Below are positions 1 to 64,000 of a stretch of DNA of 64,000 nt, in pieces (positions within the stretch are counted from its first letter, which is position 1; the number at the start of each line of letters is the position of its first letter). The position numbers and the translations under genes were made by a program. The DNA is from Escherichia coli (lineage in GTDB: Bacteria; Pseudomonadota; Gammaproteobacteria; Enterobacterales; Enterobacteriaceae), in the NCBI RefSeq assembly GCF_050920415.1, contig NZ_CP169309.1; one strand, written 5' to 3'. The notes below the pieces were generated by a model. The model was not told the DNA's origin. It saw nothing but the letters and a program-made list of their open reading frames with translations, and made no database searches.

Positions 1-30723: not shown

Positions 30724-31120
30724 TTATTCGCTCACGAATAGTCAACCACACGCTAAGTAAGAATTAAAGGGGCAGCTATTACCTGCCCCAATGTGTCATT
30801 ACGAATTGTATTTTATGATGAGAATTGGTGATATACATCACATATTTATGCATCTAAATAATCTGTTTCATGTTTATTTATGAACTCAATGCAATGAATT
30901 ACAAAAAAACACATAATATCATTTAATTTCAATCATTTAGATATTTGGCATTGTGAATTTACCTAGCTCAACAGAAAGCAATGTCAACGCGTTATGGACT
31001 ATTATTTCTCTTTTTTTAGCCAAATCTGCTATCTCTTTATGTGACTCACTTCACTTACATCATCTTATTTCTCTTCGTAAAATTACTTTGGAATTAAGTA
31101 CAATAAGAAGAGGAACATTT

Positions 31121-32803
31121 ATGAAGTCTGCATTGAAGAAAAGTGTCGTAAGTACCTCGATATCTTTGATACTGGCATCTGGTATGGCTGCATTTACCGC
31201 TCATGCGGCAGATGATGTAAAGCTGAAAGCAACTAAAACAAACGTTGCTTTCTCAGACTTTACGCCGATTGAATACAGTACTAAAGGAAAGCCAAATATC
31301 ATCGTACTGACCATGGATGATCTGGGTTATGGACAACTTCCTTTTGATAAGGGTTCTTTTGACCCAAAAACAATGGAAAATCGTGAAGTTGTCGATACCT
31401 ACAAAATAGGGATAGATAAAGCTATTGAAGCTGCACAAAAATCAACGCCAACACTCCTTTCGTTAATGGATGAAGGTGTACGTTTTACTAACGGCTATGT
31501 GGCGCACGGGGTTTCCGGTCCCTCCCGCGCCGCAATAATGACCGGTCGAGCGCCCGCTCGTTTTGGTGTGTACTCCAATACTGATGCTCAGGATGGTATT
31601 CCGCTGACAGAAACTTTCTTGCCTGAATTATTCCAGAATCATGGTTATTACACTGCAGCAGTAGGTAAATGGCACTTGTCAAAAATCAGTAATGTGCCAG
31701 TACCAGAAGATAAACAAACGCGTGACTATCATGACAACTTCACCACATTTTCTGCGGAAGAATGGCAACCTCAAAACCGTGGTTTTGATTACTTTATGGG
31801 ATTCCACGCTGCAGGAACGGCATATTACAACTCCCCTTCACTGTTCAAAAACCGTGAACGCGTCCCCGCAAAAGGTTATATCAGCGATCAGTTAACCGAT
31901 GAGGCAATTGGCGTTGTTGATCGTGCTAAAACACTTGACCAGCCTTTTATGCTTTACCTGGCTTATAATGCTCCGCACCTGCCAAACGACAACCCTGCAC
32001 CAGAGCAATATCAGAAGCAATTTAATACCGGTAGCCAAACAGCAGATAACTACTACGCTTCCGTTTATTCTGTTGATCAGGGCGTAAAACGCATTCTTGA
32101 ACAACTAAAGAAAAACGGACAGTATGACAATACAATTATTCTCTTTACCTCTGATAATGGTGCAGTTATCGATGGTCCTCTGCCGCTGAACGGAGCGCAA
32201 AAAGGCTATAAGAGCCAGACTTATCCTGGCGGTACCCATACACCAATGTTTATGTGGTGGAAAGGAAAACTTCCGCCCGGTAATTATGACAAGCTGATTT
32301 CCGCAATGGATTTCTACCCGACAGCTCTTGATGCAGCCGATATCAGCATTCCAAAAGAGCTAAAATTGGATGGTGTTTCATTGCTGCCCTGGTTGCAAGA
32401 TAAGAAACAAGGTGAGCCACATAAAAATCTGACCTGGATAACATCTTATTCTCACTGGTTTGATGAGGAAAATATTCCCTTCTGGGATAATTACCACAAA
32501 TTTGTCCGCCATCAGTCAGACGATTACCCGCATAACCCCAACACCGAAGATTTAAGCCAATTCTCTTATACGGTGAGAAATAACGATTATTCGCTAGTCT
32601 ATACAGTAGAAAACAATCAGTTAGGTCTATACAAACTGACAGATCTACAGCAAAAAGATAACATTGCCGCCGCCAATCCGCAGATCGTTAAAGAGATGCA
32701 AGGTGTGGTAAGAGAGTTTATCGACAACAGCCAGCCACCGCTTAGCGAGGTAAATCAGGCGAAGTTTAACAATATCAAGAAAGCACTAAGCGAAGCGAAA
32801 TAA
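31121..32803 (+). CDS. ydeN: Putative sulfatase YdeN
   Basis: Starts at the internal ATG 31121 (MKSALKK..., signal peptide, AGAAGAGGAA Shine-Dalgarno); sulfatase active-site region (GVSGPSRAAIMTG); followed by its maturase gene. Confidence 0.85.
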   Translation: MKSALKKSVVSTSISLILASGMAAFTAHAADDVKLKATKTNVAFSDFTPIEYSTKGKPNIIVLTMDDLGYGQLPFDKGSFDPKTMENREVVDTYKIGIDKAIEAAQKSTPTLLSLMDEGVRFTNGYVAHGVSGPSRAAIMTGRAPARFGVYSNTDAQDGIPLTETFLPELFQNHGYYTAAVGKWHLSKISNVPVPEDKQTRDYHDNFTTFSAEEWQPQNRGFDYFMGFHAAGTAYYNSPSLFKNRERVPAKGYISDQLTDEAIGVVDRAKTLDQPFMLYLAYNAPHLPNDNPAPEQYQKQFNTGSQTADNYYASVYSVDQGVKRILEQLKKNGQYDNTIILFTSDNGAVIDGPLPLNGAQKGYKSQTYPGGTHTPMFMWWKGKLPPGNYDKLISAMDFYPTALDAADISIPKELKLDGVSLLPWLQDKKQGEPHKNLTWITSYSHWFDEENIPFWDNYHKFVRHQSDDYPHNPNTEDLSQFSYTVRNNDYSLVYTVENNQLGLYKLTDLQQKDNIAAANPQIVKEMQGVVREFIDNSQPPLSEVNQAKFNNIKKALSEAK

Positions 32804-32854
32804 CTAAACCTTCATGCGGCGGATTTTTCCGCCGCCTTATTGAGCGAGATAGCG

Positions 32855-34015
32855 ATGCACGTTACAGCCAAGCCCTCCAGTTTTCAATGTAATCTCAAAT
32901 GTGATTACTGTTTTTACCTTGAAAAAGAGTCGCAGTTTACTCATGAAAAATGGATGGATGACAGCACTCTGAAAGAGTTCATCAAACAATATATCGCAGC
33001 GTCTGGCAATCAGGTCTATTTTACCTGGCAAGGCGGTGAACCCACTCTGGCTGGCCTGGATTTTTTCCGTAAAGTTATTCACTATCAACAACGCTATGCA
33101 GGCCAAAAACGTATTTTTAATGCATTACAAACGAATGGCATTTTATTGAATAATGAATGGTGTGCCTTTCTCAAAGAACATGAGTTTCTGGTTGGTATCT
33201 CGATCGATGGACCCCAGGAGTTACATGACCGTTACAGACGCAGTAATTCGGGTAACGGAACTTTTGCAAAAGTGATAGCAGCCATCGAGCGTCTGAAATC
33301 ATATCAAGTAGAGTTTAATACGTTAACCGTCATTAATAACGTTAATGTCCATTACCCTCTTGAGGTTTATCATTTTTTAAAATCTATCGGCAGTAAACAT
33401 ATGCAATTTATCGAATTGCTCGAAACCGGGACGCCGAATATTGATTTCAGTGGTCATAGTGAGAACACATTCCGTATCATTGATTTTTCTGTGCCTCCTA
33501 CGGCTTATGGCAAGTTTATGTCAACCATTTTTATGCAATGGGTTAAAAACGATGTGGGTGAAATTTTCATCCGTCAGTTTGAAAGCTTTGTCAGCCGTTT
33601 TTTGGGGAATGGGCATACCAGTTGTATTTTCCAGGAGTCCTGCAAGGATAATCTGGTTGTTGAAAGTAATGGAGACATTTACGAATGCGACCATTTTGTC
33701 TATCCACAGTACAAAATCGGAAACATTAATAAATCGGAACTCAAAACGATGAACAGTGTACAGCTGACAGCGCAAAAAAAACGGATTTCAGCGAAATGTC
33801 AGCAATGTGTATATAAACCTATCTGCAATGGTGGTTGCCCTAAACATCGTATTACTAAAGTAAACAATGAAACTGTTTCCTATTTTTGCGAAGGTTATAA
33901 AATCCTTTTTTCAACCATGGTGCCTTATATGAACGCCATGGTGGAGTTAGCTAAGAACAGAGTTCCGCTTTACCACATTATGGATGTTGCAAAACAAATG
34001 GAGAATAATAAATAA
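32855..34015 (+). CDS. ydeM: Anaerobic sulfatase-maturating enzyme YdeM (radical SAM)
   Basis: Radical-SAM CxxxCxxC motif ([10 protein letters not shown]) and C-terminal Cys clusters; the ORF-track TTG start is replaced by the ATG at 32855. Confidence 0.85.
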
Positions 34016-34066
34016 CGCACTCTATTAGCTTCAGTCTTAGCCTCCTTCTTATGAACTTAACAAGGC

Positions 34067-34100
34067 ACCCGACATAACTTCCTGTCGGGTGTTTCGTCTT
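34067..34100 (+). terminator. Intrinsic terminator after ydeM
   Basis: 9-bp stem (cacccgaca / tgtcgggtg) followed by a T-rich tract. Confidence 0.5.
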
Positions 34101-34313
34101 CATCATCTTCCCGTGCGAAGTAAGAGCTTAAATCCTGGCTTACGAGGTATGCGTCAGGGCATTAGCAATACTCTTGATTATCAATAGCATAACCATAACC
34201 ACTGAAAATGAAATATTTCTTTATATTTCATATTGTTAAATGATACTTAAATAAATTTCATCAGTAAATCATTGCCATAGATAATCATTGAATGGCACAA
34301 TCAATTTTCGCTA

Positions 34314-35999
34314 ATGATAACCATTCCCATTACGTTTTGTATGTTGATAGCAAAGTATCTCTGTCTGCTGAAGCCCTTTTGGCTGCGTAAGAATAATAAA
34401 ACTTCAGTGTTGTTAATCATTATTATCCTCGCCATGATCCTTGGCGTGGTTAAAATTCAGGTCTGGTTAAACGACTGGAACAATGATTTTTTCAATGCGC
34501 TAAGTCAGAAAGAAACCGATAAACTTTGGCAACTTGTTCTGTGGTTCCCTGCCCTGCTGGGGATCTTTGTATTAATATCCGTAAACAAAACATGGCTAAT
34601 TAAACTACTGACTATTCGCTGGCGCGAATGGTTAACAGATTACTACCTTAATCGCTGGTTTGCAGATAAAAACTACTACTTCACGCAGATCTACGGCGAG
34701 CATAAAAATACAGATAACCCTGACCAACGTATCGCTGAAGACATTCTCTTACTGATCAGCAAAACGCTCAGCCTTTCATTTGGCTTCATCCAGTCACTGA
34801 GCATGCTGGTCACCTTCACCGTTATTCTTTGGCAAAGCGCGGGTACGCTCTCATTCACTGTTAGTGGAACAGAATGGAATATCCATGGGTATATGGTCTA
34901 TACCGTCGCGCTTATTGTGATCGGTGGAACATTATTTACCCATAAGGTTGGAAAACGCATTCGACCACTTAATGTGGAAAAGCAACGTAGCGAAGCGACA
35001 TTTCGAACTAATCTTGTGCAGCATAATAAACAAGCGGAACTGATTGCGCTAAGCAATGCTGAATCTCTACAACGGCAGGAGTTGAGCGACAATTTTCATA
35101 TCATTAAAGAGAACTGGCATCGTTTAATGAATCGCCAGCGGTGGCTTGATTACTGGCAGAATATTTATTCGCGCTCGCTTAGCGTTCTTCCCTACTTTCT
35201 GTTATTGCCGCAGTTTATTAGCGGACAGATCAATCTGGGCGGACTGATGAAATCACGCCAGGCATTTATGCTGGTATCGAACAATTTAAGCTGGTTTATT
35301 TATAAATATGATGAACTTGCTGAACTGGCTGCGGTTATCGATCGCTTGTATGAGTTCCATCAACTCACCGAACAGCGCCCTACGAATAAGCCTAAAAATT
35401 GCCAACATGCGGTACAAGTGGCTGACGCGAGTATTCGTACTCCTGATAATAAGATCATATTAGAGAACCTGAACTTTCATGTTTCGCCAGGCAAATGGCT
35501 ATTGCTGAAAGGTTACTCTGGTGCGGGAAAAACCACACTGCTTAAAACATTATCCCACTGCTGGCCGTGGTTTAAAGGTGATATTTCTTCTCCTGCTGAC
35601 AGTTGGTATGTGTCACAAACACCGTTAATCAAAACCGGCTTACTGAAAGAGATTATTTGTAAAGCACTTCCCCTGTCCGTAGACGATAAATCGTTGAGCG
35701 AAGTACTGCATCAGGTTGGTCTGGGGAAATTGGCTGCGCGTATTCATGATCACGATCGCTGGGGAGATATTCTTTCCAGCGGCGAAAAACAACGTATCGC
35801 CCTGGCTCGATTAATTTTACGACGTCCGAAATGGATATTTCTTGACGAAACTACCTCTCATCTTGAGGAACAAGAGGCTATCCGCTTACTGCGTTTAGTG
35901 CGTGAAAAACTACCCTCAAGCGGCGTCATTATGGTCACACATCAACCTGGTGTCTGGAGCCTGGCTGATGATATTTGCGACATTAGCGCGGTTTTATAA
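34314..35999 (+). CDS. yddA: YddA, fused ABC transporter permease/ATPase
   Basis: 561 aa; N-terminal transmembrane domain; C-terminal Walker A (GYSGAGKTT) and ABC signature (LSSGEKQR). Confidence 0.85.
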   Translation: MITIPITFCMLIAKYLCLLKPFWLRKNNKTSVLLIIIILAMILGVVKIQVWLNDWNNDFFNALSQKETDKLWQLVLWFPALLGIFVLISVNKTWLIKLLTIRWREWLTDYYLNRWFADKNYYFTQIYGEHKNTDNPDQRIAEDILLLISKTLSLSFGFIQSLSMLVTFTVILWQSAGTLSFTVSGTEWNIHGYMVYTVALIVIGGTLFTHKVGKRIRPLNVEKQRSEATFRTNLVQHNKQAELIALSNAESLQRQELSDNFHIIKENWHRLMNRQRWLDYWQNIYSRSLSVLPYFLLLPQFISGQINLGGLMKSRQAFMLVSNNLSWFIYKYDELAELAAVIDRLYEFHQLTEQRPTNKPKNCQHAVQVADASIRTPDNKIILENLNFHVSPGKWLLLKGYSGAGKTTLLKTLSHCWPWFKGDISSPADSWYVSQTPLIKTGLLKEIICKALPLSVDDKSLSEVLHQVGLGKLAARIHDHDRWGDILSSGEKQRIALARLILRRPKWIFLDETTSHLEEQEAIRLLRLVREKLPSSGVIMVTHQPGVWSLADDICDISAVL

Positions 36000-36036
36000 A
36001 AACAATAAAAGCCCTGCTGTACGGAGATAAAAATAA

Positions 36037-38409
36037 ATGAAGCGAGTTCTTATTCCTGGCGTCATTTTATGTGGCGCTGATGTAGCGCAGGCCGTCGATG
36101 ACAAAAATATGTACATGCATGTTTTTGAAGAGATGACGGTCTATGCTCCTGTCCCTGTACCCGTAAACGGCAACACGCATTACACCAGTGAAAGCATCGA
36201 GCGTTTACCGACCGGGAATGGCAATATCAGCGATCTGCTGAGAACCAACCCTGCGGTACGCATGGATTCAACGCAAAGTACCTCATTGAACCAGGGAGAT
36301 ATTCGCCCGGAGAAAATCTCTATTCACGGTGCGTCGCCCTACCAGAATGCCTATTTGATTGACGGTATTAGTGCAACGAATAACCTGAACCCAGCGAATG
36401 AGTCCGATGCCAGTAGTGCAACCAATATTAGCGGGATGTCACAGGGGTATTATCTTGATGTCAGCTTACTGGACAATGTGACGCTTTATGACAGTTTTGT
36501 GCCGGTTGAATTTGGCCGCTTCAATGGCGGGGTAATTGATGCAAAGATCAAACGCTTCAACGCTGATGATAGCAGCGTGAAACTGGGTTATCGCACTACG
36601 CGTTCGGACTGGTTAACATCGCATATCGATGAGAATAACAAGAGCGCATTTAATCAAGGTTCTTCAGGAAGTACTTATTACTCTCCAGATTTTAAAAAGA
36701 ACTTTTATACCTTGTCGTTTAATCAGGAACTCGCTGATAACTTTGGCGTTACCGCCGGTTTATCGCGCCGCCAGTCTGATATCATCCGCGCGGATTATGT
36801 TTCGAATGACGGCATTGTCGCCGGCAGGGCACAGTATAAAAACGTTATCGATACTGCATTGAGCAAATTTACCTGGTTTGCCAGCGACCGCTTTACCCAC
36901 GATTTAACCTTAAAATATACCGGCTCCAGCCGTGATTATAATACCAGCACCTTCCCGGAGTCTGATCGCGAAATGGGTAATAAATCCTATGGTCTGGCAT
37001 GGGATATGGATACCCAGCTCGCATGGGCCAAACTGCGTACCACCGTTGGTTGGGATCATATTAGTGATTATACCCGTCACGATCATGACATCTGGTACAC
37101 CGAACTTTCATGTACATATGGTGATATTTCAGGGCGTTGCACTCGTGGCGGATTAGGACACATTTCCCAGGCTGTAGATAATTACACCTTCAAAACACGC
37201 CTTGACTGGCAAAAATTCGCCGTGGGTAATGTTTCGCATCAACCCTACTTCGGCGCGGAATACATCTATTCCGATGCATGGACTGAACGCCATAACCAGT
37301 CTGAATCCTATGTGATTAATGCTGCCGGAAAGAAAACTAACCATACCATTTACCATAAAGGTAAAGGCAGCCTGGGAATAGACAATTACACGCTGTATAT
37401 GGCGGATCGCATTAACTGGCGTAATGTGTCGTTAATGCCCGGCGTGCGGTATGACTATGATAACTATCTGTCAAACCACAATATCTCCCCGCGCTTTATG
37501 ACGGAATGGGATATTTTTGCTGATCAAACCTCAATGATTACCGCAGGTTATAACCGTTACTATGGCGGGAATATTCTTGATATGGGATTACGTGATATCC
37601 GCAATAGCTGGACGGAATCGGTATCAGGCAATAAAACCCTGACGCGTTATCAGGATTTGAAAACGCCTTATAACGATGAACTGGCAATGGGATTGCAGCA
37701 AAAAATCGGTAAGAACGTTATTGCGCGCGCAAACTATGTTTACCGTGAAGCGCATGATCAAATCAGCAAAAGCAGTCGTACCGACAGCGCGACTAAAACC
37801 ACCATTACTGAATATAACAACGACGGTAAAACCAAAACGCATTCGTTCAACCTCAGTTTTGAACTGGCCGAACCCCTGCATATCAGCCAGGTAGATATTA
37901 ACCCGCAAGTTGTCTTTAGCTATATCAAGAGCAAGGGCAACTTATCGTTGAACAATGGTTATGAGGAGAGCAATACCGGTGATAACCAGGTGGTCTATAA
38001 CGGTAATCTGGTTTCTTACGATAGCGTTCCGGTGGCAGATTTTAATAATCCATTAAAGATCTCCTTAAACATGGATTTCACACATCAACCGAGCGGATTG
38101 GTGTGGGCGAATACGCTGGCCTGGCAAGAAGCGCGTAAAGCTCGCATTATCCTCGGTAAAACGAATGCGCAATACATTAGCGAATATTCAGATTACAAAC
38201 AGTATGTTGATGAAAAACTGGATAGCAGCCTGACCTGGGACACCCGCTTGTCCTGGACGCCACAATTTCTGAAACAACAAAACCTGACGATCAGTGCCGA
38301 TATTCTCAATGTACTGGATAGCAAAACCGCTGTTGATACAACGAATACCGGCGTGGCGACCTACGCCAGTGGCCGTACTTTCTGGCTTGATGTCAGCATG
38401 AAATTTTAA
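36037..38409 (+). CDS. yddB: YddB, TonB-dependent-receptor-like outer-membrane protein
   Basis: 790 aa; beta-barrel-like composition with C-terminal aromatic residue; operon with yddA and pqqL. Confidence 0.85.
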   Translation: MKRVLIPGVILCGADVAQAVDDKNMYMHVFEEMTVYAPVPVPVNGNTHYTSESIERLPTGNGNISDLLRTNPAVRMDSTQSTSLNQGDIRPEKISIHGASPYQNAYLIDGISATNNLNPANESDASSATNISGMSQGYYLDVSLLDNVTLYDSFVPVEFGRFNGGVIDAKIKRFNADDSSVKLGYRTTRSDWLTSHIDENNKSAFNQGSSGSTYYSPDFKKNFYTLSFNQELADNFGVTAGLSRRQSDIIRADYVSNDGIVAGRAQYKNVIDTALSKFTWFASDRFTHDLTLKYTGSSRDYNTSTFPESDREMGNKSYGLAWDMDTQLAWAKLRTTVGWDHISDYTRHDHDIWYTELSCTYGDISGRCTRGGLGHISQAVDNYTFKTRLDWQKFAVGNVSHQPYFGAEYIYSDAWTERHNQSESYVINAAGKKTNHTIYHKGKGSLGIDNYTLYMADRINWRNVSLMPGVRYDYDNYLSNHNISPRFMTEWDIFADQTSMITAGYNRYYGGNILDMGLRDIRNSWTESVSGNKTLTRYQDLKTPYNDELAMGLQQKIGKNVIARANYVYREAHDQISKSSRTDSATKTTITEYNNDGKTKTHSFNLSFELAEPLHISQVDINPQVVFSYIKSKGNLSLNNGYEESNTGDNQVVYNGNLVSYDSVPVADFNNPLKISLNMDFTHQPSGLVWANTLAWQEARKARIILGKTNAQYISEYSDYKQYVDEKLDSSLTWDTRLSWTPQFLKQQNLTISADILNVLDSKTAVDTTNTGVATYASGRTFWLDVSMKF

Positions 38410-38453
38410 TAGTTCGGATTTTACTTAACCGGGTAAATTCGCCCGGTTTTCGC

Positions 38454-41249
38454 ATGGAGATAATTATGAGAAACCTCTGTTTCTTACTGACGTTAGTGGC
38501 AACTCTGTTGCTCCCCGGGCGACTGATTGCCGCCGCCTTACCGCAGGATGAAAAGTTAATTACCGGGCAACTGGACAATGGCTTGCGATACATGATTTAT
38601 CCGCATGCTCAACCAAAGGATCAGGTAAATTTATGGCTGCAAATTCATACCGGTTCATTGCAGGAAGAAGACAATGAGCGCGGTGTGGCTCATTTTGTAG
38701 AACATATGATGTTTAACGGCACAAAAACATGGCCGGGTAATAAAGTCATCGAAACATTTGAGTCAATGGGCCTGCGTTTTGGTCGCGATGTTAATGCCTA
38801 TACCAGCTATGACGAAACGGTGTACCAAGTAAGTTTGCCGACTACGCAGAAACAAAATCTGCAACAAGTGATGGCAATCTTCAGTGAATGGAGTAATGCC
38901 GCAACCTTTGAGAAACTTGAAGTAGACGCTGAACGCGGCGTAATTACTGAGGAATGGCGTGCATATCAGGATGCGAAATGGCGTACATCTCAGGCGCGCC
39001 GCCCTTTTCTTTTGGCAAATACACGTAATTTAGACCGTGAACCTATCGGCCTGATGGATACTGTTGCCACAGTCACACCGGCACAATTGCGCCAGTTTTA
39101 TCAACGCTGGTATCAACCCAATAATATGACCTTTATTGTGGTCGGCGATATCGACAGTAAAGAAGCGCTGGCGCTGATAAAGGATAATTTAAGTAAGCTC
39201 CCGGCTAACAAAGCAGCTGAAAATCGCGTCTGGCCGACAAAAGCCGAAAACCACCTGCGCTTTAATATCATTAATGATAAAGAAAACCGGGTGAACGGCA
39301 TCGCACTCTATTATCGCCTGCCAATGGTGCAAGTGAGCGATGAGCAAAGCTTTATCGAACAAGCTGAATGGAGCATGTTGGTTCAGCTGTTCAATCAACG
39401 TCTGCAGGAACGTATACAGTCGGGCGAGTTGAAGACTATTTCTGGTGGCACTGCGCGCAGCGTTAAAATTGCACCCGATTATCAGTCGCTGTTTTTCCGT
39501 GTAAATGCACGTGACAATAATATGCAGGATGCTGCGAATGCATTAATGGCAGAGTTGGCAACCCTCGATCAACATGGTTTTTCTGCTGAAGAACTCGACG
39601 ATGTTAAAACTACCCGCCTAACCTGGCTGAAAAATGCGGTTGATCAGCAAGCTGAACGCGATTTACGTATGCTGACCAGTCGCCTGGCGTCCAGCTCGTT
39701 AAATAATACGCCGTTCTTGTCGCCGGAAGAGACATACCAACTTTCGAAACGTCTGTGGCCGCAAATTACCGTGCAAAGTCTGGCGGAAAAATGGCAGCAG
39801 CTAAGAAAGAACCAGGACGCATTTTGGGAGCAAATGGTGAATAACGAGGTTGCAGCCAACAAAGCATTATCTCCTGCGGCTATCCTGGCGCTGGAAAAAG
39901 AGTACGCCAACAAAAAGCTGGCAGCTTACATCTTCCCTGGCAGAAATTTATCGTTAACAGTAGACGCTGACCCACAGGCGGAAATTAGCAGTAAAGAAAC
40001 ACTGGCTGAGAATCTGACATCATTAACACTTTCTAATGGTGCCAGGGTTATTCTGGCAAAATCAGCGGGTGAAGAGCAAAAGCTACAAATTATTGCCGTA
40101 TCTAATAAAGGTGATTTAAGTTTCCCTGCGCAGCAAAAATCACTTATCGCGCTGGCAAATAAAGCGGTGAGTGGCAGCGGCGTTGGTGATCTCTCCTCTT
40201 CCAGCCTGAAACGCTGGAGTGCGGAAAACTCGGTAACCATGAGCAGCAAAGTCAGTGGGCTGAATACGTTGCTCTCCGTGAGCGCGCGGGCTAATAATCC
40301 TGAACCTGGTTTCCAGTTGATTAACCAGCGAATCACTCACAGCACGATTAATGACAATATTTGGGCATCGCTACAAAATGCTCAAATTCAGGCGTTGAAA
40401 ACGCTCGACCAGCGTCCAGCAGAGAAATTCGCCCAGCAGATGTATGAGAAGCGCTATGCTGATGACCGTACGAAATTACTGCAAGAAAAACAGATTGCAC
40501 AATTTACTGCCGCAGACGCGCTGGCAGCCGATCGCCAGTTATTTTCATCTCCAGCGGATATCACGTTTGTCGTTGTCGGTAATGTCGCAGAAGACAAACT
40601 TCTGCCGTTAATTACGCGTTACTTAGGATCAATAAAACACTCTGATTCGCCATTAGCCGCAGGTAAACCATTAACTCGCGCGACGGACAACGCATCGGTT
40701 ACAGTAAAAGAACAAAATGAACCTGTGGCACAGGTTTCACAGTGGAATCGTTATGATTCCCGGACACCTGTAAATCTGGAGACGCGTATGGCGCTGGATG
40801 CCTTTAACGTTGCCCTGGCTAAAGATCTGCGCATTAATATTCGTGAACAGGCATCTGGGGCATACAGCGTTTCTTCTCGCCTCTCGGTTGATCCTCAGGC
40901 CAAAGATATCACCCATTTGCTGGCTTTTACTTGTCAACCAGAACGGCATGAAGAACTGTTAGCGTTAGCGAATGAAGTGATGGTTAAGCGTCTGGCTAAA
41001 GGGATCAGAAAGCAAGAACTGAACGAATACCAGCAAAACGTTCAGCGTAGCCTCGATATCCAACAGCGTAGCGTTCAACAATTAGCGAACACCATTGTAA
41101 ATAGTCTTATTCAATATGACGATCCTGCCGCATGGACTGCGCAGGAGCAATTATTGAAACAAATGACGGTAGATAATGTTAACACTACGGTTAAACAATA
41201 TCTTTCTCATCCGGTGAATACCTTTACCGGAGTATTACTACCAAAATAA
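38454..41249 (+). CDS. pqqL: PqqL, periplasmic M16-family zinc peptidase
   Basis: 931 aa; signal peptide; inverted zinc-binding motif HFVEH. The start could instead be the ATG at 38466. Confidence 0.85.
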   Translation: MEIIMRNLCFLLTLVATLLLPGRLIAAALPQDEKLITGQLDNGLRYMIYPHAQPKDQVNLWLQIHTGSLQEEDNERGVAHFVEHMMFNGTKTWPGNKVIETFESMGLRFGRDVNAYTSYDETVYQVSLPTTQKQNLQQVMAIFSEWSNAATFEKLEVDAERGVITEEWRAYQDAKWRTSQARRPFLLANTRNLDREPIGLMDTVATVTPAQLRQFYQRWYQPNNMTFIVVGDIDSKEALALIKDNLSKLPANKAAENRVWPTKAENHLRFNIINDKENRVNGIALYYRLPMVQVSDEQSFIEQAEWSMLVQLFNQRLQERIQSGELKTISGGTARSVKIAPDYQSLFFRVNARDNNMQDAANALMAELATLDQHGFSAEELDDVKTTRLTWLKNAVDQQAERDLRMLTSRLASSSLNNTPFLSPEETYQLSKRLWPQITVQSLAEKWQQLRKNQDAFWEQMVNNEVAANKALSPAAILALEKEYANKKLAAYIFPGRNLSLTVDADPQAEISSKETLAENLTSLTLSNGARVILAKSAGEEQKLQIIAVSNKGDLSFPAQQKSLIALANKAVSGSGVGDLSSSSLKRWSAENSVTMSSKVSGLNTLLSVSARANNPEPGFQLINQRITHSTINDNIWASLQNAQIQALKTLDQRPAEKFAQQMYEKRYADDRTKLLQEKQIAQFTAADALAADRQLFSSPADITFVVVGNVAEDKLLPLITRYLGSIKHSDSPLAAGKPLTRATDNASVTVKEQNEPVAQVSQWNRYDSRTPVNLETRMALDAFNVALAKDLRINIREQASGAYSVSSRLSVDPQAKDITHLLAFTCQPERHEELLALANEVMVKRLAKGIRKQELNEYQQNVQRSLDIQQRSVQQLANTIVNSLIQYDDPAAWTAQEQLLKQMTVDNVNTTVKQYLSHPVNTFTGVLLPK

Positions 41250-41255
41250 TGACGT

Positions 41256-41286
41256 CCCCCGTCAACATATCGTTGGCGGGGGTTTT
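41256..41286 (+). terminator. Intrinsic terminator after pqqL
   Basis: GC-rich hairpin (cccccgtcaac...gttggcggggg) followed by TTTT. Confidence 0.55.
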
Positions 41287-41510
41287 AGCAACAGACGTTA
41301 TTTTATATAATAATTTTATGAATGCGTTCAAAATAACAACCGAGTACTAATAATGATATTTTAAGGGCTAATTTTTATGTGATAATTCACCAGAGTTAGA
41401 AAGCGCGTCAAAATAATGACATACAACACCACACTACAATCCATAACACCCTACGCTATTGTTTTTTAACGTAAATATATTTTTCCCATAATATCTCACG
41501 ATAAATAACA

Positions 41511-41530
41511 TTAGGATTTTGTTATTTAAA
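41511..41530. promoter_or_regulatory. gad box (GadE binding site) upstream of gadBC
   Basis: ttaggattttgttatttaaa, the conserved 20-bp gad box, about 80 bp upstream of the gadB start. Confidence 0.65.
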
Positions 41531-41609
41531 CACAAGACCTTTGCACTTGCTTACTTTATCGATAAATCCTACTTTTTTAATGCGATCCAATCATTTTAAG
41601 GAGTTTAAA

Positions 41610-43010
41610 ATGGATAAGAAGCAAGTAACGGATTTAAGGTCGGAATTACTCGATTCACGTTTTGGCGCTAAGTCTATTTCCACTATTGCAGAATCAAAAC
41701 GATTTCCGCTGCACGAAATGCGCGATGATGTCGCATTCCAGATTATCAATGATGAGTTATATCTTGATGGCAACGCTCGTCAGAATCTGGCAACGTTCTG
41801 CCAGACCTGGGACGACGAAAATGTCCATAAGTTGATGGATTTATCCATTAACAAAAACTGGATCGACAAAGAAGAATATCCGCAATCTGCAGCAATCGAT
41901 CTGCGTTGCGTAAACATGGTTGCCGATCTGTGGCATGCGCCTGCACCGAAAAATGGTCAGGCCGTTGGCACCAACACCATTGGTTCTTCCGAGGCCTGTA
42001 TGCTCGGCGGGATGGCGATGAAATGGCGTTGGCGCAAGCGTATGGAAGCTGCAGGTAAGCCGACTAACAAACCGAACCTGGTGTGCGGTCCGGTACAAAT
42101 CTGCTGGCATAAATTCGCCCGCTACTGGGATGTGGAGTTGCGTGAGATCCCTATGCGCCCCGGTCAGTTGTTTATGGACCCGAAACGCATGATTGAAGCC
42201 TGCGACGAAAACACTATCGGCGTGGTGCCGACTTTCGGCGTGACCTATACCGGTAACTATGAGTTCCCGCAACCGCTGCACGATGCACTGGATAAATTCC
42301 AGGCCGACACCGGTATCGACATCGACATGCACATCGACGCCGCCAGCGGTGGCTTCCTGGCACCGTTCGTCGCCCCGGATATCGTCTGGGACTTCCGCCT
42401 GCCGCGTGTGAAATCGATCAGTGCTTCAGGCCACAAATTCGGTCTGGCTCCGCTGGGCTGCGGCTGGGTTATCTGGCGTGACGAAGAAGCGCTGCCGCAG
42501 GAACTGGTATTCAACGTTGACTACCTCGGTGGTCAGATTGGGACTTTCGCCATCAACTTCTCCCGTCCGGCAGGCCAGGTGATTGCACAATACTATGAGT
42601 TTCTGCGCCTCGGTCGTGAAGGCTATACCAAAGTACAGAACGCCTCCTACCAGGTTGCCGCTTATCTGGCGGATGAAATCGCCAAACTGGGGCCGTATGA
42701 GTTCATCTGTACGGGTCGCCCGGACGAAGGCATCCCGGCGGTTTGCTTCAAACTGAAAGATGGTGAAGATCCGGGATACACCCTGTATGACCTCTCTGAA
42801 CGTCTGCGTCTGCGCGGCTGGCAGGTTCCGGCTTTCACTCTCGGCGGTGAAGCCACTGACATCGTGGTGATGCGCATTATGTGCCGTCGTGGCTTCGAAA
42901 TGGACTTTGCTGAACTGTTGCTGGAAGACTACAAAGCCTCCCTGAAATATCTCAGCGACCACCCGAAACTGCAGGGTATTGCCCAGCAGAACAGCTTTAA
43001 ACACACCTGA
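41610..43010 (+). CDS. gadB: Glutamate decarboxylase beta
   Basis: 466 aa from the internal ATG ([24 protein letters not shown]...); PLP-lysine region [10 protein letters not shown]; followed by gadC. Confidence 0.95.
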
Positions 43011-43165
43011 TAACGTTGAACGGTAACGGTGTCCCGAAACGAACCCGTTTCGGGACAATTTCCAAAGTCTGTTCACTGGCATTAGCAACGGAAAATATTG
43101 TTCTGAATACGCTTCAGAACAAAACAGGTGCGGTTCCGACAGGAATACCGTTTTAGGGGGATAAT

Positions 43166-44701
43166 ATGGCTACATCAGTACAGACAGGTAAAGCTAAGCA
43201 GCTCACATTACTCGGATTTTTTGCCATAACGGCATCGATGGTAATGGCTGTTTATGAATACCCTACCTTCGCAACATCGGGCTTTTCATTAGTCTTCTTC
43301 CTGCTTTTAGGCGGGATTTTATGGTTTATTCCCGTGGGGCTTTGTGCTGCGGAAATGGCCACCGTCGACGGCTGGGAAGAAGGTGGTGTCTTCGCCTGGG
43401 TATCAAATACTCTGGGGCCGAGATGGGGGTTTGCAGCGATCTCATTTGGCTATCTGCAAATCGCCATCGGTTTTATTCCAATGCTCTATTTCGTGTTAGG
43501 GGCACTCTCCTACATCCTGAAATGGCCAGCGTTGAATGAAGACCCCATTACCAAAACTATTGCAGCACTCATCATTCTTTGGGCGCTGGCATTAACACAG
43601 TTTGGTGGCACGAAATACACGGCGCGAATTGCTAAAGTTGGCTTCTTCGCCGGTATCCTGTTACCTGCATTTATTTTGATCGCATTAGCAGCTATTTATC
43701 TGCACTCCGGTGCTCCCGTTGCTATCGAAATGGATGCGAAAACCTTCTTCCCTGACTTCTCTAAAGTCGGCACCCTGGTTGTGTTTGTTGCCTTCATTTT
43801 GAGTTATATGGGGGTAGAAGCTTCCGCAACCCACGTCAATGAAATGCGCAATCCCGGTCGCGATTATCCGCTGGCGATGTTACTGCTGATGGTGGCGGCA
43901 ATCTGCTTAAGCTCTGTTGGCGGCTTGTCTATTGCGATGGTTATTCCGGGTAATGAAATCAACCTCTCCGCAGGGGTAATGCAAACCTTTACCGTTCTGA
44001 TGTCACATGTGGCACCGGAAATTGAGTGGACGGTTCGCGTGATCTCCGCACTGCTGTTGCTGGGTGTTCTGGCGGAAATCGCTTCCTGGATTGTTGGCCC
44101 TTCTCGCGGGATGTATGTCACCGCGCAGAAAAACCTGCTGCCAGCGGCGTTCGCTAAAATGAACAAAAATGGCGTACCGGTAACGCTGGTTATTTCGCAG
44201 CTGGTGATTACTACTATCGCGTTGATCATCCTCACCAATACCGGTGGCGGTAACAATATGTCCTTCCTGATTGCCCTGGCGCTGACGGTGGTGATTTATC
44301 TGTGTGCTTATTTCATGCTGTTTATTGGCTACATTGTGTTAGTGCTTAAACATCCTGACTTAAAACGCACATTTAATATCCCTGGTGGTAAAGGGGTGAA
44401 ACTGGTCGTGGCAATTGTCGGTCTGCTGACTTCAATTATGGCGTTTATTGTTTCCTTCCTGCCGCCGGATAATATCCAGGGGGACTCTACCGATATGTAT
44501 GTCGAATTACTGGTCGTTAGTTTCCTGGTGGTACTTGCCCTGCCCTTCATTCTCTATGCTGTTCATGATCGTAAAGGCAAAGCGAATACCGGCGTATCTC
44601 TGGAACCAATCAACAGCCAGAACGCTCCGAAAGGTCACTTCTTCCTGCACCCGCGTGCACGTTCACCACACTATATTGTGATGAATGACAAGAAACACTA
44701 A
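43166..44701 (+). CDS. gadC: Glutamate:GABA antiporter
   Basis: 511 aa; 12-TM APC-family transporter; downstream of gadB. Confidence 0.95.
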
Positions 44702-44727
44702 CCATGTCTGAATGGTTATAAGACAAG

Positions 44728-44754
44728 GGAGCGATAATTCATCGCTCCCTTTTT
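44728..44754 (+). terminator. Intrinsic terminator after gadC
   Basis: Hairpin gggagcg...cgctccc followed by TTTTT. Confidence 0.6.
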
Positions 44755-44831
44755 CGTGCTCGCTGTCGTATTGACTTAACCGGGATAAGTACGAGAATGA
44801 GCGCACATCTGTTTACCGGAAACCAGCATAT

Positions 44832-46151
44832 ATGGATATCTGCTCCCGAAACGAGAAATTAGCGATTAGAAGACCAGCGGTACTGGTTGCACTGGCACTT
44901 TTACTGTGTAGTTGCAAAAGCACGCCCCCAGAGTCAATGGTGACACCACCAACAGGTTCGAAGCCACCAGCTACGACGCAACAATCGTCACAACCGATGC
45001 GTGGCATCTGGCTGGCCACAGTGTCTCGCCTCGACTGGCCACCGGTTTCCTCGGTTAACATTAGTAACCCCACCAGCCGTGCACGTGTACAACAACAGGC
45101 GATGATCGACAAACTGGATCATCTGCAACGTCTCGGTATAAACACGGTCTTTTTCCAGGTCAAGCCGGACGGTACCGCACTATGGCCATCGAAAATTTTG
45201 CCGTGGTCCGATCTTATGACCGGTAAGATTGGCGAAAACCCGGGTTACGATCCGTTGCAATTTATGCTCGACGAAGCCCACAAGCGTGGGATGAAAGTAC
45301 ACGCCTGGTTTAACCCTTACCGCGTATCGGTTAATACAAAGCCTGGTACTATCAGGGAACTGAATAGCACCCTGTCTCAACAACCGGCCAGCGTCTATGT
45401 GCAACACCGCGACTGGATTAGAACGTCGGGTGATCGGTTTGTCCTCGACCCAGGCATCCCTGAGGTTCAGGACTGGATCACATCAATAGTCGCGGAAGTG
45501 GTTTCCCGCTATCCGGTAGATGGCGTGCAGTTTGACGACTATTTTTATACTGAGTCACCAGCTTCACGGCTAAATGATAACGAAACGTACCGCAAATACG
45601 GAGGCGCATTTGCGTCAAAAGCAGACTGGCGGCGCAACAATACTCAGCAGTTAATTGCGAAGGTATCGCACACCATTAAAAGCATTAAGCCGGAAGTCGA
45701 ATTTGGCGTTAGCCCGGCAGGCGTGTGGCGTAACCGATCACACGATCCGCTCGGTTCCGATACCCGAGGCGCGGCAGCCTATGACGAATCCTATGCTGAC
45801 ACCCGTCGATGGGTGGAACAAGGATTGCTGGATTACATTGCTCCCCAAATTTACTGGCCGTTCTCACGGAGTGCCGCACGTTATGACGTTTTGGCAAAAT
45901 GGTGGGCGGATGTCGTTAAACCGACCAGGACCCGCCTGTATATCGGTATCGCCTTCTATAAAGTGGGTGAACCTTCAAAGATAGAACCAGACTGGATGAT
46001 TAACGGTGGCGTACCGGAACTGAAAAAGCAGCTCGATCTTAACGATGCTGTACCAGAAATCAGCGGCACAATCTTGTTCCGTGAGGACTATCTGAACAAA
46101 CCTCAGACTCAACAAGCGGTCAGCTATTTGCAAAGTCGTTGGGGCAGTTAA
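44832..46151 (+). CDS. yddW: YddW, lipoprotein of a glycoside-hydrolase-like family
   Basis: 439 aa; lipobox LLLCSC near the N-terminus; expected position between gadC and dosC. Confidence 0.8.
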   Translation: MDICSRNEKLAIRRPAVLVALALLLCSCKSTPPESMVTPPTGSKPPATTQQSSQPMRGIWLATVSRLDWPPVSSVNISNPTSRARVQQQAMIDKLDHLQRLGINTVFFQVKPDGTALWPSKILPWSDLMTGKIGENPGYDPLQFMLDEAHKRGMKVHAWFNPYRVSVNTKPGTIRELNSTLSQQPASVYVQHRDWIRTSGDRFVLDPGIPEVQDWITSIVAEVVSRYPVDGVQFDDYFYTESPASRLNDNETYRKYGGAFASKADWRRNNTQQLIAKVSHTIKSIKPEVEFGVSPAGVWRNRSHDPLGSDTRGAAAYDESYADTRRWVEQGLLDYIAPQIYWPFSRSAARYDVLAKWWADVVKPTRTRLYIGIAFYKVGEPSKIEPDWMINGGVPELKKQLDLNDAVPEISGTILFREDYLNKPQTQQAVSYLQSRWGS

Positions 46152-46511
46152 ACTTGTAACATGGCCGGTGCTTTACCCACCGGCTTGCTACCCTCTTGAA
46201 ATATCCCACTAGTAATCATGCTTACTTAAGTCAAATTAACCACACAATTAAACACACTTAGTTAAATAGCCATAAATCCCCTAATAAAAATGTATGAACA
46301 TGAAAAAACATACGATATTGGCTGTCACCGAAAAATAATTACGATGGGCTATACTCTTCTGAAGAACAGTAGCGTAGATTGAAACTGTCCTAAGTCGCTT
46401 ATTTGTTTTCAGTATATCTTCATATTTCAGGAGAATATGGTGCAGTTAGTCGATCCCGCACGTTTCGTTTTTGATTCCGTCTGCTTTCCCAGCCTTATAA
46501 GGGTGTGAATT

Positions 46512-47915
46512 ATGGAGATGTATTTTAAAAGAATGAAAGATGAGTGGACCGGACTTGTCGAACAGGCAGATCCGCTCATTCGTGCCAAAGCCGCGGAAAT
46601 TGCCGTTGCGCATGCCCATTACCTGAGCATTGAGTTTTATCGGATTGTCCGTATTGACCCGCATGCCGAAGAATTCTTGAGTAATGAACAAGTTGAGCGG
46701 CAGCTGAAAAGTGCGATGGAACGCTGGATTATTAATGTGCTTTCTGCCCAGGTTGACGATGTTGAAAGGCTAATACAAATCCAGCATACCGTCGCAGAAG
46801 TGCATGCCCGCATCGGCATTCCAGTAGAAATTGTCGAGATGGGGTTTCGGGTGCTGAAAAAAATCCTCTATCCGGTGATTTTCTCTTCGGATTATTCTGC
46901 CGCAGAAAAACTTCAGGTCTACCATTTCTCGATTAACAGTATTGATATCGCGATGGAAGTCATGACCCGCGCGTTTACCTTTAGTGACAGTAGTGCCTCA
47001 AAAGAAGATGAAAACTATCGTATCTTCTCGTTACTGGAAAACGCCGAAGAAGAAAAAGAACGCCAAATAGCCTCAATCCTTTCATGGGAAATTGACATTA
47101 TCTATAAAGTTCTGCTGGATTCTGATTTAGGCAGTAGTTTGCCTTTAAGCCAGGCTGATTTTGGCCTGTGGTTTAACCATAAAGGTCGACATTATTTTAG
47201 CGGCATTGCCGAAGTGGGTCATATCTCCCGCCTGATTCAGGATTTCGACGGTATTTTTAATCAAACCATGCGTAATGCAAAAAATTTGAGCAACAAAACT
47301 CTGCGGGTGAGATTTTTATTACAGATAAGAAATACCGTATCGCAAATTATTACCTTGCTGCGTGAATTATTTGAAGAAGTATCTCGCCACGAAGTGGGTA
47401 TGGATGTACTGACAAAATTACTTAACCGCCGCTTCCTGCCGACCATCTTTAAACGCGAAATTGCCCATGCCAACCGGACCGGAACCCCCCTGTCAGTGCT
47501 GATTATTGACGTTGATAAATTCAAAGAGATCAACGATACGTGGGGCCATAACACCGGTGATGAAATTTTGCGTAAAGTTTCTCAGGCCTTTTACGACAAC
47601 GTCCGCAGTAGTGATTATGTTTTTCGTTACGGGGGAGATGAATTTATCATTGTCCTGACTGAAGCTTCTGAAAACGAAACGTTACGTACTGCAGAACGTA
47701 TTCGCAGTCGGGTGGAGAAAACCAAACTGAAAGCCGCAAACGGCGAAGATATTGCCCTCTCACTTTCCATCGGTGCCGCCATGTTTAATGGTCATCCTGA
47801 CTATGAGCGCCTCATTCAAATAGCCGATGAAGCTCTGTATACGCCAAAAGACGAGGTAGAAACCGTGTTGAACTCTGGAAAGCCAGTCTTTAGATGCGCC
47901 AGGATGCAGAGGTAA
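46512..47915 (+). CDS. dosC: DosC, globin-coupled diguanylate cyclase, with a frameshifted C-terminus in this sequence
   Basis: Globin sensor plus GGDEF domain (RYGGDEFI). From about codon 444 the frame no longer encodes the GGDEF tail; the conserved AKRRGRNRVELWKASL is encoded in the +1 frame (47843-47893). The shifted ORF runs to a TAA at 47913-47915, 2 nt before the dosP start. Confidence 0.85.
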   Translation: MEMYFKRMKDEWTGLVEQADPLIRAKAAEIAVAHAHYLSIEFYRIVRIDPHAEEFLSNEQVERQLKSAMERWIINVLSAQVDDVERLIQIQHTVAEVHARIGIPVEIVEMGFRVLKKILYPVIFSSDYSAAEKLQVYHFSINSIDIAMEVMTRAFTFSDSSASKEDENYRIFSLLENAEEEKERQIASILSWEIDIIYKVLLDSDLGSSLPLSQADFGLWFNHKGRHYFSGIAEVGHISRLIQDFDGIFNQTMRNAKNLSNKTLRVRFLLQIRNTVSQIITLLRELFEEVSRHEVGMDVLTKLLNRRFLPTIFKREIAHANRTGTPLSVLIIDVDKFKEINDTWGHNTGDEILRKVSQAFYDNVRSSDYVFRYGGDEFIIVLTEASENETLRTAERIRSRVEKTKLKAANGEDIALSLSIGAAMFNGHPDYERLIQIADEALYTPKDEVETVLNSGKPVFRCARMQR

Positions 47916-47917
47916 TC

Positions 47918-50317
47918 ATGAAGCTAACCGATGCGGATAATGCCGCCGATGGCATTTTTTTCCCCGCCCTTGAGCAAAATATGATGGGCGCGGTGTTAAT
48001 TAACGAAAATGATGAAGTGATGTTTTTCAACCCCGCCGCAGAGAAACTCTGGGGGTACAAACGCGAAGAAGTCATTGGCAAAAACATTGATATGCTGATT
48101 CCGCGAGATTTGCGTCCCGCGCATCCTGAATACATCCGTCACAACCGTGAAGGCGGTAAAGCGCGCGTCGAGGGGATGAGTCGGGAGCTGCAGCTGGAGA
48201 AAAAAGACGGCAGTAAAATCTGGACCCGTTTTGCGCTATCGAAAGTGAGCGCCGAGGGTAAAATTTATTACCTGGCGCTGGTACGGGATGCCAGCGTAGA
48301 AATGGCGCAAAAAGAACAGACCCGACAATTGATTATTGCTGTTGACCATCTCGACCGACCGGTGATTGTCCTCGATCCGGAACGCCATATTGTGCAGTGC
48401 AATCGCGCATTTACCGAAATGTTTGGTTACTGCATTAGCGAAGCCAGCGGTATGCAGCCCGATACACTCCTGAACATTCCAGAATTCCCTGCTGATAACC
48501 GCATTCGTTTACAACAGTTGCTATGGAAAACCGCCCGCGATCAGGACGAATTTCTGCTGTTGACGCGCACCGGTGAAAAAATCTGGATTAAAGCCTCTAT
48601 CAGCCCGGTCTATGATGTGCTCGCGCATCTGCAGAACCTGGTAATGACTTTCTCGGATATCACCGAAGAACGGCAAATCCGCCAGCTTGAAGGCAATATT
48701 CTCGCCGCCATGTGCAGCAGCCCGCCATTTCATGAAATGGGGGAAATCATTTGTCGTAACATCGAATCTGTTCTCAACGAATCGCATGTTTCGCTGTTCG
48801 CGCTGCGCAACGGGATGCCGATACACTGGGCGTCATCTTCGCACGGTACAGAAGTTCAAAATGCGCAAAGCTGGTCAGCGACCATTCGTCAGCGTGACGG
48901 CGCACCGGCGGGGATCCTGCAAATTAAAACCTCGTCAGGAGCAGAAACCAGCGCCTTTATCGAACGCGTGGCAGATATCAGCCAGCATATGGCCGCGCTG
49001 GCGCTGGAACAGGAAAAAAGCCGTCAGCATATTGAACAACTCATCCAATTTGATCCGATGACCGGTCTGCCAAATCGCAATAACCTGCACAATTACCTCG
49101 ATGACCTGGTCGACAAAGCCGTCTCTCCGGTGGTCTATCTCATCGGTGTTGACCATATTCAGGATGTGATTGATAGCCTTGGCTATGCGTGGGCCGATCA
49201 GGCATTGCTGGAAGTGGTCAATCGCTTTCGTGAAAAACTCAAACCGGATCAGTATCTCTGTCGTATCGAAGGTACGCAGTTTGTCCTCGTGAGCCTGGAA
49301 AACGACGTCAGCAACATTACCCAAATCGCCGATGAGCTACGGAATGTGGTCAGCAAGCCGATAATGATTGACGATAAACCATTCCCGCTCACCTTGAGCA
49401 TTGGCATCAGCTACGACGTGGGTAAAAACCGCGATTACCTGCTCTCCACTGCCCATAACGCGATGGATTATATTCGCAAGAATGGCGGTAACGGCTGGCA
49501 GTTCTTCAGCCCGGTGATGAACGAAATGGTGAAAGAACGATTGATATTAGGCGCAGCGCTGAAAGATGCGATTAGCAATAACCAACTGAAACTGGTTTAC
49601 CAACCGCAAATCTTCGCAGAAACGGGTGAACTGTATGGTATCGAAGCCCTTGCTCGCTGGCACGATCCTCTGCATGGTCATGTGCCCCCTTCACGGTTTA
49701 TTCCTCTCGCAGAAGAGATTGGCGAAATCGAAAATATTGGGCGCTGGGTCATCGCGGAAGCTTGCCGTCAGTTAGCAGAATGGCGTAGCCAGAATATTCA
49801 TATTCCAGCGTTATCCGTTAACTTGTCTGCGCTGCACTTCCGCAGTAATCAGCTTCCTAATCAGGTGTCTGATGCAATGCAAGTCTGGGGCATTGACGGC
49901 CACCAGCTAACGGTGGAAATCACCGAAAGCATGATGATGGAACACGATACCGAAATTTTTAAGCGCATCCAGATCCTGCGCGATATGGGCGTGGGTTTAT
50001 CGGTAGATGATTTTGGTACGGGTTTTTCCGGGTTATCCCGCTTAGTCAGTCTTCCGGTAACGGAAATCAAAATTGACAAAAGTTTTGTTGATCGTTGTCT
50101 GACTGAAAAACGCATCCTTGCCTTACTTGAAGCTATTACCAGCATTGGGCAAAGCCTCAATTTAACCGTCGTAGCGGAAGGCGTCGAAACCAAAGAGCAA
50201 TTTGAGATGCTACGCAAGATTCACTGTCGCGTTATTCAGGGATATTTCTTTTCCCGCCCCCTGCCCGCCGAAGAAATTCCAGGCTGGATGAGTAGCGTGT
50301 TACCGCAGAAAATCTGA
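47918..50317 (+). CDS. dosP: DosP, haem-PAS c-di-GMP phosphodiesterase
   Basis: 799 aa from the ATG at 47918; PAS domains, degenerate GGDEF and EAL domain (EAL motif, QPQIF region). Confidence 0.9.
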   Translation: MKLTDADNAADGIFFPALEQNMMGAVLINENDEVMFFNPAAEKLWGYKREEVIGKNIDMLIPRDLRPAHPEYIRHNREGGKARVEGMSRELQLEKKDGSKIWTRFALSKVSAEGKIYYLALVRDASVEMAQKEQTRQLIIAVDHLDRPVIVLDPERHIVQCNRAFTEMFGYCISEASGMQPDTLLNIPEFPADNRIRLQQLLWKTARDQDEFLLLTRTGEKIWIKASISPVYDVLAHLQNLVMTFSDITEERQIRQLEGNILAAMCSSPPFHEMGEIICRNIESVLNESHVSLFALRNGMPIHWASSSHGTEVQNAQSWSATIRQRDGAPAGILQIKTSSGAETSAFIERVADISQHMAALALEQEKSRQHIEQLIQFDPMTGLPNRNNLHNYLDDLVDKAVSPVVYLIGVDHIQDVIDSLGYAWADQALLEVVNRFREKLKPDQYLCRIEGTQFVLVSLENDVSNITQIADELRNVVSKPIMIDDKPFPLTLSIGISYDVGKNRDYLLSTAHNAMDYIRKNGGNGWQFFSPVMNEMVKERLILGAALKDAISNNQLKLVYQPQIFAETGELYGIEALARWHDPLHGHVPPSRFIPLAEEIGEIENIGRWVIAEACRQLAEWRSQNIHIPALSVNLSALHFRSNQLPNQVSDAMQVWGIDGHQLTVEITESMMMEHDTEIFKRIQILRDMGVGLSVDDFGTGFSGLSRLVSLPVTEIKIDKSFVDRCLTEKRILALLEAITSIGQSLNLTVVAEGVETKEQFEMLRKIHCRVIQGYFFSRPLPAEEIPGWMSSVLPQKI

Positions 50318-50330
50318 CAAATCCCTCTCG

Positions 50331-50353
50331 CCCGCACTCGCGGGTTTTCATTT
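50331..50353 (+). terminator. Intrinsic terminator after dosP
   Basis: Short GC hairpin (cccgc actc gcggg) followed by TTTTCATTT. Confidence 0.5.
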
Positions 50354-50574
50354 AACGTGACACTGTCACTTAAATACTGTGATTTCAGCTACGATTCCGG
50401 GAGATTCCTTCCTTAACTTCCCCTCTTGCACCAAAACTGCACTACGCTGCACAAATGTTGATCAAAAGTTAAAAAATATAACTTTAAGCCAGCATTCTGG
50501 CGCTTATCCCGGCATGGCATGAGATCTGCATAAGCGGAAAGCGCAGCAATTTTTGTCTTATACAGGAACCGTTT

Positions 50575-51156
50575 ATGTCGGATACCACCGAACTGGTTGA
50601 TTTAGCCGTGATCTTCCCTGATCTGGAGATCGAATTGAAATACGCCTGCGCTGATAACATCACAGGTAAAGCTATTTATCAGCAAGCGCGTTGTCTGTTA
50701 CACAAGGATGCGATTACCGCGCTGGCGAAAAGTATCAGTATCGCCCAGCTGTCAGGCTTACAACTGGTGATTTACGATGCGTATCGCCCACAACAAGCAC
50801 AGGCGATGTTGTGGCAAACCTGCCCAGACCCGCAATATGTCGTTGATGTGGCGGTCGGTTCTAATCACAGCCGTGGCACCGCGATCGACCTGACGCTTCG
50901 TGATGAGCACGGGAACATCCTCGATATGGGCGCAGAGTTCGATGAAATGCACGAACGTTCCCATGCTTACCATCCTTCCGTCCCGCCCGCTGCTCAGCGC
51001 AATCGCCTGTTGCTGAATGCGATTATGACTGGCGGTGGCTTTGTCGGTATCCCGAGCGAATGGTGGCACTTCGAATTACCCCAGGCAGCGAGTTACCCGC
51101 TACTCGCTGATCAATTCACCTGTTTTATATCCCCTGGCACACAGCACGCCAGTTAA
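50575..51156 (+). CDS. ddpX: D-Ala-D-Ala dipeptidase DdpX (VanX homologue)
   Basis: 193 aa; VanX-family zinc-binding residues (SNHSRGTAIDL, EWWHFE). Confidence 0.9.
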   Translation: MSDTTELVDLAVIFPDLEIELKYACADNITGKAIYQQARCLLHKDAITALAKSISIAQLSGLQLVIYDAYRPQQAQAMLWQTCPDPQYVVDVAVGSNHSRGTAIDLTLRDEHGNILDMGAEFDEMHERSHAYHPSVPPAAQRNRLLLNAIMTGGGFVGIPSEWWHFELPQAASYPLLADQFTCFISPGTQHAS

Positions 51157-51169
51157 TCAGGAAACTGTT

Positions 51170-52720
51170 ATGAAGAGATCGATTTCGTTTCGTCCTACAT
51201 TGCTCGCGATCGTCCTTGCCACAACAATGCCGGTTGCGCACGCCGCCCTACCGAAAGATATGCTGGTGATCGGTAAAGCTGCCGACCCACAAACCCTCGA
51301 CCCGGCGGTAACAATTGATAATAACGACTGGACAGTGACCTACCCGTCTTATCAGCGACTGGTTCAGTACAAAACGGACGGTGATAAAGGCTCAACAGAC
51401 GTTGAAGGCGATCTGGCGAGTAGCTGGAAAGCGTCTGACGATCAAAAAGAGTGGACGTTCACCCTGAAGGACAATGCTAAATTTGCCGATGGCACACCCG
51501 TCACTGCCGAAGCAGTAAAACTCTCTTTTGAGCGGTTACTAAAAATCGGTCAGGGGCCAGCAGAAGCATTTCCCAAAGATTTAAAGATTGATGCTCCCGA
51601 CGAACATACGGTGAGGTTTACCCTTAGCCAGCCATTCGCACCGTTCCTCTACACGCTGGCGAATGACGGTGCATCCATTATCAATCCGGCGGTCTTAAAA
51701 GAACATGCGGCCGATGATGCCCGTGGTTTCCTCGCGCAAAATACCGCTGGCTCCGGACCGTTTATGCTGAAAAGCTGGCAAAAAGGTCAGCAATTAGTTC
51801 TGGTGCCAAATCCGCATTACCCCGGCAATAAACCGAACTTCAAACGGGTATCGGTAAAAATTATCGGTGAAAGTGCCTCCCGTCGCCTGCAGCTCTCCCG
51901 TGGCGACATTGACATTGCCGATGCGCTGCCGGTGGATCAACTCAACGCCCTGAAGCAGGAAAACAAAGTCAACGTGGCAGAGTATCCGTCACTGCGCGTC
52001 ACCTATCTGTATCTCAATAACAGCAAAGCGCCACTTAATCAGGCGGATCTGCGTCGGGCCATTTCCTGGTCTACCGATTATCAGGGTATGGTTAACGGCA
52101 TTCTGAGTGGTAACGGAAAACAAATGCGCGGCCCGATTCCGGAAGGCATGTGGGGATACGATGCGACGGCAATGCAATACAACCATGACGAAACGAAAGC
52201 CAAAGCCGAATGGGATAAAGTGACGAGCAAACCCACCAGCCTGACGTTTCTCTACTCCGATAACGACCCGAACTGGGAACCTATTGCTCTGGCAACACAA
52301 TCCAGCCTCAACAAGCTGGGCATCAATGTGAAGCTGGAAAAGCTGGCGAACGCCACCATGCGCGACAGAGTGGGTAAAGGTGATTACGACATCGCGATTG
52401 GCAACTGGAGTCCGGATTTTGCCGACCCGTATATGTTTATGAATTACTGGTTTGAGTCAGACAAAAAAGGTCTGCCGGGTAACCGCTCGTTCTATGAAAA
52501 CAGTGAGGTCGATAAGCTACTGCGCAATGCGCTAGCGACCACCGACCAGACGCAGCGTACCCGGGACTACCAGCAGGCACAGAAAATCGTCATTGATGAC
52601 GCTGCTTATGTGTATCTGTTCCAGAAAAACTACCAACTGGCGATGAACAAAGAGGTGAAAGGCTTTGTGTTCAATCCCATGCTGGAACAGGTCTTCAATA
52701 TCAATACCATGAGTAAATAA
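51170..52720 (+). CDS. ddpA: Dipeptide ABC transporter periplasmic binding protein DdpA
   Basis: 516 aa from the internal ATG (MKRSISFRPTLLAIVLATTMPVAHA signal peptide); family 5 solute-binding protein. Confidence 0.9.
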   Translation: MKRSISFRPTLLAIVLATTMPVAHAALPKDMLVIGKAADPQTLDPAVTIDNNDWTVTYPSYQRLVQYKTDGDKGSTDVEGDLASSWKASDDQKEWTFTLKDNAKFADGTPVTAEAVKLSFERLLKIGQGPAEAFPKDLKIDAPDEHTVRFTLSQPFAPFLYTLANDGASIINPAVLKEHAADDARGFLAQNTAGSGPFMLKSWQKGQQLVLVPNPHYPGNKPNFKRVSVKIIGESASRRLQLSRGDIDIADALPVDQLNALKQENKVNVAEYPSLRVTYLYLNNSKAPLNQADLRRAISWSTDYQGMVNGILSGNGKQMRGPIPEGMWGYDATAMQYNHDETKAKAEWDKVTSKPTSLTFLYSDNDPNWEPIALATQSSLNKLGINVKLEKLANATMRDRVGKGDYDIAIGNWSPDFADPYMFMNYWFESDKKGLPGNRSFYENSEVDKLLRNALATTDQTQRTRDYQQAQKIVIDDAAYVYLFQKNYQLAMNKEVKGFVFNPMLEQVFNINTMSK

Positions 52721-52721
52721 C

Positions 52722-53744
52722 GTGACCTTCTGGAGTATTTTACGCCAACGCTGCTGGGGGCTGGTGCTCGTGGTGGCGGGCGTCTGCGTGATTACGTTTA
52801 TTATCTCGCACCTGATCCCCGGCGACCCGGCGCGGTTACTGGCGGGTGACCGCGCCAGCGATGCTATCGTGGATAATATTCGCCAGCAACTGGGACTGGA
52901 CCAGCCACTGTACGTACAGTTTTACCGCTACGTCAGCGACCTGTTTCAGGGTGACCTGGGAACATCCATTCGTACCGGGCGTCCGGTGCTGGAAGAGTTG
53001 CGCATATTTTTCCCGGCGACGCTGGAACTGGCATTTTGCGCCCTGCTGCTGGCACTCCTGGTTGGTATCCCGCTGGGCATACTCTCTGCAGTCTGGCGAA
53101 ATCGCTGGCTGGATCATCTGGTGCGAATAATGGCCATTACCGGAATCTCCACGCCTGCGTTCTGGCTTGGGCTGGGCGTCATTGTGCTGTTTTATGGTCA
53201 TCTGCAAATTCTTCCCGGCGGCGGAAGGCTTGATGACTGGCTGGATCCACCAACGCACGTTACCGGCTTTTATCTGCTCGATGCGCTGCTTGAAGGCAAC
53301 GGTGAAGTCTTCTTCAATGCGCTACAACATCTCATCTTACCGGCATTAACGCTGGCGTTCGTTCACCTGGGGATTGTCGCTCGCCAGATCCGCTCAGCTA
53401 TGCTGGAACAATTGAGTGAAGACTACATTCGTACCGCCCGGGCCAGCGGCTTGCCCGGCTGGTATATCGTTTTATGTTATGCGCTACCCAATGCGTTGAT
53501 CCCCTCAATTACCGTATTGGGGCTGGCGCTGGGCGATTTGTTGTATGGCGCAGTGCTCACCGAAACCGTTTTTGCCTGGCCCGGAATGGGTGCATGGGTA
53601 GTAACATCAATACAGGCGCTCGACTTCCCGGCAGTGATGGGCTTTGCCGTCGTGGTTTCATTTGCTTATGTGCTGGTCAACCTGGTGGTGGATTTGCTCT
53701 ATTTGTGGATTGATCCGCGTATCGGACGTGGAGGTGATGAATGA
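52722..53744 (+). CDS. ddpB: ABC transporter permease DdpB
   Basis: 340 aa; GTG start; DppB-type permease. Confidence 0.85.
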   Translation: MTFWSILRQRCWGLVLVVAGVCVITFIISHLIPGDPARLLAGDRASDAIVDNIRQQLGLDQPLYVQFYRYVSDLFQGDLGTSIRTGRPVLEELRIFFPATLELAFCALLLALLVGIPLGILSAVWRNRWLDHLVRIMAITGISTPAFWLGLGVIVLFYGHLQILPGGGRLDDWLDPPTHVTGFYLLDALLEGNGEVFFNALQHLILPALTLAFVHLGIVARQIRSAMLEQLSEDYIRTARASGLPGWYIVLCYALPNALIPSITVLGLALGDLLYGAVLTETVFAWPGMGAWVVTSIQALDFPAVMGFAVVVSFAYVLVNLVVDLLYLWIDPRIGRGGDE

Positions 53745-54637
53745 TGCTAAGCGAGGAAACGTCCGTCGTACGCCCACCAAAACAAACGCGATTTAACGGT
53801 GCAAAACTGGTATGGATGCTGAAAGGCAGTCCGCTCACCGTGACCGGCGCAGTCATCATTGTATTAATGCTACTGATGATGATTTTTTCACCGTGGCTGG
53901 CGACGCATGATCCCAACGCCATTGATTTAACTGCCCGCCTTTTGCCGCCTTCTGCGGCGCACTGGTTTGGCACCGATGAAGTGGGACGCGATCTGTTTAG
54001 CCGCGTACTGGTCGGCAGTCAGCAATCAATTCTCGCCGGATTAGTGGTGGTCGCCATTGCGGGTATGATGGGTTCGCTACTCGGGTGTCTATCCGGTGTG
54101 CTTGGCGGACGCGCAGACGCGATCATCATGCGCATCATGGACATTATGCTGTCGATTCCTTCGCTGGTGCTGACAATGGCGCTGGCTGCCGCACTTGGAC
54201 CGAGCTTGTTTAACGCCATGCTGGCGATTGCTATCGTGCGAATCCCGTTTTATGTGCGCCTGGCGCGGGGGCAAACATTAGTTGTCCGCCAGTACACTTT
54301 CGTTCAGGCGGCGAAAACCTTTGGTGCGTCACGCTGGCATCTGATCAACTGGCATATTTTACGTAACTCCCTGCCGCCGCTGATTGTGCAGGCATCGCTG
54401 GATATTGGTAGCGCGATTTTAATGGCCGCCACGTTGGGATTTATTGGCCTGGGTGCTCAACAACCGAGTGCTGAATGGGGGGCGATGGTGGCGAATGGTC
54501 GCAACTATGTGCTCGATCAATGGTGGTATTGCGCATTTCCGGGGGCAGCGATTTTGCTTACCGCCGTCGGGTTCAATCTCTTTGGTGATGGTATTCGCGA
54601 TCTGCTTGACCCGAAAGCAGGAGGAAAGCAGTCATGA
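53741..54637 (+). CDS. ddpC: ABC transporter permease DdpC
   Basis: 298 aa; DppC-type permease; start overlaps the ddpB stop. Confidence 0.85.
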   Translation: MMLSEETSVVRPPKQTRFNGAKLVWMLKGSPLTVTGAVIIVLMLLMMIFSPWLATHDPNAIDLTARLLPPSAAHWFGTDEVGRDLFSRVLVGSQQSILAGLVVVAIAGMMGSLLGCLSGVLGGRADAIIMRIMDIMLSIPSLVLTMALAAALGPSLFNAMLAIAIVRIPFYVRLARGQTLVVRQYTFVQAAKTFGASRWHLINWHILRNSLPPLIVQASLDIGSAILMAATLGFIGLGAQQPSAEWGAMVANGRNYVLDQWWYCAFPGAAILLTAVGFNLFGDGIRDLLDPKAGGKQS

Positions 54638-55620
54638 CCCAACCCGTTCTGGACATTCAACAGCTGCATTTGAGTTTCTCCGGTTTTAACGGCGACGTTC
54701 ACGCGCTCAACAATGTGTCATTGAAAATCAACCGCGGTGAAATTGTCGGTCTGGTGGGAGAATCCGGCTCGGGTAAATCAGTCACTGCAATGTTGATTAT
54801 GCGTCTGTTACCGACGGGCAGTTATTGCGTACATCGGGGACATATTTCACTGCTGGGAGAAGATGCTCTTAACGCTCGGGAAAAACAGCTTCGTCAGTGG
54901 CGCGGAGCACGAGTGGCGATGATCTTTCAGGAACCGATGACCGCCCTAAATCCGACACGTCGAATAGGTCTTCAGATGATGGACGTGATCCGCCATCATC
55001 AACTAATAAGTCGTCGGGAAGCCAGAGCTAAAGCGATTGCCCTGCTGGAAGAGATGCAAATCCCGGATGCCGTGGAAGTTATGTCGCGCTATCCGTTTGA
55101 GCTTTCAGGTGGTATGCGCCAGCGGGTAATGATTGCGCTGGCATTCTCCTGCGAGCCGCAATTGATTATTGCCGACGAACCGACTACGGCGCTGGACGTC
55201 ACGGTACAGTTGCAGGTACTGCGTCTGCTTAAACATAAAGCCCGCGCCAGTGGAACTGCGGTACTGTTCATCAGCCATGATATGGCCGTGGTGTCGCAAC
55301 TGTGCGATAGCGTTTACGTGATGTATGCCGGAAGCATGATCGAGAGCGGCATGACGGCAGACGTTATCCATCATCCCCGGCATCCGTATACCATTGGTTT
55401 GCTGCAATGCGCACCGGAACATGGAATACCACGCCAGCCATTACCCGCCATTCCAGGGACGGTACCAAACCTCACCCATTTGCCTGACGGCTGCGCTTTT
55501 CGCGATCGTTGCTATGCGGCAGGTACACAGTGTGAAAACGTCCCGGCGCTGACAGCGTGTGGTGACAACAACCACCGCTGCGCCTGTTGGTATCCTCAGC
55601 AGGAGGTCATTAGTGTCTGA
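54634..55620 (+). CDS. ddpD: ABC transporter ATP-binding protein DdpD
   Basis: 328 aa; Walker A GESGSGKS and signature LSGGMRQR. Confidence 0.85.
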   Translation: MTQPVLDIQQLHLSFSGFNGDVHALNNVSLKINRGEIVGLVGESGSGKSVTAMLIMRLLPTGSYCVHRGHISLLGEDALNAREKQLRQWRGARVAMIFQEPMTALNPTRRIGLQMMDVIRHHQLISRREARAKAIALLEEMQIPDAVEVMSRYPFELSGGMRQRVMIALAFSCEPQLIIADEPTTALDVTVQLQVLRLLKHKARASGTAVLFISHDMAVVSQLCDSVYVMYAGSMIESGMTADVIHHPRHPYTIGLLQCAPEHGIPRQPLPAIPGTVPNLTHLPDGCAFRDRCYAAGTQCENVPALTACGDNNHRCACWYPQQEVISV

Positions 55621-56539
55621 CACGTTATTAACGTTACGCGACGTCCATATCAATTTCCCGGCCCGAAAAAACTGGCTTGGTAAAACTACGGAACATGTTC
55701 ATGCCATCAATGGTATTGATTTACAGATCCGTCGTGGTGAAACCTTAGGGATCGTCGGTGAGTCAGGCTGCGGCAAAAGCACCCTCGCACAGCTTTTAAT
55801 GGGTATGCTGCAACCGAGCCACGGGCAGTACATCCGTTCAGGATCACAACGCATTATGCAGATGGTGTTTCAGGACCCGCTCTCTTCGCTTAATCCGCGC
55901 TTACCGGTGTGGCGCATCATCACGGAACCGCTCTGGATTGCTAAGCGTAGTAGTGAACAACAGCGGCGAGCGTTGGCAGAGGAGCTGGCTGTGCAGGTGG
56001 GTATTCGTCCGGAGTATCTCGACCGCTTGCCTCATGCGTTCTCAGGCGGGCAGCGGCAACGTATCGCCATTGCCAGAGCACTCTCTTCGCAGCCTGACGT
56101 GATTGTGCTTGATGAGCCCACCTCGGCGCTGGATATCTCCGTCCAGGCGCAGATCCTCAATTTACTGGTAACGCTACAGGAAAATCGCGAGCTGACTTAT
56201 GTGCTGATTTCACACAATGTCTCGGTGATTCGTCATATGAGCGATCGGGTAGCGGTGATGTATCTCGGGCAGATTGTAGAACTGGGCGACGCGCAGCAGG
56301 TGCTCTCTACTCCGGCACATCCATACACCCGATTATTGCTGGATTCCCTGCCCGCCATTGATAAACCGCTGGAGGAAGAATGGGCATTGCGTAAAACGGA
56401 ACTACCAGGAAACCGCACGTTGCCACAAGGCTGTTTTTTCCGTGAACGTTGCCCTCTGGCAACCCACGGATGTGAAGTCCGGCAATCATTAACAATAAGG
56501 GAGGACGGACGTGAGATCCGGTGCTGTCGGGCGCTGTAG
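55613..56539 (+). CDS. ddpF: ABC transporter ATP-binding protein DdpF
   Basis: 308 aa from the GTG at 55613 (VSDTLLTLRDV...); Walker A GESGCGKST and signature FSGGQRQR. Confidence 0.8.
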   Translation: MSDTLLTLRDVHINFPARKNWLGKTTEHVHAINGIDLQIRRGETLGIVGESGCGKSTLAQLLMGMLQPSHGQYIRSGSQRIMQMVFQDPLSSLNPRLPVWRIITEPLWIAKRSSEQQRRALAEELAVQVGIRPEYLDRLPHAFSGGQRQRIAIARALSSQPDVIVLDEPTSALDISVQAQILNLLVTLQENRELTYVLISHNVSVIRHMSDRVAVMYLGQIVELGDAQQVLSTPAHPYTRLLLDSLPAIDKPLEEEWALRKTELPGNRTLPQGCFFRERCPLATHGCEVRQSLTIREDGREIRCCRAL

Positions 56540-56594
56540 AGACGCTAACAACGCATCAGGCAATCACGCGCCTGACGCGTCATCCGGCAACGCT

Positions 56595-57026
56595 TTACGA
56601 TTTCAACTGGTAATCCAGCGTAATTTCCGCTTTCAGTACCTGAGAAACCGGGCATCCTGCTTTTGCTTTCTGGATAATGCCGTCAAAGGTAGAGGCATCA
56701 ATACCCGGCACGGCAACTTCGCTCTTCAGGGCGATTTTAGTAATCGCAAACCCGGCATCCACTTTATCCAGCGACACATCGGCGGTGGTATCAATCGATG
56801 TTGGCGTGAATCCCGCTTCCCCCAGCATTAATGAAAGCGCCATTGAGAAACATGCTGCATGCGCCGCGCCAATCAGTTCTTCAGGGTTAGTTCCTTTTTC
56901 GCCTTCAAAACGCGTATTAAATCCATACGGCTGTTGGTTCAGCACGCCGCTCTCGGTGGATACGGTTCCCTTCCCGCGTTTGATATCGCCTTCCCAGTGT
57001 GCCTGACCTTTCTTATGGATTGTCAT
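56595..57026 (-). CDS. osmC: Osmotically inducible peroxiredoxin OsmC
   Basis: 143 aa; OsmC/Ohr family with both conserved cysteines. Confidence 0.95.
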   Translation of the reverse strand: MTIHKKGQAHWEGDIKRGKGTVSTESGVLNQQPYGFNTRFEGEKGTNPEELIGAAHAACFSMALSLMLGEAGFTPTSIDTTADVSLDKVDAGFAITKIALKSEVAVPGIDASTFDGIIQKAKAGCPVSQVLKAEITLDYQLKS

Positions 57027-57369
57027 TGTTGCTCTCCTGTGGGCTTAAAAAGGAAATTATAGACTACGTGAGAAACAGCATGAGGATAAGCGGGATATTC
57101 CGAATAGAATCCGGCGAAAATATTATCTATGTACTTAAATAAAATTCCCACAATAGATAACCGGGAATATATAACTCAAGAGATATTGCATCAATATCAA
57201 TCAACTCACACCAATAATATTCCCATTAATATCATGGAGTTAAAATATAAAATTCATCAACCAGGACTAATCTTAACAACGAAGCGGCAAATATTTGCCA
57301 TGCTGAATGTGCTTTATAAATCTGCGATCCGTAGCAGACACCATAAATACACAGACACGGAGAATCACT

Positions 57370-57585
57370 ATGTTTACTTATTATCAGGCAGAAAATTCAA
57401 CAGCAGAACCCGCTCTGGTTAATGCCATTGAGCAAGGCCTTCGGGCAGAGCACGGTGTTGTCACTGAAGATGACATTCTCATGGAGCTGACCAAATGGGT
57501 GGAAGCTTCTGATAACGACATCCTCAGTGATATCTACCAGCAAACGATCAATTATGTGGTCAGTGGCCAGCACCCTACGCTTTAA
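57370..57585 (+). CDS. bdm: Biofilm-dependent modulation protein Bdm
   Basis: 71 aa from the internal ATG (MFTYYQAENSTAEPALVNAIEQGL...); immediately upstream of sra. Confidence 0.85.
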   Translation: MFTYYQAENSTAEPALVNAIEQGLRAEHGVVTEDDILMELTKWVEASDNDILSDIYQQTINYVVSGQHPTL

Positions 57586-57686
57586 GGTGCTATGCTTGAT
57601 CGGCAACCTAATTTAGGGGTTTAGCACGTGTTTCTTCGCTACGGCGATGTTGTCCTTAAAACTAGCAACAGGATTGAGGAGTTAAA

Positions 57687-57824
57687 ATGAAATCGAACCG
57701 TCAGGCACGTCATATTCTTGGACTGGACCATAAAATTTCTAACCAGCGCAAAATAGTTACCGAAGGTGATAAATCCAGCGTGGTAAATAACCCAACCGGC
57801 AGAAAACGTCCCGCTGAAAAGTAA
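57687..57824 (+). CDS. sra: Stationary-phase ribosome-associated protein Sra (30S protein S22)
   Basis: 45-aa ORF not on the ORF track, read directly: [45 protein letters not shown], with GAGGAG Shine-Dalgarno. Confidence 0.85.
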
Positions 57825-57980
57825 TCTTTAACAATCAGTCCTCAATGACGATTAAACACCATTGCCTGCGCAATGGTGTTTTTGTTTTTAACTGCTTTAT
57901 ACTTGGAGCCGATGCCCTGGCGGTAAAGCAAAGACGATAAAAGCACCCCAGGGATGGATATTCAAAAAAGAGTGAGTGAC

Positions 57981-59678
57981 ATGGAACCAAAAACAAAAAA
58001 ACAGCGTTCGCTTTATATTCCTTACGCTGGCCCTGTACTGCTGGAATTTCCGTTGTTGAATAAAGGCAGCGCCTTCAGCATGGAAGAACGCCGTAACTTC
58101 AACCTGCTGGGGTTACTGCCGGAAGTGGTCGAAACCATCGAAGAACAAGCGGAACGCGCATGGATCCAGTATCAGGGATTCAAAACCGAAATCGACAAGC
58201 ACATCTACCTGCGTAACATCCAGGACACTAACGAAACCCTCTTCTACCGTCTGGTAAACAATCATCTTGATGAGATGATGCCTGTTATTTATACCCCAAC
58301 CGTCGGCGCAGCCTGTGAGCGTTTTTCTGAGATCTACCGTCGTTCCCGCGGCGTGTTTATCTCATACCAGAACCGCCACAATATGGACGATATTCTGCAA
58401 AACGTACCGAACCACAATATCAAAGTGATTGTGGTGACGGACGGCGAACGTATTCTGGGGCTTGGTGACCAGGGCATCGGTGGGATGGGTATTCCGATCG
58501 GTAAACTGTCGCTCTATACCGCCTGCGGTGGCATCAGCCCGGCGTATACACTGCCGGTGGTGCTGGATGTCGGGACGAACAACCAGCAGTTGCTTAACGA
58601 TCCGCTGTATATGGGCTGGCGTAATCCACGTATCACTGACGACGAATACTATGAATTCGTGGATGAATTTATCCAGGCTGTGAAACAACGCTGGCCGGAC
58701 GTGCTGTTGCAGTTTGAAGACTTCGCACAAAAAAATGCGATGCCGTTACTTAACCGCTATCGCAATGAAATTTGTTCTTTTAACGATGATATTCAGGGCA
58801 CCGCGGCGGTAACAGTCGGCACACTGATCGCAGCCAGCCGTGCGGCGGGCGGTCAGTTAAGCGAGAAAAAAATCGTCTTCCTCGGCGCAGGTTCAGCAGG
58901 ATGCGGCATTGCGGAGATGATCATCGCCCAGACCCAGCGTGAAGGATTAAGCGAAGAAGCGGCGCGGCAGAAAGTCTTTATGGTCGATCGCTTTGGTCTG
59001 CTGACCGACAAGATGCCGAACCTGCTGCCTTTCCAGACCAAACTGGTGCAGAAGCGCGAAAATCTCAGTGACTGGGATACTGACAGCGATGTGCTGTCAT
59101 TGCTTGATGTGGTGCGCAATGTCAAACCGGATATTCTGATTGGCGTCTCAGGACAGACCGGGCTGTTTACGGAAGAGATCATCCGTGAGATGCACAAACA
59201 CTGTCCGCGTCCGATCGTGATGCCGCTGTCTAACCCGACTTCACGTGTGGAAGCCACACCGCAGGACATTATCGCCTGGACCGAAGGTAACGCGCTGGTC
59301 GCCACCGGCAGTCCGTTTAATCCGGTGGTATGGAAAGATAAAATCTACCCTATCGCGCAATGCAACAACGCTTTTATCTTCCCGGGCATTGGGCTGGGCG
59401 TTATTGCTTCCGGCGCGTCACGTATCACCGATGAGATGCTGATGTCGGCAAGCGAAACGCTTGCTCAGTATTCGCCGCTGGTACTGAACGGCGAAGGTCT
59501 GGTACTGCCGGAACTGAAAGATATTCAGAAAGTGTCCCGCGCAATTGCGTTTGCGGTTGGCAAAATGGCGCAGCAGCAAGGCGTGGCGGTGAAAACGTCT
59601 GCCGAAGCTCTGCAACAGGCCATTGATGATAACTTCTGGCAAGCCGAATACCGCGACTACCGCCGTACATCCATCTAA
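57981..59678 (+). CDS. maeA: NAD-dependent malic enzyme
   Basis: 565 aa from the internal ATG ([18 protein letters not shown]...); malic-enzyme motifs and Rossmann GAGSAG. Confidence 0.95.
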
Positions 59679-59685
59679 GCCTGCG

Positions 59686-59714
59686 CCCGGTAGTGACTGC
59701 TACCGGGCAATTTT
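59686..59714 (+). terminator. Intrinsic terminator after maeA
   Basis: Hairpin cccggtag...ctaccggg followed by a T-rich tract. Confidence 0.5.
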
Positions 59715-59812
59715 CCTCTTCCTTTTTCAGATCTCATCCATACTGGGTAGTGGCGAATAAATCTCATTTGCCTCACCTGCTATGCAGAACATCATCCGAA
59801 AAGGAGGAAACT

Positions 59813-60823
59813 ATGAAGGCTGCAGTTGTTACGAAGGATCATCATGTTGACGTTACGGATAAAACACTGCGCTCACTGAAACATGGCGAAGCCCTGCTGA
59901 AAATGGAGTGTTGTGGCGTATGTCATACCGATCTTCATGTTAAGAATGGCGATTTTGGTGATAAAACCGGCGTGATTCTGGGCCATGAAGGCATCGGTGT
60001 GGTGGCAGAAGTTGGCCCCGGCGTTACCTCATTAAAACCAGGCGATCGCGCCAGCGTGGCGTGGTTTTACGAAGGATGCGGTCATTGCGAATACTGTAAC
60101 AGCGGTAACGAAACGCTCTGCCGTTCAGTAAAAAATGCCGGATACAGCGTTGATGGCGGCATGGCGGAAGAGTGCATCGTGGTCGCCGATTACGCGGTTA
60201 AAGTGCCGGATGGCCTGGACTCGGCGGCGGCCAGCAGCATCACCTGTGCGGGCGTCACCACCTACAAAGCAGTAAAACTATCAAAAATTCGTCCAGGACA
60301 GTGGATTGCTATCTACGGTCTTGGCGGTCTGGGCAACCTCGCCCTGCAATACGCGAAAAATGTCTTTAATGCAAAAGTGATCGCCATTGATGTCAATGAT
60401 GAGCAGTTGAAACTGGCAACCGAAATGGGTGCAGATTTAGCGATTAACTCACGCACCGAAGACGCCGCCAAAATTGTGCAGGAAAAAACCGGTGGCGCTC
60501 ACGCTGCGGTGGTGACAGCGGTAGCTAAAGCTGCGTTTAACTCAGCGGTCGATGCCGTTCGTGCAGGCGGGCGTGTTGTAGCAGTCGGTCTGCCGCCGGA
60601 GTCTATGAGCCTGGATATCCCACGCCTTGTGCTGGATGGCATTGAAGTGGTCGGTTCGCTGGTCGGCACGCGCCAGGATCTAACCGAAGCCTTCCAGTTT
60701 GCCGCCGAAGGCAAAGTGGTGCCGAAAGTCGCCCTGCGTCCGTTAGCGGACATCAACACCATCTTTACTGAGATGGAAGAAGGCAAAATCCGTGGCCGTA
60801 TGGTGATTGATTTCCGTCGCTAA
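59813..60823 (+). CDS. adhP: Zinc-dependent alcohol dehydrogenase AdhP
   Basis: 336 aa from the internal ATG with AAGGAGGA Shine-Dalgarno; zinc-ligand motif GHEGIG and Rossmann GLGGLG. Confidence 0.95.
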
Positions 60824-60832
60824 GAGGCCCTT

Positions 60833-60867
60833 GCTGCGACTGCCATGTTTGAGTCGCAGCCTGTTTT
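60833..60867 (+). terminator. Intrinsic terminator after adhP
   Basis: Hairpin gctgcgact...agtcgcagc followed by a T-tract. Confidence 0.6.
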
Positions 60868-61008
60868 GCGAGACGCTTTCCGCAATTTCACTCTTCTTCT
60901 TTTCCTCCCCCATCTTTCCCCTCACAATTCGCGAAAACGTAGCGAAATTTGTTGCGCTGCACGGAACAATAGTGATAGTGTTCCTTTCGAGGGAACAAGG
61001 ATGAAGAG

Positions 61009-61287
61009 ATGATAATGAATTTCAGACACAAGGGATTGCGTGACTTGTTTCTTCTCGGCAAAACCTCCGGCGTTATACCGACGCAAATCAAACGATTACG
61101 CCACCGACTCGCTGTGATTGATGCAGCAAGCTGTCTTGCTGATATCGATATGCCCGGTTACCGACTACACCCGTTAAGCGGCGATCGTGATGGAATTTGG
61201 GCGATATCTGTCTCGGGCAACTGGCGAATCACATTTGAATTCGTCAATGGCGATGCATACATACTGGATTACGAGGACTATCACTGA
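61009..61287 (+). CDS. HigB-like (RelE/ParE superfamily) toxin, intact
   Basis: 92 aa with the family hallmark ([10 protein letters not shown]..., [29 protein letters not shown]..., DYEDYH); stop overlaps the yddM start in ATGA. Confidence 0.7.
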
Positions 61288-61571
61288 TGAAAATGGCCAA
61301 TCATCCCCGCCCGGGGGACATTATTCAGGAATCACTGGACGAGCTGAACGTCAGCCTGCGCGAGTTTGCCAGAGCAATGGAAATTGCGCCCTCAACGGCA
61401 AGCCGATTGCTGACCGGAAAAGCCGCGTTGACGCCAGAAATGGCGATTAAACTTTCCGTGGTGATCGGCAGTTCGCCGCAAATGTGGCTGAATCTACAAA
61501 ACGCCTGGAGTCTGGCAGAGGCAGAAAAAACGGTAGATGTGTCGCGATTACGCCGTCTGGTTACGCAATAA
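61287..61571 (+). CDS. yddM: HigA-like HTH antitoxin YddM
   Basis: 94 aa; Xre-type HTH ([33 protein letters not shown]); translationally coupled to the toxin gene. Confidence 0.8.
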
Positions 61572-61622
61572 AAAAATGGCACCTTATAAAGCGCCATTTG
61601 AAACTGATGGCAAACGCAAAAT

Positions 61623-61720
61623 TGCCTGATGCGCTACGCTTATCTGACCTACACGTTCACTGCAATCTATTGGATTTGAACGGTTTGTAGGCCGGATAAG
61701 GCGTTCACGCCGCATCCGGC
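61623..61720. repeat. REP (repetitive extragenic palindromic) elements between yddM and fdnI
   Basis: REP-type imperfect palindromes: tgcctgatgcgctacgcttatctgacctaca and gtaggccggataaggcgttcacgccgcatccggc. Confidence 0.6.
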
Positions 61721-61745
61721 ATGAACAAAGTGTACGTTGTCTACA

Positions 61746-61779
61746 ATAAAAAATGGCGCTTTTTACAGCGCCATTTTCA
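61746..61779 (-). terminator. Intrinsic terminator of the fdnGHI operon (bidirectional-looking)
   Basis: Perfect 9-bp stem (aatggcgct / agcgccatt) flanked by an A-tract and a T-tract, immediately 3' of fdnI. Confidence 0.55.
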
Positions 61780-61798
61780 GCTTAAAGTTCAAAAGAGA

Positions 61799-62452
61799 TT
61801 ATATCCCTTCTTCACTCTCTTTTTTCGCTTCTGCCTTTTCGATTTCACGATACCAGCGTGGATGGTGTTTCTTCGCCCAACGACGGCTCACCTTCCCTTC
61901 GATCATCCCTTTAATCGACCCTTTCACCCAGAATGCCATATACATATGAATCAGGATGGCGTGGATCAGGATGATACCCGCAGCCGCGTGAATCAACAGG
62001 CTATAACGGACAACCTGCATCGGGAAGTACTGCGCAAAGTACGGACGCCAGATAATCACCCCGGTTACCAGCAGCACGAAAATCATGCTCATGATCGACC
62101 AGAACATCATCTTTTGCCCGGCGTTGTACTTACCAACATCCGCCACTTTGTGTTCATTGCCTTTTAATACTTCGACAATGTTCAACAGCCACGGAATATC
62201 TTTCTTATCCGGGATGTTGTGATGCACAAAACGCACAAACATAAACATCAGCGCGACGAAAATCGCAATGCCGAAGAACGGGTGCAAAATGCGTCCCATC
62301 TGCGGCGTACCGAAGGTTTGTGTCAGCCATTGCAGCGTCGGGAAGAAGAACGAAATCCCGGACAGCGCTACCAGGAAGAAGCAAATCACCACGGTCCAGT
62401 GACAGGCGCGATCAATAAACTTGGTGCGCACAATCATTTTCGACTTACTCAT
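61799..62452 (-). CDS. fdnI: Formate dehydrogenase-N gamma subunit (cytochrome b556)
   Basis: 217 aa from the internal ATG ([19 protein letters not shown]...); four transmembrane helices with haem-ligand histidines. Confidence 0.9.
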
Positions 62453-63329
62453 GATGATCCTCCTCGTCATCGTCCACTTCCTTATTCGGGCCAATACCGA
62501 TGTAGTGGAAAATTAACCCGGCAAAAGTGGCGATAAAGCCAGCCGCTGCCAGCGGTTTCAACGCGCCTTTCCACAGATTTACCGATGTATCGATCTTCGG
62601 ATCTTTCGGCAGACCGTGATACAGCTCCGGCTGATCGGCGTGATGCAGCACGTACATGACGTGCGTACCACCGACCCCTTCCGGATTGTAGACACCAGCA
62701 TGTTCGTAACCACGCGCTTTCAGTTTCGCCACGCGCTGTTCCGCCAGCTCCAGCATCTCCTTCTTGGTGCCGAAGTGGATAGCCCCGGTCGGACAAGTTT
62801 TCACACAAGCCGGTTCCTGACCAACGCTGACGCGATCGACGCAGAGTGTGCATTTATATACACGGTTATCCTCTTTGTTGAGGCGTGGAATATTAAACGG
62901 ACACCCGGCAATGCAGTAACCACAGCCGATGCAGTTTTCCGACTGGAAATCGACAATCCCGTTAGCGTACTGAATGATCGCACCAGCAGACGGGCACGCC
63001 TTCAGGCAGCCCGGATCTTCACAGTGCATACAACCGTCTTTACGGATCAGCCACTCCAGCTTGCCGTTCTGTTCGGTTTCGCTAAAGCGCATCACCGTCC
63101 AGGACTTGGCGCTCAGATCGGCGGGGTTATCATAAACCCCGACGCAGTGCCCCACTTCATCACGGATATCGTTCCACTCCGAACACGCCACCTGACAGGC
63201 TTTACAGCCGATACAGGTGGAAACGTCGATAAGTTTCGCGACTTCTGCTTTGTAATCACGCACCTGAGAAGGCGGCGTGATGGAGTTAGTTGCGGACCTT
63301 TTGATAATGTCCTGCGTTTCCATAGCCAT
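62445..63329 (-). CDS. fdnH: Formate dehydrogenase-N iron-sulfur subunit
   Basis: 294 aa; four ferredoxin-type Cys clusters; C-terminal transmembrane anchor. Confidence 0.95.
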
Positions 63330-63341
63330 CTGTTCGCCCCC

Positions 63342-64000: not shown

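Follow-up and report, generated by a model that had tools for sequence, protein, structure and literature searches.

The 20 bp at positions 41511-41530 (+ strand) of the window, by which we mean the whole 64,000-nucleotide stretch of Escherichia coli DNA analysed here, very probably constitute the canonical GAD box of the gadBC promoter, the activator site for GadE-RcsB. The sequence reads exactly TTAGGATTTTGTTATTTAAA, and it is the single match in 64 kb when both strands are searched with up to three mismatches tolerated; at the same tolerance, none of 100 dinucleotide-preserving shuffles of the window contained a match. An exact 20-bp gad box had been placed here by the first-pass annotation, which proposed alignment with the gadA and gadB promoters as a check. 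That alignment has now been run: the coordinates are exact, the window, K-12 MG1655 gadB and K-12 MG1655 gadA carry the same base at 20/20 positions, and no mismatch to the characterised element was seen. The feature is thus already known, and we regard its confirmation as ordinary. The GAD box of the K-12 gadBC promoter was reportedly described by Castanie-Cornet & Foster (2001) and Ma et al. (2003), and it is also the subject of Castanie-Cornet et al. (2010; PMC2887963).

The GadE site has been written 'TTAGGAttTTgTTATTTAAa' (PMC4918353), and the window box agrees with it at all 20 positions. In published work the GAD box is a 20-bp consensus whose centre lies 63 bp before the transcription starts of gadA and gadBC, with 16 bp between it and the -35 element in gadA and gadB (PMC2887963). 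The window shows the second of these distances, as the box ends at 41530 and the -35 element begins at 41547, leaving 16 bp between them. The box starts 99 nt upstream of the gadB ATG and ends 79 nt before it. A second description of GadE binding, the ChIP-exo motif TTARGAWWWWAAATA, has no match in the window at up to one mismatch, the box included; we attribute this to a motif that only loosely resembles the classical site, and not to a defect in the box.

Anatomy of the gadB promoter

Downstream of the box, the remaining promoter elements lie on the + strand in the expected order. The -35 hexamer TTGCTT (41547-41552), read from sequence, is the same in K-12 gadB and gadA, and a 17-bp spacer separates it from the -10 hexamer TACTTT (41570-41575). 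The 3' part of this spacer is the RcsB box, CGATAAATCC..., which in full reads CGATAAATCCTAC (41560-41573, limits approximate), abuts and overlaps the -10 hexamer and matches that of K-12 gadB throughout. Relative to its gadA counterpart there is a single change, C for G at the left end, the very difference that has been described between the gadB and gadA RcsB boxes (PMC2887963). In gadA, this box is a site of repression at high RcsB activity (PMC2887963). The Shine-Dalgarno sequence of gadB, AAGGAG (41598-41603, likewise read from sequence), is invariant in 17/17 gadA and gadB promoters compared. Transcription of gadB would begin at about 41583-41584, 7-8 nt after the -10 hexamer, if the start is placed from a box centre at -63.

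The gadB hexamers match 3+3 of the 12 sigma-70 consensus positions, and a sigma-70 consensus scan of the window did not list the gadB promoter. Weak hexamers that such a scan passes over point to a promoter that depends on an activator, rather than to the absence of a promoter. A 489-aa, TTG-initiated open reading frame in the program-made list is merely an upstream extension of the gadB frame. A search of the whole window against Rfam at gathering thresholds found no RNA family.

The K-12 gadBC promoter shares with the window the 20-bp box, the -35 hexamer, the RcsB box, the -10 hexamer, the 5' leader and the Shine-Dalgarno sequence, and in both genomes gadB-gadC lies between yddA-yddB-pqqL and digH-dosC-dosP. 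From the box to the ATG, 2 of 79 bases differ, both of them in the 16 bp that separate the box from the -35 hexamer (CACAAGACC versus CACGAGTCC), and these two substitutions are still the only differences when the comparison begins at about 41489. The two promoters part company farther out, with ~20% divergence over the ~220 bp that precede the box. The gadA promoter of the acid fitness island likewise has the same 20 bp, the same 16-bp distance to the -35 hexamer and the same -10 hexamer. Unlike gadB of the window, however, it has a spacer with 3/16 positions in common, an RcsB box that starts with G and not C, and unrelated upstream DNA, and the gene downstream of it is followed by gadX, not gadC.

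Intact gadB and gadC with their own terminator

The genes served by this promoter are complete. At 41610-43010 (+), gadB encodes a glutamate decarboxylase of 466 aa that is identical to K-12 GadB at 465/466 positions and scores 691.6 bits against the NCBIfam equivalog TIGR01788 (cut-off 380.4); the near-identical record of strain MFDS1022581 also names the gene gadB. At 43166-44701 (+), gadC encodes a glutamate/GABA antiporter of 511 aa, identical to K-12 GadC at 507/511 positions and scoring 1024.5 bits against the NCBIfam equivalog TIGR00910 (cut-off 673.5). The two genes stand in tandem on one strand, uninterrupted and 99% identical to K-12. At their third codon positions the identity is 89-90%, and this contrast with 99% at the protein level indicates strong purifying selection on GadB and GadC.

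An intrinsic terminator follows at 44725-44754 (+), 24 nt past the gadC stop codon, with a sequence identical to that of K-12. Its arms, AAGGGAGCGAT and ATCGCTCCCTT, pair perfectly over 11 bp as an inverted repeat (44725-44735 with 44741-44751, 100% complementary), a T-run occupies 44750-44754, and the predicted fold has a free energy of -18.1 kcal/mol (z = -5.1). A pattern scan for terminators did not list this element, which was recovered by an inverted-repeat search and folding; it escaped the scan since two T of the run are paired within the stem. The first-pass claim that gadBC are intact and have a terminator of their own is therefore borne out, by full-length reading frames of 466 and 511 aa that both score above their equivalog cut-offs and by the 11-bp stem with its run of five T.

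The spacer between the two genes is itself conserved. Over 43011-43165 it is 99.4% identical to K-12, far above the synonymous sites (89-90%), and it is 91% identical to strain E69, for which the third-position identity is 76-77%. Two strong stem-loops lie within it, at 43030-43057 and 43098-43122. The first (+ strand) has a 12-bp stem and a predicted fold of -21.1 kcal/mol (z = -4.7) without a good U-tract, and is possibly a partial terminator or a stabiliser of the mRNA. The conservation suggests that this spacer is under constraint as RNA; it may act as a partial terminator, be a site of processing or control the translation of gadC.

Conservation of the box

Of 5426 complete E. coli genomes, 5372 have the 45-mer that surrounds the box, 41489-41533, at 95% identity or more, and in 3306 records the identity is 99% or more. 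Where imperfect matches were sampled, the differences lay outside the 20-bp box in 5/5.

We also searched for the exact 20-mer in one genome per species, across 100,044 species and 298 Gb. This species sample was gathered by exact match, and invariance within it is therefore given by construction, with lineages that carry altered boxes invisible to it. The search returned 11 loci, 8 of them in Escherichia: gadA of E. albertii, gadA of E. whittamii, and both gadA and gadB in E69, E1V33 and SCPM-O-B-8794. Every one of the eight Escherichia boxes lies 79-80 nt upstream of the start codon of a gadA-type (MDQKLL/MEQKLL) or gadB-type (MDKKQV) gene. The three remaining loci are on metagenome-assembled contigs, one from Lentisphaeria and two from Bacteroidales, with one copy each. 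They were considered as GAD boxes and rejected, as no gad gene lies downstream; we put them down to chance, the word being AT-rich and the search space 298 Gb.

The box does not vary in any Escherichia gadA or gadB promoter examined, although its flanks are highly variable; in the 16 bp that follow it, 3/16 positions are common to gadA and gadB. An invariant 20-bp box between fast-evolving flanks may be read as a clean natural footprint of the GadE-RcsB site, and is of modest comparative interest.

A rare allele upstream of the box

The gadBC regulatory region is bounded upstream by the intrinsic terminator of pqqL at 41256-41286 (+), whose hairpin (41256-41282; 11-bp stem, 5-nt loop; -21.3 kcal/mol, z = -4.0) is followed by TTTT. 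It lies just beyond the end of the 931-aa pqqL reading frame at 41249. Between this terminator and the box runs an AT-rich stretch of ~220 bp. Identity to K-12 is 79% over 41250-41500, set against 95.6% for the 14-kb neighbourhood; taken over 41290-41480, the AT-rich DNA is again 79% identical and the flanking genes ~96%. A 401-bp query covering the pqqL-gadB intergenic region is matched at 90% identity or more in 14 of 5,407 matching E. coli records, and at 80-90% in the remaining 5,393. Over the 262 bp that precede the box, mainstream E. coli strains share 86-94% identity with one another and 79-81% with the window; against E69 and E1V33 the figure is ~70%. Judged by these comparisons, the ~220 bp ahead of the box represent a rare, ~20%-diverged allele at the locus of a rare lineage, and it is the only mildly unusual feature of the region.

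This DNA also holds the best candidate for a GadX/GadW site. The GadX/GadW motif derived from ChIP-exo is AKGKCTGWTWTTWWYMYVAK (PMC4918353). The candidate, AGGGCTAATTTTTATGTGAT at 41364-41383 (+), has two mismatches to it and lies ~130 bp upstream of the box. Two matches at this level occur in the window, where 0.32 would be expected. The other, at 29022-29041, falls inside the ydeP coding sequence and is probably a chance match, given the same expectation of 0.32 per window. Five Escherichia gadB promoters share the core of the candidate site, CT-ATTTT-A-GTGATAAT, without change. GadX/GadW binding sites were reportedly characterised by Tramonti et al. (2006, 2008). Sites of this kind, of which 41364-41383 would be the local example, have the promoter region and the acid-resistance regulon in common with the GAD box. 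They differ from it in consensus, in being sites for AraC-type regulators and in lying further upstream.

It is conceivable, though unlikely, that the auxiliary GadX, GadW and H-NS inputs to gadBC, which in K-12 act on this upstream DNA, have been rewired in this lineage while the master GadE input was preserved. Against this, hypervariability of the region extends to the whole genus, and the best GadX/GadW-like core is still present. Lineage-wide divergence of a hypervariable spacer suffices to explain the upstream allele. We also considered the import of this segment from another Escherichia species: the allele is about equally far from mainstream E. coli and from the other lineages sampled. 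These equal distances, together with an acid fitness island in MFDS1022581 that is 96.5% identical to K-12, mean that general divergence of the lineage explains the allele as well as import does. The rare gadB-upstream allele is shared by strain EC42405, in which yddA is replaced by genes for a recombinase-family protein and a methyl-accepting chemotaxis protein (locus L001, positions 1-2750); unlike EC42405, the window, compared over 33645-35849, keeps yddA as in K-12.

Regulators in a near-identical genome

Neither gadE nor rcsB lies inside the window, and their presence was checked by proxy in the near-identical MFDS1022581 chromosome (NZ_CP169399.1), from which the window differs over 64 kb by 5 SNPs, 3 one-base indels and one IS2 copy. 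MFDS1022581 comes from animal-source food in South Korea. Its acid fitness island is complete, with gadA, gadX, gadW, mdtEF, gadE, hdeD/A/B, yhiD, dctR and slp; its GadE is identical to that of K-12 at 175/175 positions, and its gadA promoter has the same exact box (positions 3980-3999 of locus L005). The genes rcsD, rcsB and rcsC are present as well.

The window itself contains the EvgA-regulon genes ydeP, safA and ydeO, at ~27.2-30.7 kb. YdeO, a regulator of the AraC type, activates gadE within the EvgA-YdeO-GadE cascade. In the window, ydeO (29962-30723) is intact and encodes 253 aa, 245/252 of them identical to K-12; in the MFDS1022581 annotation it is frameshifted, the difference being one A missing from an A-run (30571-30575 in the window). 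The frameshift in that record is possibly an assembly error. A broken EvgA-YdeO-GadE branch was considered and ruled out for the window on the strength of its intact reading frame.

Probable activation by GadE-RcsB and the alternatives

Glutamate-dependent acid resistance is what enables E. coli to pass through the stomach alive. The role of the K-12 gadA box in this system has been established by electrophoretic mobility shift assays, footprinting and lacZ fusions (PMC2887963). The GadE-RcsB heterodimer binds the GAD box in vitro and GadE alone does not; GadE and RcsB together protect -50 to -76 in gadA, a region that includes the box; and a G-to-C change in the box abolishes both binding and activation (PMC2887963). 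TTAGGA, the left half of the box, is similar to an RcsB half-site of the kind found in the RcsB and RcsAB boxes of the Rcs regulon, and RcsB is the obligatory partner of GadE at this site (PMC2887963). Unlike the Rcs boxes, the GAD box lacks symmetry and requires GadE for the second subunit, and RcsB alone protects only the separate box beside the -10 hexamer (PMC2887963).

From these K-12 experiments we infer that the window box would be bound and would activate transcription in the present strain, and that transcription would start at the corresponding position. In acid or in stationary phase, the LuxR-type protein GadE and the response regulator RcsB would bind the 20-bp asymmetric site as a heterodimer and, from ~63 bp upstream of the start, activate an intrinsically weak promoter (TTGCTT, 17 bp, TACTTT). 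The resulting gadB-gadC transcript would end at the hairpin and T-run past gadC. GadB would then decarboxylate glutamate, consuming a proton, and GadC would exchange the GABA product for external glutamate. Highly active RcsB would repress the promoter through the second site beside the -10 hexamer, and the GadX/GadW and H-NS inputs would act on the AT-rich upstream DNA. If so, this E. coli carries a complete, canonically wired operon for glutamate-dependent acid resistance, which matters little beyond correct annotation.

The first-pass annotation had called the element GadE/GadX-responsive. The GadE part of that label stands, as a site for the GadE-RcsB heterodimer; the main routes by which GadX and GadW act are other sites upstream and gadE. 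A more radical version of the GadX part is that the box serves mainly as an operator at which the AraC-type proteins GadX and GadW compete or repress, rather than as an activator site for GadE-RcsB. Secondary literature does state that GadW and GadX can repress by competitive binding of the gad box (PMC6128205). However, the GadX/GadW consensus, AtGtcTGATtTttatattat, differs from the box (PMC4918353), and the model figure of the footprinting study, which reports the GadE and RcsB protection, draws the GadXW, GAD and RcsB boxes as separate elements (PMC2887963). In the window, moreover, the best GadX/GadW-like sequence is the candidate ~130 bp upstream of the box. We consider a predominantly GadX/GadW operator very improbable; these proteins could have a role at the box alongside activation by GadE-RcsB, rather than instead of it.

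Exact preservation of a 20-mer could also have a cause other than selection on regulator binding. The gadA and gadB genes are duplicates, and when the window is compared with the K-12 gadA locus, the BLAST homology (41511-43014, 94.2%) begins at the first base of the box, as it would if the 20-mer were kept only as a by-product of duplication and gene conversion and had no regulatory role of its own here. Yet within the same segment the next 16 bp have only 3/16 positions in common between gadA and gadB, and the box is exact; a spacer that has diverged inside the duplicated segment indicates that conversion is not homogenising the promoter. The K-12 mutational and footprinting data, which show the box to be required for activation, also speak against this explanation, and it strikes us as extremely improbable. 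The box might instead be an intact relic of a disabled circuit, in which a regulator has been lost or silencing has been altered by the diverged upstream DNA. The 79-81% identity of the 262 bp before the box to mainstream E. coli, the rarity of the allele and the frameshift annotated in ydeO of the closest record would fit such a history. Set against them are the intact ydeO frame of the window; gadE, gadX, gadW, gadA and rcsB, all annotated intact in MFDS1022581, with GadE 100% identical to K-12; and the purifying selection on GadB and GadC. We give a disabled circuit next to no weight, and retain the reading of an active GadE-RcsB site.

Other observations in the window

The gadA/gadB homology ends 4 nt past the gadB stop codon, and the box marks the other edge of the duplicated segment. 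The IS2 copy of MFDS1022581 (~1.33 kb) is absent from the window at ~14728-14733. Nearby, between hipBA and a fimbrial operon, lies a small island with IS and HTH pseudogene fragments at its flanks; two repeat proteins are encoded on it. One protein (15044-16651, - strand) is a leucine-rich-repeat protein of 535 aa, with ~12 tandem 60-nt (20-aa) repeats from 15179; its gene also contains a 9-nt repeat in seven copies at 16429-16491, where 2 of the 5 SNPs relative to MFDS1022581 are found. The other (17353-19308, + strand) is an ankyrin-repeat protein of 651 aa.

Follow-up and report, generated by a model that had tools for sequence, protein, structure and literature searches.

The stretch of DNA analysed here (hereafter the window; 64,000 nts of the Escherichia coli contig NZ_CP169309.1) carries dosC, also known as dgcO or yddV, on its plus strand. 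In the list of open reading frames, dosC extends over positions 46512..47915 and consists of 467 codons followed by a TAA stop at 47913-47915; its product starts with MEMYFKRMKDEW and ends with ...ADEALYTPKDEVETVLNSGKPVFRCARMQR. The downstream gene dosP is intact (47918..50317, plus strand, 799 aa plus stop, with the start as annotated in three RefSeq genomes), and a terminator-like hairpin located at 50330..50345 on the same strand closes the dosCP operon. This layout is consistent with the known organization of dosCP (PMC11543664). Pfam analysis of the 467-aa DosC identifies a Protoglobin domain (residues 26-155), the middle domain DosC_2nd (180-289) and a GGDEF domain (297-448, E = 1.5e-47), and the protein matches the PDB structures of DosC domains 4zva, 4zvb, 4zvc and 4zve, the last of which is the GGDEF domain (residues 297-460). 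The product has therefore the architecture of the globin-coupled sensor DosC/DgcO, i.e., Protoglobin, middle and GGDEF domains encoded upstream of dosP. Compared with wild-type DosC (DgcO/YddV, 460 aa, 4zve), it is the same gene, with the same digH-dosC-dosP-ddpX synteny, the same three domains and the same residues 1-443, while residues 444-460 are replaced by 24 unrelated residues, with loss of G449, R450, N451 and the terminal strand.

The origin of this foreign C-terminus is a single missing nucleotide. The sequence-only reading of the locus had proposed a one-base deletion near 47841-47843 and had called for an alignment with reference dosC; this alignment bears the proposal out, as it contains one gap only, a T missing at codon 444. 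More precisely, region 47780-47930 aligned with strains MFDS1022581, N96 and O157:H7 PV15-279 gives 151 identical columns and one gap, and the same junction is found in the whole-window comparison with MFDS1022581 and with N96 as outgroup: one T of the ancestral TATATC is gone between 47841 and 47842 (plus strand), leaving TATAC, and the loss falls in codon 444 (ATC, Ile). From this point the gene is read in the shifted frame, which encodes the 24 foreign residues TPKDEVETVLNSGKPVFRCARMQR and ends with the TAA (47841..47915, plus strand); residues 1-443 are thus wild type and residues 444-467 constitute the shifted tail, which swaps 17 residues (444-460) for 24 and extends the protein by 7. 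The ancestral tail frame is still present in the DNA, intact but out of frame, at 47843..47893 on the plus strand. As had been claimed for the +1 frame starting at 47843, it reads AKRRGRNRVELWKASL, identical to the C-terminus of 4zve_A, followed by TAG at 47891-47893. Consequently, the product is not the canonical 460-aa DosC ending in ...AKRRGRNRVELWKASL but the 467-aa protein with the shifted tail. The canonical frame is recovered, again in agreement with the earlier reading, when the T is re-inserted, which gives a 1383-nt, 460-codon gene, every base of which equals the dosC of MFDS1022581. The lost T thus accounts for the whole difference, and no other indel compensates for it in dosC. Neither is the site a chance match, because the region equals thousands of genomes save one base: a 501-nt query at this site matches 5,350 of the 5,426 complete E. 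coli genomes, with a subject span of 502 nt among the matches listed. Overall, dosC displays a single, frame-changing and derived indel with respect to intact orthologues, as found in a recent pseudogene, and all the coordinates given in the first description were found correct on re-check.

We then considered how frequent this allele is. An 86-nt probe centred on the deletion was compared with the complete E. coli records: the 5,315 records found all align at 95-99% identity, as a single gap would produce, with no record at 99% or more. Hence, 0 of 5,315 complete E. coli records carry the deletion, which also rules out the possibility, raised at the outset, that the shifted C-terminus is the common allele. 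Likewise, the exact 467-aa protein is not present among about 15 billion catalogued proteins, and a 34-nt DNA pattern across the deletion was not found in the genome_contigs and metagenome_contigs collections. Searching with the shifted tail yielded three short fragment ORFs and no full-length DosC with such a tail; one of these matches (P0003) is an alternative-frame ORF of the wild-type DNA. The DosP sequence of the window recurs in public assemblies (at least 119 blocks), and in 24 of the 24 contigs with identical DosP that were examined the neighbouring gene encodes a 460-aa DosC. The deletion allele is a singleton, private to one genome; a common or recurrent allele is ruled out by the 0/5,315 count together with the searches of the protein and contig collections.

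The effect of the frameshift on the GGDEF domain was analysed residue by residue. The GGDEF A-site motif (47631..47645, plus strand; residues 374-378) is unaffected, and the RSSD I-site located just upstream of it (residues 365-368) is unaltered. The metal- and base-binding Asp/Asn residues, known as D327, N335 and D344 in PleD, are also in place: D333, D335, N341 and D350 are all present and correspond to the invariant columns D37, D39, N45 and D54 of the GGDEF alignment. On the other hand, the shifted tail introduces the substitutions I444T, A445P, R447D, R448E, G449V, R450E and N451T, followed by unrelated sequence. The sequence-only reading held that the conserved C-terminal motif of the GGDEF domain had been replaced, and this stands, since A445, G449, R450 and N451 are changed and the last strand is replaced, with the nuance that K446 is retained by coincidence. 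The weight of these positions can be seen in a set of 290 GGDEF domains, taken from the best 150 representatives in a library of 1.84 billion proteins, in which A445 is conserved in 90% of the domains, K446 in 93%, G449 in 96%, R450 in 80% (plus 6% with K) and N451 in 66% (plus 23% with D). Among 31 sampled sequences K446 and G449 do not vary at all, and nearly all homologue matches extend through GRNRV.

The AKxxGR[ND] motif contains the phosphate-binding Lys and Arg, and in the window it is disrupted by A445P, G449V, R450E and N451T. A phmmer alignment to PleD places PleD K442 and R446 at DosC K446 and R450, respectively. In PleD, GTP is held by this pair through its beta/gamma phosphates, and GGDEF domains without their equivalents have been called inactive (PMC3509222, PMC7288161). 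Structure prediction points in the same direction. The AlphaFold2 model of the wild-type domain has a mean pLDDT of 95, remaining at 96-97 as far as residue 456, and comprises a helix (431-447), a loop (448-452) and the terminal strand (453-457). The frameshift sets in at the last turn of this helix, the final one of the domain. The helix of the mutant model stops at residue 443 and the pLDDT of the tail falls to 41-52, so that the predicted fold lacks the complete last helix and the terminal beta-strand, although, for a mutant protein, the confidence of AlphaFold2 says little about stability.

These observations can be arranged in a likely sequence of events. One T would have been lost from codon 444 of dosC in the very recent ancestry of the strain. 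Residues 1-443 are untouched; they comprise the globin and middle domains and the larger part of the GGDEF domain, A-site and RxxD I-site included. The replaced segment would correspond to the C-terminal end of the final helix, the loop with G449, R450 and N451, and the last beta-strand. With it DosC loses R450, the equivalent of PleD R446 and a putative GTP-phosphate binder. We infer that, with GTP not properly positioned and the last strand lost, the 467-aa DosC is catalytically dead or nearly so, its sensor and middle domain remaining; the loss of cyclase activity is well supported by this reasoning. DosC-467 would thus have little or no c-di-GMP output and may be less stable, and its binding of haem/O2 and of partner proteins could persist. 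The strain would end up DosC-minus and DosP-plus, with a lower c-di-GMP level locally. In the literature searched we found no mutagenesis of DosC R450 or G449, and the 16 residues of the DGC domain tested in PMC5549716 include neither of them. In the same study, constructs of the Bordetella homologue BpeGReg consisting only of the globin and middle domains still inhibit motility when expressed in Salmonella (PMC5549716).

The frameshift also redraws the boundary between dosC and dosP. The distance from the dosC stop to the dosP ATG is 24 nt in the wild type and only 2 nt here, the TAA being separated from the ATG at 47918-47920 by a 'tc' dinucleotide, just as the initial description had it. 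The Shine-Dalgarno sequence of dosP, AGAGG (47908..47912, plus strand), whose predicted duplex with the 3′ end of 16S rRNA has an energy of -7.1 kcal/mol, is now contained in the final codons (CAG AGG TAA) of the lengthened dosC frame. A further ATG, in frame with dosP, abuts the wild-type dosC TAG (TAGATG; 47894..47896, plus strand); it is the first codon of DosP in the historical 807-aa numbering (MRQDAEVI...; PMC11543664) and has a weak Shine-Dalgarno, with a duplex of -3.3 kcal/mol versus -7.1 for the ATG at 47918. The 807-aa DosP has been used in structural work, and the DosP of UniProt and RefSeq starts at 47918 (799 aa). In the deletion allele the ribosomes translating dosC cross the ATG at 47894 out of frame. 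Translation of dosP would nevertheless continue, by re-initiation at TAA-tc-ATG. Since the shifted frame is open to 2 nt before dosP, there is no untranslated gap and Rho-type polarity is not expected; reasoning from geometry only, the absence of polarity on dosP and its re-initiation at this site are plausible. An altered coupling between the two genes is possible, but the effect is probably small. An internal promoter uncoupling dosC from dosP was considered and dropped, since no sigma-70-like site was found on the plus strand between the two genes. Finally, some 20 nt into the dosP coding sequence, at 47939-47956 on the plus strand, there is a terminator-like hairpin (AATGCCGCCGATGGCATT) with a run of six Ts after it; it is stable in the RNA fold and could attenuate dosP relative to dosC.

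Whether the missing T belongs to the strain or to its assembly was judged from the nearest genome, MFDS1022581 (NZ_CP169399.1), which differs from the window by 5 substitutions and 3 one-base indels over about 63 kb, using N96 (99% identical) as outgroup for polarity. N96 has the T at the dosC site, and this, together with the 0/5,315 carriers, argues that the deletion is the derived state. At the other testable sites the window is ancestral in four cases out of four: the A6/A7 run at 20063, where the indel is on the MFDS1022581 side, the A5/A4 run in ydeO at 30575, where the window has A5 like N96 and MFDS1022581 has A4, and the substitutions at 56657 and 60530. The dosC deletion is therefore the sole demonstrably derived difference of the window from MFDS1022581. 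Homopolymers and Dam/Dcm motifs are the usual places of systematic long-read indel errors, and the context of the deletion, TATAT|C, contains neither a homopolymer nor GATC or CCWGG. Being the only derived difference and lying in such a context, the deletion is better explained by a real, very recent mutation than by a systematic error. The alternative is that the strain really has TATATC and a normal 460-aa DosC, and that one base was dropped during base-calling or polishing. Indeed, an error would fit equally well the singleton status of the allele in every collection searched, and it would also fit a deletion that is the window's only derived difference from its nearest relatives; moreover, of the 8 point differences that separate the window from MFDS1022581, 3 are one-base indels, a high share which suggests indel errors in at least one of the two assemblies. 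However, both homopolymer indels polarise to MFDS1022581, and ydeO is intact in the window and annotated as frameshifted in MFDS1022581, a lesion or error on the latter's side. With the ancestral state at each of the four other testable sites, both homopolymer indels included, the window shows no sign of an indel-prone assembly, and the otherwise error-free sequence of about 63 kb argues for good polishing, so that an error-prone assembly is unsupported. Given the clean flanks and the non-homopolymer context, sequencing error is the less likely option: we regard the deletion as likely real, an artefact of any kind as doubtful, and a base lost in base-calling or polishing, in particular, as rather unlikely.

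Two further explanations accept the deletion as real. According to one of them the allele is not null: residual cyclase activity, or a -1 slip of the ribosome, would leave a down-tuned DosC, possibly more tightly coupled to DosP. Active products are possible from the DGC pseudogenes of Shigella (PMC11327459), and several features of the allele lend themselves to this explanation, i.e., the preserved K446, the Pfam GGDEF match reaching residue 448 and the stop-to-start spacing of 2 nt, which is the classic geometry of coupling. Furthermore, a low-level -1 slip on CCA-AAA-G (47844-47850), 3 nt past the deletion, would give K446-RRGRNRVELWKASL with only I444T and A445P changed, and the run of four As immediately downstream of the deletion could allow the Lys-tRNA to re-pair in the -1 frame. 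Yet the main product would still lack G449, R450, N451 and the terminal strand, and the slip site reads G CCA AAA, which does not fit the canonical heptamer X XXY YYZ. The codon in the A-site in frame 0, GAC, is not 'hungry', while AGA, the codon of the -1 frame, is rare. No significant RNA structure is found downstream (z = -0.32), there is no Rfam match, and the two-frame arrangement is conserved in no other genome or collection searched. A programmed frameshift or a structured RNA at the junction is thereby rejected, and we consider a functional DosC from this allele highly improbable. According to the other explanation the deletion was selected, since it would turn DosC into a catalytically silent, O2-binding scaffold associated with DosP and PNPase, with tighter dosC-dosP coupling, so that the DosC/DosP 'rheostat' would be set to a pure phosphodiesterase output. 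The deletion would then be a one-base, minimal-cost route to the DosC-minus state reached in other lineages by large deletion; we hold selection to be improbable.

The explanation that we favour, and which is probably correct, is the recent, ordinary and private pseudogenisation of dosC, a dispensable signalling gene, by the loss of one T. The distribution of dosC in the species fits with its being dispensable. A whole-gene search finds near-full-length dosC in 4,294 of the 5,426 complete E. coli genomes, and in about 1,100 of them (~20%) only about 230 nt of the dosC 3′ end are matched. For instance, the remnant of strain 5132 is a 165-nt pseudogene annotated as 'diguanylate cyclase domain-containing protein, missing N-terminus', which sits beside an intact dosP (positions 2547-2711 of locus L008). 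Since about one fifth of the genomes have just the remnant, loss of DosC is common and tolerated. In line with this, PMC5635171, citing Povolotsky and Hengge (2016) and Tagliabue et al. (2010), describes DosC as often missing from natural isolates and ties DosC/DosP to the O2-dependent control of curli and PNAG. The deletion described here, if real, would be one more, very young route to the common DosC-minus, DosP-plus state. The predicted outcome is the same for the 165-nt remnant allele and for the window, namely no DosC cyclase and DosP kept. Nevertheless, the two lesions differ: the remnant results from a large, lineage-wide deletion that took away the globin and middle domains together with most of the GGDEF domain, whereas here a single private base is missing and, unlike with the remnant, the gene can still give a protein of nearly full length whose sensor is intact.

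The allele can also be compared with other GGDEF proteins deprived of activity. In the degenerate GGDEF domains of the Myxococcus SgmT type, the absence of the K442/R446 equivalents is taken as a sign of inactivity, and the I-site may bind c-di-GMP (PMC3509222). Similarly, the dosC allele of the window has lost R450 and has an intact RSSD I-site. However, the SgmT-type domains are evolved and conserved receptors, while here we are dealing with a fresh frameshift which adds a random, probably disordered tail and keeps the GGDEF A-site and K446. The DGC pseudogenes of Shigella flexneri (dgcE, dgcQ, dgcN) represent another case, within the E. coli/Shigella lineage, of naturally mutated DGC genes from which a product is still possible (PMC11327459); in these genes the nonsense mutations lie upstream of an intact GGDEF domain, which is expressed from internal starts, whereas in our case the lesion falls within the catalytic domain.

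The gene dosC is well known and frequently lost. Beyond the annotation of this strain, the importance of the allele is small. If the deletion is real, the isolate should be scored as DosC-negative and DosP-positive with respect to the O2-dependent c-di-GMP control of PNAG and curli, and the event would count as a further independent case of the well-documented decay of dosC in E. coli; should the deletion prove to be an artefact, a corrected annotation would be the sole consequence. The allele would also offer a natural test of the role of the AKxxGR[ND] loop and of the terminal strand in GGDEF catalysis, and it could serve as a sensor-only DosC separating the scaffold from the enzymatic functions of the protein.

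The history of the gene before the deletion was examined by comparing the repaired dosC with that of K-12. The 64 nt differences are distributed over 53 synonymous and 8 non-synonymous codons (~95.4% DNA identity with the K-12/O157 allele), a proportion indicating that the gene was under purifying selection until recently. Six amino-acid changes with respect to K-12 are clustered at DosC positions 256-267, in the middle domain, and the last 200 nt of the dosC 3′ end show no differences from K-12. An allele at least 99% identical to this dosC is found in only 8 complete-genome records. Sequences of dosC/dosP occur also on plasmids in a few records (5 places). Outside the window, a 923-aa database protein (P0007) combines DosC, up to about residue 436, with DosP starting at VQNAQSWSATIRQR, and it looks like a natural dosC-dosP deletion fusion in another genome.

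The comparison with the neighbouring genomes revealed some differences elsewhere in the window. MFDS1022581 carries an IS2 element (~1.3 kb) at a site corresponding to about 14728-14733, which is not present in the window. A block of about 5.6 kb (14203-19822) is common to the window and MFDS1022581 and absent from N96; according to the annotation of MFDS1022581, it encodes a 535-aa hypothetical protein and an ankyrin-repeat protein and contains HTH and IS481 gene fragments. Finally, the SNP pair that distinguishes the window from MFDS1022581 at 16451 and 16460 corresponds to a swap of the neighbouring 9-nt repeat units CTTGCTGGT and CTTACTGGT.

Follow-up and report, generated by a model that had tools for sequence, protein, structure and literature searches.

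The window, i.e. the whole 64000-nucleotide stretch of Escherichia coli DNA that was analysed, carries a 92-codon ORF, referred to here as higB, directly upstream of yddM. The order on the E. coli chromosome is maeA, adhP, higB and yddM, with fdnI-fdnH-fdnG on the opposite strand. This maeA-adhP-[toxin]-yddM-fdnI-fdnH-fdnG context, and with it the predicted position of the pair between adhP and the fdn genes, was confirmed by an annotated record that is 100% identical with window positions 60830-61620 (791 bp compared). The features of the locus are collected in Table 1.

Table 1. Genes and sequence elements of the higB-yddM locus, in window coordinates
Feature	Position	Strand	Basis
Conserved block, probable higBA promoter/operator	60951-60997	+	Motif conservation; YddM binding predicted
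GTTGCG	60951-60956	+	
GGAACA	60963-60968	+	
TGTTCC	60979-60984	+	
GGAACA	60992-60997	+	
AAGGA, Shine-Dalgarno-like motif, 7 nt 5' of the higB ATG	60997-61001	+	Read from sequence
higB, Rts1-type HigB toxin, 92 amino acids, intact, ATG start	61009-61287	+	ORF list, PF05015, alignment with P. vulgaris HigB
Second in-frame ATG of higB	61015	+	
GAGGA, Shine-Dalgarno motif for yddM, within the 3' end of higB, 9 nt 5' of the yddM ATG	61273-61277	+	Read from sequence
yddM, HigA antitoxin/HTH repressor, 94 amino acids, ATG start	61287-61571	+	TIGR02607, HTH_3, identity with PDB 2ICP/2ICT
Hairpin directly 3' of the yddM stop codon	61574-61599		T-run on the - strand only; no canonical + strand terminator

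The ORF list gave a 92-residue ORF before yddM with coordinates identical to those of the original prediction. This ORF ends in TAT CAC TGA (61279-61287) and the ATG of yddM occupies 61287-61289, base 61287 (A) being common to the stop and start codons. An overlap with the yddM start had been predicted in the form of ATGA; the overlap itself stands, but it amounts to one base (TGATG) and not to a four-base ATGA. The abutting genes and the GAGGA motif before yddM give a layout that is compatible with translational coupling. The toxin-first order given in the original prediction was confirmed. A gene for a HigA-type HTH (helix-turn-helix) antitoxin lies directly downstream of the toxin gene and in the same orientation, with the one-base overlap, which is the arrangement of higBA-type operons, and the same arrangement was found in 20 or more orthologous loci.

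The half-sites upstream of higB form inverted repeats, GGAACA-N10-TGTTCC-N7-GGAACA, with spacings of 10 and 7 nt, and lie within a longer footprint in the 50 bp 5' of higB, GTTGCG-N6-G[G/C]AACA-N10-GTTCC-N7-GGAAC. This footprint is invariant in Escherichia, Citrobacter, Pluralibacter, Enterobacter sp. and the toxin-less K-12 allele, whereas the flanking sequence varies. The GGAACA/TGTTCC repeats probably represent a YddM operator through which the operon might be autoregulated. A scan for sigma-70 consensus promoters across 60780-61820 returned no site, and a scan of the whole window against Rfam at the gathering threshold returned no match. In E. coli O139:H1 P15-25 (L051, 381-519), a K-12-type allele carries a further 29-bp deletion which removes the GGAACA...TGTTCC operator before yddM, and this allele offers a possible naturally occurring operator mutant in which autoregulation could be studied.

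The hairpin that follows yddM may mark the end of the operon, its role being uncertain. The yddM-fdnI spacer contains two copies of a 29-nt hairpin (AAAAAATGGC...GCGCCATTT), at 61571-61599 and 61748-61776, with a REP-like segment between them. In K-12 (L002, 3285-3675) a 178-bp tandem duplication of the hairpin unit yields three hairpins, and this duplication accounts for the difference in length of the yddM-fdnI spacer between strains.

Family assignment of HigB and YddM

The original prediction described the upstream ORF as a HigB-like member of the RelE/ParE superfamily and proposed a Pfam search, which we carried out. The protein matched PF05015 (HigB-like_toxin) over its full length (E=1.5e-17, with residues 4-92 aligned to positions 2-91 of the 91-position model), and at E up to 10 no other Pfam family, ParE_toxin included, was matched. 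Among solved structures, HigB encoded by the Proteus vulgaris plasmid Rts1 gave the best matches (4MCT_B, E=1.2e-31, residues 1-92), and in a pairwise alignment 51 of the 92 residues (55%) were identical with P. vulgaris HigB (structures 4MCT/4PX8) with 0 gaps, so that residue numbers can be transferred directly. With full-length matches to both PF05015 and P. vulgaris HigB, the ORF is far beyond what chance would produce. Its score against the NCBIfam model TIGR02385 (RelE/StbE) was 17.8 bits, below the cut-off of 27.9, and the protein is therefore a HigB of the RelE/ParE superfamily and not a RelE in the narrow sense. The PGAP product name is the broader 'type II toxin-antitoxin system RelE/ParE family toxin' (WP_000605673.1).

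The residues on which P. vulgaris HigB depends were examined individually. Mutagenesis and kinetics have demonstrated that His54, Asp90, Tyr91 and His92 of that protein are critical in vivo and in vitro; Arg73 contacts the scissile phosphate and Asn71 lies in a selective pocket (PMC5027501). The original prediction had been made conditional on the presence of conserved residues, and all six of these (His54, Asn71, Arg73, Asp90, Tyr91 and His92) are kept at identical positions in the E. coli protein, as they also are in the Escherichia and Citrobacter orthologues. Three basic residues of P. vulgaris HigB are changed, Arg48 to Met, Lys57 to Ser and Arg69 to Ser; single alanine changes at Arg48 and Lys57 do not abolish the toxicity of the P. 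vulgaris protein (PMC5027501).

YddM exceeds the cut-off of the NCBIfam HigA equivalog TIGR02607 (93.7 bits against 47.7, model positions 1-80 of 81), contains an N-terminal HTH_3 domain (E=5e-9, residues 14-65) and is 100% identical with the protein of PDB 2ICP/2ICT, which was deposited as 'antitoxin HigA' and which published work assigns to E. coli CFT073 under the name HigA. It also matches P. vulgaris HigA (E=1e-18). The structure of CFT073 HigA is reportedly the subject of a paper by Arbing et al. from 2010. The same protein, WP_000781370.1, is encoded in toxin-less K-12, where YddM has been counted among candidate factors with ChIP-exo peaks and a motif, a result which is compatible with YddM binding DNA without any need for the toxin.

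Distribution, loss and age of the toxin gene

To determine how widely the pair occurs, the 791-bp locus was used as a query against 5426 complete E. coli genomes. Matches were obtained in 5412 of these, of which only 1328 extended over most of the query length; the remaining matches start at window position 61282, i.e. they comprise yddM only. Thus yddM is present in 99.7% of the E. coli genomes, whereas the toxin gene alone, used as a query, was found in 1330. Many of these toxin-gene matches were 278 and not 279 bases long. In strain Ecol_AZ159, in which the toxin gene is annotated as frameshifted, a G is absent from CCACCGACT, and the translation ends after 35 residues, ahead of every catalytic residue. 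A 71-nt probe containing this lesion matched exactly in 545 genomes and, as the sequence context of the lesion contains no homopolymer run, the frameshift is a real, lineage-wide mutation, the lineage being perhaps ST131. A full-length toxin gene is kept in roughly 780 genomes (about 14%), and among the strains sampled it was intact in CFT073, BEC1-S17-ESBL-09, GIMC1405 and 746. One bat isolate carries a toxin gene with an in-frame 9-bp deletion.

Only four of the 5413 records matching the 791-bp locus are at least 99% identical with it, one of them exactly (MFDS1022581). In a comparison of window positions 59813-62452 with K-12, dS was 0.22 for adhP, 0.18 for fdnI and 0.16 for yddM. We considered whether synonymous divergence in yddM might be unusually high, as would be expected of a balanced polymorphism, and dropped this explanation as the flanking adhP and fdnI genes differ from K-12 to a similar degree; the E. 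coli lineage to which the window belongs is simply a divergent one, well separated from K-12.

The original prediction had asked whether the K-12 counterpart of the toxin gene is intact. It is absent, and yddM stands alone there. When the adhP-yddM spacer was aligned between strains, K-12, a typical O157:H7 strain (L048), ampC_0069 and O139:H1 were found to have one allele in common, from which about 265 bp, essentially all of higB, is missing. This K-12-type allele keeps the upstream block TTGTTGCG...GGAACAATAATGATAGTGTTCC...GGAAC, and it also keeps the bases just before yddM (CACTAATG or CACTGATG; CACTGA/CACTAA), which match the last His codon and the stop codon of higB. The exact deletion junction in K-12 is ambiguous, with similar short strings (GAG and TAATGAA/TGATGAA) at both ends. 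Of five toxin-less alleles that we examined, four still have the operator. These relics of higB and of the operator indicate that absence of the toxin is a secondary loss, which leaves an orphan yddM still behind the old regulatory region.

Two further toxin-less E. coli alleles were noted. O157:H7 TR01 (L005, 693-860, aligned to window 60815-61300) has a rare mosaic allele different from the K-12 type, in which the last 51 bp of higB are fused directly before yddM, the upstream spacer resembles that of toxin-bearing strains and the operator half-site resembles that of K-12; partial toxin matches of this kind accounted for only two of the 1330. In E. coli E6474 (L050, 1-983), which likewise lacks the toxin, a transposon has inserted into the antitoxin gene: the gene for a Tn3-like TnAs1 transposase lies directly against a yddM without its N-terminus.

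To place the pair in a wider context, YddM was searched against one genome per species, which gave 41 loci. Abutting higB-yddM genes beside fdnI were found in E. albertii and other Escherichia, in 13 intact Citrobacter loci, and in Pluralibacter, Enterobacter sp. and another enterobacterium, and related pairs without the fdnI context were found in Cedecea, Buttiauxella, Chimaeribacter and Erwinia. Judged from this synteny, the higBA pair is an old resident beside fdnI in the Escherichia-Citrobacter group and not a recent insertion. In comparisons with six Citrobacter orthologues, at dS values close to 1 or higher, the toxin gave a dN/dS of 0.04-0.11 and the antitoxin one of 0.03-0.08. Within Escherichia, the YddM protein is identical in 10 of the 13 alleles compared, although these differ from the window by 9-17 synonymous changes, and seven such alleles, when tested against the window, gave dN=0 at dS values of 0.14-0.30.

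The search also returned damaged loci. Citrobacter sp. FP75 and C. portucalensis A60 (L010 and L016; 2723-3001) have independent toxin lesions before an intact yddM orthologue, one an internal deletion that spares nothing of higB but its ends, the other a disruption of the N-terminal third. A 214-bp contig (L037) filed under Clostridium sp. CMCC3677 is 100% identical with yddM codons 1-36, and is almost certainly E. coli contamination. The repeated loss or breakage of the toxin gene in both E. coli and Citrobacter indicates that higB is dispensable.

Relationship to known higBA systems

The pair is already annotated and published, and is not a discovery of the present study. RefSeq names the genes, in the identical record and in every toxin-bearing genome listed, as a RelE/ParE family toxin and 'yddM: HigA family addiction module antitoxin', in agreement with the HigA-like identity that the original prediction had given to yddM. 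Bustamante and Vidal (2020) described the system TA20 ('ParE-2/HigA-2') of the adherent-invasive E. coli (AIEC) strain NRG857c, with genes of 279 and 285 bp, as common to CFT073 and as represented by the antitoxin only in K-12 and HS; TADB-derived tables list the pair as higBA (LF82 and NRG857c entries), and it is included in toxin-antitoxin surveys of AIEC/UPEC. TA20 has the same gene sizes and overlap as the pair in the window, to which it was matched by sizes, arrangement and published description. In CFT073 the locus shows the same order, adhP-higB-yddM-fdnI, and its toxin is intact and 98% identical in protein with that of the window; the two higB genes differ at 5 of 279 nt, the window having Ile27 for Val and Ser41 for Cys. 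What the present analysis adds is the three-state polymorphism with its counts, K-12 yddM as an operator-keeping remnant, the deep synteny beside fdnI and a correction of the 'ParE-2' label.

Our literature search found no published experiment on the toxin of this locus. Norton and Mulvey deleted a higBA locus of CFT073 and found no defect in mouse urinary tract infection; this deletion was considered as a candidate and rejected, as neither of the 25-nt primer arms has a match in the window with up to three mismatches. Another higBA locus was therefore targeted, and the knockout result does not apply to the one described here.

Among the closest known systems is the founding higBA, HigB-HigA of P. 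vulgaris plasmid Rts1 (PDB 4MCT, 4MCX, 4PX8 and 4YPB), which like the window pair is toxin-first with a 92-residue toxin. Rts1 HigA and YddM both have an N-terminal HTH, with lengths of 104 and 94 residues respectively. The Rts1 pair is plasmid-borne, whereas the pair in the window is chromosomal and syntenic across genera, and several non-essential basic residues of the toxin differ. The HigB-HigA pair of K-12 (YgjN-YgjM) is also a toxin-first higBA, but it lies at another locus and falls in another subfamily. K-12 HigB and Rts1-type HigB are both ribosome-dependent RNases of the RelE superfamily. The HTH of K-12 HigA is C-terminal, in contrast with the N-terminal HTH of YddM/CFT073 HigA and P. 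vulgaris HigA, and the PDB matches of the toxin at E up to 1 included no K-12 HigB chain. GraT-GraA of Pseudomonas putida (PDB 6F8S/6F8H) is much more distant, with a HigB-like toxin (E=3e-7) and a HigA-like HTH antitoxin (E=2e-11). In GraT a disordered N-terminal extension is reported to have a regulatory role (PMC6393540), and this extension is absent from the toxin in the window.

Proposed mechanism and alternative explanations

The analysis established the structure of the two genes, the families to which they belong and the conservation of key residues, as well as the synteny, the selection and the deletion alleles of the locus. On this basis we consider it very probable that the pair forms a type II toxin-antitoxin operon, chromosomal in location and related in kind to Rts1 higBA. 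The original prediction had gone on to propose a functional module, which is a strong inference, as the critical residues of P. vulgaris HigB are kept and the toxin has evolved at a dN/dS of 0.04-0.11. Toxicity, neutralization, cleavage specificity or codon preference and operator binding are predicted. In the mechanism that we propose, a single promoter 5' of higB would drive both higB and yddM. HigB would be a RelE-fold endonuclease that enters the ribosomal A site and cuts mRNA, with His54 as the predicted general base, Arg73 as the stabilizer of the transition state and Tyr91, Asp90 and His92 acting on the side of the leaving group. YddM, whose translation would begin at the abutting ATG, would be a folded HTH antitoxin, HigA, which binds and neutralizes HigB, as suggested by homology with the complex 4MCX, and which would repress the operon via the GGAACA/TGTTCC inverted repeats. 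The yddM that stands alone in K-12 and in most E. coli is the remnant left by the deletion of about 265 bp of higB with the promoter/operator kept.

One alternative carries some weight. The locus might be mainly that of a transcription factor, YddM, with HigB intact but minor as a toxin and at most a co-regulator heading for loss. The distribution is in line with this, as yddM is found in 5412 of the 5426 genomes and the toxin gene in about 1330, 545 of which have it frameshifted; so are the constancy of YddM (identical in 10 of 13 Escherichia alleles, and dN 0 at dS 0.14-0.30 in the seven tested), its ChIP-exo peaks and motif in toxin-less K-12 and the toxin lesions that arose independently in E. 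coli and in Citrobacter. However, the intact higB genes have been under purifying selection across genera (dN/dS 0.04-0.11) with their catalytic residues kept, which is unexpected for a gene drifting to loss, and we judge this explanation to be improbable on the whole. A further and more novel reading, which we hold to be less likely than not, starts from the separate losses of higB (the K-12-type deletion, the frameshift in 545 genomes, TR01 and two in Citrobacter), together with the retention of yddM and its operator and the constancy of the YddM protein. In this reading YddM would have a role independent of the toxin, possibly as chromosomal anti-addiction immunity against Rts1-type HigB from enterobacterial plasmids or as a regulator of other genes.

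It is very hard to reconcile the data with a pair recently acquired between adhP and fdnI as the addiction module of a mobile element. HigB homologues are indeed common on enterobacterial plasmids (540 plasmid records, mostly of less than 60% identity) and the toxin is patchy within E. coli, but no mobile-element genes flank the pair, the same pair occupies the same site beside fdnI in several genera, and the higB and operator relics of the toxin-less alleles point to secondary loss. The only near-identical 'plasmid' copies are NZ_CP141089.1 (4.9 Mb), NZ_CP141085.1 (386 kb) and CP054253.1 (253 kb), which look chromosomal, all other plasmid homologues of the toxin being below 60% identity. We attach just as little credence to a ParE-type DNA gyrase poison, a reading which draws on the CDD 'ParE_toxin superfamily' label behind the name ParE-2 of Bustamante and Vidal and on a 2024 AIEC review that treats the genes under ParE gyrase inhibition, but which is opposed by PF05015 as the sole Pfam match, by the 55% ungapped identity with a ribosome-dependent RNase that includes the C-terminal Asp-Tyr-His catalytic end, and by the fact that a CDD label of this type is the name of a superfamily and not a function.

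Having returned to a higBA operon of the Rts1 kind as the preferred reading, we note what follows for the annotation and biology of E. coli. The 'ParE-2' label and the gyrase reading derive from a CDD superfamily label and, judged against the Rts1-type HigB features of the protein, are misleading; the AIEC literature would be corrected by describing the predicted product as an Rts1-type HigB RNase. What K-12 carries as yddM is one half of an ancestral higBA operon, surviving downstream of the old operator region, and this is worth stating in the K-12 annotation. Finally, the intact, frameshifted and deleted states of higB provide a natural series in which the role of an orphan antitoxin can be examined and, if YddM does act as a regulator of other genes, it would be that role by which the polymorphism is maintained.

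Follow-up and report, generated by a model that had tools for sequence, protein, structure and literature searches.

The window analysed here, a 64,000-nucleotide stretch of Escherichia coli DNA, contains the convergent gene pair yddM (plus strand) and fdnI (minus strand), whose stop codons are 227 bp apart. The yddM coding sequence (61287–61571) encodes a HigA-family HTH antitoxin, as taken from the open reading frame list and the RefSeq annotation of the identical genome NZ_CP169399.1; its product matches Pfam HTH_3 (E 7.6e-10). In this strain it is preceded by an open reading frame for a HigB-like toxin (Pfam PF05015, E 1.4e-17). The fdnI coding sequence (61799–62452, stop codon at 61799–61801) encodes the gamma subunit of formate dehydrogenase-N and was assigned from the same list and annotation. 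We checked the gene names against annotated E. coli genomes that are identical, or nearly so, to the window; strain MFDS1022581 is 100% identical to it, and these annotations bear out the convergent yddM–fdnI assignment of an earlier note on this DNA. The spacer is the common 3′ end of two convergent transcription units, namely yddM (here with the higB-like toxin gene) and fdnGHI. The latter is an anaerobic, nitrate-induced operon. A generic promoter scan yielded no promoters, and a literature search on yddM and fdnI returned nothing beyond an amplification in the LTEE that takes in these genes.

Two REP elements are present, both extragenic and inside the spacer. The Y-type REP GCCTGATGCGCTACGCTTATCTGACCTAC (61624–61652) has its GTAG head on the minus strand and was found by pattern scan; its palindrome is degenerate in this strain, being damaged by two substitutions (TCTGACC for TCAGGCC), and its RNA folds at −2.7 kcal/mol compared with −13.2 kcal/mol for the K-12 copy. 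The Z1-type REP GTAGGCCGGATAAGGCGTTCACGCCGCATCCGGC (61687–61720), which has its GTAG head on the plus strand, is a perfect palindrome. It agrees with the REP consensus at every position of its 30-nt core (0.00 chance matches expected in 64 kb), and its RNA folds at −19.5 and −21.3 kcal/mol on the two strands. The pattern scan detected no other canonical REPs in the 64-kb window; a REP query finds a median of 38–39 places per E. coli genome. The two REP-type palindromes of the earlier note are both recovered, Z1 by consensus match and Y by pattern.

Between the REPs is a conserved 34-nt linker (61653–61686) with an IHF-type core CAAATCCAATAGATTGCAG inside it (61660–61678, minus strand). The linker aligns with the BIME-1 linkers (33–36 nt) of yhaC–rnpB, avtA–ysaA, yiiF–fdhE, rsmS–mscK, and livF–ugpB. 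Outside the REPs are two further motifs, both read on the plus strand: the A-side motif TTTGAAACTGATGGCAAACGCAAAATT (61597–61623), which also flanks the BIME-1 of yhaC–rnpB, and the B-side motif ATGAACAAAGTGTAC...ACAAT (61721–61747), which is common to the yhaC–rnpB, rsmS–mscK, and yiiF–fdhE copies. The order is hence external motif, Y REP, linker, Z1 REP, external motif. BIME-1 elements have been defined by z1 and y REPs, a long conserved linker that often holds an IHF site, and a single copy per locus (Ton-Hoang et al. 2012); one copy is present in the window. Judged by sequence, the Y REP, linker, and Z1 REP form a BIME-1 that corresponds to REP120 of K-12. As RNA, it folds at −43.5 kcal/mol on the plus strand (z −5.4) and −45.1 kcal/mol on the other (z about −5.5). 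The element resembles the BIME-1/RIB/RIP elements, reportedly the subject of work by Bachellier, Gilson, and Hofnung, by Boccard and Prentki, and by Oppenheim, in its inverted Y and Z1 REPs, in heads that point towards a conserved linker of ~34 nt, and in its position at the 3′ ends of transcription units. It differs from them in that the IHF core of the window departs from the canonical copies by one further base.

REP120 lies at 1552072–1552168 of K-12 MG1655, between fdnI and yddM, and maps to about 61622–61718 of the window. It is the orthologous element, with the same Y-linker-Z1 order, linker, and flanks. However, two tandem units and three hairpins in K-12 compare with one unit and two hairpins in the window, the Z1 head of K-12 reads TCAT instead of GTAG, and its Y REP retains the intact palindrome that is damaged here. 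K-12 also lacks the higB-like toxin gene found upstream in this strain. In substance, the finding as first noted is correct; it is an ordinary one, and the K-12 element had been catalogued before. As first flagged, a catalogued REP element beside a conventional terminator carries little weight; the added value is in the allelic series and the footprint of terminator duplication described below.

The linker bears on one alternative, namely that BIME-1 acts on DNA as an IHF site (RIB/RIP-type) and/or a gyrase or Pol I site, forming a topological barrier between converging polymerases. Its position between convergent genes would suit such a role, and the core is recognizable: it differs from the canonical core CAAATTCAATATATTGCAG at two positions, a similarity for which 0.07 matches would be expected by chance. 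However, the core carries a T-to-C change relative to canonical copies, the linker has no match to WATCAANNNNTTR at up to one mismatch, and IHF consensus matches are not enriched across the window (69 compared with 77 expected). Furthermore, many strains do without the element. Published IHF ChIP data were sought for the fdnI–yddM locus, and the search gave nothing usable. On the sequence of the linker, IHF binding appears doubtful, and we consider an action at the DNA level quite improbable.

The BIME-1 is bracketed by two hairpins. Copy R (A6-ATGGCGCT-TTTTAC-AGCGCCAT-TTT; 61748–61777), detected as an inverted repeat and by folding, has 11-nt arms (61750–61760 and 61767–61777) that are 100% complementary and enclose a 6-nt loop. 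Its core, ATGGCGCT/AGCGCCAT, is set between A6 and T4, in agreement with the perfect hairpin flanked by A and T tracts that had been described before. The folding energy of R is −15.4 kcal/mol on plus-strand RNA (z −5.3) and −18.8 kcal/mol on minus-strand RNA (z −4.8), and none of 200 shuffled sequences folds as well. Copy L (A7-ATGGCAC-CTTATAAA-GCGCCAT-TTT; 61570–61599, minus strand) was detected as a direct repeat of R and by terminator scan, and its A-tract is overlapped by the yddM stop codon (TAA, 61569–61571). The two copies (61571–61599 and 61748–61776) are identical at 25 of 29 positions (86%) and are spaced 177 nt apart. Copy L folds at −14.0 kcal/mol on minus-strand RNA (z −3.8), compared with −8.2 kcal/mol on plus-strand RNA (z −1.6). 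Four observations go beyond the earlier note: copy L, the 34-nt linker, the external flanks at 61597–61623 and 61721–61747, and this asymmetry between strands.

There is practically no chance that the palindromes and repeats arose by accident in an AT-rich spacer. It is true that the generic terminator scan shows no enrichment (three sites compared with 2.0 expected). Against this stand the exact 30-nt REP match with an expectation of zero, the z scores of R and its failure to be equalled by any shuffle, the 25/29 direct repeat, and the existence of orthologous hairpins across genera. The scan lists L on the minus strand and leaves R unlisted because the A:U-extended stem of R absorbs its T run.

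Folding of the hairpins alone makes the asymmetry clearer. On minus-strand (fdnI-sense) RNA, R folds at −13.7 kcal/mol with a U6 tail and L at −10.9 kcal/mol with a U7 tail. On plus-strand (yddM-sense) RNA, R folds at −12.3 kcal/mol with the tail UUUUCAG and L at only −5.6 kcal/mol with the tail UUUGAAAC. A G-to-A change in L produces an A/C mismatch on plus-strand RNA and merely a G.U pair on minus-strand RNA. The same asymmetry is found in every one-unit allele examined, including that of E. albertii. A GC-rich stem-loop followed by a U-tract, the hallmark of an intrinsic terminator, is thus present on minus-strand RNA in both R and L. We predict from this model that fdnGHI has two tandem intrinsic terminators, both of them strong. 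Copy R is the predicted primary terminator of fdnGHI and a predicted moderate terminator for RNA of the yddM direction, while L is expected to be a good intrinsic terminator on fdnI-sense RNA only and a poor one on yddM-sense RNA. The perfect bidirectional-looking terminator of the earlier note is an overstatement: R would act in the fdnI direction, where U6 follows the stem, and would be only partly effective in the yddM direction, where the tail is only UUUUCAG and K-12 has a Rho-dependent end beyond R. A comparable class is formed by the bidirectional terminators identified with SEnd-seq by Ju et al. (2019). In so far as bioRxiv 10.1101/2022.10.23.513370 describes them, they likewise involve a hairpin-encoding element common to a convergent gene pair, but do not look like intrinsic terminators and are driven by polymerase collisions, whereas L and R are canonical intrinsic terminators towards fdnI.

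The hairpin region could also encode a small RNA, either derived from the fdnI 3′ UTR or similar to STnc320, that ends at the terminator. Terminator-proximal sRNAs are common, and an Rfam search of 1.3 kb gave a match to STnc320 at 61731–61783 (30.7 bits, E 0.002). This score is far under the family threshold of 50 bits, and the fdnI terminator stem of Salmonella differs from the STnc320 consensus (ACAAGGCGCTAC..GTAGCGCCTTGT), so the match reflects generic terminator similarity rather than orthology. In addition, K-12 Term-seq data list no 3′ end there, and only 21 nt separate the fdnI stop codon from the hairpin. We regard an sRNA as very unlikely. Two other Rfam families were likewise rejected for falling under their gathering thresholds: naRNA4 (38.2 compared with 59.5 bits), whose partial match is to one REP hairpin (Z1), and ES036/CssrF (24.9 compared with 37.6 bits), whose match is to the linker.

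Published K-12 data provide information on yddM-direction transcripts. Supplementary file 2 of Adams et al. (2021) lists a region of Rho termination at 1551885(−), on the strand antisense to fdnI (Rho score 9.25, p 1.6e-12). This position is ~130 nt past R and maps to about 61905 of the window, and we place a putative region of Rho-dependent read-through termination at 61850–61960 on the plus strand, in antisense to the 3′ end of fdnI. These coordinates take the fdnI stop codon as their reference point and carry K-12 data to a different strain by homology. A bicyclomycin-sensitive K-12 transcript (1551402–1552035) starts within the R hairpin, and a peak of Rho binding in vitro (1551845–1552131) overlaps REP120 (both from a preprint supplement). 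All three K-12 findings are consistent with yddM-direction transcription leaking past R. The curated aerobic K-12 Term-seq lists (Adams 2021), inspected for 1551900–1552499, place no 3′ end inside the spacer. This is no fair test of the fdnI terminator, because fdnGHI requires anaerobic nitrate induction.

Across E. coli, a 178-bp unit consisting of hairpin and BIME-1 is present in zero, one, or two copies depending on the strain. Strains such as O111, ST131, and WP4 have one hairpin, no BIME, and a 49-bp spacer; the window, O157, and Nissle have two hairpins, one BIME, and a 227-bp spacer; and K-12 has three hairpins, two BIMEs, and a 406-bp spacer. In an evenly spaced sample of 60 rows from a ranking of 5,426 E. 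coli genomes, which is an estimate and not a full census, the no-unit allele accounts for ~37%, the two-unit allele for ~17%, a no-unit allele carrying IS200 for ~5%, and an allele with the fdnI-proximal hairpin deleted, of the BL21/G5 type, for ~2%. The one-unit allele stands at ~37–38%, and by a single coverage count 2069 of the 5,426 genomes cover at least 80% of the one-unit query. BIME-1 is dispensable for termination, because ~37–42% of E. coli genomes have a single hairpin in a 49-bp spacer; a need for the REPs in termination or insulation is not supported, given the same genomes.

The two-unit allele retains traces of its origin. In K-12, the middle hairpin is a chimaera whose left half comes from R and whose right flank comes from L, and the GTAG-to-TCAT change is common to the two units. 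On these grounds, the second unit probably arose by unequal exchange between hairpin copies. While BIME-1 is described as single-copy per locus, the fdnI–yddM locus has zero to two copies because the repeat unit includes a terminator. The two BIME-1 elements of K-12 are still unlike a BIME-2, because a terminator copy separates them and because they would have arisen by this exchange between hairpins, not by amplification of the BIME-2 type.

Comparison with related genomes points to a probable order of the two states. Among the 23 closest loci, 20 have a hairpin (AATGGCGC..GCGCCATT) with a T run that starts 16–22 nt past the fdnI stop codon. These loci come from Escherichia, Salmonella, Citrobacter, and Intestinirhabdus; the stem variants include AAAGGCGC..GCGCCTTT, with T:A and A:T pairs exchanged in the stem. 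In Citrobacter sp. FP75, a single hairpin is common to fdnI and yddM. The single-hairpin allele of E. coli has the sequence AAAAAATGGCGCTTCTTAAAGCGCCATTTT, and a cryptic Escherichia lineage has exactly the same hairpin, which matches L at 26 and R at 28 of 31 positions, while L and R match each other at 25 of 31. Conservation of the hairpin past fdnI extends to Salmonella and Citrobacter, which makes a single hairpin the probable ancestral state; its duplication probably accompanied the arrival of BIME-1. E. albertii and a representative of a second Escherichia species already carry the hairpin-BIME-hairpin arrangement. Because E. albertii shares it, we infer that the BIME-bearing and single-hairpin states are both old or have been moved by recombination. 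For the single-hairpin allele of E. coli, a long-standing polymorphism or introduction by recombination would fit; its sequence makes origin by deletion less likely. A recent deletion by exchange between L and R was considered and rejected, in that the loop TTCTTAAA is not a chimaera of L on the left and R on the right and is identical to that of the cryptic Escherichia lineage.

Taking these results together, we consider it probable that BIME-1 inserted at an old fdnI terminator, that the hairpins terminate fdnGHI, and that yddM RNA leaks through to Rho. The functional statements of this model rest on folding rules and on K-12 data transferred by homology, and the termination efficiencies are predictions. 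As a dispersed repeat thought to be mobilized by the RAYT (TnpA-REP) transposase, BIME-1 would have landed at the one terminator of the ancestral state and duplicated it on insertion; the two copies would then have been substrates for the unequal crossing-over that led to the two-unit K-12 allele. In the present arrangement, R (about −13.7 kcal/mol, U6) would terminate fdnGHI 21 nt past its stop codon. Copy L, with its G.U-rescued stem and U7, would serve as a back-up and prevent fdn read-through from entering antisense yddM. On RNA of yddM sense, L would be crippled by the A/C mismatch and its poor tail, and therefore the yddM transcript would run through BIME-1. The BIME-1 portion of this transcript would form a structure of −43 kcal/mol able to block 3′ exonucleases. 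The transcript would be stopped in part at R (U4), and the remainder would be ended by Rho inside antisense fdnI. BIME-1 may also modulate 3′-end processing or bind IHF or gyrase.

The earlier note viewed the REP pair and hairpin as an arrangement typical of transcript insulation and mRNA stabilization. Its typicality is confirmed, as ~30% of convergent E. coli gene pairs have a REP (preprint 10.64898/2026.03.23.713779). An insulating role for the hairpin is plausible, as is the combined insulation and stabilization reading of the whole; for the REPs, such a role is not supported as a necessity, because many strains do without them. A stronger version holds that the REP pair and hairpin are a selected module that insulates the convergent transcripts and stabilizes their mRNAs. 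The high stability of the BIME-1 RNA on both strands speaks for such a module, as do the Rho-binding sequence that overlaps REP120 in vitro and the persistence of hairpin-BIME-hairpin since before the split of E. coli and E. albertii. A REP between convergent genes is also associated with higher expression of the two, and REP325 doubles as terminator and stabilizer, yet terminal REPs do not lengthen half-lives genome-wide (all from preprint 10.64898/2026.03.23.713779). At the locus itself, the many E. coli genomes without a BIME have kept one hairpin, copies vary from zero to two, the Y REP palindrome has been lost in this strain, and the Z1 of K-12 no longer has its GTAG head. Selection for the module is a real possibility, if not one that we favour.

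REP325, of the yjdMN operon, is a useful comparison for this question. As in the element studied here, its REPs are clustered in a 3′ UTR and Rho is involved close by. However, REP325 is an array of 12 hairpins of the Z2/Y (BIME-2) type between tandem genes and combines a partly Rho-dependent terminator with an mRNA stabilizer, whereas at fdnI–yddM one Y/Z1 BIME-1 lies between convergent genes and the intrinsic terminators are separate from it. The locus provides a natural allelic series comprising zero, one, or two BIME-1 units, a deletion of the fdnI-proximal hairpin, and an IS200 insertion. This series could be used to measure how a BIME-1 between convergent genes affects termination, mRNA stability, and antisense read-through, a question that is still debated.

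Other BIME-1 loci provide a lead on how such elements come to lie at terminators. The BIME-1 between rnpB and yhaC is a sister copy with the same external motifs and is likewise bracketed by two copies of a local terminator (AAAAACCCGC..GCGGGTTTTT), although the target hairpin differs in sequence from that at fdnI–yddM. Empty alleles (O157, ST131) have one terminator, AAAAACCCGCCGAAGCGGGTTTTT. In filled alleles, the degenerate hairpin before BIME-1 matches the empty site at 18 of 24 positions and the copy after it at 23 of 29, and the two flanking copies are identical to each other at 14 of 22. The copy number of a terminator-containing unit of ~108–113 bp also varies at this locus. This tandem unit consists of the rnpB 3′ end and terminator without the BIME, whereas that of fdnI–yddM includes BIME-1. 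Tandem terminator-containing repeats downstream of rnpB were reportedly described by Reed and Altman in 1983, and this BIME-1 lies within them, in the 3′ flank of rnpB.

A third case is rsmS(ybaM)–mscK, the site of K-12 REP43, where BIME-1 is bracketed by ATGGGGTCGCTAAATGTCCCCT and CGGGGCAACTAAATGTTGCCCCCT, identical at 17 of 25 positions; divergence of the empty allele prevents a clean comparison there. Around eight BIME-1 loci were inspected. Three of them (fdnI–yddM, rnpB–yhaC, and rsmS–mscK) have flanking direct copies of a locus-specific hairpin, and two of these three (fdnI–yddM and rnpB–yhaC) have clean single-hairpin empty alleles. Flanking hairpin duplication is not evident at avtA–ysaA, cobB–ycfZ, or yiiF–fdhE, and one further BIME-1 locus is ambiguous. 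At livF–ugpB, the BIME is nearly fixed, being present in 4629 genomes, and no empty allele was found. In the single-hairpin allele of fdnI–yddM that carries IS200, an element with a Y1 transposase, the insertion sits exactly at the A-tract edge, which is the edge of the BIME-1 junction.

This evidence suggests terminator-targeted insertion of BIME-1, as a lead rather than a result. The general form of the proposal is that the BIME-1 subfamily with these flanks integrates at intrinsic-terminator hairpins and duplicates the whole A-tract, hairpin, and T-tract as a target-site duplication of ~22–34 nt; we put it forward as speculative and, on balance, unlikely to hold. Cleavage at the same hairpin-relative position on both strands of a palindromic target would leave a stagger of palindrome length that is then filled in, with the REP-associated RAYT transposase, or an ssDNA nuclease related to it, as the candidate enzyme. 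If true, this would explain the location of REPs and BIMEs at 3′ ends, the two terminators present here, and the later variation in copy number. The duplicated hairpins around BIME-1 copies would thereby be a testable footprint of the REP/BIME insertion mechanism. A literature search found no mention of terminator-targeted BIME-1 insertion; its scope did not extend to the BIME papers of the 1990s.

The external flanks help to delimit the subfamily. A 44-nt query that suggested the left flank to be a general BIME-1 motif (median 24 places per genome) was set aside, as its REP part drove that count; the A-side flank alone occurs at a median of three places per E. coli genome. In an exact-pattern scan of metagenome contigs with the external flank, fdnI–yddM and yhaC–rnpB were the only loci matched. 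A related A-side form adjoins REP43, REP297, and REP258 of K-12.

Upstream of yddM on the same strand lies an ORF encoding a HigB-like toxin of the RelE family (window 61009-61287, + strand; Pfam PF05015, E = 1.4e-17), the end of which overlaps the start of yddM by a single base. Because this toxin region is found in only ~1311 of 5426 E. coli genomes, yddM is an orphan antitoxin in most strains. The region is absent from both K-12 and O157, and the toxin ORF of strain WP4-S17-ESBL-03 (locus L002) contains a frameshift.

Adams et al. 2021 reported a strong Term-seq 3' end, supported by 29,107 reads, at K-12 position 1552652 (- strand), corresponding to approximately window 61317. This end is located ~30 nt into yddM and adjoins CCCCGCCCGGGGG, which points to early termination, or else RNA processing, near the beginning of the gene in K-12. 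The wider region (window 60800-64000), including fdnI, yddM, adhP, and maeA, is covered in the report of Blount et al.

The spacer between yddM and fdnI is altered in some strains. An IS200 element of 712 bp is present in ~5% of the sampled genomes, for example at locus L094 (NZ_CP091664.1), at the equivalent of window ~61571. In the single-hairpin allele, its insertion point lies precisely where the yddM stop codon meets the A-tract (..gcaataa, IS200, aaaaaaaatggcgc..), and the BIME-1 junction falls at the same edge of the hairpin. Strain G5 (locus L095), and similarly BL21, carries a natural 33-bp deletion of the fdnI-proximal hairpin R (equivalent to window ~61750-61785); in the G5 allele, fdnI is directly followed by BIME-1 and then hairpin L.

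The Z1 REP also varies. Relative to K-12, its core is inverted between the arms CATGCCGGAT..ATCCGGCATG in strain CDE2901-yvys (locus L092; equivalent to window 61687-61720), a palindrome-mediated flip polymorphism. The tetranucleotide GTAG is conserved at the 5' end of REPs. In K-12 (locus L001, 2553-2882), TCAT replaces this head of the Z1 REP in both tandem units (equivalent to window 61683-61690), and because of this replacement the K-12 copies may have lost recognition as REPs. Elsewhere in the window, a REP-like palindrome at ~56545-56590 (cgcatcaggca..gcctgacgcgtcatccggca) does not satisfy the full REP pattern of the scan.

Variation is likewise observed at other BIME-1 loci. The rnpB 3' flank in the yhaC-rnpB spacer (loci L138-L141, L086, and L140) is highly polymorphic: some alleles have one terminator and no BIME, others have BIME-1 between terminator copies, and a ~110-bp unit comprising the rnpB 3' end and terminator occurs in one to three copies. 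The livF-ugpB spacer contains BIME-1 (K-12 REP258) in most strains; in strain GPEC1185 (locus H215), the aligned stretch at this position spans 892 bp compared with the 399-nt query and includes a Phd/Doc toxin-antitoxin pair.
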